DNA from: an uncultured Phycisphaerales bacterium | GTDB lineage: Bacteria > Planctomycetota > Phycisphaerae > Sedimentisphaerales > Anaerobacaceae | Length of the DNA: 64,000 nt | Assembly: GCA_963718665.1 (NCBI GenBank) | Contig: OY970359.1 | Location: 2,208,001 to 2,272,000 of the forward strand | Direction: 5' to 3' | Shown: positions 1 to 64,000 of the stretch, in pieces | How the letters are laid out: every line of letters starts with the position of its first letter | How positions within the stretch are numbered: the stretch's first letter is position 1 | Made by a program: the position numbers and the translations under genes | The notes under the pieces: model-generated | What the model saw: only the letters and a program-made list of their open reading frames with translations | Database searches by the model: none | What the model was told of the DNA's origin: nothing

Positions 1-592
<592 letters not shown>

Positions 593-609
593 TCATCGCT
601 TCTTTACAT

Positions 610-637
610 AAAAAAAGGATGGCACAAAGACCATCCT
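610..637 (-). terminator. Hairpin plus U-tract between rpmA and obgE
   Basis: Minus strand AGGATGG-tctttgtg-CCATCCT followed by a T run. Confidence 0.55.
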
Positions 638-662
638 CTCATCGGTAATCCTTTTGTTTTAT

Positions 663-896
663 TTATACGACGTTTACTTTTCGGCCCGCAATCTGGACTT
701 TGCCTTCGCTGACTGCGAAAAGCGTATAATCCCTGCCCATCTGGACGTTCTTGCCTGCGAAAAACTTCGTGCCGCACTGCCTGACGATGATACTGCCTGC
801 CTTGGCTATTTCGCCCGCATATAGCTTGACGCCCCGATATTTCGGGTTGCTGTCTCTGCCGTTTCTTGTTGACCCTTGTCCCTTTTTATGTGCCAT
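663..896 (-). CDS. rpmA: 50S ribosomal protein L27
   Basis: [24 protein letters not shown]...[10 protein letters not shown]...GRDYTLFA. Confidence 0.99.
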
Positions 897-1008
897 AATT
901 TTACCTCGTTGTTTCTATTGTCATAACAGCTTCTATTTTAGCCAAAACCAGCATTCTAACGATTGCTGGACCGGTTGTCCAATAGATTTTTCGCAAAAAA
1001 TGGTGGTT

Positions 1009-1686
1009 TCAGCGTTCTGCTTCTACGATTGCCTTCATTTGTGGTAGGGGAATCATACCTTCGGTCGCCAGCTTTATTTTGCCGTCGGGAGCGATAAAGA
1101 AGCTGCATGGTATGCCGTCTATAAGATTGTAGGGTCTGGGCATAATTGCCTGGTTGGTCGCGGTAACGGGATAGTTGATAGCCGGGTTTGTCGCGACGAA
1201 CTTTCTGACGCGTTCAGGGGTGTTCCTCTGGTCGGTGTAGGATATGCCCAGAATCACGAGTTTGTCTTCGCCGATTTGCTTTCTCAGCTCAATGATATAC
1301 GGTATTTCCGCGACGCAGGGCCCGCACCATGTCGCCCAGAACGTCAGCATCACAGTTTTGCCTTTATATTCGCCCAGCGTATGCTTTTTATCGTTGATAT
1401 CCATAACGGTGAAATCCGGCGCGTTTTTCCCGTACCATTCGGTAAAAGTGGGTTCCCAGCTTGTGGCCCGGCGGATTATTTCGTTTAAGGTGGGCTTCTG
1501 TATAGTGGATTTAGATGTCGGCTGACTGTTGCTATCTGTCTTCACGCCGTTACTATCCGTTTTCTGTTCTATGTTGTCTGTATTCTGTCCTCCGATTGCC
1601 GGCTGTTTTTTATTGTAGAGAATCAACCCAGTTACCAGAATAACTGCGACAACCCAGATTCCGTATTTTATTCTGCTCTGTGCCAT
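1009..1686 (-). CDS. TlpA/ResA-family thiol:disulfide oxidoreductase, membrane anchored
   Basis: N-terminal TM segment, [16 protein letters not shown] cis-Pro motif. Start taken at MAQSRIK (ORF track extends to 1737). Confidence 0.88.
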
Positions 1687-1734
1687 ATCGGAATTATACA
1701 GGCCAATGCCCTGATTTACAAAAAAATTATGCCT

Positions 1735-1811
1735 CATGTCTGTGGTCTTCCGTCCTCAGTCCTCTGTCCTCCGTCTTCTGCCTTCTTCCTTGCGTCTTTC
1801 GTCTTTGGTCT
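1735..1811. repeat. Degenerate heptamer tandem repeat
   Basis: catgtct gtggtct tccgtcc tcagtcc tctgtcc tccgtct tctgcct tcttcct tgcgtct ttcgtct ttggtct (11 units). Confidence 0.8.
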
Positions 1812-1824
1812 ATAGTATGAAGAT

Positions 1825-2061
1825 ATGGACGACGGAACTGAACTCGACCTTGGCCCGCAGCCGATTGCTGCAATCTTGGCGAAGCTGAATTTGAAGTCGC
1901 ACGACCTTGTCGCTGCCTCAACGCACCAGCTTACGCACAAAATGGTCTCGCGTGCCGCAAAAGGCAGACGACTGACTCTTAATACCCAGACCAAAGTCCT
2001 CAATGCCCTCAATACTGCCGCAGGCAAAAATTATTCACTTCGCGATTTGTTCAACTATTGA
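1825..2061 (+). CDS. Small hypothetical protein, possibly HTH-like
   Basis: 78-aa ORF with protein-like amphipathic pattern (LTHKMVSRAAKGRRLT...LRDLFNY). Confidence 0.7.
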   Translation: MDDGTELDLGPQPIAAILAKLNLKSHDLVAASTHQLTHKMVSRAAKGRRLTLNTQTKVLNALNTAAGKNYSLRDLFNY

Positions 2062-2169
2062 CGCTTCCGGCGGATTGGACATTGAACATTTAATATTGGA
2101 TATTTAACATTTCTTAACGCTTCCCCTTGTTTCCACCCAAATTAAGGGTAGAATTTATCCTATGAGATG

Positions 2170-2290
2170 TTTACCCGGTGGGATGCATTTTCTGCTATCC
2201 CATAGTGTGGTTTACCATGTGGGATGCGTCTTCTGCTATCCCACAGTGTGGTTTACCCGGTGGGATGCATCTTTTGCTATCCCCCCGGGG
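2170..2290. repeat. Three tandem 41-bp palindromic units
   Basis: Units start at 2170, 2211 and 2252: tttacc(cg/at)GTGGGATgc...gctATCCC(A). Confidence 0.9.
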
Positions 2291-2378
2291 CAGGTTGAAA
2301 AATAAGGGTGGCCTTGGTTTTGTTTGGGTAGACGAATGAACAGTAGTTATAGAACATTAGTTTTTCGGAGGGTTTTAT

Positions 2379-5087
2379 ATGAGCAATGAGACGACTATCA
2401 CCAAAGGGGCGAGATTCTACAAATCAGATCTCCATCTTCACACACCTGCATCGAAGTGTTGGAAAGGAGAAAGAAACGAACAAGAATTGGAGAAGATTTT
2501 TACAAAATTAGCGAGTGAACATATTGAAGTTGTTGCTATTACAGACCATAACAGCGTTGAGAACATAGAGGCATGCAAAAAACTTGGGAAAACAAATGAA
2601 ATCATTATATATCCTGGAACTGAAGTCAGTACGAAAGAAGGGCACGTCCTTGCAATATTTGATCCGAATAAGAGCACAGAAGATATAAAAAATTGGCTAG
2701 TAAGGATAGGAATAAAGGAATCTGAACAAGGAAATGCAGAAGTCATCGCAAAAGACCATGAAGGGGGTCAGCTTTCAATTGAGAAGGTTTTTAAATCTAT
2801 TGAACAAGAAGGTGGCGTTGCGATTGCGCCACATCCCAATTCAAGAGGAACGGGTTTTTTTGAAATTCTAAAACAAAAAGGCCAAGCTCGGATTGATGCT
2901 TATAACTCACCCTATCTTAGAGGGCTGGAATTGGGCTCAAATAATATGCAGCTACTCAAATTGGCAAGAGGCGAAATAGCCGGATATGAGAAACGATATG
3001 GATGCGTAGCAGGTTCCGATGCGCATAGCATAGAAGAAATTGGGCGAGAATATACATACATTAAATTAGGTGATTTCGGTATAGGCGCGCTTAAACAAGT
3101 ATTTTATGACCCTGACATGAGAATACGATTCAAAGACGAATATCCCGTTAAAACCCATGCGTGGATTGAATGTTTGGGAGTAAGTCAGGGTTTTTTTGAT
3201 GGGACCCTATTTAACTTTCATCCTGATATGAATTCAATCGTAGGGGGAAAGGCAGTCGGCAAATCTCTTCTTATTGAGCTAATTAAATTTGCGCTTGGAA
3301 TCAAATCGCCACTCGAAAAAATAAATCAACAATCTTTAGATATGATGCAAGCTCGCACATGTCTCGGAGACGGCGGGACTGTGATAGTTTATATACAAAC
3401 ATCTAATGGTGAAAAATATAGAGTACAACGCACACTAAGTGATTTAGATCGCGGCCCCGAAGTTTTCTATGGTGATACAGAAACTAAAGCGGGTTATCAA
3501 GTAAATGATATTTTCCCATGTCACGTATATAGTCAGAATGAAATCGCACAATTGGGTAACAATCTTCCAGCTTTATTAGATTGGCTTGATGCGTTTTTAG
3601 ATCTTAATCCTGAACGTACAGAAATTGCAAGAATACGATTAGAAGCTAAAGGTTTACTGAAAAAACTTGATGGAAAATATATAACCGCACTGAAAATCGA
3701 GCCACTTGAAAAAAGCATAAAAGAGCTTGTAGAAAAGAAAAAGTTATTAGATAGCAAAGTGAAAGAGCCAATTCTTCAGACATTTCCACAATGGCAACAA
3801 GAAGAACGACAACTCCGTGAGATGCAAACAGGATTAAATAAATTGGTGCAAGAGGTGATTCAGCCATTGGAGGAAATTAATGTTGAAGAATATTTGCCAA
3901 ATAAGCAGGAAAAAACTCCTAATGCCTCAACGATAAACAAAGAAAGAGAAGAGTTGCTTAAATTGAGCACAGATTTTGCATCTGCAGGAGAAACTCTTAA
4001 AAAAGCCGTTCATACTAAACAAAAATCGCTGGAAAATTATATCATTGGATGGCGACAAAAATATGATAAAGCAAAACAAGAATACACAAATGTAATTCAA
4101 TCCGCAGGAGTGAAAAATGCGTCTGCATTGACTTCTGAATTGAATAAATGTATCCAAGCTATCGAAGGCACAGAAAAAGAGTTAAATAATGCAAAGGTTG
4201 CAAGACGAGAAGAGATTGCACTTGAACAAACATTTTTAAATACATTTATTCCTGCTTATACAGGGTGTTTTGGTAAAATCTTTGAGAAGCGTCTAGGAAA
4301 AGCAAATCAAATCAGCGAGTCATTGGAATCTTTTGTGAAAATTGGCGTACAACAAATGAATGATAGAACAGAATTCGTAAATTTAGTTCATGATATTGCA
4401 AAAGGAAGTGGATTACGTAAAGAGCAATGTGATCAAATTGCATTAAAGATGACACCGGTTAAATTAGGTGAATTAATTATAGCAAAAAATGCGAAGCAGT
4501 TTGAACAAATGTCGGGAATAGCTGAGAATAAGGCGGCTATTTTCATTGAAAATGCATGGTCGAGATCTATGGATGAAGAGGAATTGGCCCGCCCGTCAAA
4601 AATATATCAGATTATGCTTACGGAATTGAAAGATACAGTTACAGTTGAACTCAAGGTAGATGAGGGAACATATAAGCCAATGAAAGACCTTTCAGGTGGA
4701 TCGAAGTGTACAGCTATTCTTTCGGTTGCTCTGGTCGAAGGAGAATATCCATTAATTGTAGACCAACCAGAAGATGCACTAGATAATCCATTTGTATTCG
4801 AGCGGATTGTAAAAACAGTCAGAAAAACTAAATCTAATAGACAATATATTTTTGCAACGCATAACCCAAATGTAGCAGTCGCAAGTGATGCAGATTTGAT
4901 ATATTGTTTAAAAGCAACTGCGAGCCAAGGAAGCATCGACAAACACGGTTCAATTGACGACATAACAACAAGAGATAGAGTTGTAGCAAACTTGGAAGGA
5001 GGCGAAAGTGCTTTCAGGCTGCGCAGCCAGAAGTATAACATTATAATAGAGGATCCCAATGCAATTGTAATTGGTATGGGAAAATGA
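2379..5087 (+). CDS. PHP phosphoesterase + SMC/ABC-type ATPase fusion (Ppl/TrlF-like, candidate defence protein)
   Basis: PHP motifs DLHLHT, ITDHN, PHP, GSDAH; Walker A GGKAVGKS; coiled coil; LSGG signature; Walker B IVDQPED; ATHN. AT-rich relative to neighbours. Confidence 0.85.
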   Translation: MSNETTITKGARFYKSDLHLHTPASKCWKGERNEQELEKIFTKLASEHIEVVAITDHNSVENIEACKKLGKTNEIIIYPGTEVSTKEGHVLAIFDPNKSTEDIKNWLVRIGIKESEQGNAEVIAKDHEGGQLSIEKVFKSIEQEGGVAIAPHPNSRGTGFFEILKQKGQARIDAYNSPYLRGLELGSNNMQLLKLARGEIAGYEKRYGCVAGSDAHSIEEIGREYTYIKLGDFGIGALKQVFYDPDMRIRFKDEYPVKTHAWIECLGVSQGFFDGTLFNFHPDMNSIVGGKAVGKSLLIELIKFALGIKSPLEKINQQSLDMMQARTCLGDGGTVIVYIQTSNGEKYRVQRTLSDLDRGPEVFYGDTETKAGYQVNDIFPCHVYSQNEIAQLGNNLPALLDWLDAFLDLNPERTEIARIRLEAKGLLKKLDGKYITALKIEPLEKSIKELVEKKKLLDSKVKEPILQTFPQWQQEERQLREMQTGLNKLVQEVIQPLEEINVEEYLPNKQEKTPNASTINKEREELLKLSTDFASAGETLKKAVHTKQKSLENYIIGWRQKYDKAKQEYTNVIQSAGVKNASALTSELNKCIQAIEGTEKELNNAKVARREEIALEQTFLNTFIPAYTGCFGKIFEKRLGKANQISESLESFVKIGVQQMNDRTEFVNLVHDIAKGSGLRKEQCDQIALKMTPVKLGELIIAKNAKQFEQMSGIAENKAAIFIENAWSRSMDEEELARPSKIYQIMLTELKDTVTVELKVDEGTYKPMKDLSGGSKCTAILSVALVEGEYPLIVDQPEDALDNPFVFERIVKTVRKTKSNRQYIFATHNPNVAVASDADLIYCLKATASQGSIDKHGSIDDITTRDRVVANLEGGESAFRLRSQKYNIIIEDPNAIVIGMGK

Positions 5088-5460
5088 GTTCAGTCATTTT
5101 CCCGACCTTTTGGAAAACATAGGGATAGCCAAATATTTCCACAAATAATTGATATTGATGGTACTTGCTCACCACCAATACCGTGATCGTCTATGAGTAT
5201 CTTTGATCATCTTGTGTCTTCACGCTTTCCGGTTTTTAATTGAAAATCCCCCTAAAAGCACGAAACTATTTTTTGTAGCGTAAGCTTCCTCATCCTCCCG
5301 CCAGTCCTCGACTTAAGCTTCGTTAGGAACCGCAATCGGGGATCCAGCTTTTTGCCTTTTGCATTTTGCTTTTTGCATTGAAAAAACCCATCAAAGCACT
5401 AAACTGTCTGGTTCCATAAACATGCGCTATTATAACCGGACTAATGATGAAAGGATGTAT

Positions 5461-6915
5461 ATGGCTGGCAAACAAATTCAGTTCTACTATAAGAATGTAA
5501 TGGCTGACGTAATCGGCCCCGAACACGGCATAACCGCTCAGCAGTTAGATGAATTAGCGAGAGAAACTTCGCCTCTCATTCCCAAAATCAAAGACGAAAT
5601 CCTCACAGGCAACTCCCGCTATGGCCTCCTCCCTGGCGACCCGCAAATCGCCAAAAGCGTCAAAGCGTTAGTCAAGCACTTCAAGCCCAAATGCGAAAAC
5701 CTCGTCGTCTTCGGCATAGGCGGCTCCGCACTCGGCAATATCGCCCTGCAAAACGCACTCAATCCATTTACCTATAATTTAGACAACAACAAGCGCAAAG
5801 GTCGGAGATCTCGCCAACAGGCGGACCCGCGTCTTTTCGTCTTTGATAACGTTGACCCCGCGCAATTCGGCTCATTTCTCGACTTCATCACGCCTCGCTT
5901 AGGCAAAACCGTCTTCAATGTCATCAGCAAATCGGGCCAGACCGCCGAAACCGCCTCGCAGTTTATGATTGTCCAGAAAATGTTAGAAACCCGCTTCGGC
6001 AAAGAAAAACTCAAGGACCGCGTCGTCGCGACCACCGACCTCGAAAAAGGCACGCTCCGCAAAATCGCTACCGACGCCGGCCTGCACACGCTCGTCGTTC
6101 CCGATGGGGTAGGGGGGCGATTCAGCGTTCTCTCAGCCGTAGGCCTTTTCAGCGCAGCCATGACGGGCATAAATATCGACCAGCTTCTCGCCGGCGCAAA
6201 AGATATGCACACCCGCGTAACGGAACCCGACTTCTTCAAAAACCCCGCCGCAATCAACGCCGCGATTCAAATCCACTATTACAACCGCAACAAAAGAATA
6301 TCCGTGATGATGCCCTACAGTTCCGCACTTTACAGTTTCGCCGACTGGTATCGCCAGCTTTGGGCAGAGTCGCTCGGCAAGAAATACTTCCTCGATGGCG
6401 GCGAGGCACACGTCGGCCCGACTCCTGTAAAGGCCCTCGGCGCAACCGACCAGCACAGCCAGGTTCAGTTGTATCGCGAAGGCCCAAATGACAAGATTTT
6501 TACGCTGCTCGAAATCCAGGATTTTGGCAGAAAAGTCAGGATTCCCGCTCCGCCCAAATCCGCTCCTGAGCTTGCCTATCTTGCCAAAAAAGATATGGGC
6601 GAATTGCTCAACGCCGAGAAAAAGGCCACCGAATACGCCTTATGTGCGAGCAATCGTCCCTGCGTAACGGTGCTTTTCCCCAAAATCGACGCCTATACCG
6701 TTGGCCAGTTCATATTCCTGTTCGAGGCGACGACCTCATTTGCCGGCGCCCTTTTGGACGTCAATACTTATGACCAGCCCGCGGTTGAGTTGGGCAAGCA
6801 GGCGACTTTCGCGCTTATGGGCAAAGCAGGCCAATACACCTCGGACAGGTCTTACGCTGATTTTGCCGCCGAGATTCGCGCCAAGACCGAATTTGACGCC
6901 AACTTCGTTATTTGA
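5461..6915 (+). CDS. pgi: Glucose-6-phosphate isomerase
   Basis: GIGGSALG, ISKSGQTAET, GGRFSVLS, QLWAESLGK, DQHSQVQLY, DQPAVELGK. AAGGA RBS before ATG 5461. Confidence 0.96.
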   Translation: MAGKQIQFYYKNVMADVIGPEHGITAQQLDELARETSPLIPKIKDEILTGNSRYGLLPGDPQIAKSVKALVKHFKPKCENLVVFGIGGSALGNIALQNALNPFTYNLDNNKRKGRRSRQQADPRLFVFDNVDPAQFGSFLDFITPRLGKTVFNVISKSGQTAETASQFMIVQKMLETRFGKEKLKDRVVATTDLEKGTLRKIATDAGLHTLVVPDGVGGRFSVLSAVGLFSAAMTGINIDQLLAGAKDMHTRVTEPDFFKNPAAINAAIQIHYYNRNKRISVMMPYSSALYSFADWYRQLWAESLGKKYFLDGGEAHVGPTPVKALGATDQHSQVQLYREGPNDKIFTLLEIQDFGRKVRIPAPPKSAPELAYLAKKDMGELLNAEKKATEYALCASNRPCVTVLFPKIDAYTVGQFIFLFEATTSFAGALLDVNTYDQPAVELGKQATFALMGKAGQYTSDRSYADFAAEIRAKTEFDANFVI

Positions 6916-7106
6916 TAACGAATTGACATCAAATTCATCCCCCTTGCCCTCGACGGATGCTCCTTTGGTTTGGCTATCGGGGGGCCTGCTGCTTCTTTGG
7001 TCCTGCAACAGGGGACCCAGTATTGGTTTAAACTTTGTGATTTAACGCAAGGTTACTATTGTTTTTTGGCGTCGCCGTGTTAAAATCCAGCCAGTATCCT
7101 TACGCT

Positions 7107-7183
7107 TATGTCTTGTGTCTGTGGTCTTAGGTCTTATGTCTGGTGTCTTTTGTCTTGTGTTTGTGGTCTGGCGTCTTAGGTCT
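7107..7183. repeat. Heptamer tandem repeat, 11 x NNNGTCT
   Basis: tatgtct tgtgtct gtggtct taggtct tatgtct ggtgtct tttgtct tgtgttt gtggtct ggcgtct taggtct. Confidence 0.9.
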
Positions 7184-7224
7184 GTTTCGAGGGTCGAAAT
7201 ACCTGTAGTGAGCGAGGTCGAACT

Positions 7225-8313
7225 ATGAATTACGCAGTGATTATGGCGGGCGGCACTGGCAAACGCCTCTGGCCCCTCAGTCGCAAATCCAGGCCGAAAC
7301 AAGTACTGAAACTTTTCCAGGGCCAGAACCTCCTGCGTTTGTGTTTCAATCGGCTTTCGCCGCTTTTCGACGCCCGCAACATCATCGTTCTGACGAATTC
7401 CGGCTATTCTGATACGGTCCGCGAATCAGTTACGGGCCTGCCGTATAATAATGTAATCTCTGAACCAGTCGTCCGCGATACCACCGGCGCGATAGGGCTC
7501 GCCGCATCGATACTCGCCAAAGTTGACCCCGACGCCTCAATGGCCGTCGTAACCGCGGACCAGATTATCGAGCCGGCTGAGGTTTTCCAGCAGGCCGTCA
7601 AAGACGCTCTCGCCTTCATCAACGCTAATCCCGACCGGCTGCTGACCTTTGGCATTAACCCTACATCTCCCAGTACGCAACTGGGTTATATTAAATGCTC
7701 AGCACCGAAAAAATACCCCAACTGTAAAAACGAAATCTTCACCGTCGATAGCTTCAAGGAAAAACCCAGCGAAGAGACCGCCCGGCGATATCTGGCAGAA
7801 GGCAAATACTTCTGGAATTCGGGCATCTTCGTCTGGAAGGCCAAAACCATCCTCGCCCTTATCAATAAATACCTGCCCGACGCTATTGACCCGCTCCGCA
7901 AGATTGCTACCGCTTGGGATGGGCCGAACCAGGAGCAGGCACTCAATGATTTCTTCCCGAAGCTGCCCAAAATAAGTATCGATTTCGCGGTGATGGAAAA
8001 AGCGCCTGGCGTCCACGCCATCAAACTCGACTGCCGCTGGCTCGACCTCGGCTCGTTTGCCGCTCTTGCCGATATTATCCAGTCCGACAAAAATAATAAT
8101 ATCGTCGTCGCAGCACAATCCGAATTGCTCGATTGCGAATCCAGCGTCTTTGTAACCGAGGACGCAGGCCACCTCATCGCGGGTATAGGACTTGAAAATA
8201 TGGTTGTCGCTCACAGCCCCGACGCGACGCTTGTCTGCCCCGTCGATAAGGCCTATCGGCTTAAAGAGCTTCTTGAGCTTATTGAGAAACGCACCGGGGA
8301 TAAATTCTTATAG
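7225..8313 (+). CDS. manC: Mannose-1-phosphate guanylyltransferase
   Basis: AVIMAGGTGKRLWPLSRKSRPKQ, EPVVRDT, FKEKP, YFWNSGIF, ISIDFAVMEK, WLDLGS. Confidence 0.93.
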   Translation: MNYAVIMAGGTGKRLWPLSRKSRPKQVLKLFQGQNLLRLCFNRLSPLFDARNIIVLTNSGYSDTVRESVTGLPYNNVISEPVVRDTTGAIGLAASILAKVDPDASMAVVTADQIIEPAEVFQQAVKDALAFINANPDRLLTFGINPTSPSTQLGYIKCSAPKKYPNCKNEIFTVDSFKEKPSEETARRYLAEGKYFWNSGIFVWKAKTILALINKYLPDAIDPLRKIATAWDGPNQEQALNDFFPKLPKISIDFAVMEKAPGVHAIKLDCRWLDLGSFAALADIIQSDKNNNIVVAAQSELLDCESSVFVTEDAGHLIAGIGLENMVVAHSPDATLVCPVDKAYRLKELLELIEKRTGDKFL

Positions 8314-8316
8314 TTC

Positions 8317-8450
8317 TCACTGCGAAGAACACGAAGATTTTTAGACACGGATTTACACGGATTAACACTGTTTTTTGTTTTTAGCTTTTGCTTTTTTTAC
8401 TATGCAATCTCTGTGTCCTCTGTGCTCTCTGTGGCTAAATAGCTCTGTGG
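8317..8450. repeat. Degenerate 9-mer repeat tract (CACGGATT/CACAGAG type)
   Basis: cacggattt acacggatt aacac ... ctctgtgtc ctctgtgct ctctgtggc. Related tracts near 8910-9000, 43320-43370, 49650-49710, 51969-51997 and 54362-54420. Confidence 0.7.
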
Positions 8451-8457
8451 CAAAAAA

Positions 8458-8916
8458 ATGCGATACCTTTCAATCGATTACGGAAACAAGATTACAGGCC
8501 TTGCGATTTGCGACCAGACCGAGACATTCGTTTCGCCTCTTATGGCGATTCCCACCTCCGATTGCCTCATCGATAAAATCATCGAAGTCGCCAAGGCAGA
8601 AAACGTTGGTGCTCTCGTCCTGGGCCTGCCTTTGAATATGGATGATTCGGTCGGCCCGCAGGCGAAAAAAGTCCAGGCGTTCGCCGAGCAGATTAAAAAG
8701 CAGATTGACACTCCCGTTTTCTTTCAGGATGAGCGGCTGAGCACCTTCGCCGCCGAGGGAAAACTTGCCGACTGGTCTTTAAATCAAAAGCGGGGCAGAC
8801 CCGTCCGCCGAAGCGACAGCGAAGGCGGATTGACCCGCAAAGGGAAAAAACGCCGAATAGATGCTCTGGCCGCTGCGGAGATTTTGCAGGCGTTTCTCGA
8901 TTCAAACCGCCACTAA
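8458..8916 (+). CDS. ruvX: Pre-16S rRNA nuclease / Holliday junction resolvase-like YqgF
   Basis: YLSIDYG.K.TGLAICD, LVLGLPLNMD, QDERLST, IDALAAAEILQ. Carries an extra PVRRSDSEGG segment. Confidence 0.93.
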   Translation: MRYLSIDYGNKITGLAICDQTETFVSPLMAIPTSDCLIDKIIEVAKAENVGALVLGLPLNMDDSVGPQAKKVQAFAEQIKKQIDTPVFFQDERLSTFAAEGKLADWSLNQKRGRPVRRSDSEGGLTRKGKKRRIDALAAAEILQAFLDSNRH

Positions 8917-9071
8917 GACACAAAGTTTTTTAGCTACGGATTGGCACAGATTTTCACGGATTATTTTTAGCCACAGAGGGCACAGGGGACACAGAGATTT
9001 TCATTTCCGACTCACTATTTACAATTTATTTGCGGATTTCAGAAGAAATAAGTATTATGGTCTGATAATTC

Positions 9072-10640
9072 CTAATGACTATGCTCAGGAGAAGCATTTA
9101 GGTCGGCCTCATTTCTGTCGGGACATTTCTTACCAACCACATCAAGCTGTCCACCTTGGACAGAAGCGTTTTTGTTATTTACTACTGTATTCTCTGAACC
9201 AGAAGCAGGGATTTTCGGTGTGTCCGTGTGCACATGATAGATTGCAACGGCTGCGACTAATAGAAGGACAAAAACCGGACCATAAAACCACCAAAACTTG
9301 CCGTTGCTGTGAACTTTTTTTCTCAACAAAGGGATAGTGACAGGACTTTCTTCGCCAATCCGCTGCGTGAGTCCAATTTGTGGTATCATTTTATCTATGA
9401 ATTTCTCCACAGCAGTCCCATGCTTGACAGCCCCATATAGAAGAACGTGATACCACCATCTATCCATAAGCCAAAATGCAACCCAAGCAACAGCACCTAA
9501 GAGCATCAATATGCTGGCCAATGGGATTACCGCTTTCCCAATAGTAACAGTATAACCTTCTTTTAATGATAAAGCAGATGCTCCGAGGATTGCGGTAAGA
9601 ACCGTTATCGCATAATTGCGAATCTGCAGGCACAGGCCATTAAAGTGCTGTTGGACATCGATGGTTTTTTCCCATACACTTACTACATGCCCTATAAGCT
9701 CATTTTTCGAATATCCCATTGATTCCCATAAACGTGCGGTCGATTCAAAGCCATCAACATGCTCGACGAAATTAAATAAATTAAGCAATTCCTTAAAAGA
9801 ACTTTCTATAACAAAGTTTGCAGTAATATCCGCATCGGTTAGCTGTTTCTCTTTTTCCACATCTGCCTTTTTCCAATGTGTAACTTTACGCAACAAATTA
9901 TATCGAGGATCATTAGTTGACACGCCGTACTTTGCCCATACATCGGTAACAGAAGCCCTCTGGGCCATTGCCACATCTTTCATTAGACTATCGCCGACAT
10001 AGATTACCTGTTCTGGGGCAGCACCAATTTCTTTGATAATTCTATTTAGCAGTTCCGGATTAGGTTTTATTTCGCCTTTTGGTGTATGTCGATGAATGGT
10101 ATGCTGAAATTTATATCTTTCTGGCCCATATGCTCGTGTTTTCTCTAGATCAATATTCTTGGGAATATCATGGTCAGCAGTAGAATAAAGATAATCGAGA
10201 ACGCCATCAAGTCCTAGTTTTTTAATCCTATATTTGGAGTAATATCCCATTGACTCTGTATATCCAACAAGCAGGCAGCCCATTGATCGTAGCACACATA
10301 ACGTTTGAAGTACGTCTGGATATAGCTTTAAGGCGGTTTGTCTTGCTTGGCGATATGCTTGGATGCATTCACTATAAATAATAGGGATATTACCATCAGG
10401 GTGCTTTTTTTGGAGAGACGGGAGCTCTTCCAGAGAAAACGCGTATTCCGAAGTGCCATGTTTCTGGTGGACACTCATGAACTCTTCTTCGAGTTTATCT
10501 TGTGGTATGCCGCTTTTATTCACTAACAAGGACAGCATCGCATTGAATGATTTATACCATATGTCAAACCAATCGAATAAAGTATTGTCCAAGTCAGTTA
10601 TTATAACAGACACATTTTTCTTCATAACTGCTCTTTTCAT
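9072..10640 (-). CDS. HAD-family phosphatase fused to C-terminal multi-TM domain
   Basis: Motif I DLDNT; KPNP...YVGDSLMKDV; then three hydrophobic helices. AT-rich. Alternative start at 10625. Confidence 0.85.
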   Translation of the reverse strand: MKRAVMKKNVSVIITDLDNTLFDWFDIWYKSFNAMLSLLVNKSGIPQDKLEEEFMSVHQKHGTSEYAFSLEELPSLQKKHPDGNIPIIYSECIQAYRQARQTALKLYPDVLQTLCVLRSMGCLLVGYTESMGYYSKYRIKKLGLDGVLDYLYSTADHDIPKNIDLEKTRAYGPERYKFQHTIHRHTPKGEIKPNPELLNRIIKEIGAAPEQVIYVGDSLMKDVAMAQRASVTDVWAKYGVSTNDPRYNLLRKVTHWKKADVEKEKQLTDADITANFVIESSFKELLNLFNFVEHVDGFESTARLWESMGYSKNELIGHVVSVWEKTIDVQQHFNGLCLQIRNYAITVLTAILGASALSLKEGYTVTIGKAVIPLASILMLLGAVAWVAFWLMDRWWYHVLLYGAVKHGTAVEKFIDKMIPQIGLTQRIGEESPVTIPLLRKKVHSNGKFWWFYGPVFVLLLVAAVAIYHVHTDTPKIPASGSENTVVNNKNASVQGGQLDVVGKKCPDRNEADLNASPEHSH

Positions 10641-10812
10641 TTTCAGTATTAGATTAGTTCGCCAGCGGATTTATTATCCTCGGAATTTTTGCCGAAGGCA
10701 AGCTGAAAATTTCCTATTGATACTAGGTGTAAATCCGCCAAATGAACGGCGAGCGACGGGGTTCAAGTATTTTCCGGAAAATTCAACTTCTCCCTTCTGC
10801 CTTAACTGAACG

Positions 10813-11406
10813 CTACACGTTGCCCGCTGCTTTTGGGAAGTTCAACCTTGCAAACTCCCCATGGTATTTCCTCGCTGCCTCATCATACGCCTTTGCGGCG
10901 TCTTCCTCGTTATCGAATCTGCCCAAGCAAATCCTTTTCTTGTGGTAGTCGATGTTGGCAACCCATCTTTTTCGTCCATTAGTTAAAGAAACACCCATAA
11001 AATGGGAGGTGGTGTTCTTTCTTTTTGGAACGTTAATGTTATTCTCCGAACGTGTCGCAAGACGAAGATTAGACCTTTGATTATCAAGGCCATCGAGGTT
11101 TCTATGGTCAACAAGAAGGCCTTTAGGCGGCTTCAAAATCTCCCTGTGCATTGCAATTATTGTCGGCCCATCGGCGCATTCATTATCGAATCGAACCGCA
11201 TAGAAAGATTTGGTTCCTCTTTTGCTAACCCAGTCGAAATCGTTGAGCCAGTAGAAATCGCCCGGGTCAACAAGGGCGTATTTGCCTTCTGTGAGGCGGA
11301 TTTTGCGGTAGGGGTGGGCAAATTTGCGTTTGCGATAGAAAAGCACAGGCCAGGCGAAAATACGGTCAAGCCAATTCGGAATACTGATTGTTAAGCGAAG
11401 TTTCAT
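10813..11406 (-). CDS. HNH endonuclease-AP2 domain protein, copy 1
   Basis: MHREIL...[17 protein letters not shown] (HNH) and SHFMGV...RWVANI...[15 protein letters not shown]...FARLNFP (AP2). Start MKLRLT with AGAGG RBS. Confidence 0.9.
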
Positions 11407-11832
11407 AGTTCCTCTCCTCGGAGCGCAGCGCAGATCCCCGAGAACCCGCCCCATTGGTTCCGCAGCAGGGAATCCATATTTTCATTCTGGTTTAATTGAA
11501 ATCCGAAATGGAACTTCTGTCCCTGCTCCCTTGCCCTCCTGGGGCGAAATGCCCGCCAAATTGACCGGCGGGGCGGGTAAACCTTGCGCTTCTGCGCTAC
11601 TACGCCGACCCGCCTAACTGACTGGCGGGTAAACCTCCTGACCCCTTCGACTCCGCTCAGGGCAGGTCAGCGGGTTAGAATTTTATCAAACAACGCCTGT
11701 AAGTCAAGATAAAACTAACATTTTTTAAAAGATTTATGCAAAACGACATAAGTCCTTGTTTGTAAATTGGTTACAACAAAGGATTTTTAAGTCGCTACTC
11801 CCGAAAGGGACGCCTGACAGCGGGCGGATAAA

Positions 11833-11864
11833 TCCCGTGAGATAGAAAAACTTATCTCACGGGA
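11833..11864. repeat. Perfect 12-bp-stem palindrome overlapping the stop of the 3D-domain gene
   Basis: TCCCGTGAGATA-gaaaaact-TATCTCACGGGA. Supplies the terminal PVR* of 11852..12613. Confidence 0.8.
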
Positions 11865-12613
11865 TAAATATCTACGTAGCGGTTGCCGCCTGTGCGGTTC
11901 CATTCGTCAATCGCGGATTTGCCTTCGCCCAAATAGATATCAATGCGTTTTCCCTTTACTGATTGGCCTGAGTCCTGGACTATGAAGTTTGCGGAGGCGA
12001 GGCCTGCGGGGGTGGTTGCGCCGTTTTTGAAGACAAGGGTAACGGTTTGGCCGGGCGGGATGAGTAATGAATCGGCGGAGATAGATGACCAGGGAGTAAG
12101 GGGTTGGCCCGTTGAGCCGGTGAGTGATGAAACGATTGAATAGGTTGCTGAGTCGGGATGCAAAAGAGCCAGATTGCCGAAGCCGGTAAAGTCGGTGATG
12201 CCCAGCCGGGCGTAGCGATTGCGGAGGGTTTGCGGATTGATAACCCATTTGCCTTCGGGGTTTCTGCCTGCGTTTGGTCCTGTGAGGCGGGCGAAACAGC
12301 CGGCGCCCCCTGTGTATTTGATATAATCGCCATCAAGGGCGGTTTTGCCCGTGCCCTGCATAGCGACTCCCATGCCGCCGAATAAAAAGGATGCTTTCAA
12401 GGTATAAGTTTTGTTTGAAATGGTCGTGGTGATGGTTTGTGTGCCGGGGAGTTCGGAATTGTAAACACAGTGGTAGGCGGTCGCGTAAACATCGGTGATA
12501 AGAGGCGGCTGTTTATAAAAGTCATCCGAAGCGGCTGCGCTATCCCCAGCGACGGATAGCAGCGCCATTGTTACGACCCACAACAGATATGACTTTTTCC
12601 CGTGTTCCATCAC
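11852..12613 (-). CDS. Secreted 3D-domain (MltA-like) protein
   Basis: Signal peptide; ATAY...; ISADSLLIPPG...VQDSGQSVKGKRIDIYLG three-aspartate motif. Confidence 0.75.
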   Translation of the reverse strand: MMEHGKKSYLLWVVTMALLSVAGDSAAASDDFYKQPPLITDVYATAYHCVYNSELPGTQTITTTISNKTYTLKASFLFGGMGVAMQGTGKTALDGDYIKYTGGAGCFARLTGPNAGRNPEGKWVINPQTLRNRYARLGITDFTGFGNLALLHPDSATYSIVSSLTGSTGQPLTPWSSISADSLLIPPGQTVTLVFKNGATTPAGLASANFIVQDSGQSVKGKRIDIYLGEGKSAIDEWNRTGGNRYVDIYPVR

Positions 12614-12806
12614 CTATTAATACGATTTTGTTTTAGCCGGAGTGATAAGGGTTATGCTTAAATGTGCCCTCTTTGTTGCTCAAATAAACGCGGGCGACTA
12701 AGCAATTTCCTGATAAGCACAATTTTGCGCCAATCGTATAAATGAACAGAACAAGAAGCAGATTTGAAACCTTTCGCAATGGGCACAAATTTGAAAGGAG
12801 CTGACA

Positions 12807-13172
12807 ATGATTACGCTAACGGACACAAGAAAAGCGGTGGAGTTTTTCGAGGCGAAGCTCGAATTTACGACCGGACCTGTCGAGCTGAACTCAATGATTG
12901 AAAGCGGCGAGTATGTGAACATCATTGACGTTCGAGGCAAAGAGGATTTCAGCAAAGGCCATATCCCCGGAGCGGTAAATCTTCCGAAGGAACGGTGGAA
13001 CTCGTTTAGGGGATTGAGCAGAGAGAGGGCCAACGTTGTGTATTGCTATTCACAGCAATGCCATCTGGCGGCGAGGGCGTGCAAACTCTTTGCGGAAAAC
13101 GGGCATCCTGTGATGGAGCTCGAAGGCGGCTTTGATGCCTGGCAGAAACATTCGCTGCCGATTGGGAGGTGA
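12807..13172 (+). CDS. Rhodanese-like domain protein
   Basis: IIDVR...GHIPGAVNLP...VVYCYSQQC...LEGGFDAW. AAGGAG RBS. Confidence 0.92.
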   Translation: MITLTDTRKAVEFFEAKLEFTTGPVELNSMIESGEYVNIIDVRGKEDFSKGHIPGAVNLPKERWNSFRGLSRERANVVYCYSQQCHLAARACKLFAENGHPVMELEGGFDAWQKHSLPIGR

Positions 13173-13210
13173 ATGAGTATCGCAGCGAAATACACATTAG
13201 TGATTTGAGA

Positions 13211-13238
13211 ATAGCCGGTTTTTTAGCCGGCTTTTTTC
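13211..13238. terminator. Probable terminator between convergent genes
   Basis: AGCCGGTT-tttt-AGCCGGCT then T run. Confidence 0.6.
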
Positions 13239-13249
13239 TTTGGAGGTTG

Positions 13250-14245
13250 TCAGCCGAGGATGAGATTTGCGGTGGAAAAGTAAAAGAGGAGGGTGGCGAT
13301 GTCTGCTGCGGCGAGGACGATGGGGCCTGCGGCGACTTTGGGGTCGATGCGGAATTTTCGTATGAGGGTGGGGACAATGACGCCGAGGAGGCAGGCGGTG
13401 ATGACAGAAAGCCAGATGCTGAGACCGATGGCGAGACCCTGCCATAAGACGCCTTTCCAGGAGTAAGCGGTAAGTCCGACGACGAAGCCGGAGCCGGCGC
13501 CGAGGAGGACGGAGGTTAGCAATTCGCTGCGGACACCTATCAATATGCGCCGCCAGGAGGCGTTTCGCTGGAGGAGGACCTGGAGGGTAAGGGCCATTGA
13601 CTGGATGCTGACGCTTTCGGAGATTGCCAGGACGACGGTGATGAACATCGCGAGGATGGCCAGTTCGCTGATGAGCAGTTCGTATCGGCTGGCGATGAAG
13701 GCGCAGATTATGCCGCTGGTGATATTGCAGAAAAGCCAGGGGAACCGGCCTTTGAAGTCCGACCACGGAGAAACCTTTTTTTTGCCGATGGAGACGTGGA
13801 CACCAATCATCTGGAAGACGTTTTCGAGCTGACGCTGGTGGTTGAGCGAGACGACATCGTCGGTGAAGAGATTGATATCGACGATGCCGAGGATTTTGTT
13901 GTCGTCATCAACTACGGGCAGAGCAAGAAAGCGATATTCCGTGAAAAGCTCGCAGGCGTGCAAAACCGACTGTGAATACAGGACCGAGACAGGGGAACGG
14001 ACCATAATCGACGAGATTTTCGTTTGGGGGTCGCTGGTGATTACGTTTCTTATGGGAACGACGCCTGTGAGGCGATTATGCTCGTCGGTAACGTAGAGAT
14101 AAAGGATATCTTTAGGGGAGGCGTTATCCCTGATGGATTTTATGGCATGAGCTACGGTTTCGTCGTATTTAAGCGTGACGAAATCGGTCCGCATATAGGC
14201 GGAGACAGGTTCCCGCAGATTATGGTCGCTCAATTTAGCCGGCAT
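13250..14245 (-). CDS. mgtE: MgtE-family magnesium transporter (CBS pair + TM domain, no N-terminal domain)
   Basis: Two CBS repeats (YLYVTD, LALPVVDD), RFPWL, IDPKVAAGPIVLAAADI. Confidence 0.88.
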   Translation of the reverse strand: MPAKLSDHNLREPVSAYMRTDFVTLKYDETVAHAIKSIRDNASPKDILYLYVTDEHNRLTGVVPIRNVITSDPQTKISSIMVRSPVSVLYSQSVLHACELFTEYRFLALPVVDDDNKILGIVDINLFTDDVVSLNHQRQLENVFQMIGVHVSIGKKKVSPWSDFKGRFPWLFCNITSGIICAFIASRYELLISELAILAMFITVVLAISESVSIQSMALTLQVLLQRNASWRRILIGVRSELLTSVLLGAGSGFVVGLTAYSWKGVLWQGLAIGLSIWLSVITACLLGVIVPTLIRKFRIDPKVAAGPIVLAAADIATLLFYFSTANLILG

Positions 14246-14476
14246 TACACACCTTTCGGCGGCAACTATACCATAAAGGCAGGCAGAAATTCAATAATGC
14301 TGACCATCTTAAATTTATGCGGATTTGTCTTTTCTGCTAAAATTGAGGCTTAAAGAACTTCGAGATAAAGTTAAAAATTTTGAATTTTCGCGACAAATTT
14401 GATATTCTATCGAAAATGAGTCTCAGCAGTGTAGTTGAGCAGAAATATACAAGGTTATATGGGAAATCCCAGTTAA

Positions 14477-15496
<1,020 letters not shown>

Positions 15497-15623
15497 AAAG
15501 CTCTCTGCCGTTCTATCGAACGCGCATACATACCTCCATAGAGGAATCAAAATTTTTAGCTTCTTGTCTTGGGTTTTCGGCCTCAATTTTAGCAGCAAAG
15601 ATAAATTTGGCGCGGATTTATCT

Positions 15624-15651
15624 TTGACAGCGGACTAAAAAACAATATGAT
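15624..15651 (+). promoter_or_regulatory. Sigma70-type promoter
   Basis: TTGACA-16 nt-TATGAT. Confidence 0.55.
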
Positions 15652-15697
15652 TCATTCCTTTACACATGTAAATAATAGCTCGAATGGAGATGATGGT

Positions 15698-17596
15698 ATG
15701 CGTAAGGCAATTGCAGTGTTAGCAGTGGGGGTATTAATTCTTATGTGTTCGACTTTTTCGACTTCGGCTAAGGGGTATCAGAACTTCAAAGTGGCAATTT
15801 ATGCTACGGCTCGGGACGTGAACCAGATGAGCGACGCCAACTGGCTGGCGACACGCTGGGATGAGATATCGAGGCAGGTTAAAGTCGACAAGATTTATTT
15901 AGAGACGAGCCGCAACAATATCCTGGTGGATGTGAATACGGTATTGGCGGCGAAGAAATTTTTCAAGGATAAAGGCGTCGAGGTAGCGGGCGGCATTACC
16001 TATACGGTGATGGAAAGCAATCGCTTCCAGACGTTTTGCTATACCAAGCCCGAATCGCGCAAACGGGTGAAAGAAATAGCGGAATATACGGCGAAATTAT
16101 TCGATGAGATTATTCTCGACGACTTTTTCTTTACCAACTGCAAATGCGAATCGTGCATCAAGGCCAAGGGCAACCAGAGCTGGTCGGAATTTCGACTTGA
16201 CTTGATGAAGGGGGCCGCGAGAAACCTGGTGGTGGGGCCTGCCAAGGCGGTAAATCCGAAGGTAAAAATGGTAATCAAGTACCCGAACTGGTACGAGCAT
16301 TTCCAGGGCTGTGGGTTTAACCTTGAGGCGCAGCCGAAGATTTTCGATGGGATATATACGGGGACAGAAACGAGAGACCCGGTTTATACGGACCAGCACC
16401 TTCAGCAATATGAGAGTTATGAGATATACCGGTATTTCGAGAACATAAAGCCGGGCGGTAACGGCGGCGGGTGGGTCGATACGTTCGGGATTCGATATAT
16501 GGACCGTTACGCGGAGCAGTTGTGGCTGACGCTGTTCGCAAAGGCGCCGGAGATTACGCTTTTTAACTTCAGCGCGATGCTGAGGCCCATACCGCAGGAA
16601 TACCGTGCTGACTGGCAAGGGGGGCAGACGTGCTTCGATTTTAATGAGATGATGAAGCCGATAAAATTGAGTAACGGCACGACAGTTGCGCCAAGCTCAA
16701 TGGCAAGACCCGCCGGCTATAGTTTAGAGTTGGTTGATAAATTTTTAGGCAAGCTGGGCAACCCAATCGGGGTCAAAAGCTACAAGCCATATAATTCGGT
16801 CGGTGAGGATTTCCTGCACAACTATATTGGTATGTGCGGGATACCGATGGATTTGATGCCTGAGTTCCCGGCGGAGGCCAATGTGATATTCCTGACCGAG
16901 TCGGCGAAGTTCGACGATGGAATAGTAGCTAAAATCAAAAAGCAGTTGGTTGACGGCAAGACGGTCATAATCACGTCCGGGTTGTATAAGGCGCTGCAAG
17001 GCAAAGGTATCGAGGACATCGTCGAATTGAGAATAGGCGACGAAAAGGCGCTCGCTAAAAAATTCCAGTTCCAGCGCAGATTGGGCCAGGTATGTGAGTC
17101 CAAACAGGAGATTATGATTCCGCAGATTAAATACCTTACTAATGATTCGTGGGAGGAGATTTTCTGCCTGGCCAGCGGCAATGGCTATCCGATTTTACAT
17201 TCGGCGGATTATGCCAACAGCCGATTGTATATCCTGACGATTCCCGATAACTACGGGGATTTATACAACCTGCCCGCGGAAGTCCTGACTCAAATCAGGG
17301 CCGTGGTGGCGAAAGATATGTATGTTCGATTAGACGGCCCCAGCCAGGTAGCGATGTTCGTTTATGACAACGATACGTTTATCGTGGAGTCATTCCGTGA
17401 TGAGCCGGTTGACGTGAAGATTGTGGCGGACAAGCGAATAAATAAATTGAAGGACATTCTCACCGGCGAAGAACTCACAGGCGAGGCGATAGTGACCCAG
17501 CCGAGGCGATTGGGACAAGCGGCGCCAGCACCCGATAAGATGGCCTTCAAAATGACAATCAAACCGCATTCTTTCCGGGTCTTCAAATGCGAGTAG
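15698..17596 (+). CDS. Secreted protein, probable glycoside-hydrolase-like TIM barrel
   Basis: Signal peptide; EIILDDFFFTNCKCESC; 632 aa; GGAG RBS. Family not recognised precisely. Confidence 0.55.
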   Translation: MRKAIAVLAVGVLILMCSTFSTSAKGYQNFKVAIYATARDVNQMSDANWLATRWDEISRQVKVDKIYLETSRNNILVDVNTVLAAKKFFKDKGVEVAGGITYTVMESNRFQTFCYTKPESRKRVKEIAEYTAKLFDEIILDDFFFTNCKCESCIKAKGNQSWSEFRLDLMKGAARNLVVGPAKAVNPKVKMVIKYPNWYEHFQGCGFNLEAQPKIFDGIYTGTETRDPVYTDQHLQQYESYEIYRYFENIKPGGNGGGWVDTFGIRYMDRYAEQLWLTLFAKAPEITLFNFSAMLRPIPQEYRADWQGGQTCFDFNEMMKPIKLSNGTTVAPSSMARPAGYSLELVDKFLGKLGNPIGVKSYKPYNSVGEDFLHNYIGMCGIPMDLMPEFPAEANVIFLTESAKFDDGIVAKIKKQLVDGKTVIITSGLYKALQGKGIEDIVELRIGDEKALAKKFQFQRRLGQVCESKQEIMIPQIKYLTNDSWEEIFCLASGNGYPILHSADYANSRLYILTIPDNYGDLYNLPAEVLTQIRAVVAKDMYVRLDGPSQVAMFVYDNDTFIVESFRDEPVDVKIVADKRINKLKDILTGEELTGEAIVTQPRRLGQAAPAPDKMAFKMTIKPHSFRVFKCE

Positions 17597-17641
17597 CATT
17601 AGAAGCAATAAGAACGAGTTACCTGCTTTTTATGATATCGC

Positions 17642-18235
17642 CTATTTTGGCACAATAGGGATATAGATATAGACAGGGCGGTTCATCCATTCCCGTGGGG
17701 CATACTGCTCGAAACAGCAGGCGTTTTTGTCTATTTTGTAACGTGAGGCGGGCAGCCATTCGCTGTATATATATTGATAGGTCTTGCCCATATCCTGGCT
17801 TGTGCATTTGAAAACGGCGTATTTGGCGGCGGGGATATTGCGGGTCACGAGGGCTTTATCGGGCGGGGTCGCATCGCTGTGAACAGGCGTTCCGGCGAGG
17901 TAATCGAAGGCGTCCTTTTTGTCTGTCGCGAAGGTGACACCATAATACCGCCATTCAACGCTGATGGGTCTGAGCTGTGTTCTGTATTGGTCGAAGGCGT
18001 CCCAGATTTTGGTATATGTATCCGGATTCTTTTCGTCAGCCGATGTAATGCGGGTTTGAGTGCCCATTATGGTGAAGGCGTCTCTGTCTTTTAAATCGTA
18101 GTTCATCACGACTGTTTTTTCGGCTTTGGCGGATGTTTTCGGGGCAGTCGAGGCCTGCTGGCTTTCATTGCATCCCTGTGTCATAATGGAGGCCACTGCT
18201 ATTATTGCAACGGTGAGATTTCTTATGGTTCGCAT
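17642..18235 (-). CDS. Lipoprotein with GyrI-like ligand-binding domain
   Basis: Lipobox-like TQGC; IPAAKYAVF...YQYIYSEWLPASRY...FEQY...IYIPI. Confidence 0.85.
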   Translation of the reverse strand: MRTIRNLTVAIIAVASIMTQGCNESQQASTAPKTSAKAEKTVVMNYDLKDRDAFTIMGTQTRITSADEKNPDTYTKIWDAFDQYRTQLRPISVEWRYYGVTFATDKKDAFDYLAGTPVHSDATPPDKALVTRNIPAAKYAVFKCTSQDMGKTYQYIYSEWLPASRYKIDKNACCFEQYAPREWMNRPVYIYIPIVPK

Positions 18236-18349
18236 GCTATTGTCCTTTCAGCAAAATGAAATAAACTGTTTTTTGTCAGTGGGGTAATTATAATTACTGT
18301 CAGCCGGTTTTAGCAAGAGTGAACAATATGTTTTTGAAAGGTAAGGACA

Positions 18350-19393
18350 ATGCGAAGACGGGACGTTTTGGCGTTGCCGATTCTGGCGGCGGCTGGGGGA
18401 TATAGCTCGAAGATGGCTTGGGCGGAGTCAGGAAAACCAGTGAAAAACGATTTGGTTGAGAAAGCCAAAATCGCGATGCTTTGTATGCAGCGGGCAAGCT
18501 GGGAGCAGGGTGTGGCATCGCATGCGATGATAGAGCAGGGGGAAAAGGACATCGTTGTGCTGATGGGTAAAGAGGCCGTTACCCGCAGGAAAGAAGACGG
18601 GCGGGTGGCGATGCTTGGAACGGAAAGCGCGGTAACCGACCCCGGCTCGAATGGGGCCGCGATTTTGTATGCTTACAAAGTTACCGGTGACTCGAAACTA
18701 AAAGACGCGGCGGACGCGTTATATACATATCTCAAAAAGAGGGCGCCGAGAACTGAAAACGGGGCGATATGTCACGTTACGCCCGGCAAAGAAATCTGGA
18801 GCGACGCGATGTTTATGACGCCGCCGTTTTTGGCTCTTATGGGCGATTTCGAGGAGACAATGCGGCAGGTTGATTGTTACCGGGGATTTTTGTGGAACAA
18901 GGAAAAGAAGCTGTTTTCACATATATGGGATGACAAGAAAAAGGTTTTCAAGCATGAAGCGTGCTGGGGCGGGGGCAACGGCTGGTGCGCGGCGGGAATG
19001 GCGCAGATAATCGATACGCTGCCGAAGGATAAGCAAGATGACCGCAAAAAGCTGATTGGCTATACGGAGGAATTATTGGACGGCTGTATTTCTTTTATGC
19101 GGCCTGACGGGCTGTTTCACGACGTGGTTGACGATACGAATACGTTTGTCGAGACCAATTTGTCGCAGATGCTGGCGTATTCGATTTACAAGGGGGTAAA
19201 GTCCGGCTGGCTGAAAGATAGTTACCTCAAATCGGCGGACAAGATGCGGACGGGCGCACACAGCAAAGTTGACGAGTATGGCGTTGTGCAGGGGGCGTGC
19301 GGCTCGCCGTTGTTTGACCGGTCAGGAACCAGCACCGAGGCGCAGGCATTTTTGCTGATGATGGAAGCGGCATATTCGCGTCTGGCCGGCTGA
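18350..19393 (+). CDS. GH88/GH105 unsaturated glycuronyl hydrolase, Tat-like leader
   Basis: IWSDAMFMTPPFL, WGGGNGW, DGLFH, ET motifs; MRRRD leader. Confidence 0.85.
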   Translation: MRRRDVLALPILAAAGGYSSKMAWAESGKPVKNDLVEKAKIAMLCMQRASWEQGVASHAMIEQGEKDIVVLMGKEAVTRRKEDGRVAMLGTESAVTDPGSNGAAILYAYKVTGDSKLKDAADALYTYLKKRAPRTENGAICHVTPGKEIWSDAMFMTPPFLALMGDFEETMRQVDCYRGFLWNKEKKLFSHIWDDKKKVFKHEACWGGGNGWCAAGMAQIIDTLPKDKQDDRKKLIGYTEELLDGCISFMRPDGLFHDVVDDTNTFVETNLSQMLAYSIYKGVKSGWLKDSYLKSADKMRTGAHSKVDEYGVVQGACGSPLFDRSGTSTEAQAFLLMMEAAYSRLAG

Positions 19394-19551
19394 TATTTTG
19401 CAATAGCCACTCGATGATATTTTTTGTAAAATTTTTCTATCGTAACCACTGCCCCTGTAAGGGCTTACGAATAACAGGCGCAAAATCATTCGTTTTTTTT
19501 CATCAACATTAGCATTGGTCAGTCGCCTTCTGATATAGAAGCAGGAGAACT

Positions 19552-19671
19552 ATGTTTATGACACTACCCAAAGTTCCAGAAATAGTCGCAATTCGGCAAG
19601 TTCAAGTAAACGCCGGTCAACACCCCACAAATGTATACGCAGGATTTATCGGAGGAAACCCCAATGGCTAA
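19552..19671 (+). CDS. Putative 39-aa upstream ORF overlapping the TPR gene start
   Basis: AGGAG at 19543-19547; MFMTLPKVPEIVAIRQVQVNAGQHPTNVYAGFIGGNPNG*. Stop overlaps ATG 19664. Confidence 0.3.
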   Translation: MFMTLPKVPEIVAIRQVQVNAGQHPTNVYAGFIGGNPNG

Positions 19672-21436
19672 AAGAATCATTCTAATCTCATCATTTCCCA
19701 TTTGCGTCGTTCTTGTGATTATTGCCCTTATTTTGGCAGGCGTCGGACACGGACAACCGGCAAGTACCCCTGCAAACATTGAACAGGCAAAATCACAGAC
19801 TATCTCATCGGTTAATTTGGGCAAATTAGATGACGCTAATACAGCGATTGATAAGCTTATCGCCGGCTATGCCAATAATGCGAATTCGGCCTCGACCCTT
19901 GCGGATGCCGCAAACCAGTGCGCCTGGGACAGAAATTACGATGGCGCCAATAGGTTATACCGTGCAGTTGTTGATAAAGAGCCGAATAATCCAATGTCGG
20001 TTAAGGCCCGTTTAGGTTTGGCCCGGCTGAATGCCCTTACGCTTATTGAAGAAAAGAACTATCCTCCTGCTCAGCAGCAGGCCGATTCTATGGCCGTTGA
20101 TTTCAACAGCGAATCGGACCTCCCGGTGGCATTATTTCATATCGGCAAGGAATTTACCTGGCAGCACAGATATAGCGAGGCAAAAGACGCTCTTGCCCAC
20201 ATAGATAATAACTCCCTGTCTGATTCATTTTCAAAAGAGGTTCAATTGTGGACGGCAAGGGCGAATGTCTGCTCGCTTATCAACAAGACAACCGATACAG
20301 AGGTCGTTGCCGCAATAGATAAGCTGATGACTGATTTTGCGGGCGATTCGGGCTTGGCGGAGGCGGTTTACTGGATAAGCAAGGAATATGAGTGGAAAAA
20401 AGGCACATCGATTAACAGGGCGGGCTGGTACGACACGCCCAACAGCGTATATCAGAAAATAATGCAGGAGTTCAGCGATACGCCTTATGGTCAGGAGGCG
20501 GAATGGGACCAGAAGCGATTGGCATACCGGATGAAAATCTTCAAATTGATACAGGAGCCGAATCAGGCCGCAACGGATGCCGCGATTGAAACTATGATAA
20601 CTGACCTTAAAGGCAGACCTGAGCTTGCGGGTGAACTTTACTGGATTGCCTGCGGCTACGAAGAGCGGCCGGATAAAGGTTCACAGGCAGAGCAGATGTA
20701 CGCCCGGATAGTAAATGATTGCCCGGGAACGGACGAGGCGGACAGGGCCGTTCTCGATGTCCGGCGAAGGATTTTTAGCGACGTTCTCGATTCAGGCGAC
20801 GTAAATTCGGCTTATACACTGCTGGACAATTTTATCGCTGACTTCAAACAGAATCTCTACGCCGGCGACTGCCTGGGCCGGGTTACTATGGGTTGTTATA
20901 AGAAGGCAGAGGAGCTTAGGGACCAGAATCAGCCGGATAAGGCAATGCTGTATCACCAGGTATGCGCGAATGTATGGGAGCGGATACAAAACAACAGTCT
21001 GCCGATTACCAGCGACCTCGTGTATTTGTACTTCTACGTTGCCATTAATTATCACGAAATGCACAGGTGGACGGATGCTATCAATAATTATCAAAAAGTC
21101 CTCGACAACTGGCCTGATTTTGAACACGCCTGCGGGATACAGGCGGCAATCGGCGGCTGTTACGAAAAGCTTAGAGATAAGGAAGGAGTTCCGAAAGAAG
21201 GGGTAAATCCTTTAATAGAGGATGCCTACATAGCAATTTTGACTAATTACCCCAACTGTTATGCAATTAAAAATGCGGCATATAAACTTGCCGGGATCAT
21301 GCTGGAAAAAGGTGATAAGGCCTCTGCTGCGAAGTATTATAAGAAGTTCCTTGAAACAGCCAGACCTAATGATGACCGTCTTGCACCTGTTAAAGCCAAA
21401 CTTGCCGAATTGACCGCCGAAGGAGGGAACAACTAA
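19664..21436 (+). CDS. Exported tetratricopeptide-repeat protein
   Basis: N-terminal hydrophobic segment; repeated A..A+DKL+.DF....L..A+Y.I helical units; YQKVLDNWP; GGAGG RBS. Confidence 0.85.
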   Translation: MAKRIILISSFPICVVLVIIALILAGVGHGQPASTPANIEQAKSQTISSVNLGKLDDANTAIDKLIAGYANNANSASTLADAANQCAWDRNYDGANRLYRAVVDKEPNNPMSVKARLGLARLNALTLIEEKNYPPAQQQADSMAVDFNSESDLPVALFHIGKEFTWQHRYSEAKDALAHIDNNSLSDSFSKEVQLWTARANVCSLINKTTDTEVVAAIDKLMTDFAGDSGLAEAVYWISKEYEWKKGTSINRAGWYDTPNSVYQKIMQEFSDTPYGQEAEWDQKRLAYRMKIFKLIQEPNQAATDAAIETMITDLKGRPELAGELYWIACGYEERPDKGSQAEQMYARIVNDCPGTDEADRAVLDVRRRIFSDVLDSGDVNSAYTLLDNFIADFKQNLYAGDCLGRVTMGCYKKAEELRDQNQPDKAMLYHQVCANVWERIQNNSLPITSDLVYLYFYVAINYHEMHRWTDAINNYQKVLDNWPDFEHACGIQAAIGGCYEKLRDKEGVPKEGVNPLIEDAYIAILTNYPNCYAIKNAAYKLAGIMLEKGDKASAAKYYKKFLETARPNDDRLAPVKAKLAELTAEGGNN

Positions 21437-22398
21437 TGATAATGCTGCTTACAAAAAAGACCTTATGGACGTATATTATTACAAGCATGGTTTTATTTAT
21501 AACAATACTTGTTAATGATGCCTTCGGTGTTGGTGGTGGTGGTGGCCATCCGCCTTGCCCGGTATGCTATAGCTGGGGTTATGATGATGTCTTGGATGAG
21601 TGGGGATGTTATATTTGGACCTGCGGTAATCAACAGTGTTGCAACGGAACATGTTTTGACCCTAGTACCACGGGATGCTGTAACGGCGTAACCTATGACC
21701 TTAGTTCCCAGGCATGTTGCGGCGGGGCGATTCAGACTAAAGGCGGCTGTATGGGTTGCGTAAATGATAACTGGGTGTATACCTGTGGCGCATGCCAAAC
21801 CTGCGTAGATGGTAACTGCAAATCTTGCAATGAAGCAGATCCGAATAAAGATTGCTGTAACGGCGCATGCTATGACCCCGCAACCCAGGGATGCTGTAAC
21901 GGTGAAATCTATGACAAAAGTACTCAGCAGTGCTGTTACGATACTCCAGATGGCTCTGGCTATATATGTGATAATATCATAATCAACGGAACCTGCTGCG
22001 CGGGAACGTGCTGCCCCCCAGACCAATGTTGCGATAGACCTGCAGTCGGCCCCCCTGGCTGCACACAAAGGTGCACTAATAGTGGACAGTGCGATTACGG
22101 AACACTACCGGAAAATCCGGGCTTTAGTTGTGGGAACGAGGACCCCAAAAGCGGTGGACTTTGCGCAAAGGGCGTAGCGGGAGCTGTTTGTGCTTACAAT
22201 TCATTTATAGCAACTAACTGCGATGCACAGTGTGCCAGTTGTTCGCCGGGATGTCCTTCAAACTATGTCTGTGCCTGTAGAGTAACAACTCCATTTTATT
22301 GCACACAACATTGTTATATTCTTGTATGCCAATGCACGTGCGATCCATGTGAAGGAGATATACAGAGAATAGGTCTCCATTATGAGTGTGCACCATAA
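21436..22398 (+). CDS. Secreted cysteine-rich protein with di-cysteine repeats
   Basis: Signal peptide, poly-Gly linker, 51 Cys counted in 320 aa including 9 CC pairs. Start overlaps upstream stop (TAATG). Confidence 0.85.
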   Translation: MIMLLTKKTLWTYIITSMVLFITILVNDAFGVGGGGGHPPCPVCYSWGYDDVLDEWGCYIWTCGNQQCCNGTCFDPSTTGCCNGVTYDLSSQACCGGAIQTKGGCMGCVNDNWVYTCGACQTCVDGNCKSCNEADPNKDCCNGACYDPATQGCCNGEIYDKSTQQCCYDTPDGSGYICDNIIINGTCCAGTCCPPDQCCDRPAVGPPGCTQRCTNSGQCDYGTLPENPGFSCGNEDPKSGGLCAKGVAGAVCAYNSFIATNCDAQCASCSPGCPSNYVCACRVTTPFYCTQHCYILVCQCTCDPCEGDIQRIGLHYECAP

Positions 22399-22454
22399 AG
22401 TTCACCTTTTTTTGGCAGAAAAATGAAAATTTTAATTTAAGGAGCGTATGAATT

Positions 22455-23549
22455 ATGAATAATCTAAGGTTTTGGTTTTTTCTTTTGACTTTTCTATACC
22501 TAATCAGAATGGTTAGTGCCGAAGAAACAGCTTCTGAATTATCGATAGAGGAGTTGAAGTTTGTGGCGCAATCGATGAAAGCAGAGGAGAATTCTCTACT
22601 CAATGTTCGTATCGATTCAAACGCATGGGTGGAACAAGGACCGACCTCGTCAGGACCTTGGGAACAAACACCTCTCTGTTTCTCAACAACCGCATTCTTT
22701 GGAGATATCTCAAGTGGGAAAGCAAGGATTGATTTCCATAAAGAAATTGCGCAATGGGAGAACGGTGCTGCACCATACATCGAGGAAAGATACTCCGTTA
22801 GTTATGATGGTGTCCAGGCCAGACGTAAAGAAATTTCAACCTCTTACGATGGGAATACTTTTGAGAGAAATAGCGGGGAGATTTCATTGGAAGCACCGGT
22901 ACAATTAATAGGTTGTGGTCGTATAACGGGCATAGAAGCTTCTTTATTTTTTTATTACCGCAATATGCCTGCGCCATTTCCAAAAAGATTTTCATCTAAT
23001 TTTGATGCCGCTGCCGATCCAAATTCTTTTATGTCTGCTCTTGCTGCCTCCAACCCTAAATATTTAAACGTTGAGCCCCTCAAGCATGAAATAGTTTTTG
23101 AGAAATTTGGAGATATCCAGTGTATCAAGGCAACTTGTATGGGAAATGGATTAACACAAAGATGGTGGCTTGACCCAAATCGAGGTTTCGCCTTGTTGAA
23201 GTTTGAAGATTTGCGGATGGGCAAGGATGGAAATGAGCAGATATCTTCTTCGATAAATGTGACAAAACTCAAAGAAGTGGCTAAAGATATATGGTGGCCA
23301 ATGGAGGCCTATTTTATAGATCCCTCTCACAATACAGATAAACCTTGGAAACGTATCGTCTATCAAGCTTCAGATGTCATTGTAAATGACCCAAATTTTG
23401 ATAGCAAGGTTTTCGCTCTTACTTTCCCCAAGGGTTACAGGGTCGACGACAAAGTAGCAGAAAAGACCTATGTAGTTGATGCAAATCTTGCGATGATCGC
23501 AGAGCCAAACTATAAACCAAAGTTCAAAACAATCCGCATAGGTGAGTGA
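22455..23549 (+). CDS. Exported hypothetical protein, LolA/MucB-like pattern
   Basis: Signal peptide; SYDG, WWLDPNRGF, IWWP, F.LTFPKGYRV.D motifs. AAGGAG RBS; AT-richer. Confidence 0.7.
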   Translation: MNNLRFWFFLLTFLYLIRMVSAEETASELSIEELKFVAQSMKAEENSLLNVRIDSNAWVEQGPTSSGPWEQTPLCFSTTAFFGDISSGKARIDFHKEIAQWENGAAPYIEERYSVSYDGVQARRKEISTSYDGNTFERNSGEISLEAPVQLIGCGRITGIEASLFFYYRNMPAPFPKRFSSNFDAAADPNSFMSALAASNPKYLNVEPLKHEIVFEKFGDIQCIKATCMGNGLTQRWWLDPNRGFALLKFEDLRMGKDGNEQISSSINVTKLKEVAKDIWWPMEAYFIDPSHNTDKPWKRIVYQASDVIVNDPNFDSKVFALTFPKGYRVDDKVAEKTYVVDANLAMIAEPNYKPKFKTIRIGE

Positions 23550-23782
23550 CACACAAAAATGACGGCGGATAAAATAACTTAACTCCAACTGGCCGGATTT
23601 GAACCCGCCTCCGGTGTACGGGGGGATATTTCTGCAATTATTTAAGAGTTGCGTTCTTTTTTGCGACGGTTCCGGTTTGTCTGTCGATTTTAAGCCCCTA
23701 ATTTTCCCCGGGGGGTAAACGATATTTTTCCGGTGTTCGAAAAAAAGCCCCAAAGTCATACCAAAAGAGCAGCACAAAATAG

Positions 23783-23811
23783 TTGACAAGGGACGGCGGC
23801 GGTGATAGTTT
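23783..23811 (+). promoter_or_regulatory. Sigma70-type promoter
   Basis: TTGACA-17 nt-TAGTTT. Confidence 0.55.
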
Positions 23812-23905
23812 TGTAAACGGTAAAAATTTGTGGCCCCATTCTGTGAAGGATTATGTGGGGTGGTTGGCGTTTATGGAGAAAAACCTTTTGTTAGGAGGTC
23901 GAAGA

Positions 23906-25168
23906 ATGGAATCTTATTTGAGATTTTCAATTATTGTTCTTGTGGCAGCGATTTGTCTGCCTGCTATTGCGGCACAGCCGGGTAATACCGCCCAAGTTGG
24001 TGTGGCTCCGGCGGCAGAAGCCAATGCCCTGAATCTGCCTGCGTTTCCGTTCCTGGCGGGGATAACGAGCGACGACGTGTATATTCGGTCAGGCCCGGGC
24101 ACCCAGTATTATAATTGCGGCAAGGTCAGGAAAGACGACAAGGTCAAGGTCGTCGGCAACAAGTTCAGCTGGCTTCAAATAGTTCCGCCGGCGGGCAGTT
24201 ATTCCTGGATTTCAAAGCAATACGTCCAGATTGACCCGCAGAATAATACGAGCGGAACGGTGATTGGGGAAGCGGTTCGCGTTTACGCCGGGTCGGACGA
24301 GGTTCAGCCGATGCACTCTACGTCTATGCAGGTTAAGCTCAACAAGGGCGATAAAATAACCATAGTAGGCGAGGAAAAAGACGGTTACTGCAAGATAGCC
24401 CCTCCTGAGGGAGCATATTTGTGGGTTAGCAGCCAGAATGCCAAACCTCTTGGAACGCTGATGGCTCCGACTCCTGCAGCGACGACGACCTCGGCGGCAA
24501 TGCCGACCACGGCGCATCCTATGCCGGCGTCGCCTTTCCCGACGAATCCGGGAGAATTAAAAGCGCCGGTTTCTTCACCAAATGAGCCGAATACGCCTTC
24601 GCCGACTCCTGTTGTTACAATAGAAGAGCAGAGAATGGGTGAGGTGCAGGCCCTCAAGGAAAAAGTTGAAGCAGAGCGTGCAAAACCGGCAGCAGACCAG
24701 AACTTCGCTGAGCTGAAGAAGGCGATTGCCGTTATTGCAGACGACAAGCAAAGCCCCAGGGCGGCACGCAGCGCGGCTGGATTATTGAAGACGATTGAGA
24801 AGTGCGAACTTTCGCTGGAGGTCGCCAATGCGATAAAGGTTCAGGAAGACCAGTTCACCAAGACCCAGCAAAAAATAGAAGGCGCAAAGAACGAAGGGCT
24901 TTCGAAGATTGAGGACAAGGGCATCTTCGCGGCTATAGGCACGCTTAAGGAATCGCCCCTGTTTGCAGAGACGCCCGGCGCGAAGTATTACAAAGTTATT
25001 GACGGGAATGGCAAGACGTTGTGTTATGCCAGACCTGCCGGCTCGGCTGCGGATACGGATTTGAGCAAATTTATCGATAAAAAAGTCGGGCTTGTCGGGA
25101 CAATTGAAGCGAATGCCGACCTCGGCGAAGCGGTAGTTCTCTTCACGAATATACTGGAAATCCAGTAA
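23906..25168 (+). CDS. Exported protein with two SH3b-like domains, Pro/Thr linker and coiled coil
   Basis: VYIRSGPGTQYY...WLQI...WISKQYV, then a second similar repeat. AGGAGG RBS. Confidence 0.82.
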   Translation: MESYLRFSIIVLVAAICLPAIAAQPGNTAQVGVAPAAEANALNLPAFPFLAGITSDDVYIRSGPGTQYYNCGKVRKDDKVKVVGNKFSWLQIVPPAGSYSWISKQYVQIDPQNNTSGTVIGEAVRVYAGSDEVQPMHSTSMQVKLNKGDKITIVGEEKDGYCKIAPPEGAYLWVSSQNAKPLGTLMAPTPAATTTSAAMPTTAHPMPASPFPTNPGELKAPVSSPNEPNTPSPTPVVTIEEQRMGEVQALKEKVEAERAKPAADQNFAELKKAIAVIADDKQSPRAARSAAGLLKTIEKCELSLEVANAIKVQEDQFTKTQQKIEGAKNEGLSKIEDKGIFAAIGTLKESPLFAETPGAKYYKVIDGNGKTLCYARPAGSAADTDLSKFIDKKVGLVGTIEANADLGEAVVLFTNILEIQ

Positions 25169-25505
25169 AAAGCCGGAATAAAAAAGGGAGACACGGCGAT
25201 TTATAATCGTTTTTGTCACCCGTCTCCCTGCTGCATCGTGTCTGTTTTTCCCGTTTTAACGGGGTCGGCGGATAACGCCTGTTTGCACGTGCAACAAAAT
25301 TATAGTAGCAAAAATGCCCTGCCAAGTCAAGCAAAACCTGCGTCAAAAGGTGTTGTTTTTGCGGAGGAGAAGGTTTTAGAGGGGGAAATAATATCTAAAA
25401 GAAGCGAATTAATGCCGGGCTGTTTTTGGTTGTAAAAAACAAGACCATTCTTTATACTTGTGCAACTTTGAAAAAACCGTTGGTTAGCATTTTCGGAGCA
25501 ACAAA

Positions 25506-27785
25506 ATGACTTTGATGGTATGGTTTCGCAAGCACAACCGCAAAATAATGGCCTTTGTAGTCATTGCGCTGATGATTGTTTTTACAATTGAGCCGCTGAT
25601 GAATTACTTCAGCTCGGCAACGACGGGCCAGGGAAAGGTAATCGCCTATTACGGCAACGGCAAGAAGATAACCAGGCAGGACGTGGCTTTGGCTAATCAG
25701 CAGATAGAGGCGTTAAAGGCACTGGGCCTGGAATCGGTGCTTAGGCCTGTGGATCCGCGTCAAATGTCTTCGCAGGATATGAGGTCAATTTTACTTGGGG
25801 AATTGATTTTCCCTGAGCGTTCCGCCGCCGTCGAATCAATCGGCCGGATAAAGCAAATTGCCACTCTGGACGACTACGGAGTGTCGGATAATCAGATAAA
25901 TGAAATCTACACCAAGCAATATCCTCCCAGCATATACTGGGTTTTACTGACAAAGGAAGCCGAGGAGGCCGGGATAAAGACATCAACTGAGCGAGCGAAA
26001 GAGCAGCTCGAAGTGGTTATACCGCGGATATTCCAGGGAAGGAGCTATGGCCAGATTATCAGCGCGATAGAAAAACAATACCGGCTTTCCGAAGAGCAGG
26101 TACTCGAGGCGTTTGCTGATATGAGTTCGATTGTCAATTACTGTGGTGTGGTATGCTTGATGGAGAGTACAACCATACCGCAGATTCTCCACCAGACAAA
26201 CCTTCACCGGGAAACGCTCGACGTCAATTACGTTGTGTTTGAGGCAGGCACGTTCAAGGATGAGTCGTTCAAGCCGGAAGCGAATAAGGTTGCGGAACAG
26301 TTCGCCAAATATAAAGGGTATTTCGCAGGCGAGCCGGACAAGGATAATCCGTACGGTTTTGGCTATAAGCTTCCCGAGCGGGTTTGTCTTGAGTATATAG
26401 CCGTTCGGCTGGATGATATTGCCGCGACAATCAAGCCATTGACGCAGCAGGAAACTGAAGATTATTACCAGCAGCATTCATCACAGCCGCCTATTGCATA
26501 CAGGGATTATTCGGATCCGAACGACCCCAATTCCGGCGTAGTGGTGAAAACCCACAGCTATGTGGAAGTGGCGTCGCAGATATCGAAACGGCTTTACCAG
26601 GAGAGGGTTGATTCAAAAGCTGAAAAGATATTAGCCGACGCCAAGTCGCTTACTGAAATCAATTTGTCCGGGATGGATGCTGAACAGGGGAAGCTGACAG
26701 ACGAGCAGTTCAAGAAGGCGGCTGTTGATTATACGAAAGTGGCGGCGGAATTGACTGAAAAACACAAAGTCCGGGTTTACGCCGGCAGGACGGGCTTTTT
26801 GAGCGTGTCTGATATTCAGAGCGACAAGAATTTCAGCTCGCTTTACGCTGGCGGCGCCGGCGTGGCGGAGGCCTCACTTGTGCGAGTGCTGTTCGCGATA
26901 GACCAGTTGAAGGTCAGCGAGCTTGGCCCGATGGATATTAAGGCGCCGCGACTTTATGAAAATATTGGCCCGTTGAAGGACGCACAGGAGATGAGCACGG
27001 AGGGCTACAAAGGCAAAAATATGATGCTGGTGCGGGTTGTCGCGGCTGAAAAGGCCGCCGAGCCGAAAAGTATAGATGAAAGGATTGACAGACACGGCAT
27101 ACAATTTGAACAGGATGGCTCGGCACGTGCGGATTCGAACACTATAAGAGAAATTATAACCAATGACCTTAAACTGCTTGCGGCGATGGATAAGACCAAA
27201 ACCAGGGCGCAAGAGTTTGTTACATTGACGACAACGGCCGGGTGGAAGGTAGCAGTCCAACGGTTTAATACGCTTTACGGCAAAAACGCGGGCGATTCCA
27301 ATACGACACCAGTTAAAGACCGGCCTTTCGTATTGAACAAACGAAGCGGGCTTCACAGGATAGATACACAGGAGATTGAAAAGGTAAAGGCCCGTGCGCA
27401 GGGCAATCCGCTGGCCAGAATGATTCTCGACAGGACAATACGGGAAGGGTCGCTTATGGACAAGGTATTCGCCCTTATACCCCAGGATAGTAATACGCTG
27501 GCCAAACAGGGGGAAATAATGGAGTTCAAACCGGGAATGTGCTATTACTGCATCGAGAGCGCGACTATTCACCGGCTTTATCAGGAGGTATTTGATGTTA
27601 CCAAGGCGTCGGAGGTTGTCAGGGACGAATACGCTGATTCTCAGGCGTTGGCTGTATCGCATTACAGCCCCAAAAACATAGTCAATCGTATGAAGTATGT
27701 TCAAATAAAAGAGCAGCAGGATGTGAATACGCCGAAGGCCGAGCCGAATGCGGTTCCTGCTGATATTAATCGAGCGGGTAAATAA
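25506..27785 (+). CDS. SurA-N/PpiD-like membrane-anchored periplasmic chaperone
   Basis: MVWFRKH-TM N-terminus and YKLPERV.LEY...YYQQH pattern as in PpiD-like proteins. Confidence 0.6.
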   Translation: MTLMVWFRKHNRKIMAFVVIALMIVFTIEPLMNYFSSATTGQGKVIAYYGNGKKITRQDVALANQQIEALKALGLESVLRPVDPRQMSSQDMRSILLGELIFPERSAAVESIGRIKQIATLDDYGVSDNQINEIYTKQYPPSIYWVLLTKEAEEAGIKTSTERAKEQLEVVIPRIFQGRSYGQIISAIEKQYRLSEEQVLEAFADMSSIVNYCGVVCLMESTTIPQILHQTNLHRETLDVNYVVFEAGTFKDESFKPEANKVAEQFAKYKGYFAGEPDKDNPYGFGYKLPERVCLEYIAVRLDDIAATIKPLTQQETEDYYQQHSSQPPIAYRDYSDPNDPNSGVVVKTHSYVEVASQISKRLYQERVDSKAEKILADAKSLTEINLSGMDAEQGKLTDEQFKKAAVDYTKVAAELTEKHKVRVYAGRTGFLSVSDIQSDKNFSSLYAGGAGVAEASLVRVLFAIDQLKVSELGPMDIKAPRLYENIGPLKDAQEMSTEGYKGKNMMLVRVVAAEKAAEPKSIDERIDRHGIQFEQDGSARADSNTIREIITNDLKLLAAMDKTKTRAQEFVTLTTTAGWKVAVQRFNTLYGKNAGDSNTTPVKDRPFVLNKRSGLHRIDTQEIEKVKARAQGNPLARMILDRTIREGSLMDKVFALIPQDSNTLAKQGEIMEFKPGMCYYCIESATIHRLYQEVFDVTKASEVVRDEYADSQALAVSHYSPKNIVNRMKYVQIKEQQDVNTPKAEPNAVPADINRAGK

Positions 27786-27787
27786 CG

Positions 27788-28192
27788 GTGTCGTACCATA
27801 AAACAGAGGGAAATCCTTGGCCGCTGATGTTTCTGGTGGCGCTGGCGGGATGGTTTTTGCCGGGCGGCGGATACCTCGTGCTTAAAGAGACGAGCCGCGC
27901 ACTGATAATATTTGTAACGATAGTCGCAATTTTTGCGGCAGGTCTTTATATCGGCTCGATAGGCGTAGTTGACCCATTCGGAGCCAGGTTGTGGTATATA
28001 GTGCAGATGGCCAATTCACCGCTGGTGGCGATTATCGGGTCTTATACCAGGGGCGGCGGCTTCCCAGTTTTTGGCAGGCCTAATGAAATGGGCCAGATAT
28101 ATACCAGCACTTCAGGCCTGCTTAACCTGCTCTGTATAGTCAACGCGGTATATATGGCATATCTCCGCAAGACGCAGGATGAGGAGCAATAA
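27788..28192 (+). CDS. DUF6677-like membrane protein
   Basis: AGWFLPGGGY...EMGQIYTSTSGLLNLLCIVNA; GTG start. Confidence 0.65.
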   Translation: MSYHKTEGNPWPLMFLVALAGWFLPGGGYLVLKETSRALIIFVTIVAIFAAGLYIGSIGVVDPFGARLWYIVQMANSPLVAIIGSYTRGGGFPVFGRPNEMGQIYTSTSGLLNLLCIVNAVYMAYLRKTQDEEQ

Positions 28193-28194
28193 AT

Positions 28195-28446
28195 ATGCTG
28201 GCTCTTGCGGCTGATATTATGGCGCAGTTCAGGGTCCCCGAGGAGATTGGGACTAATCCGCGGTCATTGTTGCTGGTGTTGCCCCTCTTGGCGGCAATAG
28301 CGGTGGTATATAAGGCAACAAAGGTGCCAAAAGTTACAGTGGGCAACTTTCTTAAAGAAACCATACTGTTGTTCGGCTCGATATTTGTCTTTATGGTGGT
28401 AACGGCGCTGGTGTTGGCGGCTGTCGCCTGGCTGATTATTGGGTAA
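28195..28446 (+). CDS. Small two-TM hypothetical protein
   Basis: LPLLAAIAVVYKATK motif; GAGGAG RBS. Confidence 0.75.
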   Translation: MLALAADIMAQFRVPEEIGTNPRSLLLVLPLLAAIAVVYKATKVPKVTVGNFLKETILLFGSIFVFMVVTALVLAAVAWLIIG

Positions 28447-28459
28447 TATAAACACAGTT

Positions 28460-29175
28460 TTATTCCGGTTGCGGTTCTTCGCAGTAATCCTTGATTACCC
28501 CCAGCTCGATCAGGGCATTGAGAGCGGCTTTCTGCTCGGCCTCTTTTTTGTTGTTGCCCCGGCGCTGGGAAAATGCCTCTGGTTAATCACAACCTGGATT
28601 TCGAAGCATTTATTATGGTCAGGCCCTTTTTCGTCCAAAAGCTCATAGGCGGGTGTCGTATTGAAGTGCTGCTGAGCAAATTGCTGTAAAATGGATTTGA
28701 AATTGCCCTGTGCCTGTTCAACACTGGCTTTTTGAATGATGTAGTCGAAGTTTTTAAGGATGAAAGTTTCTGCCGGCTCGAAGCCGCCGTCGAGATAAAT
28801 AGCCGCTATAAGGGCTTCGAGAAGGCCCGCGGCAAGCGAATGTGTGAGCGATTGGCTGCCCGCCATACCTTTCCCGACCTTGAGGAATTTGTGCAGGTTT
28901 AGATTCCGGGCGACTTGGGCGCAAGTCCCTCGCGAGACGAGCATGCTTTTCATTTTCGTCAGGTCGCCTTCAAGGTTGTCGGGGGAGCGTTCGAAAATGG
29001 TTTTACAGATTACCAGGGCAAGAACGGAATCGCCGAGGAATTCGAGACGCTCGTTGCTTAGCGTCCGTTTATCGACCGCTGAGGCGTGCATAAAGGCCTC
29101 CGCCAGAAGTTTGCGGCTGGAAAATCGGTAGCCGATAACCTGCTCGATTTGGTCCAGAATTTCCTGTTCCATCAA
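28460..29175 (-). CDS. rnc: Ribonuclease III with a 1-nt frameshift near the C-terminus
   Basis: NERLEFLGDSVL, EALIAAIYLDGG, KSILQQ, GPDHNKCF. The conserved GNNKKEAEQKAA helix continues in another frame after 28560, to TAA at 28460. Confidence 0.93.
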
Positions 29176-29266
29176 ATTGCCTTGTTTTAGAGTATCATCC
29201 CGAGCAGATTACGAACGCCGCTGGTGTAGGCGACCTTTGTAGCCGGCTCAATGATGTTATACAAAT

Positions 29267-29295
29267 ATATTACACAAAATATTTTCCTTTGTCAA
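29267..29295 (-). promoter_or_regulatory. Sigma70-type promoter for rnc
   Basis: Minus strand TTGACA-17 nt-TAATAT. Confidence 0.65.
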
Positions 29296-29360
29296 GTATT
29301 TTATCCTCAAGATTGTTGCCCGGGGGATTGCGAAATAATTTTCGGATTGTATGAATCCCG

Positions 29361-31223
29361 TTATTGCTCACGATATGGCTGCCCCGCCTCGTAAAGTTTT
29401 ATCCGCTGCCGAATCTTACCGGCCAAATCCTCTCTGCCGGATGATTTGGCGATATTCAACGCTTTTTCCGCAATCCTCACTGCATCGTCAAATTTCCCAG
29501 CCGCCGCAAGGCCGTTTGCCAGTGCATCCAGACATTCAGCGTCCCTGTCCCCCGTCAGCTCACAGGCGCGTTTTGCATACCCGATTGCTTCGTTTGTTTT
29601 TCCTGCTGCCAATAGTGCAATCCCCATTCTCTTGTTGGCAGCCGGGTCTTCGGGATTCATTTCCAGTGATTTGGCGTAATATTTTATTGCCTCGTCGTAT
29701 TTCTTTTGCATTTCCAGCGCCGCGGCAAGATTGTAGTATATGTCCGCTGTCGCCTCATTGCGCCTTATAATTTCATTAAAGCAGGCGATTGCCTCGTTGA
29801 GCATCCCCTTCTTAAGATAAACACTCGCTAAATTGTTACGGGCCTCGGAATATGCGGGGCTTATCCGCACCGCGTTTTGCAAATGTTTCTCCGCCTCATC
29901 AAGCAACCCCAGTTCGGACAAAGCGCATCCGTAGCCGTTTTCCGCCAGAACATTGTCTTTTGTTACCTCGATGTCGTGTCCGAACAGCGTAAGGGAATTC
30001 TCCCAGTACTTTACCTGCATTCGGGTCAGTATAAGCAGCGACAACAACACTAATACTCCCATTACTGCTGCTGCCGTTTTTGCTCGCGGCCGGCTGGCTG
30101 TAAAATCCCTGACCGCCCAGCCGATAATTATCAGCAGGCCCAGCATCGGGATATACATATAACGATTTGCCATTCCCTGTGCGCCGGCCTGAACCAGCCC
30201 TATCACGGGAACAAGCGTCCCCACGTACCACAGCCACCCGACCGCTGCGTATTTTCTTCGCTGGCCCGCGTAAATGCTGGCAGCCGTCAGCAGTATAAAC
30301 AGTATTATGCATATCACTACGGGAGCATCTGAAAGTATCGCGCGGGGGTGCGGATAACATATTGCCAGACCGCTTGGCCATATCATTTTGACAATGTATT
30401 TTATGTAGGAAAGAAACATATTCGCAACTCGATATTCCAGCGGCAATCTCTCCAGCGTCGGGACTATTTCTCCTCCTCGTTGCGCAATGAAAGTCACTCC
30501 GCTCAATATGGCCGACATCGCCAGCAGCGGGGTTTTTTCCGCTATCAGCCATACAGGCGACCTATGATTCGTTTTACCATTCTTTGCTTCTACCTGATGT
30601 CCCCATTGAAACCGTTCTAACGGCCAGTAATCCAGCAATAGCAGCGCGAAAGGCAGCGTTACAACCACCGGCTTGGTCAAAATACAAAGACCGAATATCG
30701 CTAACACTAACAGATACCGGTTTAATCGAGGCACTTTTGCGTAGCGAATATACGCCGCCATTGTCAGCAGCCAGAACAGCCCGCTCAAAACCGTTTTCCG
30801 TTCCGCCGCCCACGCCACCGACTCTACCTGTATAGGATGTAGCGCGAATACCCCGGCGATAAATGCGCTTAACCATATTGCCCCGCCCAAACTCCTGAAA
30901 ATACCGAAGACAAGCAGGGCGTTGGCAATATGAATCGCAACACTGACTAAGTGATGACCTGTTGGGTTCAGCCCGAAAAGCTGACAGTCCGCCATATGGC
31001 TGAGCCATGTCAACGGATGCCAGTTTACCGCGTACGACTTTGTTAATGCCCATTTAATCGACTGCAGCGATATCCCGCCCGTTACGTTGGGATTTTCTGT
31101 TATATAGGAAGCATCATCATAGCTCACAAATCCGTTGTGCCGTATCGGCTCATAAGCGACAAGCGTCGTTATCACAATCGCTGAGCTTATAAGTAAGACA
31201 ATTTGTTTTTGGGTTAATCTCAT
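29361..31223 (-). CDS. TMTC-like GT-C glycosyltransferase with C-terminal TPRs, copy A
   Basis: FVSYDD, WHPLTWLSH, FALHP..VESVAW..ERK, ANRYMY, many TM helices, TPRs. Confidence 0.85.
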   Translation of the reverse strand: MRLTQKQIVLLISSAIVITTLVAYEPIRHNGFVSYDDASYITENPNVTGGISLQSIKWALTKSYAVNWHPLTWLSHMADCQLFGLNPTGHHLVSVAIHIANALLVFGIFRSLGGAIWLSAFIAGVFALHPIQVESVAWAAERKTVLSGLFWLLTMAAYIRYAKVPRLNRYLLVLAIFGLCILTKPVVVTLPFALLLLDYWPLERFQWGHQVEAKNGKTNHRSPVWLIAEKTPLLAMSAILSGVTFIAQRGGEIVPTLERLPLEYRVANMFLSYIKYIVKMIWPSGLAICYPHPRAILSDAPVVICIILFILLTAASIYAGQRRKYAAVGWLWYVGTLVPVIGLVQAGAQGMANRYMYIPMLGLLIIIGWAVRDFTASRPRAKTAAAVMGVLVLLSLLILTRMQVKYWENSLTLFGHDIEVTKDNVLAENGYGCALSELGLLDEAEKHLQNAVRISPAYSEARNNLASVYLKKGMLNEAIACFNEIIRRNEATADIYYNLAAALEMQKKYDEAIKYYAKSLEMNPEDPAANKRMGIALLAAGKTNEAIGYAKRACELTGDRDAECLDALANGLAAAGKFDDAVRIAEKALNIAKSSGREDLAGKIRQRIKLYEAGQPYREQ

Positions 31224-33307
31224 TTATTTCCGCTGGTACGCATGCCTGCCTGATAAAGTTCCATCCGTTTATGTATTTCGACGAACAAATTCTCTTGCCC
31301 TGAAATCCTCGCAGCGTTTAACGCTTTTTCGGCAATCCTCACTGCTTCGTCAAATTTTCCAGCTGCCGCAAAGCCGCTTGCCAGTGCATCCAGACATTCA
31401 GCGTCTTTGTCCGCTGTCAGCTCACAGGCGCGTTTTGCATACCCGATTGCTTTTTGGGCGTCCCGCACACTTGGTACGTCGGCTGTAGCAAGTATCCAGG
31501 CCAGGTTGTTGAGAATTTCAATACTGTTGGGTGACAGCTCCAGCGCCTTGGTCCAGTTTTTTATTGCATTTTCATACTGGCCCAACTGCTCGTATGCCAT
31601 GCCGAGATTTGCGTAAGCTTCCATTTCGTCGGGATTTATCCGCACAGCTTCTTTAAGATATCCGATGGCCTCTTCCGATTTGCCGGTCACGGTCAATATG
31701 GCTCCGATTCTGTTTTGGGCATCAGGATACATCGGGTCAAGTTTTATGGCCTTGGCAAGATGCTTTACGGCGTCGTCAAATTGTCCTTGTTCGCTCATCG
31801 CCACACCAAGCTGGTAGTGTATTTTCGCTGAATCACCAGCTTGTTGTAAAACACTGTTAAAGCACTCTATGGCCTCCTTAAATTTGCCCTGTAGCATAAA
31901 AGCATTGCCCAGGTTGTTGCGGGCGTTGGTATATAAAGGATTTAGGAGCAGAGAGTTGTTAAAATGCAGCACAGCTTCATTGAGGCGTTTTTCGGCGAGA
32001 AAAGCGCATCCGTAGTTGTTTTCTGCAATAGTATTGTTTTTGGTAATCTTCAGGGCGTGTTCGAATAGTGTGAGGTCATTCTGCCAGTATCTTACCTGGG
32101 TTCGCGTAAGGGCAGCCATTGAAGACAGTGCAGCCACCGCCAGCACCGCGGCGATTACTTTCCAGTGAGGGCGTTTGGATACAACGTCTTTGACAAACCA
32201 CGCGATAATAATCAGCAAACCCAGCATCGGCACATACATGTACCGGTCGGCCATTCCCTGTTCGCCGACCTGAATAAGTCCAAGCACCGGAACGAGCGTT
32301 CCAACATACCACAGCCAGCCGACCACAATGTATTTTCTTCGCCTTCCGGCATAAACGCTGATTACTGTCATCAGCACAAATAGTGATATGCAGATTAACG
32401 ATACTGTATCCGAAATGCTTTTATGGGGATTCGGATATGGTACTGCCAGCCCGCTTGGCCAAAGCGTTTTACCAATGTAGCTTATATATGAAATGAACGC
32501 ATTGGCAATACGGCAATCTAATGATATGTGCTCCAGCGTGGCGACCGCTCCTCCGCTGTGTTGCGCGATTATGGTTATAACTCCTGAAAGTGCTGTCAGC
32601 ACAAGCATGGGGACTTTTTCAATTAGCAGTCGCAGAATAGTTGCTTTTTGGAAGCGGGCCGTGGCTGCGGTTGCTTTATTCTTGAACCGCGCAAGCCGGT
32701 CTAATGGCCACCAGTCAAGCAGCAAAAGCACAAAGGGCAGCGTTATGACCATCGGCTTGGACATAAGCCCCAGTGTAAACACGAGCAGCACAAGCGAATA
32801 CCTCGTGAAATTCGGCCGCTCAGCGTATCGCGCATATGCGAACATAGTCAGCATCCAGAACAGACCGCTTAACGTGTCTTTGCGTTCCGCTGCCCATGCC
32901 ACCGACTCAACGTGAAGCGGGTGCAGCGCGAATACTGCTGCCACAAATGCGCTTGTCCATATCGCCCCCGTCATCTTCCGCATTGTCCAGAATAACAGCA
33001 AACTGCTGGCCGTGTGAATAAGAACGCTGGTGACATGATGGCCCACTGGATTCAGGCCGTATATTTCGCAGTCCAGCATATGACTAAGCCACGTCAGCGG
33101 ATGCCAGTTCGCCATGTATAGCTTCGTAAACGCCCAGATAACTGAATCTTGTGTTATTCCGCCGGTTACGTTGGGGTTTTCTGTTATATATGTGTTGTCA
33201 TCGTAGTGGACAAAATTGTTATGCCGTATCGGTTCATAGGCGAAAAGCGATGCAGCCACCAGCGCTGCCATAATCGAAAATAAAATGTGTTTTTGGCTTA
33301 ATCTCAT
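31220..33307 (-). CDS. TMTC-like GT-C glycosyltransferase with C-terminal TPRs, copy B
   Basis: Same motifs (FVHYDD, ADRYMY) with a longer TPR array. Confidence 0.85.
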   Translation of the reverse strand: MRLSQKHILFSIMAALVAASLFAYEPIRHNNFVHYDDNTYITENPNVTGGITQDSVIWAFTKLYMANWHPLTWLSHMLDCEIYGLNPVGHHVTSVLIHTASSLLLFWTMRKMTGAIWTSAFVAAVFALHPLHVESVAWAAERKDTLSGLFWMLTMFAYARYAERPNFTRYSLVLLVFTLGLMSKPMVITLPFVLLLLDWWPLDRLARFKNKATAATARFQKATILRLLIEKVPMLVLTALSGVITIIAQHSGGAVATLEHISLDCRIANAFISYISYIGKTLWPSGLAVPYPNPHKSISDTVSLICISLFVLMTVISVYAGRRRKYIVVGWLWYVGTLVPVLGLIQVGEQGMADRYMYVPMLGLLIIIAWFVKDVVSKRPHWKVIAAVLAVAALSSMAALTRTQVRYWQNDLTLFEHALKITKNNTIAENNYGCAFLAEKRLNEAVLHFNNSLLLNPLYTNARNNLGNAFMLQGKFKEAIECFNSVLQQAGDSAKIHYQLGVAMSEQGQFDDAVKHLAKAIKLDPMYPDAQNRIGAILTVTGKSEEAIGYLKEAVRINPDEMEAYANLGMAYEQLGQYENAIKNWTKALELSPNSIEILNNLAWILATADVPSVRDAQKAIGYAKRACELTADKDAECLDALASGFAAAGKFDEAVRIAEKALNAARISGQENLFVEIHKRMELYQAGMRTSGNK

Positions 33308-35176
33308 TTATTTCTCACGATATGGCTGTCCTGCCTCGTAAAGCTTTATTCGATTTTCAATCGCGACTGCTAAATCATTCTGCCCGGTTTCTCGCGCCAG
33401 CTTCAACGCTTTTTCGGCTGTCGCCTTTGCTTCGGCGAATCTGCCTGCCGCCGCAAAGCCGCTTGCCAGCGCATCCAGACATTCAGCGTCCTTGTCCCCC
33501 GTCAGTTCACAGGCGCGTTTTGCGTACCTGATTGCTTCATTTGTTTTCCCCGCCGCCAGCAGTGTAATTCCCAGTTGCTTATTAGTATCAGGGTCGCTCG
33601 GGTTCAGCTCCAGTGATTTATTGAAGTATTTTATTGATTCGTTATATTTTTTCTGTATGCCGAGCGCCATCGCGAGATTGTAGTAAAGCTCTGCAGTTTT
33701 ATGATTGCGCTTTATAAGTTCTTCATATATCGAGACTGCCTCGTCGTACCTTCCTTCTTTCAGATATATTCTGGCTAAGTGGATGAGAGCAGTGTCAAAC
33801 CCGGGGTTTATACGAAGAGCATTGCCAAAATGCTGCTCTGCCTCATCGAGACGGTCTTCATTGAACAAAGCACATGCATAGCTGTTTTCCGTAATTGCGT
33901 TGTCTTCCGTAACGCTTAAGGCGTATTCGAAAAGCGTGATACTGTTCCGCCAGTGCCGCACCTGCATTTGGGTAAGTATGAGCAAACTCAATACCGCTGC
34001 CACGCCCGTTATGGCCGCGATGGTTTTTAATTGGGGCAGCTTTGCGATTATGTCTTTGCCTGCCATGGCAATGATAATAAGCAGGCCCAGCATCGGCAGG
34101 TACATATAACGATTGGCCATCGCCTGGTCCCCGACCTGAACCAGCCCTATCATTGGAACGAGCGTGCCCGCAAACCACAGCCAGCCGACGGCTATATATT
34201 TTTTGCGGCGCCCAATATAGATGCTTATGGCCGATATCAGGATGAATAGAAAAGCACAAATCAACGTTGTAGTGTTTAATAAGGTTGAATGCGAGGGCGG
34301 ATAGAAAACAGCCAGGTCGCTGGGCCATACCAGTTTGCCGATGTATTTTACATAAGAGACCAACGCATTGGCTATTCGATGGTCTAATGTAACTTTATCC
34401 AGTGTGCCGATAGCTCCTCCGGATTGCTGCGCGATAACGGTTAGAACGCCCAAAATTGCCGACATTGCCAGCAAAGGCGTTTTTTCCGCAATTAGCCATC
34501 CGATTGTTTTTTGGTCTGGTCTGCTCCTTGCCTTTTTGTTTTGCTGATGTCCCCATTGAATCCTGTCTAATGGCCAGTAGTCCAGCAGAAGCAATACTAA
34601 AGGCAGTGTAATGACTATCGGCTTGGTCATAATACAAAGGCCGAATACTAATAATACCACGAGATATCGGCCGAATCCTGGTTTTCTGACGTAATGAATA
34701 TATGTAGCCATTGTCAGAAACCAGAATAAACCGCTTAAAACCGTTTTTCGTTCAGCTATCCACGCCACTGATTCCACCTGTAACGGATGCAGGGCAAATA
34801 CCGCCGCGACGAATGCACTTGCCCACATTGTCCCCGTGATGTTCTTGAGAATCCATAAAAGCAGCAGGGCGTTGACAATATGAATCACGACGCTGACTAA
34901 GTGATGTCCTGTTGGATTTAGTCCGAAAAGCCGGTAATCCAGCATGTGACTGAGCCACGTCAGGGGGTGCCAGTTCGCAGCGTATAGTTTTGTGAACGCG
35001 ATGATTATCGAATCTTGAGTTATCCCGCCGGTTACGGCGGGGTTTTTCATATACAGGTCATCGTCATAGCTGACAAAGTAGTTGTGTCGTATCGGCTCGT
35101 ATGCGACAAGCGTGGCGACAGCTATACCAACATATACAAATATGCTTATGTACTTTTGTTGGTGTTCCAAAGTCAC
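33308..35176 (-). CDS. TMTC-like GT-C glycosyltransferase with C-terminal TPRs, copy C
   Basis: Same motifs; GTG start. Confidence 0.85.
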   Translation of the reverse strand: MTLEHQQKYISIFVYVGIAVATLVAYEPIRHNYFVSYDDDLYMKNPAVTGGITQDSIIIAFTKLYAANWHPLTWLSHMLDYRLFGLNPTGHHLVSVVIHIVNALLLLWILKNITGTMWASAFVAAVFALHPLQVESVAWIAERKTVLSGLFWFLTMATYIHYVRKPGFGRYLVVLLVFGLCIMTKPIVITLPLVLLLLDYWPLDRIQWGHQQNKKARSRPDQKTIGWLIAEKTPLLAMSAILGVLTVIAQQSGGAIGTLDKVTLDHRIANALVSYVKYIGKLVWPSDLAVFYPPSHSTLLNTTTLICAFLFILISAISIYIGRRKKYIAVGWLWFAGTLVPMIGLVQVGDQAMANRYMYLPMLGLLIIIAMAGKDIIAKLPQLKTIAAITGVAAVLSLLILTQMQVRHWRNSITLFEYALSVTEDNAITENSYACALFNEDRLDEAEQHFGNALRINPGFDTALIHLARIYLKEGRYDEAVSIYEELIKRNHKTAELYYNLAMALGIQKKYNESIKYFNKSLELNPSDPDTNKQLGITLLAAGKTNEAIRYAKRACELTGDKDAECLDALASGFAAAGRFAEAKATAEKALKLARETGQNDLAVAIENRIKLYEAGQPYREK

Positions 35177-35198
35177 TGTAATGCGGCCTAATTTTTTA

Positions 35199-36842
35199 TT
35201 ATCGCGAACCTGATTTGCGGACGTTTTCTTTTATCCGCTGTATATGGCCTCTGCCCAGCCCCTTGACCTCACAGCCAAGCGCAAAGTATTGCTTTATCTG
35301 CTCATCGCTCAGTATCCCGAAGCAGTCGATTATCGCTATCGGCCCGCCTGCCCAAGCCACTATTTTCTTCGGCTCAAGGTTCAGGTATTCCTGATGCGGT
35401 ACTGCTAATATCAGCGCACCGACGCCCTTAATCGCTGCTGAAAGGTTATTTTGAACCCTGATATTTACCAAATCCTCCTGGTTATGGAAAAATCTCGCCC
35501 ACGAATGTCCCGGCGAGGGATATACGTTCTGCTGCTCTAATTCATACCAGTGCTCGACGTAAGGGTCATGGACCTGCATCTCTGCTCCCATCTCCGTCAG
35601 TTTCCGCACGACAATTTCCGAGCCGCTGTACCGCGTGTCGCCGACGTCCTGCCTGTAGCTCGCCCCGCAAAGCAGCACTTTTGCGCCGGCTATCATTTTG
35701 CCCATATTGCGAAGCGCATCGCGAGTCAACTCCGCTACGTGCAGGCCGCGGGTGTCGTTGACGTCAATCGCCGTGGTCGTCATCTTGAATATATCATCCT
35801 CGAAACCAAGAATATGCTTATACGCCCAGTAGCCCAGCCCGCCGTCTTTAGGCAGACAATAACCGCCTATACCCGGCCCCGGGAATATCATATTATTATG
35901 CGTAGGCCTCATCTTGATGGCATTGATGACCTTAATCAGGTCAACGCCGTTTCGCTCAGCGAACATACTCCATTCATCCAGAAACGCCAGCGTTGTCGCC
36001 CTGAATGAATTCTCAACTATCTTCGTCGTCTCCGATTCGATGGGCCTGTCCATAACCGTCAACGGAAAATCCTTGGTATTTAAAACCTCGTGCAGGAATT
36101 TCTCAACCCGCTTCCTCGCCTCCTCATTGCATCCTGAGCAAACCCTCCAGAAATCCCGAATCGACGAAACATAGTGTTTGCCCGGCATAACCCGCTCGAA
36201 ACTGTGCGCGAGCAATGGCTCCGTTTTTATACCGCGGGCAGCGAACGCCTTTTTCATAATCGGCCAGGCGATAAACTCCGTCGTCCCCGGCGCGACCGTC
36301 GTCTCAATCAGCGTCAGGCAATTCGCCTGCACTCTCTCGGCGATTGTCTTCATCGTCGCTTCCAGTGCCCCCATCTCAACCTCCCCAGTTCTCATATTCC
36401 CAAGGTCATGCTTGGTATAATCGCACTGCACGTCAACAACCACGCAGTCCGCCAGTTTCAGGCAGTCGCTGTTATACGTCGCGATGAGCGTCTTTTTTTC
36501 CAGCACGCACCGCTTTATCATCGGGTCAACTTCCGGGTCCTCCGCCTTGACGGGCGAGCGGCCCTCGTTGAGCATCGGTATTTTCCAGTAACTACGCGTG
36601 CTCGGCCTTTGGCAGCCGATGACGAATTTGCTGGACTTACCCGTCTTCTTATCGACCGTGTCTGCTATTATGGCCGCCATCACCGCCCCGACGAACCCAA
36701 CGCCCATTACCACGACGATTTCTTTGCCTTCCTTGCGGGCGGCCTCTGCCAGCGATTCCACTCTCTTGAGTTCTTTTGGGTATTCCTCTTTGTTAGGCAG
36801 TTGAAATTTTTCCCCTTCAGGGTTCATCGAATAGTCAGACAT
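35199..36842 (-). CDS. UDP-glucose/GDP-mannose dehydrogenase family protein, copy 1
   Basis: GVGFVG Rossmann motif, ETTVAPGTT, ERVMPG, KIVEN, catalytic GGYCLPKD. Confidence 0.92.
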   Translation of the reverse strand: MSDYSMNPEGEKFQLPNKEEYPKELKRVESLAEAARKEGKEIVVVMGVGFVGAVMAAIIADTVDKKTGKSSKFVIGCQRPSTRSYWKIPMLNEGRSPVKAEDPEVDPMIKRCVLEKKTLIATYNSDCLKLADCVVVDVQCDYTKHDLGNMRTGEVEMGALEATMKTIAERVQANCLTLIETTVAPGTTEFIAWPIMKKAFAARGIKTEPLLAHSFERVMPGKHYVSSIRDFWRVCSGCNEEARKRVEKFLHEVLNTKDFPLTVMDRPIESETTKIVENSFRATTLAFLDEWSMFAERNGVDLIKVINAIKMRPTHNNMIFPGPGIGGYCLPKDGGLGYWAYKHILGFEDDIFKMTTTAIDVNDTRGLHVAELTRDALRNMGKMIAGAKVLLCGASYRQDVGDTRYSGSEIVVRKLTEMGAEMQVHDPYVEHWYELEQQNVYPSPGHSWARFFHNQEDLVNIRVQNNLSAAIKGVGALILAVPHQEYLNLEPKKIVAWAGGPIAIIDCFGILSDEQIKQYFALGCEVKGLGRGHIQRIKENVRKSGSR

Positions 36843-36901
36843 TTATAACTCCTTTCCTATAAAGTTGAAGTGCGTATCAAACTTACCCCAAATTTTACAA
36901 A

Positions 36902-36925
36902 ATTCTCCCCCTATGGCAAGCTTTT
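36902..36925. repeat. 24-bp direct repeat containing a -35 box, copy 1
   Basis: ATTCTCCCCCTATGGCAAGCTTTT, identical at 37992-38015. Minus strand reads TTGCCA-16-TAAAAT. Confidence 0.85.
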
Positions 36926-37012
36926 CTCGTAGCGTAGCGACCTGTCCCGCCGTAGCTCTTGGCGAAGGGGGAAGACCCCAGAAATTCGTTATCTGGGGTC
37001 AAGTTGTGGTTT

Positions 37013-37034
37013 GTAGGGCGGGGTTTACCCCGCC
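37013..37034 (+). repeat. GTAG-type REP-like element
   Basis: GTAG-GGCGGGG-ttta-CCCCGCC. Variant at 38080-38101. Confidence 0.75.
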
Positions 37035-37190
37035 AAATTATCTGATTATCACCGCACCTAAACCAGGAAACAAAAACGCGGCGGGTTCGGAGTACGACCC
37101 GCCGCGAATACCGCTAAGAGAAAAGGACTGGAAATCTCCGTTAAACCATCGACTTTCCATCTATTCAAAGACGTTGGCGCTTTCAGAAAA

Positions 37191-37850
37191 TCATTCCTTT
37201 GCCCCGGCTTTTTTAAGCAGTTGCACGACCTCTTTGTGCCCTTCATGCTTCGCAACCCCTAACGCCGTTTTGCCATCTTTGGCTTTTACATTTATATCGG
37301 CCTTCGCCGCCAGCAGTAACTTGACAACCTCCTCGTGGCCCTCCTTCGACGCCACCCACAGGGCGGTTTCGTCGTTGGTTGTATCCTTCACATTGACATC
37401 GGCCCCCTTCTCCAGCAGGAGTTTGACAACCTTCGCATGGCCCTCCCTCGACGCTGCCCACAGGGCAGTTACGCTGTCGGTTGTCCTTTTCACATTAACA
37501 TTGGCTCCCTTCTCAAGCAGGAGGTTGGCAACCTCCGAATGGCCCTCATGCGACGCCACCCAAAGGGCGGTTGCGCCGTCGGTTGTACCCATATTGACAT
37601 CGGCGCCCTTCTCCAGCAGGAGTTTGACAATCTCCGTATGGCCGTACTTCGACGCCCACATCAGGGCTGTTTCACCAGTGGAACTCTTTGCGTTGACCTC
37701 GGCGCCGTCAGCCAGGGCGGTTTTTGCTGCCTTCAAATTGTCGTCCTTTGCGGCTTTAATCAGTTGAGCATTCTTGCCTGATACACCCGAATCGGCAAAG
37801 CAAGCGGTTGCAAAAGAAACACACACTATCAAAAACAGGATTCGTTTCAT
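37191..37850 (-). CDS. Exported ankyrin-repeat protein
   Basis: Signal peptide and about five TALW.AS..GH.EVVKLLL..GADVN repeats. Confidence 0.95.
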   Translation of the reverse strand: MKRILFLIVCVSFATACFADSGVSGKNAQLIKAAKDDNLKAAKTALADGAEVNAKSSTGETALMWASKYGHTEIVKLLLEKGADVNMGTTDGATALWVASHEGHSEVANLLLEKGANVNVKRTTDSVTALWAASREGHAKVVKLLLEKGADVNVKDTTNDETALWVASKEGHEEVVKLLLAAKADINVKAKDGKTALGVAKHEGHKEVVQLLKKAGAKE

Positions 37851-37991
37851 AAAACTCTCCTTAATCTGGTATTTCTCATATTAAACGCCTGGCTACACGA
37901 CCAGGCCTTTCGATTCAACGTCCTTTGTTAAACCATAATATTTTGCCCCGGCGGTTCAAATCACCGCCCACCAAAATGAAATTCTACGCAG

Positions 37992-38015
37992 ATTCTCCCC
38001 CTATGGCAAGCTTTT
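37992..38015. repeat. 24-bp direct repeat containing a -35 box, copy 2
   Basis: Identical to 36902-36925. Minus strand reads TTGCCA-17-TAGAAT. Confidence 0.85.
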
Positions 38016-38289
38016 ACTCGTCTGTCTGGAGGGGGTAATTTAGCCCCTCAGTTTATTGAGGGGTTACTCTGATGAGTTTGTAGGGCAGGGTAAACCTCGC
38101 CATCTTACCTAATTTGTCAAGAGCAAGGAAAATGGGGCATGCTAAAATAGACAATTGAACCAATTTCCCGATAAACCATCCCTTGTTTTCAGCCGATATA
38201 ATCTCTTGGCGAGATGTAGTCCCTCAACACCTGGCAAACACCACTCCGTCAAGAACAATCAAGACAATTTTACTAAAAGGTAAACGAAT

Positions 38290-39405
38290 ATGACAACTAT
38301 AGACCCGAATATATTCGAGGACAATTCACCTATCACCATTGCTAACAACTGGCTTAATCAAGAGAAAACAGTGGGCGGCAGCATAACTTTGCGGTGGTGT
38401 CGAGACGAGTTTTATAAATTTGAGGGCGGGCATTATCAGCATAAGACAAAAGACCAGATAAAAGGCGGTTTGTATGAATATCTAAGCAACAAGTCCTATA
38501 TAACCGCACGCAGAGAAATAAAAACTTACAATAGTACCAAAGCAAAAGTTTGCCGCATCCTTAATGCATGTAAGGGCCTATGCCGTGTTGACTCTAACGC
38601 CCCGGTCTGGCTTGGCAAGAACGAGAACAATCTTAATACACGTATGTTGCTTGCTTTTCGCAACGGGATTCTCGATATTGATAAATACGTGAAGGGTGAG
38701 ATTGTGTTATATCCGCCGACCCCGGACTTTTTTACTATGAACTCATTACCCTATGATTTCGACCAGAACGCTGAGTCAGAGCTATGGAACGGCTATATAA
38801 AAGACGTGTTTAATGGGGACCAGAAGAAAATCCAGTTGCTTAGTGAATGGATAGGTTACAACTGTGTCCCGGACATATCTCATAACAACCTAATGCTTTT
38901 CATTGGCATGACAGCATCCAGTAAAAGTACCGTTGTCGGGACTATGGAAGCTATACTCGGCGAATACCCCAACACCGCTCCATTTTCTTTCGATAATACC
39001 CGCGCGTTTAATTTTCTGGCAAGCGATGTGCTGTCGGCGACAGGCACAGTTTACTTTCCTATCACGTTAAAAAGAGCCAAGTCGAATCTTCAGAAGATGC
39101 TTCATATAGTAAAAGGTGATGTAATAGATATCCACCCAAAGTATAGACCGGCGTTATTATCAGTTAAATTTCCCTGCCGCTTTACCATTATGACGCGGAG
39201 TATGTCTGTGTTTGGTGAGTATGAACAGGAGATGATGGACATGGCGAATATTCTCGCGTTTTCTAATTCGTATGTAGGCCGTGAGAATCGCATGCTTAAA
39301 AAACAGCTTAAAGATGAGGCCAAATCAGGCAGACTAATTAACTTCGCTCTCCGCGGTCTAAAATCATTGTATCAGAATCAGGGATTTATTACCCCCGGCT
39401 ATTAA
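38290..39405 (+). CDS. Degenerate P4/D5-family primase-helicase-like protein
   Basis: FRNGILDI...P.PDFF..NSLPYDFD..A...W..Y...VF.GD......L.EWIGY (D5_N pattern). Walker A altered to GMTASSKS. Confidence 0.7.
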   Translation: MTTIDPNIFEDNSPITIANNWLNQEKTVGGSITLRWCRDEFYKFEGGHYQHKTKDQIKGGLYEYLSNKSYITARREIKTYNSTKAKVCRILNACKGLCRVDSNAPVWLGKNENNLNTRMLLAFRNGILDIDKYVKGEIVLYPPTPDFFTMNSLPYDFDQNAESELWNGYIKDVFNGDQKKIQLLSEWIGYNCVPDISHNNLMLFIGMTASSKSTVVGTMEAILGEYPNTAPFSFDNTRAFNFLASDVLSATGTVYFPITLKRAKSNLQKMLHIVKGDVIDIHPKYRPALLSVKFPCRFTIMTRSMSVFGEYEQEMMDMANILAFSNSYVGRENRMLKKQLKDEAKSGRLINFALRGLKSLYQNQGFITPGY

Positions 39406-39430
39406 CTAACAGGCCGTAAAGGAGTGAACA

Positions 39431-39814
39431 ATGAAAACTATACGAGTTATAGCAATTGCGATTAGTATCGTGCTTGCTCTCTTTTGTGGGTTTATTTCAA
39501 TTTTAGCTTTTTATCACGGTGTTGTTGATCCAGACCGCGACACTTGGTCCATATTTTTTGTGTTTGCTCTTGGCTTTATCGGCACGGGTGGTTTTCTTCT
39601 TTATGTTTATTATAAACCCCCTAAAATTGTAGCCGCCTTGCACAAGTCCAAATCCTATGCCGTAGAGGCGTTGCGTTTAGGCGGCAAACAGATGCTATGT
39701 GATATTATCAAGTGGACTATAATCATCATCGTAGCCGCCGTTGTGTTTCTAATCGTGCACCATATTCTCTGCGACGCGGACCCGGCTGCTGGGTCTCGGT
39801 CCATGGGTAGATAG
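39431..39814 (+). CDS. Three-TM hypothetical protein
   Basis: AAGGAG RBS; three hydrophobic segments. Confidence 0.65.
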   Translation: MKTIRVIAIAISIVLALFCGFISILAFYHGVVDPDRDTWSIFFVFALGFIGTGGFLLYVYYKPPKIVAALHKSKSYAVEALRLGGKQMLCDIIKWTIIIIVAAVVFLIVHHILCDADPAAGSRSMGR

Positions 39815-40039
39815 AAGACAACATACGGGCTATCCCCGATTCAGTAAGCGTGCTTTACCCGACGATTGATGAGGCCAAACTTGAGTGCTTGAATGAATTA
39901 TTTGCTAAATGGTTATCTGGCATTGTTTAACAAACGAAAAAGGTATCAGCCAATCTTTGCCCTGCGAAGCGGGTTACGAAGGCCGGGGAGGTTGTCGAGG
40001 TTTGAAAAAAAACGGTTGCTGGGCATGGTTTACTCGATG

Positions 40040-40900
40040 TTATTTTTTTGTGGGTCTTCGGGCTTTCTTTATTGAAAGTCGTTTACGTTGTGACCATACA
40101 TCTTTATGTATAATTTTAGAAATAACTTCTTTTGTCTTCATTGGGGTATCCGGGTGTTCCCGAACCTCTTCGACTTTCTTAGCGAATTCCTGAATAAAGA
40201 TTTCACGATCTTTATATTCTTTTCCAACCCAGAACTTATATCGAGTCCCATCAGGATGTTCAATTGAGATGTATAAACCAGCATCATCATTTTTCGACTT
40301 TTTCTTTTGTCCAATAAATTTTTCGTATGCAGCCCATAATAAGGATGCTATAGATGCAACAGAACCGATTGCTCCAAGGACTATTAAATATTCAATAGCG
40401 GCAAAAATATGACGACCACGAACTTTATCTGGGTCAAGCCAGAATGTTTGAATATTATCAGCATTAGATTCGATAAAAGAGTAGATTTCCTCTGGTTCAA
40501 CTCTCTCATGTACATTAGCTAAAGATACCTGCAAGGGTACAGGATATTTAATTTTTTTTCCTCCCACTATAGGCTGATACAGGACAACGTATTTCTTTTT
40601 GATATTATCCTGCATATTTGGGGGGAGGCGGTTAAAATCGAGGAGCTGCACCTTAAACGGAAGGTCGCTTTCAACAAAAACCTCGTTGAGCTTCGGCAGT
40701 ATTTTTTTGGCGGTCTCTTTATCGCAGAGAACCGCCAAGTCCAGGTCGGAGGCGGGATGGTGAGACCATTTGACGCGGGAGCCAAAGGCCCAGACAGTAG
40801 CCGCGGGTATATATAATTTTAGCTGCTCCAGCAGATACTGCAAATGAGGGAGGGGAACTGCAATTTGTTCGGCAAGGGTTTGTAAATCAGACGGATTCAC
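40040..40900 (-). CDS. MNT nucleotidyltransferase (antitoxin-type) fused to an unrelated C-terminal domain
   Basis: FGSRVKWSHHPASDLDL = GSX10DXD in the first ~110 aa; AT-rich ~170-aa tail with one hydrophobic segment. Confidence 0.8.
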   Translation of the reverse strand: MNPSDLQTLAEQIAVPLPHLQYLLEQLKLYIPAATVWAFGSRVKWSHHPASDLDLAVLCDKETAKKILPKLNEVFVESDLPFKVQLLDFNRLPPNMQDNIKKKYVVLYQPIVGGKKIKYPVPLQVSLANVHERVEPEEIYSFIESNADNIQTFWLDPDKVRGRHIFAAIEYLIVLGAIGSVASIASLLWAAYEKFIGQKKKSKNDDAGLYISIEHPDGTRYKFWVGKEYKDREIFIQEFAKKVEEVREHPDTPMKTKEVISKIIHKDVWSQRKRLSIKKARRPTKK

Positions 40901-41291
40901 CAGTCAAGCCCCGATAGAGATTAACGACGTCCTCGTAAAAACCTTCGGCGATATCCAAAACCGCCTCGGCCTTGTCGCTTGAATAATCGTGCGAGGTATC
41001 CTGACGGAATTGCAGGTAGTTGAACCATGCCTCCGGATTACTAATCAGGTTTCTCTGTGCAGCAAGACGGATAACCGACTTGGGACTGCCCGTGGCTGCC
41101 TCGGCAAAGCCCTCCTCTTCGAGATGTTTCTTGCAGATTTTCCAGGCGATTTCCAGAGTATATTCAAACCGCTTGATGAGCGAATCCTGAACCGCTTCCT
41201 GCTCGAGAGGCGGGCGATTGGCGTTATCGCGATATGCCTGTAACATCTCGCCGAATTGCTGTATTGCGGTTTTTAGCTGAGTATAATCCAT
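40887..41291 (-). CDS. HEPN-domain toxin-type protein (HI0074/NTase_sub_bind family)
   Basis: DSLIKRFEYTLEIAWK, SPKSVIR, RQDTSHDY = RX4HXY. Overlaps the MNT gene. Confidence 0.88.
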   Translation of the reverse strand: MDYTQLKTAIQQFGEMLQAYRDNANRPPLEQEAVQDSLIKRFEYTLEIAWKICKKHLEEEGFAEAATGSPKSVIRLAAQRNLISNPEAWFNYLQFRQDTSHDYSSDKAEAVLDIAEGFYEDVVNLYRGLTGESV

Positions 41292-41440
41292 TCTTGTATC
41301 CTAAGAATCACACCATTAACTATAAATCCTCTCGTTCACGGAGTCAAAATAAAAAGGGGGTAATAATAAATTGCGGATTTTAGATTTGGGATTTGGTGCT
41401 TTGGATATTGACCCGTCTTCTGTCCTCAGTTCTCTGTCTT

Positions 41441-43105
41441 CTATTTACCCGCCTTGCGAATCTGTTCCTTTATCCGTTGTATATGTCCTCTGCCTAATCC
41501 TTTGACTTCGCAGCCAAGCTCGAAATATTGTCGAATCTTATCGTCGTCCAAAATCCCAAAGCAGTCAACTATCGCAATTGGCCCGCCTGCCCATTCGACT
41601 AACTGTTTTGGCTCAATGTTCAGGTACTGTTTATGAGGAACAGCTAAAATAACCGCCTCGACTCCCTTAACTGCCCTCGGCAAATCCTTCTGCACACGGA
41701 GATTTACCAAATCCTCCTGCTTATGGAAGAATCTCGCCCACGACTGGCCCGGCGAGGGAAATGTGTCCTGCTGCTCTAATTCATACCAGTGCTCAACGTA
41801 GGGGTCATGAACCGACATCTCCGCACCCATCTCTGTCAGTTTACGCACGATGATTTCCGAGCCGCTGTATCGCGTGTCGCCGACGTCCTGCCGATAGCTC
41901 GCGCCGCAGAGCAGCACCCTCGCGTTGGCGACCATTTTGCCCATATTCCGAAGCGCATTGCGCGTCAGCTCCGCGACGTGCAGCGACCGCGTATCATTAA
42001 TATCAATCGCCATCGTCGTCATCTTGAATATATCATCCTCATACCCAAGGATATGCTTATACGCCCAGAAGCCCAGCCCGCCGTCTTTGGGCAGACAATA
42101 TCCGCCCACGCCCGGCCCGGGGAATATCATATTATTATGCGTAGGCCTCATCTTGATGGCCTTGATTACCTTAATCAGGTCAACGCCGTTGCGCTCCGCG
42201 AACAAGCTCCACTCATCCAGGAACGCCAGCATCGTCGCCCGAAACGAATTCTCGACAATCTTACTTGTCTCCGATTCGATTGGGCGGTCCATTACCGTCA
42301 GTGGAAATTGCTCGGTGTTCAGCACCTCGCGCAAAAACTTCTCCACCCGCTGCTTTGCTTCATCGTTGCATCCGGAACAAACCCGCCAAATATCGCGAAT
42401 CGACGAAACATAATTTTTACCCGGCATCACGCGCTCATAACTGTGCGCAAGCAGCGGCTCCGCCTTTAATCCTCTTGCCGCGAATGCCCGCTTCATTATA
42501 GGCCAGCCGATATATTCCGTCGTCCCCGGCGCAACCGTCGTCTCTATCAGCGTCAGGCATTTTTCCCCGACCTTACTTCCGATTGTCTTTATCACCGCCT
42601 CAAGCGCCGCCATCTCCACGCTGCCCGTCCGCATATTGCCCAGTTCCTGCTTGGTATAATCGCACTGCACGTCAACCACCACGCAGTCCGCCAGCTTGAG
42701 GCAATCATTATTATATGTGGCCGTCAGCGTTTTCTTTTCCGTAACGCATCGCCTTATCATCGGCGCAACTTCCGGGTCCTCCGCTTTGACGGGCGAATTG
42801 CCCTTGTTGAGCATCATTATCTTCCAGTAGCTTCTATCGTTTGGCAAATCGCATCCGATGACAAACTTATTCGGCTTGCCCGTTTTACCCTGAGCTCCGT
42901 CGAAGGGCTTCTTATCGACCGTGTCGGCTATTATCGCCGCCATCACCGCCCCGACAAACCCCACCCCCATCACCACGACTATTTCCTTGCCTTGCTTGCG
43001 TGCCGCCTCCGCCAGAGTTTCCACGCGTTTGAATTCCTGCGTGTAATCTTCTTGTCCCGGCAGGGGGTATCGTTTGCCTTCTGGACTAACCGAATATTCC
43101 GGCAT
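41441..43105 (-). CDS. UDP-glucose/GDP-mannose dehydrogenase family protein, copy 2
   Basis: Colinear paralog of 35199..36842 with an extra PFDGAQGK. Confidence 0.92.
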   Translation of the reverse strand: MPEYSVSPEGKRYPLPGQEDYTQEFKRVETLAEAARKQGKEIVVVMGVGFVGAVMAAIIADTVDKKPFDGAQGKTGKPNKFVIGCDLPNDRSYWKIMMLNKGNSPVKAEDPEVAPMIRRCVTEKKTLTATYNNDCLKLADCVVVDVQCDYTKQELGNMRTGSVEMAALEAVIKTIGSKVGEKCLTLIETTVAPGTTEYIGWPIMKRAFAARGLKAEPLLAHSYERVMPGKNYVSSIRDIWRVCSGCNDEAKQRVEKFLREVLNTEQFPLTVMDRPIESETSKIVENSFRATMLAFLDEWSLFAERNGVDLIKVIKAIKMRPTHNNMIFPGPGVGGYCLPKDGGLGFWAYKHILGYEDDIFKMTTMAIDINDTRSLHVAELTRNALRNMGKMVANARVLLCGASYRQDVGDTRYSGSEIIVRKLTEMGAEMSVHDPYVEHWYELEQQDTFPSPGQSWARFFHKQEDLVNLRVQKDLPRAVKGVEAVILAVPHKQYLNIEPKQLVEWAGGPIAIVDCFGILDDDKIRQYFELGCEVKGLGRGHIQRIKEQIRKAGK

Positions 43106-43376
43106 TCACTGTTCCTTTCTGCGTTCCGTGTTTACATATTTAACGTCAATAAATCCCGCAGAGTTTACCCTCAAAAACCCGTCAGGCAAGGTTTTTTTAC
43201 CGCGGCGTTTACCTCGGCGTAGTTCCTTAACGAAGCCGGGAAGCGTAGCGACCTGTGGTGAGCTAAGTCGAACCAAGCCGGGTCTTCCCCCCTGAACACC
43301 CAAATCTGAATTTAAAACCCCCTGTGTCCTCTGTGTTCTCTGTGGCTAATAATCATTAAAATCTCTGTGGCAAAAT

Positions 43377-43405
43377 AAAAAAGCCCCGTCTTTCAACAGG
43401 GCTTC
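43377..43405 (-). terminator. Probable intrinsic terminator
   Basis: Minus strand AAGCCCTGTTGAAAGACGGGGCTTTTT. Confidence 0.6.
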
Positions 43406-43438
43406 AGTAACTATCCGCTACACGCTACACGCTGCTTT

Positions 43439-43816
43439 TCAGTCCTCCGTCTTGCGTTCACCGTTGTTCTTGCATTCCGCCAGCTTGCCCGGCTCAGCGG
43501 TTTTCCTATAGCCCAGCGCCTTGATTACCTCCAGCACCTCAGTCCACGTCGGGAAGGGGCGGGCGTTGGCCTTTTTGTATTCATTGATGGCCATCAAAAA
43601 CTCGAACTGCTCATCGGACATTTGTCCTTCTTCGGCGCTTCTGCGGTCATCGCTCCTGCGTTTGCCCGGCCCGCGCCGGCGGTCAAGTCCGATTCTCCTG
43701 TCGAGTCCTGCTCGCCGGTCAATACCGACTCGCCTGTCAACGACACTGTCTCTGCGGTCCTCCTCGGTGTTGCATCCCACGGGCTGTTGCTCATTATTCA
43801 GTTCATTTGTTGCCAT
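43439..43816 (-). CDS. Small protein with tandem DRR repeats
   Basis: EDRR..VDRRVGIDRRAGLDRRIGLDRRRGPGKRRSDDRR followed by EFLMAINEYKK...PFPTWTEVL...LGYRK. GGGAG RBS. Confidence 0.85.
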   Translation of the reverse strand: MATNELNNEQQPVGCNTEEDRRDSVVDRRVGIDRRAGLDRRIGLDRRRGPGKRRSDDRRSAEEGQMSDEQFEFLMAINEYKKANARPFPTWTEVLEVIKALGYRKTAEPGKLAECKNNGERKTED

Positions 43817-43874
43817 TGCGTCTCCCTTGTTTATTGACTGCACGCCGTACGCTGTACGCCGTGTCCTGGTTTAA

Positions 43875-44255
43875 CTAATCCTCAAAGATGTCGCCTTCTA
43901 AGTCATCTTCATTCTCTTCATCGAGTCCGAAATCATAAAAATCATCGTATGCGTCCTGCGACTCGATTACCACGTGTGCCTCATCCACCATATCGTCCGG
44001 CACATACACCGCGAAGTGAGTACCCTCGCCGAACTCATTCGGCCTCTCCTTCACCATCGCTGGGATATCGTTGTTCTTCAGCAGTGTCTCGCAGTCCTTC
44101 GCTTCATCCAGCATGCTCGACGTCGCTACCACGACAAGCTCCTGCATTCCCCGGCTGTGATTTCGGCCGCTGCTCTTCGGCGCCGAATGCACCGATATCG
44201 AATTACTCGCTTGTGTCGATTGTCTCTTATGTGCCTTTTTCGTCTTCTTATTCAT
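43875..44255 (-). CDS. DUF2007-like (GlnB-fold) protein with acidic tail
   Basis: EA......LL.NNDIPAMV......AVYVP.D.VDEA pattern; basic N-terminus, D/E-rich C-terminus. Confidence 0.65.
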   Translation of the reverse strand: MNKKTKKAHKRQSTQASNSISVHSAPKSSGRNHSRGMQELVVVATSSMLDEAKDCETLLKNNDIPAMVKERPNEFGEGTHFAVYVPDDMVDEAHVVIESQDAYDDFYDFGLDEENEDDLEGDIFED

Positions 44256-44537
44256 TATTCCATCTCCCTGTCTTACATCTCGTTTCTCGTCGTTCGTAAT
44301 ACGTATTGCGTGGTCAGTTCGCACTACGCAGAACTCTCGCTAATTTCTTCGTCAATTACTCACCCCCTGTTTATCAAAAAATCACATCCTTTTTTAATTG
44401 TGCCGCCTTTACCTAACCCCTTGTCTATACTTGACTTACTTCGATATTAGCTATTGGCTGTTGGATATTGGATATTGGACATTGTGCGTTTATCGTGGGG
44501 GGGTGGACATTTAATGCTGTCCGCTGTCTGCAAAAAC

Positions 44538-44567
44538 GAAAAAGGCCACGCATTGCGTGGCCTTTTC
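44538..44567. terminator. Bidirectional intrinsic terminator after the cold-shock gene
   Basis: AAAAAGGCCACGC-att-GCGTGGCCTTTT. Confidence 0.8.
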
Positions 44568-44588
44568 TCTGAGTCAATTGCTGGTCGT

Positions 44589-44798
44589 CTATTTCGGTAC
44601 TACGTTTGTCGCGCAGGGGCCTTTTTTGCCCTGGCCAACCTCGTACTCAACTACCTGACCTTCGCTCAAGCTTGAATACCCGGATGACTTGATTTCCGAG
44701 TGGTGAACGAACAGGTCTGGGCCGCCGTCGTCAGCTACGATAAACCCGAAACCTTTTTGATCATTGAACCATTTTACTTTACCTGTACTCACTAACAT
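44589..44798 (-). CDS. Cold-shock protein (CspA family)
   Basis: [15 protein letters not shown]...DLFVHHS...[10 protein letters not shown]. Confidence 0.97.
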
Positions 44799-45033
44799 AC
44801 TCCTTGGCCTTTTAATCGGCCGTCAATCTATAATGCCTCTCACATTTTGTGTTTGGAATATCCTCGAGAAGCGAAAAGATATGCCCTACAAGTCAGTTAT
44901 TATACCACATCTTTCCCCCGCTGCACTATAAATAATAAAAAATTATTCAAAATTCCAAAAAAGAAAATGGGATTAGACGCTGATTAACCCAGTGAGATAG
45001 GCGAAGCCGCAGCGTTCCTCCTTCGTCCCTGGA

Positions 45034-45639
45034 CTACGGAGGACAGGCTCCAGCCTTATCCTGAGGGAAGTTAAGTCGAGCAAATTCCCTATGGTATTCG
45101 AGAGCAGCTTTATCGTACGCAAGGGCGGCTTCGATTTCGGAAGTGAAACTGCCCAACCAAATTTTTTTCCCTTTATGTTTAATATTCGCATACCAGTGGG
45201 TTTTTTCAGGGCAAAGACATACCCCTTTATATTGAGACGAAGTATTTTTTGTTTTGCGTCTGTTGCACTGGTTTTGAGAATTGGTGGCTAAACGTAAATT
45301 GGCCCTGCGATTGTCGAGTTTGTCGCTGTTTTGATGGTCAACAAGAGTGCCTTTAGGGGCATTCATAATCTCTCTATGTATAAAGATGGTTTCTACTCGT
45401 CCGCATTTGGTTTGTTTGAGTATGCGAGCGGCATAAATCCGACCTTCATCGCCGCAGGCGGTCCATTTGAAACGGCCGAGGGTATAATAGACATCGACGT
45501 CAACGATGGTGAAGCAATTCTCGCCGAGGTCAATTTTGCGGAAGGTGTAGCCATAACGGAACAGGCGAAAGGCAAGTAGGGGTAAGGTGAAAAGAAAGTC
45601 GAGCCAGACGGGAATTGTTATAGTTAAATGTGCAGACAT
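45034..45639 (-). CDS. HNH endonuclease-AP2 domain protein, copy 2
   Basis: IHREIM...VDHQNSDKLDNRRANLR and SQYKGV...WLGSF..EIEAALAYD...FARLNFP. GGAGG RBS. Confidence 0.9.
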   Translation of the reverse strand: MSAHLTITIPVWLDFLFTLPLLAFRLFRYGYTFRKIDLGENCFTIVDVDVYYTLGRFKWTACGDEGRIYAARILKQTKCGRVETIFIHREIMNAPKGTLVDHQNSDKLDNRRANLRLATNSQNQCNRRKTKNTSSQYKGVCLCPEKTHWYANIKHKGKKIWLGSFTSEIEAALAYDKAALEYHREFARLNFPQDKAGACPP

Positions 45640-45658
45640 AGTTTCCTCCAGAACAAGA

Positions 45659-45740
45659 AATTCTAATTTCTAAATCCTAATCTCTAAACAAATCCCAAAT
45701 TTCAAACAAACAACAAATCACAAATTGCAAATAACAAATG
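45659..45740. repeat. AT-rich heptamer tandem tract
   Basis: aattcta atttcta aatccta atctcta aacaaat cccaaat ttcaaac ... Confidence 0.7.
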
Positions 45741-46246
45741 ATTTGGAACTTGCCTGTTCTTGGCGTGAAACTTGCCCTCCCGGGGCGAGTACTCGGAAGA
45801 CGGAAGACAGACGACAGAGGACAGATTGGCCGGCCTCCGACCTCGGTCATCCGTCCTAGGGACCATAACGTTCCTCTATATATAAGGTGAAATTACACGC
45901 ATTTTAAGGAGTTACGAAACACGATTTTTTTGCCCAAAATCAGTAAGTTCTTGTGGGGGAAGGGATAAAAAAATATTTTAAAATCACCGATTTTTTTTGG
46001 GTATATAGGTAATTTTGGGGAAAAGCGATTGATTGAACTGCCCAGATTGACATTTCGCCGCAAATTCGAAAATCAAGAACCCGGCAATAAAGTTGCCGGG
46101 TCATAAAAATTGTAAAACCAACACTTGCCCGCCGTCCGTTTGGCGAGGTTTGCCGCCCCCTCGGTTTCGACCACAAGGGGGGTGGCAATTTGCCCCCACC
46201 CTTTGGCAAACTCTGGGGCCGGCTTCGTTCATAAACTGTTTTTTGT

Positions 46247-47122
46247 CTAATGCACGCCAATTTTCCAGACGCCTTTTTCAAGAAAAGCTTCTATGGTCTG
46301 GCGGTTTGCTTTATTTATCAAATTGGAGTGTGATAAGTTAAACTCTTTGGCGTATTCGGCAAGCGTCATAATGCGCGCGCTTTCCAGATACGCAAGCCGC
46401 TTGTAATAACTATTCGTAAGGGCTTTACCGACTATTTCCTCCATAATCCTTGTGGCGCCTTTTTCGTCAAATTCGTTAAACGCATCGTAATACATCTTCC
46501 TGTCAATGAATTTAATATTCACCGGCACGAATCCTTCTCGTATAAGCAGATAATTATTTATTACCCTTCCGATACGGCCGTTGCCATCGACAAACGGGTG
46601 GATGTATTCAAACGTAAGATGCAGCAGCGCAATGCGTTTTATAATATTTTCATGACTGTTTGCGTTATACGCCGCGAGCATTTTTTCCAATCTTCCAACC
46701 ACTTCTTTGGGGTCCGGGGCTATGTGGCTGGCAACTCGAACCCATTCGCCTTGCTGTCTAAATCTTCCGGCGACATCATCCCGGATATTTGCTATAAGCA
46801 TTTTGTGAAGCAGCAGTAAACCATCCAGGGTAAGCTCCTGTTCTTTGGCTTTTGTATCGATATACGAAACTACCCGCGCGAGATTTTTGGCTTCAAAAAT
46901 TTCTCTTTCGGTTATGTATCTGTCTAAGTTTATCTGCAAAAGGATTTTTTCTGTGTCTTCGAGTGTAAGGGTGCTGTTCTCGATGGCATTGGAGTTATAC
47001 ACCTGCTCGGCGACTTCCGCTTCGCTCAATAATTTTATAAGCGATTGTTTCCCTACAGACGCGGCATAATACCGCTCCCTGAGCCGATGGATTGTATTAA
47101 AAACATGCAATACCTTTGCCAT
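46247..47122 (-). CDS. Fic-domain protein with N-terminal inhibitory helix
   Basis: HPFVDGNGRIGR catalytic motif; SNAIEN = (S/T)xxxE(G/N); short HTH-like C-terminus. Confidence 0.93.
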   Translation of the reverse strand: MAKVLHVFNTIHRLRERYYAASVGKQSLIKLLSEAEVAEQVYNSNAIENSTLTLEDTEKILLQINLDRYITEREIFEAKNLARVVSYIDTKAKEQELTLDGLLLLHKMLIANIRDDVAGRFRQQGEWVRVASHIAPDPKEVVGRLEKMLAAYNANSHENIIKRIALLHLTFEYIHPFVDGNGRIGRVINNYLLIREGFVPVNIKFIDRKMYYDAFNEFDEKGATRIMEEIVGKALTNSYYKRLAYLESARIMTLAEYAKEFNLSHSNLINKANRQTIEAFLEKGVWKIGVH

Positions 47123-47534
47123 AATTATATTATACGCCTAATTCACGCTTTTGCCAACATAATCGTGAAAAAGTTACAAAAAACCGACTATTTTCACGCT
47201 TTTGAACTGTAATTACTCCCGCAAAAGCCGCCTTTGCCTATATCGACCATATCGGTGATATCAACGAAATGATCCTCTACACGCTGTCCGCTGAACGCCG
47301 TCCGCTGTCGCCCATTTTCTGTCCTCTGCCCTCCGTCATCTGTCCTCTGTCTTATCACGGCCTTCTACTATCGCTGCTTATCGACTACGAAAAATATATT
47401 TGAAAAATATCTCACCTCGCATCTGGCAAACCATATTCCTCAAGAACCTGCCTAAAACGCATTATCCTTGACTTTTTTACTGCCATGTTTACCATATGTT
47501 TGTATTTGTAATAAAATTAGGAGTATTGCCAAGA

Positions 47535-47798
47535 ATGGAATCGCGTACAATAACACTTACTAAAGCCGCTTTCGACCACGGAAACCTTAACATACGTTCC
47601 TGCGGCAAAAATTTCTTCCCCCAGGACGTATTCGGCAATTCCTCACGCCGTAAAGGCATAGGCGCCCCTATCATAATAAAAGCTGATGGGATTCTACGGC
47701 CAATCGAAACGGATATCCCTACAGATGTAAAAACCGGCAAACCTCGATGGATTTTCAGAAATAGATCTTGGGTAAAAGAATTGGATATTTTTGATTAA
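47535..47798 (+). CDS. Short hypothetical protein, possibly truncated or chimeric
   Basis: 87 aa; TTGACT-16-TACCAT upstream; stop overlaps next ATG. Confidence 0.5.
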   Translation: MESRTITLTKAAFDHGNLNIRSCGKNFFPQDVFGNSSRRKGIGAPIIIKADGILRPIETDIPTDVKTGKPRWIFRNRSWVKELDIFD

Positions 47799-47992
47799 TG
47801 GAAATAGTGGAACAAGACAAATTAGTGTTCTCAATCACTTTGGATGATTTGCAGCATGAGTCTTTAGAAAGAATTGGCAGGGTATTGACCGACGAAGAAA
47901 TCCACATCGCAAAGAAGGGTTTAGAATCTGGATTACTCACGGATATTGATACTGTTTATAAAACGATATTTTCTGAAATGATTGGGAAATGA
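47798..47992 (+). CDS. Small acidic hypothetical protein
   Basis: 64 aa, start/stop overlaps on both sides (TAATG, ATGA). Confidence 0.65.
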   Translation: MEIVEQDKLVFSITLDDLQHESLERIGRVLTDEEIHIAKKGLESGLLTDIDTVYKTIFSEMIGK

Positions 47993-48927
47993 ATATGGCA
48001 GCGCAACAATTAAGTCCTTCTGACTTATTAGCATCCCAATTTCTTGAAAAAGCAAAAGAATTTCAAGCAAATGTTGAACTTATCAGAGTTCTAAAGTCAA
48101 GAACCTATCATATTGGGGAGGCAAATGTTTTAGTTCGCGCTTCATCAGAGGGTAACAGAAGATATTTTTTTGGCATCAATTATATAACTGTTGAAGAAAT
48201 TGCGAACCTTGACAACCCATTTATTGCTTTCATTTGTGGTTCTATTAATAAAGTTGTAATTATACCAGCCAAAATTCTTTTCAAGCATTTACCACAAATT
48301 AGCCACGACAGAAACGGTGAATACAAAATCAATATTGATAAAGAGTTGAACATTGTTCTGGCAGGAAGAAATAATAGGATTGATTGCAGCGGATTAATAA
48401 ATAATTGGAATCTGCTTTTGTCTCCTCCTCTAATTAAAGAAGAAGTAAGAAATACAGTGGAGGAAAGCTTGCATTCCATTTTGCAAGGTCGATTGTTGGA
48501 AATTGGAAACATTCGCGGTTATCATACCTACTGTCCGGATAAATCTAAAAAGTTCAACGAAAAAAGATTAGAAGAAATCTCAACTCTGAAAAATTGCCCT
48601 CAGTTGCAGTTTTCAGATTACAACTTGCTTAGACAGATTGATGTTTTGTGGTTTCAAAATCGTGGAAGCAATTTCGTCCCTGAATGTGCCTTTGAGGTCG
48701 AATTATCAACCGGAGTTTGGGCAGGTGTTGGAAGGATGGCCACATTATTGGATTACAAAAATGTCAGCTTTTTCGTAATTGCTAATGACTCAAAAAAATA
48801 TAAGCAAGTCATGAATTCATTTTCTGAATACGAAAGCCGTTACAAGTTCATTGCGAATGACTTTATCGACGACCTTTATTCTGCCGAGCTCAATCTGAAG
48901 GAATTAAGAATTGAAATTGGCTTGTAA
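47989..48927 (+). CDS. Putative PD-(D/E)xK nuclease
   Basis: HSILQGRLLEIG...RQIDVLWF...AFEVELST pattern in the C-terminal half. AT-rich. Confidence 0.7.
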   Translation: MNMAAQQLSPSDLLASQFLEKAKEFQANVELIRVLKSRTYHIGEANVLVRASSEGNRRYFFGINYITVEEIANLDNPFIAFICGSINKVVIIPAKILFKHLPQISHDRNGEYKINIDKELNIVLAGRNNRIDCSGLINNWNLLLSPPLIKEEVRNTVEESLHSILQGRLLEIGNIRGYHTYCPDKSKKFNEKRLEEISTLKNCPQLQFSDYNLLRQIDVLWFQNRGSNFVPECAFEVELSTGVWAGVGRMATLLDYKNVSFFVIANDSKKYKQVMNSFSEYESRYKFIANDFIDDLYSAELNLKELRIEIGL

Positions 48928-49649
48928 AGTTTCAAAACTATAATCCCGAGCCCGCATCAATGCCTTTCCATACGAGGTTGCTTGGCAAAAGCCGTATGGC
49001 TTTGTTTTCTTTCATCCATTCTTTAAACACTAATTTCGGAACAAGTATTTTTGAGCCGGCTGCTTTAGCATTAGCTTCTTCAAAGTTTGCGAGTGCAGAA
49101 TCACAGCAAACAGCAGGAACACAAATTTATTCCGAGGCGCACAGAGTTATACAAAACATAATGGACGGTTTAGCAACGGCCAATGCTTCGCCAAACAAGC
49201 CACAGGAAATCAATGCAATCAGGGCTGTTTGCACACATGGCGAAATGAAAAATGTCAAACTTACGAAAGTTGACATTAAACTTGTTGCACAAAACGGTAT
49301 AATTTATCTATTCGATCTCAAGACAGCAAAACCAAACGCCGGTGGTTTTAAAGAATTTAAGCGGACACTGTTAGAATGGGTCGCAGCTACGCTTGCAAGC
49401 AATCCAACGGCGAATGTCCAATCCCTTATAGCAATTCCGTACAATCCTTACGAACCTGAACCGTACAATCACTGGACGATGCGAGGAATGCTTGACCTCC
49501 CTAACGAATTGAAAGTTGCAAACGAATTTTGGGATTTTATCGGCGGCGAAGGCGCTTACCAAGATTTGCTCGATATCTTTGAAAGGGTAGGAATTGAATT
49601 GAGACCTGAAATTGATGCTTACTTCACACGATACAACAGGCAAAATTAA
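48927..49649 (+). pseudogene. TdeIII-like type II restriction endonuclease, apparently 5'-truncated
   Basis: KFQNYNPEPAS-MPFHTRLLG...SLNTNFGTSIFE...VDIKL...DLKTAKPN...IPYNPY. Protein-like frame extends upstream of ATG 48960 to the previous gene's stop with no start codon. Confidence 0.6.
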
Positions 49650-49868
49650 TCAGTGTCATCAGTGAAATCAGTGGCTAAAAAAATATTAGTGTCTTTGTGC
49701 CTTTGTGGCGAATCGCCCCCCCGATTAAAAATTTTGCATTTATAGGCATTTTTCTGTTGCAAAAGTAATAGCTATCCGACATATAAGAGAACAATTCGTT
49801 TGCCGGCTCAATGGTGTTGGCCGGCTAAATTAAGATTTTAGGTTTTTTTTTATGGAGGTTTTTTTAAC

Positions 49869-50054
49869 ATGGCAAAGCAAAAAGAAGTTTTGATTGTCGC
49901 CAGCAAAGTCAGAGCATATGTAAAGGGCAAGAAGATGATGACCTCATCTGATGCGATCGGCGCCATCAGCGATAAGGTCTATTGCATGCTCGACCACGCC
50001 TGCGAGAGAACAAAAGCAAATCGTCGCAGCACTCTTAAACCACAGGACCTCTAA
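49869..50054 (+). CDS. Bacterial histone-fold protein
   Basis: EVLIVASKVRAYVK...MMTSSDAIGAIS...ACERTKANRRSTLKPQDL: three-helix histone fold with RxTxxxxD clamp, resembling Bdellovibrio Bd0055. GGAGG RBS. Confidence 0.88.
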   Translation: MAKQKEVLIVASKVRAYVKGKKMMTSSDAIGAISDKVYCMLDHACERTKANRRSTLKPQDL

Positions 50055-50160
50055 TCTTCCGTTTTATTGCAAAGCAGGCAACTGTTTGGCAATGGCGGTA
50101 TTGGTCCGAACGTAACACCCTTAGTTTAAAGGGGTTATGTTCATAGAAGCAAAAAGCATA

Positions 50161-50197
50161 GAAAGGCCGATATGTCTTCGGGCATATCGGCCTTTTC
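50161..50197 (+). terminator. Intrinsic terminator after the histone gene
   Basis: AAAGGCCGATATGTC-ttcg-GGCATATCGGCCTTTT. Confidence 0.85.
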
Positions 50198-50673
50198 CAT
50201 TTTTTCAGGGTTAAATCCCGTATCTGCCGGTTTTAATACTGCCAATCCCGGCTTAGTTATCACCCCTTAAAGCCGCCGAACACCCTCATTTCAAAAAATC
50301 CCGAAAATTTTCAAAAAATTTTACAAATTCTCATATTGCCTGGCTGCCCCGTACCGGACCGGTAAAATCCAATCGCGTAAAGCTCAAAGTGCCCTGTTAG
50401 CCAAAAAAACTCAACTGTAAGCCCTGAAAAGCCCGATTATTGTATCAGATAGCTTGTTTTCGGGTATGGCGTCCGGCTTTGTTTTTGGACGTAATTTAAG
50501 ATGGTCTAAGTTCCTGACGATACCGTTGGAGTAGGGTAATCGGCGGCTTAACGGTTTATTGGAGTATTTGTTGTTCCACACCGCTTTTTATGGAACGTGG
50601 TTATAAATCATTGCAAATTAAATAATTAACACATTACAAAATATTAACGCCTGTTAGGCAACGAGGTAGAACG

Positions 50674-51969
50674 ATGAAAGTTTTCATGCTTGGTTGGGAA
50701 TTCCCGCCGTATATTTCAGGGGGATTGGGTACGGCGTGTTATGGCCTGACCAAGGCGCTCGACCAGATGGGGGTTCAGATAACTTTCGTGTTGCCGACGG
50801 CGGTTCAAACGCAATATGCAAGTCATGTGAAATTGGTAAGCCCGGCAGTTCAGGTGGAATCGGCGGAGACGTCAGGGCGGGTGCGGCATCTAAAAAATGT
50901 CAAATTCCGGGCGCTTACCTCCCCGTTACAGCCATATCAAACAGCGAACAGCTACCGGAAAAGAATCGAGGATTCGCTTGCCCAGCTTCGCATGGCGCAT
51001 GGCAAGACAGACCAGTTTGTCGGCACGCTGGATTACAGCGGGGATATGTACGCGGAAGTTCAGCGGTACGCGGAGCTGGCGATACGGTTGGCGGCGAATG
51101 AGGAATTCGACGTTATTCACGCCCATGACTGGATGACGTACCCGGCAGGGGCGGCGGTGGCAAGGTTGACAGGCAAGCCGTTGGTGATACACGTTCACTC
51201 AACGGAGTTTGACCGCAGCGGGGAGCACGTCAACCAGATGATTTACGACATCGAGCGGATGGGGATGCACGTCGCGGACAAGATAATCGCGGTGAGCCAT
51301 CTTACGAGAAACATAATCATCAGCCGATACGGGGTAAGCGGGGACAAGGTCGAGGTCGTTTACAACGGGGTCGAGAGAAACGGCAATAATAACTGGCCCA
51401 TCGGCGATACCATAATCAACAGGGACGAGAAAATCGTTCTGTTTCTGGGCCGGATAACGATGCAGAAAGGCCCTGATTATTTCCTGCGGGCAGCCAAGAA
51501 GGTCCTGGAAAAGATAGACAACGTGAAATTCGTAATGGCCGGGTCGGGGGACATGATGAACCGGTCGGTCGAAATGGCCGCGGGGCTGGGGATAGGGAGC
51601 AAGGTTTTGTTTACGGGCTTTTTGCGAGGCGACGACGTTAATAAGATTTTCAAGATGGCGGACCTGTATGTTATGCCGTCGGTGTCGGAGCCATTCGGGA
51701 TTGCACCTCTTGAGGCATTGGACAACGATGTTCCCATCATAATCAGCAAGCAAAGCGGCGTTTCAGAGGTCATTCAGCATGCGCTTAAGGTTGATTTCTG
51801 GGACGTCGATGAGATAGCGAACAAGATAGTTGCCGTATTGAAGTATCCGCCACTGGGGATAACGCTGCGAAGCCACGGCAATTACGAGGTAAGAAAGCTT
51901 CGGTGGAGTGATTCGGCGGCAAAATGCGCGAGGATTTATGAAGATACGCTTGTTGGCGCGGGCGTGTAG
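50674..51969 (+). CDS. GT4-family glycosyltransferase, glycogen-synthase-like
   Basis: GWEFPPYISGGLG, HAHDW, GRITMQKG, PSVSEPFGIAPLEA. Confidence 0.92.
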   Translation: MKVFMLGWEFPPYISGGLGTACYGLTKALDQMGVQITFVLPTAVQTQYASHVKLVSPAVQVESAETSGRVRHLKNVKFRALTSPLQPYQTANSYRKRIEDSLAQLRMAHGKTDQFVGTLDYSGDMYAEVQRYAELAIRLAANEEFDVIHAHDWMTYPAGAAVARLTGKPLVIHVHSTEFDRSGEHVNQMIYDIERMGMHVADKIIAVSHLTRNIIISRYGVSGDKVEVVYNGVERNGNNNWPIGDTIINRDEKIVLFLGRITMQKGPDYFLRAAKKVLEKIDNVKFVMAGSGDMMNRSVEMAAGLGIGSKVLFTGFLRGDDVNKIFKMADLYVMPSVSEPFGIAPLEALDNDVPIIISKQSGVSEVIQHALKVDFWDVDEIANKIVAVLKYPPLGITLRSHGNYEVRKLRWSDSAAKCARIYEDTLVGAGV

Positions 51970-52083
51970 CCACAGAGAACACAGAGGACACAGAGAATAA
52001 AGTAAAAAATGGAATACAGAGGCAATCAGGGTACCAGGGAATCAGGTAATTACGGTTAACACACTTTAGACGAGGGCAAAGGA

Positions 52084-53298
52084 ATGGCTTCGGTTTGCTT
52101 TTACTTTCAGGTTCATCAGCCGACACGGTTGAGGCACTACACCGTATTTGACGACCACAGCTATTATTTCGACGACCACAAGAACGCGGAGATTTGCCGA
52201 AAGGTTGCCAACAAGTGTTATCTTCCCGCCAACCGCCTGATGCTCGATTTGATTCGCAAATACGACGGTAAATTCAGAATCTCATACAGCGTTACGGGAG
52301 TTCTCTTAGAGCAACTTAGCGCATATTGCCCTGAAGTGCTGAGCACGTTCGATGCGCTTGCGAGGACGGGATGCGTGGAGTTTCTGGGGGAGACGTATTA
52401 TCACAGTTTGAGCTTTCTGTATTCGCGCAACGAGTTCGCGGCCCAGGTTAGCAAGCATACACAAAAAATAAAGGAGCTTTTCGGTCAGACGCCGAAGGTC
52501 TTCAGAAATACGGAGCTAATCTATAATAACGAGCTGGCGTCGATGATTGAGTCGATGGGATGTTTCGACGCGATACTCAGCGAAGGAGCGGACCATATAC
52601 TTGGGTATCGAAGCCCGAATTTTGTGTATAGTCCGAAGGGGTGCAGCCGGCTGAAACTGCTGCTCAAAAATTACCAGTTGAGCGACGATATTGCTTTTCG
52701 GTTTTCGAACAGGGACTGGGCACAATGGCCATTGACGGCGGACAAGTTCGGGCACTGGATTGGCAAGGTGAACGGCAACGGTTTTGTGGTGAACCTGTTT
52801 ATGGACTACGAGACGTTAGGCGAGCACCAGTGGAAGGAGACGGGGATTTTTGACTTTATACGACATCTGCCGGGCGAGGTTTTCAAACATCCGGACAATG
52901 ACTTCAAGACGCCGAGCGAGGTTGTGAAGGCATATCAGCCGATAGGGGTAATTGATGTGCCTCACCTGATAAGCTGGGCGGACATCGAGAGGGACTTGTC
53001 GGCGTGGTTAGGCAACGCGATGCAGTCGAACGCTATTCATGAGCTTTACCGGCTGGAAAAGAAGATTAAAGCGTCGGAAGACCAGAACCTTATAAATGAC
53101 TGGCGAAAAATGCAGACATCAGACCATTTCTATTATATGTGCACGAAGTGGTTCGCGGACGGGGACGTACACAAATATTTCAATCCTTATGATTCGCCAT
53201 ACGAATCATACATCAACTTCATGAACATCTTAGGCAACCTTCAGGGCCGATGCGCCAGGCATCAACAACAGGCGGTGCCGGCAGGGGCAGTGGCGTAA
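52084..53298 (+). CDS. GH57 glycoside hydrolase (alpha-amylase type)
   Basis: QVHQP, ETYYHS, FRNTELIY, LSDDIAFRFS, MDYETLGEH, SWAD.ERDLSAW. Confidence 0.95.
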   Translation: MASVCFYFQVHQPTRLRHYTVFDDHSYYFDDHKNAEICRKVANKCYLPANRLMLDLIRKYDGKFRISYSVTGVLLEQLSAYCPEVLSTFDALARTGCVEFLGETYYHSLSFLYSRNEFAAQVSKHTQKIKELFGQTPKVFRNTELIYNNELASMIESMGCFDAILSEGADHILGYRSPNFVYSPKGCSRLKLLLKNYQLSDDIAFRFSNRDWAQWPLTADKFGHWIGKVNGNGFVVNLFMDYETLGEHQWKETGIFDFIRHLPGEVFKHPDNDFKTPSEVVKAYQPIGVIDVPHLISWADIERDLSAWLGNAMQSNAIHELYRLEKKIKASEDQNLINDWRKMQTSDHFYYMCTKWFADGDVHKYFNPYDSPYESYINFMNILGNLQGRCARHQQQAVPAGAVA

Positions 53299-53412
53299 GG
53301 TCATTTTAGATTTTCGACCCTTCGACTGCTTCGACAAGTTCCCCGGCCTACGGATTGCCAGGGCAGGCGGGCGGATAAGGAAACCCTGAAATTCCTATGA
53401 CCAGGCAAGGAA

Positions 53413-54273
53413 TCAGTCCTTTTCGGACAGGTTGTCATTGAATTTACTACGATTGGCATCCCACCATTTTTTGGCTTGGTCGTAGGTGTCGAATTTCTGC
53501 GAGATGAGAAAATCAATCTCGGTTCTGACGTTGTAGCGGAAATCGGGTTCGGCGTCTTTGAGGCCTGTAATGAGAATATCCATAGCGGCAGGACTGGAGA
53601 CGTCAACGAGGGCAGAGACCGAGTCCTCTTTGACGTCCTCGTACGAGCTGGTGATGCCTGCCTTGAGAACGGACAGACAGATAGCAGGGTCTTTCTGGGC
53701 TGCGATCTGAATTGCGCGGGTCCTGACTTCCTGGCTTGAATTGCCGATGGCTGCAAGGAGAACATTTTCCACGGCGGGGTTTGTTATGGCGGAGCAGGCC
53801 TCGATTGCGCTTTTTCGGACTTCCGGTTCGCTGTCTTTAAGCGCCTTGGCGGCAACGTAAAGGATATTCGGGTCATCGAGGTCTTCTATCGAGAGCATTT
53901 CCATAGCGGTTTTGCGAACCTTGACATCGTTATCATCGAGGACTTTATAAACCATGCCCGCTTTTGATCCGGGGTGCTCATCGGCATACTTTGTTATAAA
54001 GGCGATTTTTTCTTCAGCGAAGTGCATTGATTCGTAAGGTTGAAAATCAGGGGGCTCGGGCAGGGCCGGCTTTGGGGGCTGTTCGGCGGCAGCCGGCGGC
54101 TGAATCTTGGTTTCGAGCTTAGGCGTCTTCTTCTCGCTCGATGCCGAGGATGGAGGCGTCTGGGAGGATTTACCCTGTTTTCTCGGACAGCCGGCTGCGA
54201 AAATCACCGCCAAGGCGAGCGTTACCATCAACCCTGTTTTAACAGCCATTTCAAACCTGAATATACGGTCCAT
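53413..54273 (-). CDS. HEAT-repeat lipoprotein
   Basis: Lipobox AAGC, Pro-rich linker, repeats of L.D....VR..A. Confidence 0.85.
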   Translation of the reverse strand: MDRIFRFEMAVKTGLMVTLALAVIFAAGCPRKQGKSSQTPPSSASSEKKTPKLETKIQPPAAAEQPPKPALPEPPDFQPYESMHFAEEKIAFITKYADEHPGSKAGMVYKVLDDNDVKVRKTAMEMLSIEDLDDPNILYVAAKALKDSEPEVRKSAIEACSAITNPAVENVLLAAIGNSSQEVRTRAIQIAAQKDPAICLSVLKAGITSSYEDVKEDSVSALVDVSSPAAMDILITGLKDAEPDFRYNVRTEIDFLISQKFDTYDQAKKWWDANRSKFNDNLSEKD

Positions 54274-54537
54274 ATTTTATATTCCTCAAAAAAAGTTTGG
54301 CCACCCGCCTCGCCGCATAGCGGTGGGCGAGGTCTCGCCAGAGGCGGACAGAGATATTATAGCCACAGAGCACACAGAGAGCACAGAGAATTGTTTTTTC
54401 AGACACGGATTTACACTGCATTTACTCGGCTTTGCGTTCTGCGGCAAGGCCTTTTTCCCCGAAGTACACTTCTTTAAAAGGCCATTGCCTTGCCCGCGAA
54501 GGCCTTTGGCCTTCATTACTAAGCCGAGCAAATAACA

Positions 54538-54600
54538 CCCTTCTTCGTTGACCCTTCGCCGCGCTGCGTGCTATGTAGGGCAGGAACTACGCAGGGCAGG
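54538..54600. repeat. Nested palindromic elements (CGTAG/CGAAG family)
   Basis: Minus strand cctgccctgcgtagtt[cctgccctacatagc...ggcgaaggg]tcaacgaagaaggg: one copy inside the loop of another. Confidence 0.6.
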
Positions 54601-54902
54601 CGGATTTAGACGGAAGACATTGCGGATTTTGATGTTATCGCCTTATGGCGCTAAGCTTTTTTGACCTGCCGGTTTTATCTTTGAATCGCCAAAACCAACA
54701 ACAAAAAGGGGCCTGACCTCTTTTCGCGCTTTTCCCTTTTTCCTCCCTTGGTTGAACATGGCTAAATACGGATGAGGATTTGGTTATTTTGACTCGCAAA
54801 AACAATTGACGATTCCGTTTGGCTTACGATAGAATACTTTCCCAGTCGAGTGGTTAATCTGTTTTGATATGAGAAGACATTTGTTGTTGAGAGGGACAAA
54901 AA

Positions 54903-56024
54903 ATGAGGAACATAACAATCGTCATTATTATCAGTGTTCTTGCGATATTTTTTGCAGGCGGATGCGCTATTAAGCCAAAACCGGCGGCTGTCGAATTAAA
55001 GTACGGTGATTTTCCGCCGGCACTTAGGCAAATGATTGACGATAGAATCAAGGAGGTAAATTCGGGCGGGGTAATATGTGTAGCCGGGAGAGTAAAGATG
55101 AGTGATGGGGCACATATCGGGAGCGGAAAAGATGTTAAAGTGAATTTCCAAGCCGGCTCTGATGAGCAGCTTTGGATATATGACGACGGGTGGTTTATTA
55201 TGGGGCGACCGGTTAAACATAACACCAGCTACGGACCGGGGAAAATTGTGATAAGTGCCTTCGGATATGACCCGATTGATGCGGCCATACCTATTCTACA
55301 GAAAGATATTACATACGCAGAATTTATATTGAATAAGACGCCAGCCGACAAACTGGCAGGTATTTCAGGTGTGATAACGAATGGGCAGGACCAGAGCATC
55401 GCAGGAGCAATGGTCAATATATCATTTCCGTTATCCTATAGTGTAGTGAATGAACAGCCGCAAAGGTCGATGAATACAGAGCCAAACGGACATTATTCGT
55501 TTGAGGGGTTATCCTCAACTGAATATCATCTCTGGATTCCGGCATTTGCCGGTTATGCAGGTATTGCTTTCGACGTAACACCACAGGCGGGTGAGAAGAA
55601 AATAGAAAATCGAAAACTATATAAAAATCGCAGTATTATTATTGATTATGTATATCAGGCGGACGGTAATCGAAGCTTTACGGAGGGAAATATTAAAAAA
55701 GGACAAGTTGAATGGAGTGTGGGGTCTGATGGAATGGATTTTTCAGAGGGCAGGGTAGTTGGTTATAACTACAATAGGACGATGCGAGACCTTGAAATGC
55801 GGCGAGATCAGGACAGGCTGATATTCCAGGTATTTTACGCCAACGGAAAAGGTAACGGATTCTACGATGCGGGGGAAACGGATTTTGAATCGGTTACAGA
55901 GGCGACAGAAAGCGGTTATTCCACCGGGTCCAAACCATGTTTAGTCGGGCACGTCTATGTTGTTCGCACATGCGAAAATAACTACGCGAAATTTATTGTG
56001 AGAAGCATTTCCGTGAACAAATAA
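54903..56024 (+). CDS. Lipoprotein with carboxypeptidase-regulatory-like (Ig/prealbumin) domains
   Basis: Lipobox AGGC; ISGVIT...IAGAMV...TEPNGHYSFEGL...Y.L. TTGACG-18-TAGAAT upstream. Confidence 0.75.
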   Translation: MRNITIVIIISVLAIFFAGGCAIKPKPAAVELKYGDFPPALRQMIDDRIKEVNSGGVICVAGRVKMSDGAHIGSGKDVKVNFQAGSDEQLWIYDDGWFIMGRPVKHNTSYGPGKIVISAFGYDPIDAAIPILQKDITYAEFILNKTPADKLAGISGVITNGQDQSIAGAMVNISFPLSYSVVNEQPQRSMNTEPNGHYSFEGLSSTEYHLWIPAFAGYAGIAFDVTPQAGEKKIENRKLYKNRSIIIDYVYQADGNRSFTEGNIKKGQVEWSVGSDGMDFSEGRVVGYNYNRTMRDLEMRRDQDRLIFQVFYANGKGNGFYDAGETDFESVTEATESGYSTGSKPCLVGHVYVVRTCENNYAKFIVRSISVNK

Positions 56025-56201
56025 ACGGAGGGGATAATTTAGTTTTAAGTGTTGAGTGTTTAGTTTTGAGTTATGGAAGCGGAGTGGATAATTGTCGATT
56101 GGCGATTGACGATTTGCGATTGGGGGATGAGGAAAGAACTGTTTTTATGACCCCGAAGCAGGTTTCGGGACTAAACAAAACAAATTACTGCGATGAAAAA
56201 T

Positions 56202-57323
56202 TTATTCGAGAATGGAGGTGACGGTTTGTTTGGCAGCGCCGTCTGGTTTGAGGGTCTTTTCCATTTTGCCGGGATTTGAGGAGCGTGCAATGGCCTCATC
56301 TCTGGCGATGCAGCCCTTGAAATAAGCGTCGGCGATACTGTAGTCCATTGTCTGCATGCCGAATTTTCTGCTGGTTTCGATGACGTTGGCGATTTCGTAG
56401 ATGCGGTTTTCGCGGATGCAGTTTCGGACAGCCGATGTGCAGAGGAGGATTTCGGTGCAGGGGACCATGCCGGGCTTGTCAATTCTGCGGAACAATGTCT
56501 GCGAGATGACTGCCTGGAGTGTGTTTGCGAGCATCGTTCGAATCTGATTTTGCTGGCCTGCGGGGTAGATATCGATGATGCGCTCGATGGTTTGAGCGGC
56601 ATTTATAGTGTGCAGTGTTGAGAAGACGAGGTGGCCCGTTTCTGCGGCGGTTACGGTGGAACGGCAGGTTTCGAGGTCACGCATTTCGCCTACCATAATG
56701 ATATCGGGGTCCTGACGCAGGACGCGTTTGAGAGCGGAGCCGAAGCTTGGGCAGTCGAAGCCGATTTCGCGCTGTTCGATTATGCTCATCCTGTTTTCGA
56801 GGGCATATTCGATAGGGTCTTCGAGTGTGATGATGTGCTTGCGATATTTGGTATTTATGACGCCGAGCATCGAGGCGAGTGTGGTGCTTTTGCCTGCGCC
56901 GGTGTGGCCCGTAACGAGGACGAGTCCGCGCGGCAGGTCGGTGAGTTCTTTAACGATTGGGGCAAGGTGCAGGTCGTCGAGGTTTGGAATCCGATTAGGA
57001 ATCAGACGAAAAGCGATAGCGATGGTTCCTCTCTGGTAGTGAGCGTTGACACGGAACCGATGGCCATCGTCGAGAGTGGTTGAGAAGTCGGCGTCGCGGA
57101 GCGTTTCGAATTTTTTGAAGCGGTCCGGGCCGAGCATCGCAAGAACCATTTCCTTGGCGTGTTCGTTGCTGATGATGGGGAAATCCATATCAATAAGGTC
57201 GGTGTTTTTACGGAGAATGGGCGGCAGCCCCACGTTGATATGAACATCGCTTGCGCTTTGTCCAATAGCAGTCGTAAGTATTGTTTTTACGTCAACCATA
57301 AGCTCTCGCTCAGAACAGCCCAT
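56202..57323 (-). CDS. pilT: PilT/PilU-family type IV pilus ATPase
   Basis: ASDVHI, RFRVNA, GHTGAGKST, TLEDPIE, LRQDPDIIMVGEMRD, TGHLVFSTLH, GMQTMD. Start may be 57299. Confidence 0.93.
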   Translation of the reverse strand: MGCSERELMVDVKTILTTAIGQSASDVHINVGLPPILRKNTDLIDMDFPIISNEHAKEMVLAMLGPDRFKKFETLRDADFSTTLDDGHRFRVNAHYQRGTIAIAFRLIPNRIPNLDDLHLAPIVKELTDLPRGLVLVTGHTGAGKSTTLASMLGVINTKYRKHIITLEDPIEYALENRMSIIEQREIGFDCPSFGSALKRVLRQDPDIIMVGEMRDLETCRSTVTAAETGHLVFSTLHTINAAQTIERIIDIYPAGQQNQIRTMLANTLQAVISQTLFRRIDKPGMVPCTEILLCTSAVRNCIRENRIYEIANVIETSRKFGMQTMDYSIADAYFKGCIARDEAIARSSNPGKMEKTLKPDGAAKQTVTSILE

Positions 57324-57594
57324 TTAAATTATAAGATGTTTATTCAAAGGTACTTAGCGCAATACCAGTAATCCCGCATAATTTCATCGACATAAGGAGG
57401 GGGCGGCTGAAGGAGTTTATTGATTATTGATGATTGAAAATGGGTCCCCTGTTCAAATCCAAGGTAGCAGCACTCGGGGATGACGCTATCGCGTCAATTA
57501 CGCAGATTTTTGGAGTAGCCACCCCCGCCGTTTTGTGAAACAAAACGAGACGCGGGGGTCTTCGCTACGCTTCGAGGGCCGATAATATCGGGGA

Positions 57595-58413
57595 TTATGT
57601 TGGGTTATGTTTTAGAGCGATGCCGTAGAATCGCCAGACGGACTGGAAATCTTTATGGGACATTTTGATTTTGCCGAGGATGGGGTCGCCGATTATCACG
57701 TTTTTATCGGTGACATCGAGAATGGCGACGCAATGGTCGAGGAGGAAGGCGTCTTTGATGACGGCAAGGGTAACATCAGCATCTTTCAATTGATTGACAG
57801 AGTCGAACTGGCGGAATTGGCAATCGACGCCGGATGCGGCGTATCGGTCCTGGATGGCTTTGCAGAGCGACCAGGGCATAGTGCCAACGATGGGGCTTGT
57901 GTGGGAAAGGACGGCTAATTCGCCTTCCTGGGCGGGGAAGCCAAGTTTTCGAAGAGCAGTAACGGCGGCAGCGGGGCCGCAGGTGTAGGATGTTGATTGA
58001 ACGCAGATATTGTCGGCGTTGGTTATGGTTGGCAGATTGGCGAGGTCGTTTTTGAGTATTAAGGGCAGTGCGAAAGGCAGGACCGCGCCCCATGTGACGA
58101 CGCCGAGCATAAACAGGAAAACGACGGATTTTTCGATGCGGTTTGTGAGCCGGCCTATGAGGGTCATAGCACCCATTGTGACGGTAAGGGCGATAATAAT
58201 GAAGCGCAGACGGCCTGAGGAAATCCAGGCGAAGAGGGGATTGAAAGCGTTAAGGCCTGCGACGGTTATAAAGAGGAGCAGGAAGATGATGGCCAGGGGG
58301 AGGAAATAGCCGAAGCCCCAGTAAGGGCTTTTTAGACGCGAAAAGGAGCGGCCGCATTTGGCCCCTATGAACGCTGCGTATATGACGCCTGCTAATTCAA
58401 ACCACCCGCCCAT
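57595..58413 (-). CDS. Four-TM protein with C-terminal C39-family cysteine peptidase domain
   Basis: QSTSYTCGPAA, DHCVAI, IGDP give the Q/C/H/D set. Confidence 0.82.
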   Translation of the reverse strand: MGGWFELAGVIYAAFIGAKCGRSFSRLKSPYWGFGYFLPLAIIFLLLFITVAGLNAFNPLFAWISSGRLRFIIIALTVTMGAMTLIGRLTNRIEKSVVFLFMLGVVTWGAVLPFALPLILKNDLANLPTITNADNICVQSTSYTCGPAAAVTALRKLGFPAQEGELAVLSHTSPIVGTMPWSLCKAIQDRYAASGVDCQFRQFDSVNQLKDADVTLAVIKDAFLLDHCVAILDVTDKNVIIGDPILGKIKMSHKDFQSVWRFYGIALKHNPT

Positions 58414-58602
58414 TTTCTTCCCCTCCGGCCTGTGCCGGGTTAAATAGATGCCCTAATGATATAAGCTGATGTTCCCTCACTCGCTTGATTTTGATTATAG
58501 CAGATTTGGGGACTTAAATCAAGGGAAATTAGTGGATTGCCGAATGTCGATTTCCGAAGCGGGCCCTGCGCTTTGCTGCGTGTGCGATTGTCGATTGATT
58601 AT

Positions 58603-59751
58603 TCAAAGGCGATTGACAGAAGCGGCGAGATAGTAGCGTTTTATGAAATTTTGTTCGGTTTTGGTGAGCGGGACGAGGCCGCCGAAATGCAAGGCCCAGA
58701 GGCGGACGAGTGTTGTGCCTGTGGCGAAATCCTTAACGATGGGAGCGTTTTTTTTGTCGGCGGCGATGAAAAGGCCGATGCCTTTGACGAGAAACGCGGA
58801 GACAGGTTTGCTGCCGTCTCGCACAATCTTTCTCATACCTGACGCCATTTTTTCCGGAGAAGGTGTTTCGACCCACATCGGGGTGCCATTGACATAGACC
58901 ATTTCTGCGGGTTCGAGGGGGCCCATGGCGAGGAGTTTTGCGGCATCGGGGCGAGTTAAAAAACAGGCTATTGTTTTATTGTAAATGAAGGTGATGGGGA
59001 GGCATTGGCCGGTTGTATTGAAGACGGCTTTTTGAATAGCGGATTTGACTGCGAGAATTTTTTTCGTGGCGGGTGGTTTGAGGCGTAAAGGTTTTAATTT
59101 GGGGAGATTATTTTTGCAGCGATTGAGGACTTTGTGCAAGAGGCGCATCGCGTCGGGGGCGTTTTTGGCAGCGACGAACAGGCCGTGTTTGGCGAGGAAA
59201 ATAATCGCGGGTTTTCTGCTGTAACGCTTTTCGTAGGCGGTTACGAGGTGTGATGTTTTTATCGCGAGCGGGAAACCGGGCGGAGCGTAGGGAATCCAGA
59301 GCGGGGGGTATTTTTCGGATTTGAAGAGTTTTGTGATTTCGGCACGGCCGTTTTTGGAATTGACATACGCGCCTACGACCAAGGGGTGCAGGTGGATGAC
59401 GCATTTATCGAGAAGGGCGTGCAAGTTGGCTTCAACAGAGGGGCGGGCTGTGCTTGCTATGCCGTCGCAGCAGTATGTTAGGAGTCGGGCGGTAATTTGG
59501 GGTTCTCGTTTGGCGGTGGGGAGTTTGGCGAGGCACTCATCATTGATGACGCCGTGAACTTTGTCGAGGCGGAGTTTTCGCCAGCCGCGATGGGCCTTCA
59601 TATCTTTGAGGGCGGTGCCGCTTGCCTTGATGAACATATATTTGCCGTCGCTGGTTTTGACGGAGGTGTTGCCGCCGGCGGCTTGGGTAAGAGCAGGGTC
59701 TTTGCCCGTTTCGTTGGATATTCTTATCAGATCCGAAAGGGCGTTATCCAT
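58603..59751 (-). CDS. Class II aldolase/adducin family protein (rhamnulose-1-P aldolase-like)
   Basis: GGNTSVK, IKASG, PSVE..LH, IHLHP, LAKHGL. Confidence 0.85.
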   Translation of the reverse strand: MDNALSDLIRISNETGKDPALTQAAGGNTSVKTSDGKYMFIKASGTALKDMKAHRGWRKLRLDKVHGVINDECLAKLPTAKREPQITARLLTYCCDGIASTARPSVEANLHALLDKCVIHLHPLVVGAYVNSKNGRAEITKLFKSEKYPPLWIPYAPPGFPLAIKTSHLVTAYEKRYSRKPAIIFLAKHGLFVAAKNAPDAMRLLHKVLNRCKNNLPKLKPLRLKPPATKKILAVKSAIQKAVFNTTGQCLPITFIYNKTIACFLTRPDAAKLLAMGPLEPAEMVYVNGTPMWVETPSPEKMASGMRKIVRDGSKPVSAFLVKGIGLFIAADKKNAPIVKDFATGTTLVRLWALHFGGLVPLTKTEQNFIKRYYLAASVNRL

Positions 59752-61426
59752 TTGACACAAGGGAAGCGTATCGTTCGAGGAGTTTTTGTTCGGCTTGGGC
59801 GGTCCAGATTCCGTTGCTGAGGCAGGCGGCGACGTCGGGTAATTTTTCGGTCATTTTGGCAATCATGGTGAGGGGCAATCCTTTGCAGGCGGGGTAGGCG
59901 ATAATTTTTCCGGCGATGGAGTGGTTTTCGATGGCACGAATTCCATCGCAGACGCCGTTGAGGCCGCAGACGGCAGCGACGGAGATATTGGTATCGAGGA
60001 CACCTGATTCGAGTTTTGCCAGCTCGCGTTTCATATCTTCGAGAACTGAGCCGCTTGTGCCGACGAAATACATTTGTTTTTCGATGTAGGCATCGAGGTT
60101 TATTTTGGCGGTCATTGTGTCAGGGATTCCGGCGAAGATATTGATGATGGCGCGTTTACCTGCGCTGAGGACTGCCGCGGCGGCAAGCTCGGGGGCGGGC
60201 GCCATAATGACGGCGTAGTCGGTGCCTTCGGGCATTTTGTCTTTGACGGGGCTGTATTGTTTATAGGGGACGTTTTTGGCGGCTGCCATTGGTTCGGCGA
60301 TTTTCAAAAGGGTAGCGAGACGGCCATCATCGGAGTCGCCTGCGAATATGCTGACGCCTTCGATGCCGCGGTAGATATTGCGAATGACGTGCATTGTGCC
60401 CATAGGGCCTGCTGCGCCGACGATATTGATTTTGTCGCCTTTTCGGACTTCGCTTGATTGGGGGATGTGTTTCATCGAGTTGGCGGGTTCGTAGTTGATG
60501 GTTCCTGTTATGCGGATTCCCGCATAATGAATGCGGCCTATCGGGACGGCGACGTCTCGTCCGAAACGTTCGCCGCAGAGGACAATATTGAAAAGTCCCT
60601 GCGGGCCGACTTTTGAGAAGAGGGCCTCGACCCTGTCGGGGTTGGCGCCGAGATAAATCACATCGTCGAAACTGGAGTTGGTCAGGCGGGCAATTTCGGG
60701 GCAAAGCTCCATATTAACGCCGGGGACTTCGGGAGGCCTGTATTGTGAGGCCCAGATTACTTTTGCGGGCTGCCCCCATTGTTTGAATAGTTCCGTAAGG
60801 TCATTGGGGGTTACAATTACGTCAGCGACAATGAGCATTGTGTTATCCGGCTCGATGCGCTGGGTTTCGTCGGAGGCATAAGCGTTTTCAACGCAGCCCC
60901 AGGGTTCGATGAGGGCGATTGCTGAGGCGCTGAGCTTTTCAGGCGCGGGAATGAGCATCGAGTTACCCTGCGGGGAGGTGATGACTCTTTCGTCCATAAG
61001 GACGTATTCTTGGAGCGCGCCTTCGAAATTGTAGCCAAAGGCGCTGTTGGATTGGGCGGTGGGGAGCCAGCGATAATCGGTCTCGACGAGGAAACGCTCG
61101 CCCGGTTGGAATTTAGTTACGCCTTTGCCGACCTCTTCGATTCGGACGACGGTTTCGTGGCCCGGAACGGTGGGTTTGTCGGCGGGGACGTAACTGCTGA
61201 TTTCCTGAAGTATGGCGGGGGTGATACCGGATGTTACTTCCGCTTTTCGAGGATGTGCGGCGAATTGCTTGATGAGTTTGAGGTCGCTGAAGCAGAGGCC
61301 GACCGCTTCGACTCTACAGAGGACCTGATGAGGCCCCGGTGTGGTGAGGGGTTTCGATTTGTTGAGGACCAGCTCGTTGGCCGCGACTAACTGCACGGCG
61401 TGTTGCGTCTTTGGCAAGTCCGACAT
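59744..61426 (-). CDS. Zn-dependent medium-chain dehydrogenase, sorbose-1-P reductase-like
   Basis: GLCFSDLK, VPGHE, GYNFEGALQEY, LIEPWGCV, GAAGPMG. Confidence 0.8.
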   Translation of the reverse strand: MSDLPKTQHAVQLVAANELVLNKSKPLTTPGPHQVLCRVEAVGLCFSDLKLIKQFAAHPRKAEVTSGITPAILQEISSYVPADKPTVPGHETVVRIEEVGKGVTKFQPGERFLVETDYRWLPTAQSNSAFGYNFEGALQEYVLMDERVITSPQGNSMLIPAPEKLSASAIALIEPWGCVENAYASDETQRIEPDNTMLIVADVIVTPNDLTELFKQWGQPAKVIWASQYRPPEVPGVNMELCPEIARLTNSSFDDVIYLGANPDRVEALFSKVGPQGLFNIVLCGERFGRDVAVPIGRIHYAGIRITGTINYEPANSMKHIPQSSEVRKGDKINIVGAAGPMGTMHVIRNIYRGIEGVSIFAGDSDDGRLATLLKIAEPMAAAKNVPYKQYSPVKDKMPEGTDYAVIMAPAPELAAAAVLSAGKRAIINIFAGIPDTMTAKINLDAYIEKQMYFVGTSGSVLEDMKRELAKLESGVLDTNISVAAVCGLNGVCDGIRAIENHSIAGKIIAYPACKGLPLTMIAKMTEKLPDVAACLSNGIWTAQAEQKLLERYASLVSNG

Positions 61427-61512
61427 ATTTTTAGTTAAGGCCTTTCAAAAATATCAACCGAATCAACTCAGCAATCGTTAGTTTATATATATTGGTCGAG
61501 TGATGCAATGTC

Positions 61513-62976
61513 TTATCGCTTTTTTATAATATTTTTTTGCGGCGGTGTGTTTTGCGGGCGGTATTGCTTCAGCGTAAACGAGCGGCGGACAAGATGTCTT
61601 GCCTGCGAGATACCGCCTAACTGCCCGGTTGCGCGGGCCTGCATCAGGATGTTGCCTATTGCGGTTGCCTCGACAGGGCCTGCTGTAACAATTTTTCCTG
61701 TGGCGTCAGCGGTGAGCTGGTTGAGCAGGTCATTTTGCGAACCGCCGCCTAAGACGTGCAGGCGGTCGAGCCGATTGCCGGTTACATCTTCGAGCTGATT
61801 TATTGTTTCGGCGTACTTTCGTGCGAGATTTTCGAGAATCGTCCGCACCATTAGACCTTTATCGTCGATGGTTTTTTGTCCAGTTTTTGCGAGGTAATCG
61901 TTTAGCCGATGTGGCATATCGCCGGGTGAGAGAAAACAACTGTTATCGACATCGATGGAAGCGGAAGCGGATTTTGCTTTTGCCGCCAGTTCGGTCAGCT
62001 GGTTGTATGAGAGGTCGATACCCTGTTTTTGCCAGTGTTTTTTACATTCCTGCAGGAGCCAAAGCCCCATTATATTTTTGAGCAGCCGGATTTTGCCATC
62101 GACGCCACCCTCGTTGGTAAAGGGATACGCGAAGGTTTTGTCGTTTATGACGGCAGCTGGGGATTCGACGCCCATCAGGGACCAGGTTCCGCTGGAGAGG
62201 TATGCCCATCTTGTTTTGTCGTCGGCGGGCACGGCGGCGACTGCGCTTGCGGTGTCGTGTGAAGCGACTGCTATAACGGGAATCCGCGGGCAGCCGATTT
62301 CCTTGGCGACTTTTTCCGTCAATGTTCCGATTATCGTCCCCGGCCGTACGACTTCGGGCATAATATCGAGAGGCAGATTCAATTTATGAAAAATTGTTTG
62401 CGACCAAATGCCTGAGCGCATATCCATAAGCTGGCTTGTGCTCGCGAGGGTGTATTCAGCAAAGGCGCTACCAGAAAGAAAGTACGAGACGAGGTCGGCT
62501 ATGAAAATCAGTCGTTTTGCTTTTGCCAGAACCGGCGAACCGGATAATCGCATCGCAAGAAGCTGGTAAACGGTGTTCAACTGCATAAACTGGATGCCGG
62601 TGTGCTCGTAAATTTCTCTTTGAGGCATCAGTCGAAACGCGGCATCAAGCATCCCGTTTGTTCTGCGGTCGCGGTAGTGATAGGGGTTTTCAATGAGGTT
62701 GCCACTGTCGTTGAGAAGGCCGAAGTCAACGCCCCAGCTATCGACACCGATGCTGGCGATACGGGGCGATTCTTTGACAGCTTTACTGATACCGGTTTTG
62801 ACTTCCGATATAAGCCGGGGGAAATCCCAGCGTAAGGACCCATTCTGTTCGACCGGCCCGTTGATGAATCGATGAATTTCCTCGAGACGAATTTTGTCTG
62901 ATGAGATAATTCCCAGCATCACTCGCCCGCTCTCGGCGCCGAGGTCAACCGCTATATATCGCTTTTCGTCTGCCAT
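61513..62976 (-). CDS. rhaB: Rhamnulokinase (FGGY family)
   Basis: AVDLGAESGR, GVDSWGVDFGL, HYRD.RT, SHDTASA, SSGTWSLMG, TNEGG, LKNIMGLW. Confidence 0.92.
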   Translation of the reverse strand: MADEKRYIAVDLGAESGRVMLGIISSDKIRLEEIHRFINGPVEQNGSLRWDFPRLISEVKTGISKAVKESPRIASIGVDSWGVDFGLLNDSGNLIENPYHYRDRRTNGMLDAAFRLMPQREIYEHTGIQFMQLNTVYQLLAMRLSGSPVLAKAKRLIFIADLVSYFLSGSAFAEYTLASTSQLMDMRSGIWSQTIFHKLNLPLDIMPEVVRPGTIIGTLTEKVAKEIGCPRIPVIAVASHDTASAVAAVPADDKTRWAYLSSGTWSLMGVESPAAVINDKTFAYPFTNEGGVDGKIRLLKNIMGLWLLQECKKHWQKQGIDLSYNQLTELAAKAKSASASIDVDNSCFLSPGDMPHRLNDYLAKTGQKTIDDKGLMVRTILENLARKYAETINQLEDVTGNRLDRLHVLGGGSQNDLLNQLTADATGKIVTAGPVEATAIGNILMQARATGQLGGISQARHLVRRSFTLKQYRPQNTPPQKNIIKKR

Positions 62977-62989
62977 AGTTTATGTATTT

Positions 62990-64000
62990 TTAATCTTCAG
63001 GCGGGGCGGTGAGGTTGGATGCCGCTTGAATTCCCGAAGACATTTCCGGGATAATACCGAGTTTGACGTAGATTGGGCGGATATTTTTTCTCATGTCAGG
63101 TATTTTCAGAGCGAATACGGCAGCTCCGAGGACACACGATGAACCGCCGATGGCGAGGGTATAAGGGACGCCGATTTTTTCAGCGAGAATTCCTGCCAAC
63201 AAGCTGCCGAATGGCGTGGCTCCGATAAATGCCATAACATAGAAGCTCATAATGCGGCCTCGTTTGTCGTCATCGACGATAGTTTGTATGATTGTGTTGG
63301 TTGCGGCCATCTGTGTCATCATTCCAAGCCCGATTACGAACATGAGGGGCAGTGCGAGCCAGAGGGTGGTGGAAAATGAGATTAAAATGAGGCCGAACCC
63401 AAAGGCGGCGATGGCCAGAGGGATAAATTTAAGAAGTCCGCGGACAGTTTTTTTGGAGGCGAGGTAAGCCGCGCCGGTCATAGCGCCTATTCCGGCGAAG
63501 CTCATAAGCAGGCCGAAAGTGCCGGGGCCGCCGTGCAGCATTTTGTCCGCGAATACAGGCATAAGCACGTTGTAGGACATTCCCACCAAGCTCACAAGCG
63601 CGAGCAACAGGATGAGATATTTCAGGGGCGTGAAGCCGGAGACGTGGGCGAAGCCCTCTTTGAATTCGAGCAGAACGTGTTTTCTGGCCGGGTGTGTTTT
63701 TGCGGGAGTTATTTTCATCATTAGCAGGGAGGCGATGACGAAGATGAAGCTGACGGCATTAATGGCGAAACATACACCCTCGCTGGAGGCGGCGATGATT
63801 AGACCAGCGATGGCCGGGCCTATGAGGCGTGCGCTATTGAACATCATAGAATTCAGGGCGATGGCATTGCTGAGGTCTTTTTTGTTTTCCACCAGAGAAA
63901 TGACGAAGGATTGGCGCGTGGGCATATCGAAGGCGTTGATAAGGCCGAGAAAGACGGCGAGAAGAATAATATTCGGGATACCGAGGTGTCCTGTGAAGAA
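62990..64000 (-). CDS. MFS transporter; 5' end outside window
   Basis: Frame open to 64000; AFDMPTRQSFV, NAIALNS, ARLIGPAIAG, RGRIMSFY. Confidence 0.92.
   Translation of the reverse strand, partial: FFTGHLGIPNIILLAVFLGLINAFDMPTRQSFVISLVENKKDLSNAIALNSMMFNSARLIGPAIAGLIIAASSEGVCFAINAVSFIFVIASLLMMKITPAKTHPARKHVLLEFKEGFAHVSGFTPLKYLILLLALVSLVGMSYNVLMPVFADKMLHGGPGTFGLLMSFAGIGAMTGAAYLASKKTVRGLLKFIPLAIAAFGFGLILISFSTTLWLALPLMFVIGLGMMTQMAATNTIIQTIVDDDKRGRIMSFYVMAFIGATPFGSLLAGILAEKIGVPYTLAIGGSSCVLGAAVFALKIPDMRKNIRPIYVKLGIIPEMSSGIQAASNLTAPPED

Follow-up and report, generated by a model that had tools for sequence, protein, structure and literature searches.

The window, by which we mean the whole stretch of 64,000 nucleotides that was analysed, lies in a genome assembled as one contig of 2.61 Mb (94.6% complete). 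An open reading frame at 49869-50054 on its plus strand encodes 61 residues followed by a TAA stop, and the opposite strand over the same interval is interrupted by a stop. The gene stands among the following features, listed by coordinate.

43439-44324, minus strand: the two ancestral upstream neighbours, encoding a 149-aa protein (sub-threshold DUF2007 match) and a 134-aa protein of no family (from Pfam and comparison of loci)
44993-49645, no strand assigned: strain-specific insertion of 41% GC with HNH-AP2, Fic, three unmatched open reading frames and a 5'-truncated TdeIII-family nuclease, outside the histone unit (from comparison with relatives)
48915-49649, plus strand: the gene of the TdeIII-family nuclease (Pfam match only from profile position 32 on)
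49727-49785, plus strand: conserved upstream element, a putative promoter, with A/T tracts, TTGCAA at 49757-49762 and a possible -10 near 49780-49787 (from the upstream alignment)
49802-49825, plus strand: predicted hairpin of the 5' leader (from compensatory changes among relatives)
49854-49858, plus strand: Shine-Dalgarno sequence GGAGG, with a U-rich stretch before it (from the sequence)
49869-50054, plus strand: gene for a 61-aa alpha3 histone without an N-terminal tail, assigned to the face-to-face (FtF, HLp-type) subfamily from translation, homology and model
50161-50196, plus strand, scoring on the minus strand too: hairpin of 16 pairs resembling an intrinsic terminator, 107 nt past the stop (from a terminator scan)
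50674-53298, plus strand: GT4 glycosyltransferase and GH57 hydrolase genes, the conserved downstream neighbours, given for context (from Pfam)

The encoded protein is small and basic, with a computed pI of 9.8 and 13 K/R against 6 D/E. The preliminary description of this DNA had proposed a stand-alone bacterial histone, likely a nucleoid protein, and had quoted motifs that are all present in the translation: VLIVASKV at residues 7-14 (the VLxVxSKV start), MMTS at 23-26 (the M.TS entry into helix 2), YCMLDHAC at 38-45 and R53-x-T55-xxxx-D60 (RxTxxxxD). The proposal is borne out, as the sequence and the structural model both point to an alpha3 histone. All of the candidate homologues (662 out of 662) were accepted as such, and 1093 representatives match the histone profile at E ≤ 0.001. 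Comparisons with the window gene gave a median dN/dS of 0.069 and a maximum of 0.196 for the unsaturated pairs (32 of 80), and the gene is under purifying selection. Its codon usage has no clear bias over the 61 codons. The expectation that so small a gene would be missed by annotation was right in part: the exact protein is already present in public gene calls, yet the Pfam search gave it no family, its only NCBIfam match is a chance one to GspM (13.6 bits, where the cut-off is 120), and its named relatives are mostly annotated as 'hypothetical protein'.

Among solved structures, the best phmmer match was HLp of Leptospira perolatii (9QT0; E 3.4e-16, 28/57 identical, ungapped), with HBb/Bd0055 at E 1.4e-3 and 1.8e-3 and HTkC at 0.14. 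The profile search likewise placed HLp (5.7e-25) before HBb (5.8e-9) and HTkC (5.8e-6), and by neither search is the protein closer to HBb. The AlphaFold monomer (pLDDT 78, pTM 0.51) places helices at residues 11-20 and 27-49, followed by an alpha3 of three residues (58-60). This corresponds to the short alpha2 and the 3-4 residue alpha3 of the alpha3 fold, with the C-terminal part at low confidence (residues 51-61, which bear the tetramer contacts, have pLDDT of just 55-63). A Foldseek comparison with histone folds, suggested in the preliminary description as a check, returned HLp at ranks 1-2 (E 4e-5), then HBb (about 1e-2) and then eukaryotic histones. The top three in VIA-align were HLp, HTkC and HBb, with Z of 5.8, 5.3 and 5.2, values that are tied and within the chance range for helical models.

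The protein had earlier been placed in the class typified by Bd0055, and here our results lead elsewhere. According to the accessible text of PMC11390915, the motifs on which that placement relied are common to all alpha3 histones; the same text states that FtF histones, which occur in Planctomycetota, carry an arginine and an asparagine where the two dimers meet, and that both residues are missing from the bacterial dimer histones, which sets the two groups apart. The quoted motifs are thus shared by the two subfamilies, and it is R47 and N51 that separate them. The interface residues of HLp are R49 and N53 (PMC12701072, available text), and in the ungapped alignment R49, N53, R55 and D62 of HLp correspond to R47, N51, R53 and D60 of the window histone. 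R47, N51, R53, T55 and D60 are invariant in 121/121 close homologues and 80/80 loci, and among distant representatives R47 is found in 67/69 and N51 in 66/69. R53, T55 and D60 make up the RD clamp (RxTxxxxD) of alpha3 histones. As in other FtF histones, the alpha1 lysine is kept (K13, 121/121), and position 54 is S in 118/121, so that no K or R is fixed after the clamp arginine. In all 80 proteins the C-terminus reads xDL, two residues past the clamp, with the chain ending one residue beyond the clamp aspartate. Since a bridge from the arginine to the terminal carboxyl needs a fixed end point, this ending fits the FtF type. The R45A variant of HTkC is a dimer, according to the accessible part of 10.64898/2025.12.06.692711. 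Sequence and model together argue that the protein belongs to the FtF (HLp/HTkC) subfamily and not with Bd0055/HBb.

A histone of the latter type would bend or coat DNA as a dimer, and the window protein does have in common with HBb the VLxVxSKV start, M-x-T-S and RxTxxxxD, HBb being also a Foldseek match and tied in VIA Z. These motifs are the ones that all alpha3 histones carry. HBb (Bdellovibrio bacteriovorus; PDB 8FVX, 8CMP, 9EZZ, 9F0E) agrees with the window histone in the alpha3 fold, the SK motif and the RD clamp at about 36% identity, but it has S and D at the positions of R47 and N51, and so is without the two tetramer residues, reads RKT for RST, has an L1 one residue longer and a longer C-terminus, and acts as a dimer. 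With an E-value 13 orders of magnitude weaker than that of HLp, it makes a very unlikely model for the window protein. A pseudodimeric histone of the DUF1931 type was also considered and ruled out, the protein having 61 aa with a single fold and no Pfam family; the PDB molecule label of 9QT0 is 'DUF1931', whereas PMC12701072, in its available text, classes HLp otherwise.

The likeness of our FtF candidate to HLp (PDB 9QT0/9QT1/9QT2; PMC12701072, available text) extends over 57 residues at 49% identity without gaps. DNA-contact positions are kept or conservatively changed, the C-terminal end point is the same and neither protein has a tail. The differences are the replacement of HLp S52, G29 and T61 by A50, S27 and Q59, the presence of two cysteines in helix 2, and the genomic setting, which is GT4/GH57 and a DUF2007-like gene in the window and SMC/MAP/DUF350 for HLp. 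HTkC (Thermococcus kodakarensis, PDB 9F2C) is likewise of the FtF type and conserves the tetramer arginine; it differs in being only about 30% identical and archaeal, and in coexisting with nucleosomal histones.

As described in the accessible text of PMC12701072, HLp is a tetramer that wraps about 60 bp of DNA, with contacts made by A13, S14, K15, K17, K21, T27, G29, K54, T56, T57 and R59. In the same order, these residues map to A11, S12, K13, R15, K19, T25, S27, R52, S54, T55 and K57 of the window protein. We are confident in reading the latter as an FtF histone with a predicted closed ring of four copies, which likely wraps about 60 bp non-specifically and serves as a housekeeping nucleoid protein beside HU. 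By analogy with HLp and HTkC, alpha2 would mediate the head-to-tail pairing of two chains into a dimer, and two such dimers would close the ring by joining at both ends, where R47 and N51 act together with the free carboxyl at the C-terminal residue L61, with the R53-D60 clamp fixing loop L2. Residues A11-S12-K13, R15, K19, T25, R52, S54, T55 and K57 would touch the phosphate backbone round the ring, and the DNA (about 60 bp) would be wrapped without sequence preference. We infer the tetramer, the DNA binding and the abundance of the window histone from such analogy.

The genome has one histone gene and one HU gene, unlike Leptospira, the host of HLp, which is without HU (PMC12701072, available text). 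With HU present, the main organiser may be a protein other than the histone, and a protein of the same FtF fold could have a small or localised role (in bridging, in silencing foreign AT-rich DNA or in transcription control) instead of wrapping DNA in bulk. In its crystals HLp is seen in a bridging arrangement as well, and it mildly prefers DNA of 40% GC (same text). We regard this lesser role as rather unlikely, given the near-universal single copy in the order, the strong purifying selection and the conserved expression signals, and given that the FtF histones characterised elsewhere rank near the top in protein or transcript abundance (accessible portions of PMC10627809 and 10.64898/2025.12.06.692711). 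In two metatranscriptomes 5% of the words were present; the contigs were short pieces of relatives that never spanned the gene, and one of them crosses the promoter, so it may be DNA.

The histone is a single-copy core gene, near-universal in the order and with fixed neighbours. It was found in 39 of 41 related genomes and in 29/29 of the good ones, the two misses being 80% complete and 7% contaminated. In a sample of the class, 16/16 genomes of the same order have it, against 12/104 of the others; across the phylum the profile matches 134/301 genomes, other histone types being counted in. The named relatives (72-98% identity) are mostly labelled Sedimentisphaerales, Phycisphaerae/Phycisphaerales or Planctomycetota, some bearing the depositors' label 'Pirellulales', and the genome of the window is accordingly taken to be Sedimentisphaerales-like. 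Downstream, the GT4 gene follows the histone in 25/30 loci, with the GT4 start motif in 73/76; upstream, the DUF2007-like gene lies within the fetched flank in 62/72 loci, and in 61 of these it is in divergent orientation, at 186-443 bp from the start of the histone gene. The locus sets behind these counts overlap and are kin, and the counts are not independent. In the window, the DUF2007-like gene is 5.5 kb from the histone. The 134-aa protein beyond it (43439-43843, minus strand) has repeated DRR motifs and no family, and is encoded beside the histone locus in 14/30 loci.

The extra distance in the window is taken up by the insertion at 44993-49645, a restriction islet that is a later insertion beside the core histone gene. 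In a close relative (G007, locus L034) about 290 unrelated bp stand in its place, and another (G017, L033) has different cargo at the same site, while the histone and the genes downstream continue at 91% identity. The preliminary description had set the histone at the edge of a decayed restriction islet. The islet is real and decayed, as its TdeIII gene is truncated and a search of the genome gave no C5 methylase, but because it is absent or different in relatives while the histone stays, the position of the gene at its edge is incidental. The frame of the TdeIII gene extends further 5' without a start codon, and the missing 5' end was probably overwritten by the 312-aa open reading frame that lies upstream. 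GGNCC is no more depleted in the genome than CCNGG or GCNGC, and no att-like repeats were found flanking the islet.

It has also to be asked whether the histone is itself a cargo or a partner of the islet, mobile or linked to defence. It adjoins the TdeIII gene at 220 bp, and in one relative (G006) the promoter and the gene are duplicated as a direct repeat round an insert. Yet the islet is missing or replaced in G007 and G017 with the histone and its downstream genes still in place, the ancestral neighbours directly flank the histone in 61/72 loci, and the GC content of the gene (47%) fits that of the genome (49%) and not that of the islet (38-41%). We therefore give this possibility almost no weight, and keep to the histone as a core gene with an insertion beside it.

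Several observations concern the insertion site in its own right. The site just upstream of the histone promoter is an insertion hotspot, with differing cargo in close relatives (the window, L032, L033, L034 and L035). In L032 (G006:C2), a 334-bp direct repeat (98%) at 5984-6317 and 13167-13499 comprises the promoter and the whole histone gene round a 6.8-kb insert, whereby G006 holds two intact histone copies; this is either an insertion by gene duplication or an assembly artefact. The HNH-AP2 endonuclease of the window (45034-45639, minus strand) has at least one paralogue in the genome (G000:C1 1519003-1519617), and relatives have corresponding genes at this insertion site. The three low-GC open reading frames (100, 64 and 312 aa; 47496-48927, plus strand) have no Pfam or NCBIfam match, and the 312-aa one may, at a guess, encode a nuclease. 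A short orphan peptide fragment at 47220-47290 (minus strand) presumably resembles DNA-damage-inducible protein D.

The gene had been credited with its own ribosome-binding site and a strong downstream terminator, and both are in place. GGAGG stands 10 nt 5' of the ATG, and GGAG occurs within 20 nt upstream of the start in 78/80 loci. The terminator hairpin has z = -6.3, with 0/200 shuffles as stable, and similar hairpins are found in 67/79 loci, a count made without a control. Further upstream, an alignment of 25 of 30 regions (the other five being three whose leaders are longer, one that is truncated and one that lacks the motif) shows A/T tracts with TTGCAA some 110 nt 5' of the start codon, then the hairpin, the U-rich stretch and the Shine-Dalgarno sequence. 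A T-tract with the GTTG motif is present in 68/77 loci, and the full promoter-like pattern occurs at just 2 sites in the whole genome. A sigma-70 promoter scan did not score the element as a consensus; a promoter would be its simplest interpretation. In the leader hairpin, 84.5% of cells are paired with two-sided changes in 5/8 pairs, as against 21-55% in slid controls, the structure having been drawn from the same sequences that were used to score pairing. Its folding energy is weak: z is -1.35 in the window, and the median across loci is -0.83 with 29/75 below -1.5, compared with -0.44 and 16/76 for an upstream control. Judged from this anatomy, a promoter of its own, a structured leader, a strong Shine-Dalgarno sequence and a terminator would give a monocistronic and probably abundant mRNA.

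A palindrome found upstream in some relatives, TGCAAAATTTTGCA, was tried as an operator and rejected, being degenerate in the window and without an exact match in the genome. The second promoter-like site (L116; G000:C1 1516836-1517060) is followed by about 170 nt without a long open reading frame and then by a hairpin and a T run, and is possibly a small RNA; Rfam gave nothing there at E ≤ 1, nor anything at gathering score across the window. The accessible literature on such histones yielded no description of the promoter element, the leader hairpin or the upstream insertion hotspot.

The two cysteines of helix 2 had been suggested to allow redox or metal control, and this suggestion fared poorly. 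C39 is kept in 108/121 close homologues and 66/80 loci, and position 43, H in the window, is C in some relatives, which is what a switch built on Cys39 and Cys45, an addition compatible with the FtF assignment, would have in its favour. C39 is, however, rare among distant homologues (8/69) and swaps with S, G and A; C45 occurs in 22/121 and 20/80 and is otherwise mostly I/A/V, H43 is found in 10/121, and the two cysteines occur together in just 20/121 close homologues and 19/80 loci. C45 aligns with L47 of HLp, a hydrophobic residue of the dimer core. Cys39 and Cys45 stand at i and i+6 on the same helix, a spacing at which no disulfide can form within the chain. A redox or metal switch is thus quite improbable, and the aligned sequences give no support to a conserved switch of two cysteines; C39 by itself may have a role.

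The protein class, its structure and wrapping mode and its occurrence in Planctomycetota are already published, and a near-identical orthologue has been catalogued: the accessible Table S1 of Hocher et al. 2023 (PMC10627809) lists PLLM01000040.1-52, which differs at 5/61 residues (92% identical) and falls in the same orthologous group as the window histone. The table also has the Sedimentisphaerales/Phycisphaerae singlets KPK45077.1, KPL22212.1, AQT68594.1, ARN56793.1 and AQQ71211.1, and includes, besides PLLM01000040.1-52, other Phycisphaerae histones of 61-63 aa; its entries for Brocadia sinica and Kuenenia have RKT and are without the R and N residues. Literature searches turned up no experimental work on histones of Sedimentisphaerales, and the clade may be listed as FtF in published supplements, among them those of PMC12701072; the readable supplements of PMC11390915 had no match for the organism names.

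A tie to the condensed nucleoids of planctomycetes, proposed earlier, appears weak. A condensed nucleoid is reported for Gemmata (PMC3440768), a genus that the supplements of PMC10627809, as far as searched, do not contain. The same paper has Pirellula staleyi, Planctopirus and Phycisphaera mikurensis among its genomes and, as far as its tables were available, lists no histone for any of them; nor do histones come up in the accessible text of PMC12673574. When HLp was expressed in E. coli, the nucleoid became decondensed (PMC12701072, available text). With model species lacking a listed histone and HLp acting to decondense, the link is not supported for the model species that can be checked.

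What the locus does mark is a bacterial order with a nearly universal FtF histone that coexists with HU, unlike Leptospira. A broader reading would be that the whole order Sedimentisphaerales has histone chromatin, passed on vertically and working alongside HU, with a kind of regulation undescribed for histones in bacteria: Cys39 as a residue specific to the clade, a structured mRNA leader that is conserved and a hyperconserved promoter element, these two allowing feedback control, and a Lys-rich N-terminal tail of none (in the window histone) to about 45 residues (in cultured relatives). Taken jointly, we put this forward as speculative and on balance improbable. The cultured Anaerohalosphaera, Sedimentisphaera and Limihaloglobus have histones of 100-108 aa with Lys/Ala/Thr-rich N-terminal extensions (accessible part of PMC10627809), whereas the window histone has none; with such tailed versions in cultured species, the respective roles of histone and HU and the function of bacterial histone tails become testable. 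Among the orthologues collected here, Lys/Ala-rich N-terminal tails range from none to about 45 residues (L018, L023, L027-L030; P0142, P0154, P0163). Many proteins of 118-150 aa match the FtF profile twice and are tandem FtF-like doublets (P0140, P0141, P0145, P0148 and others).
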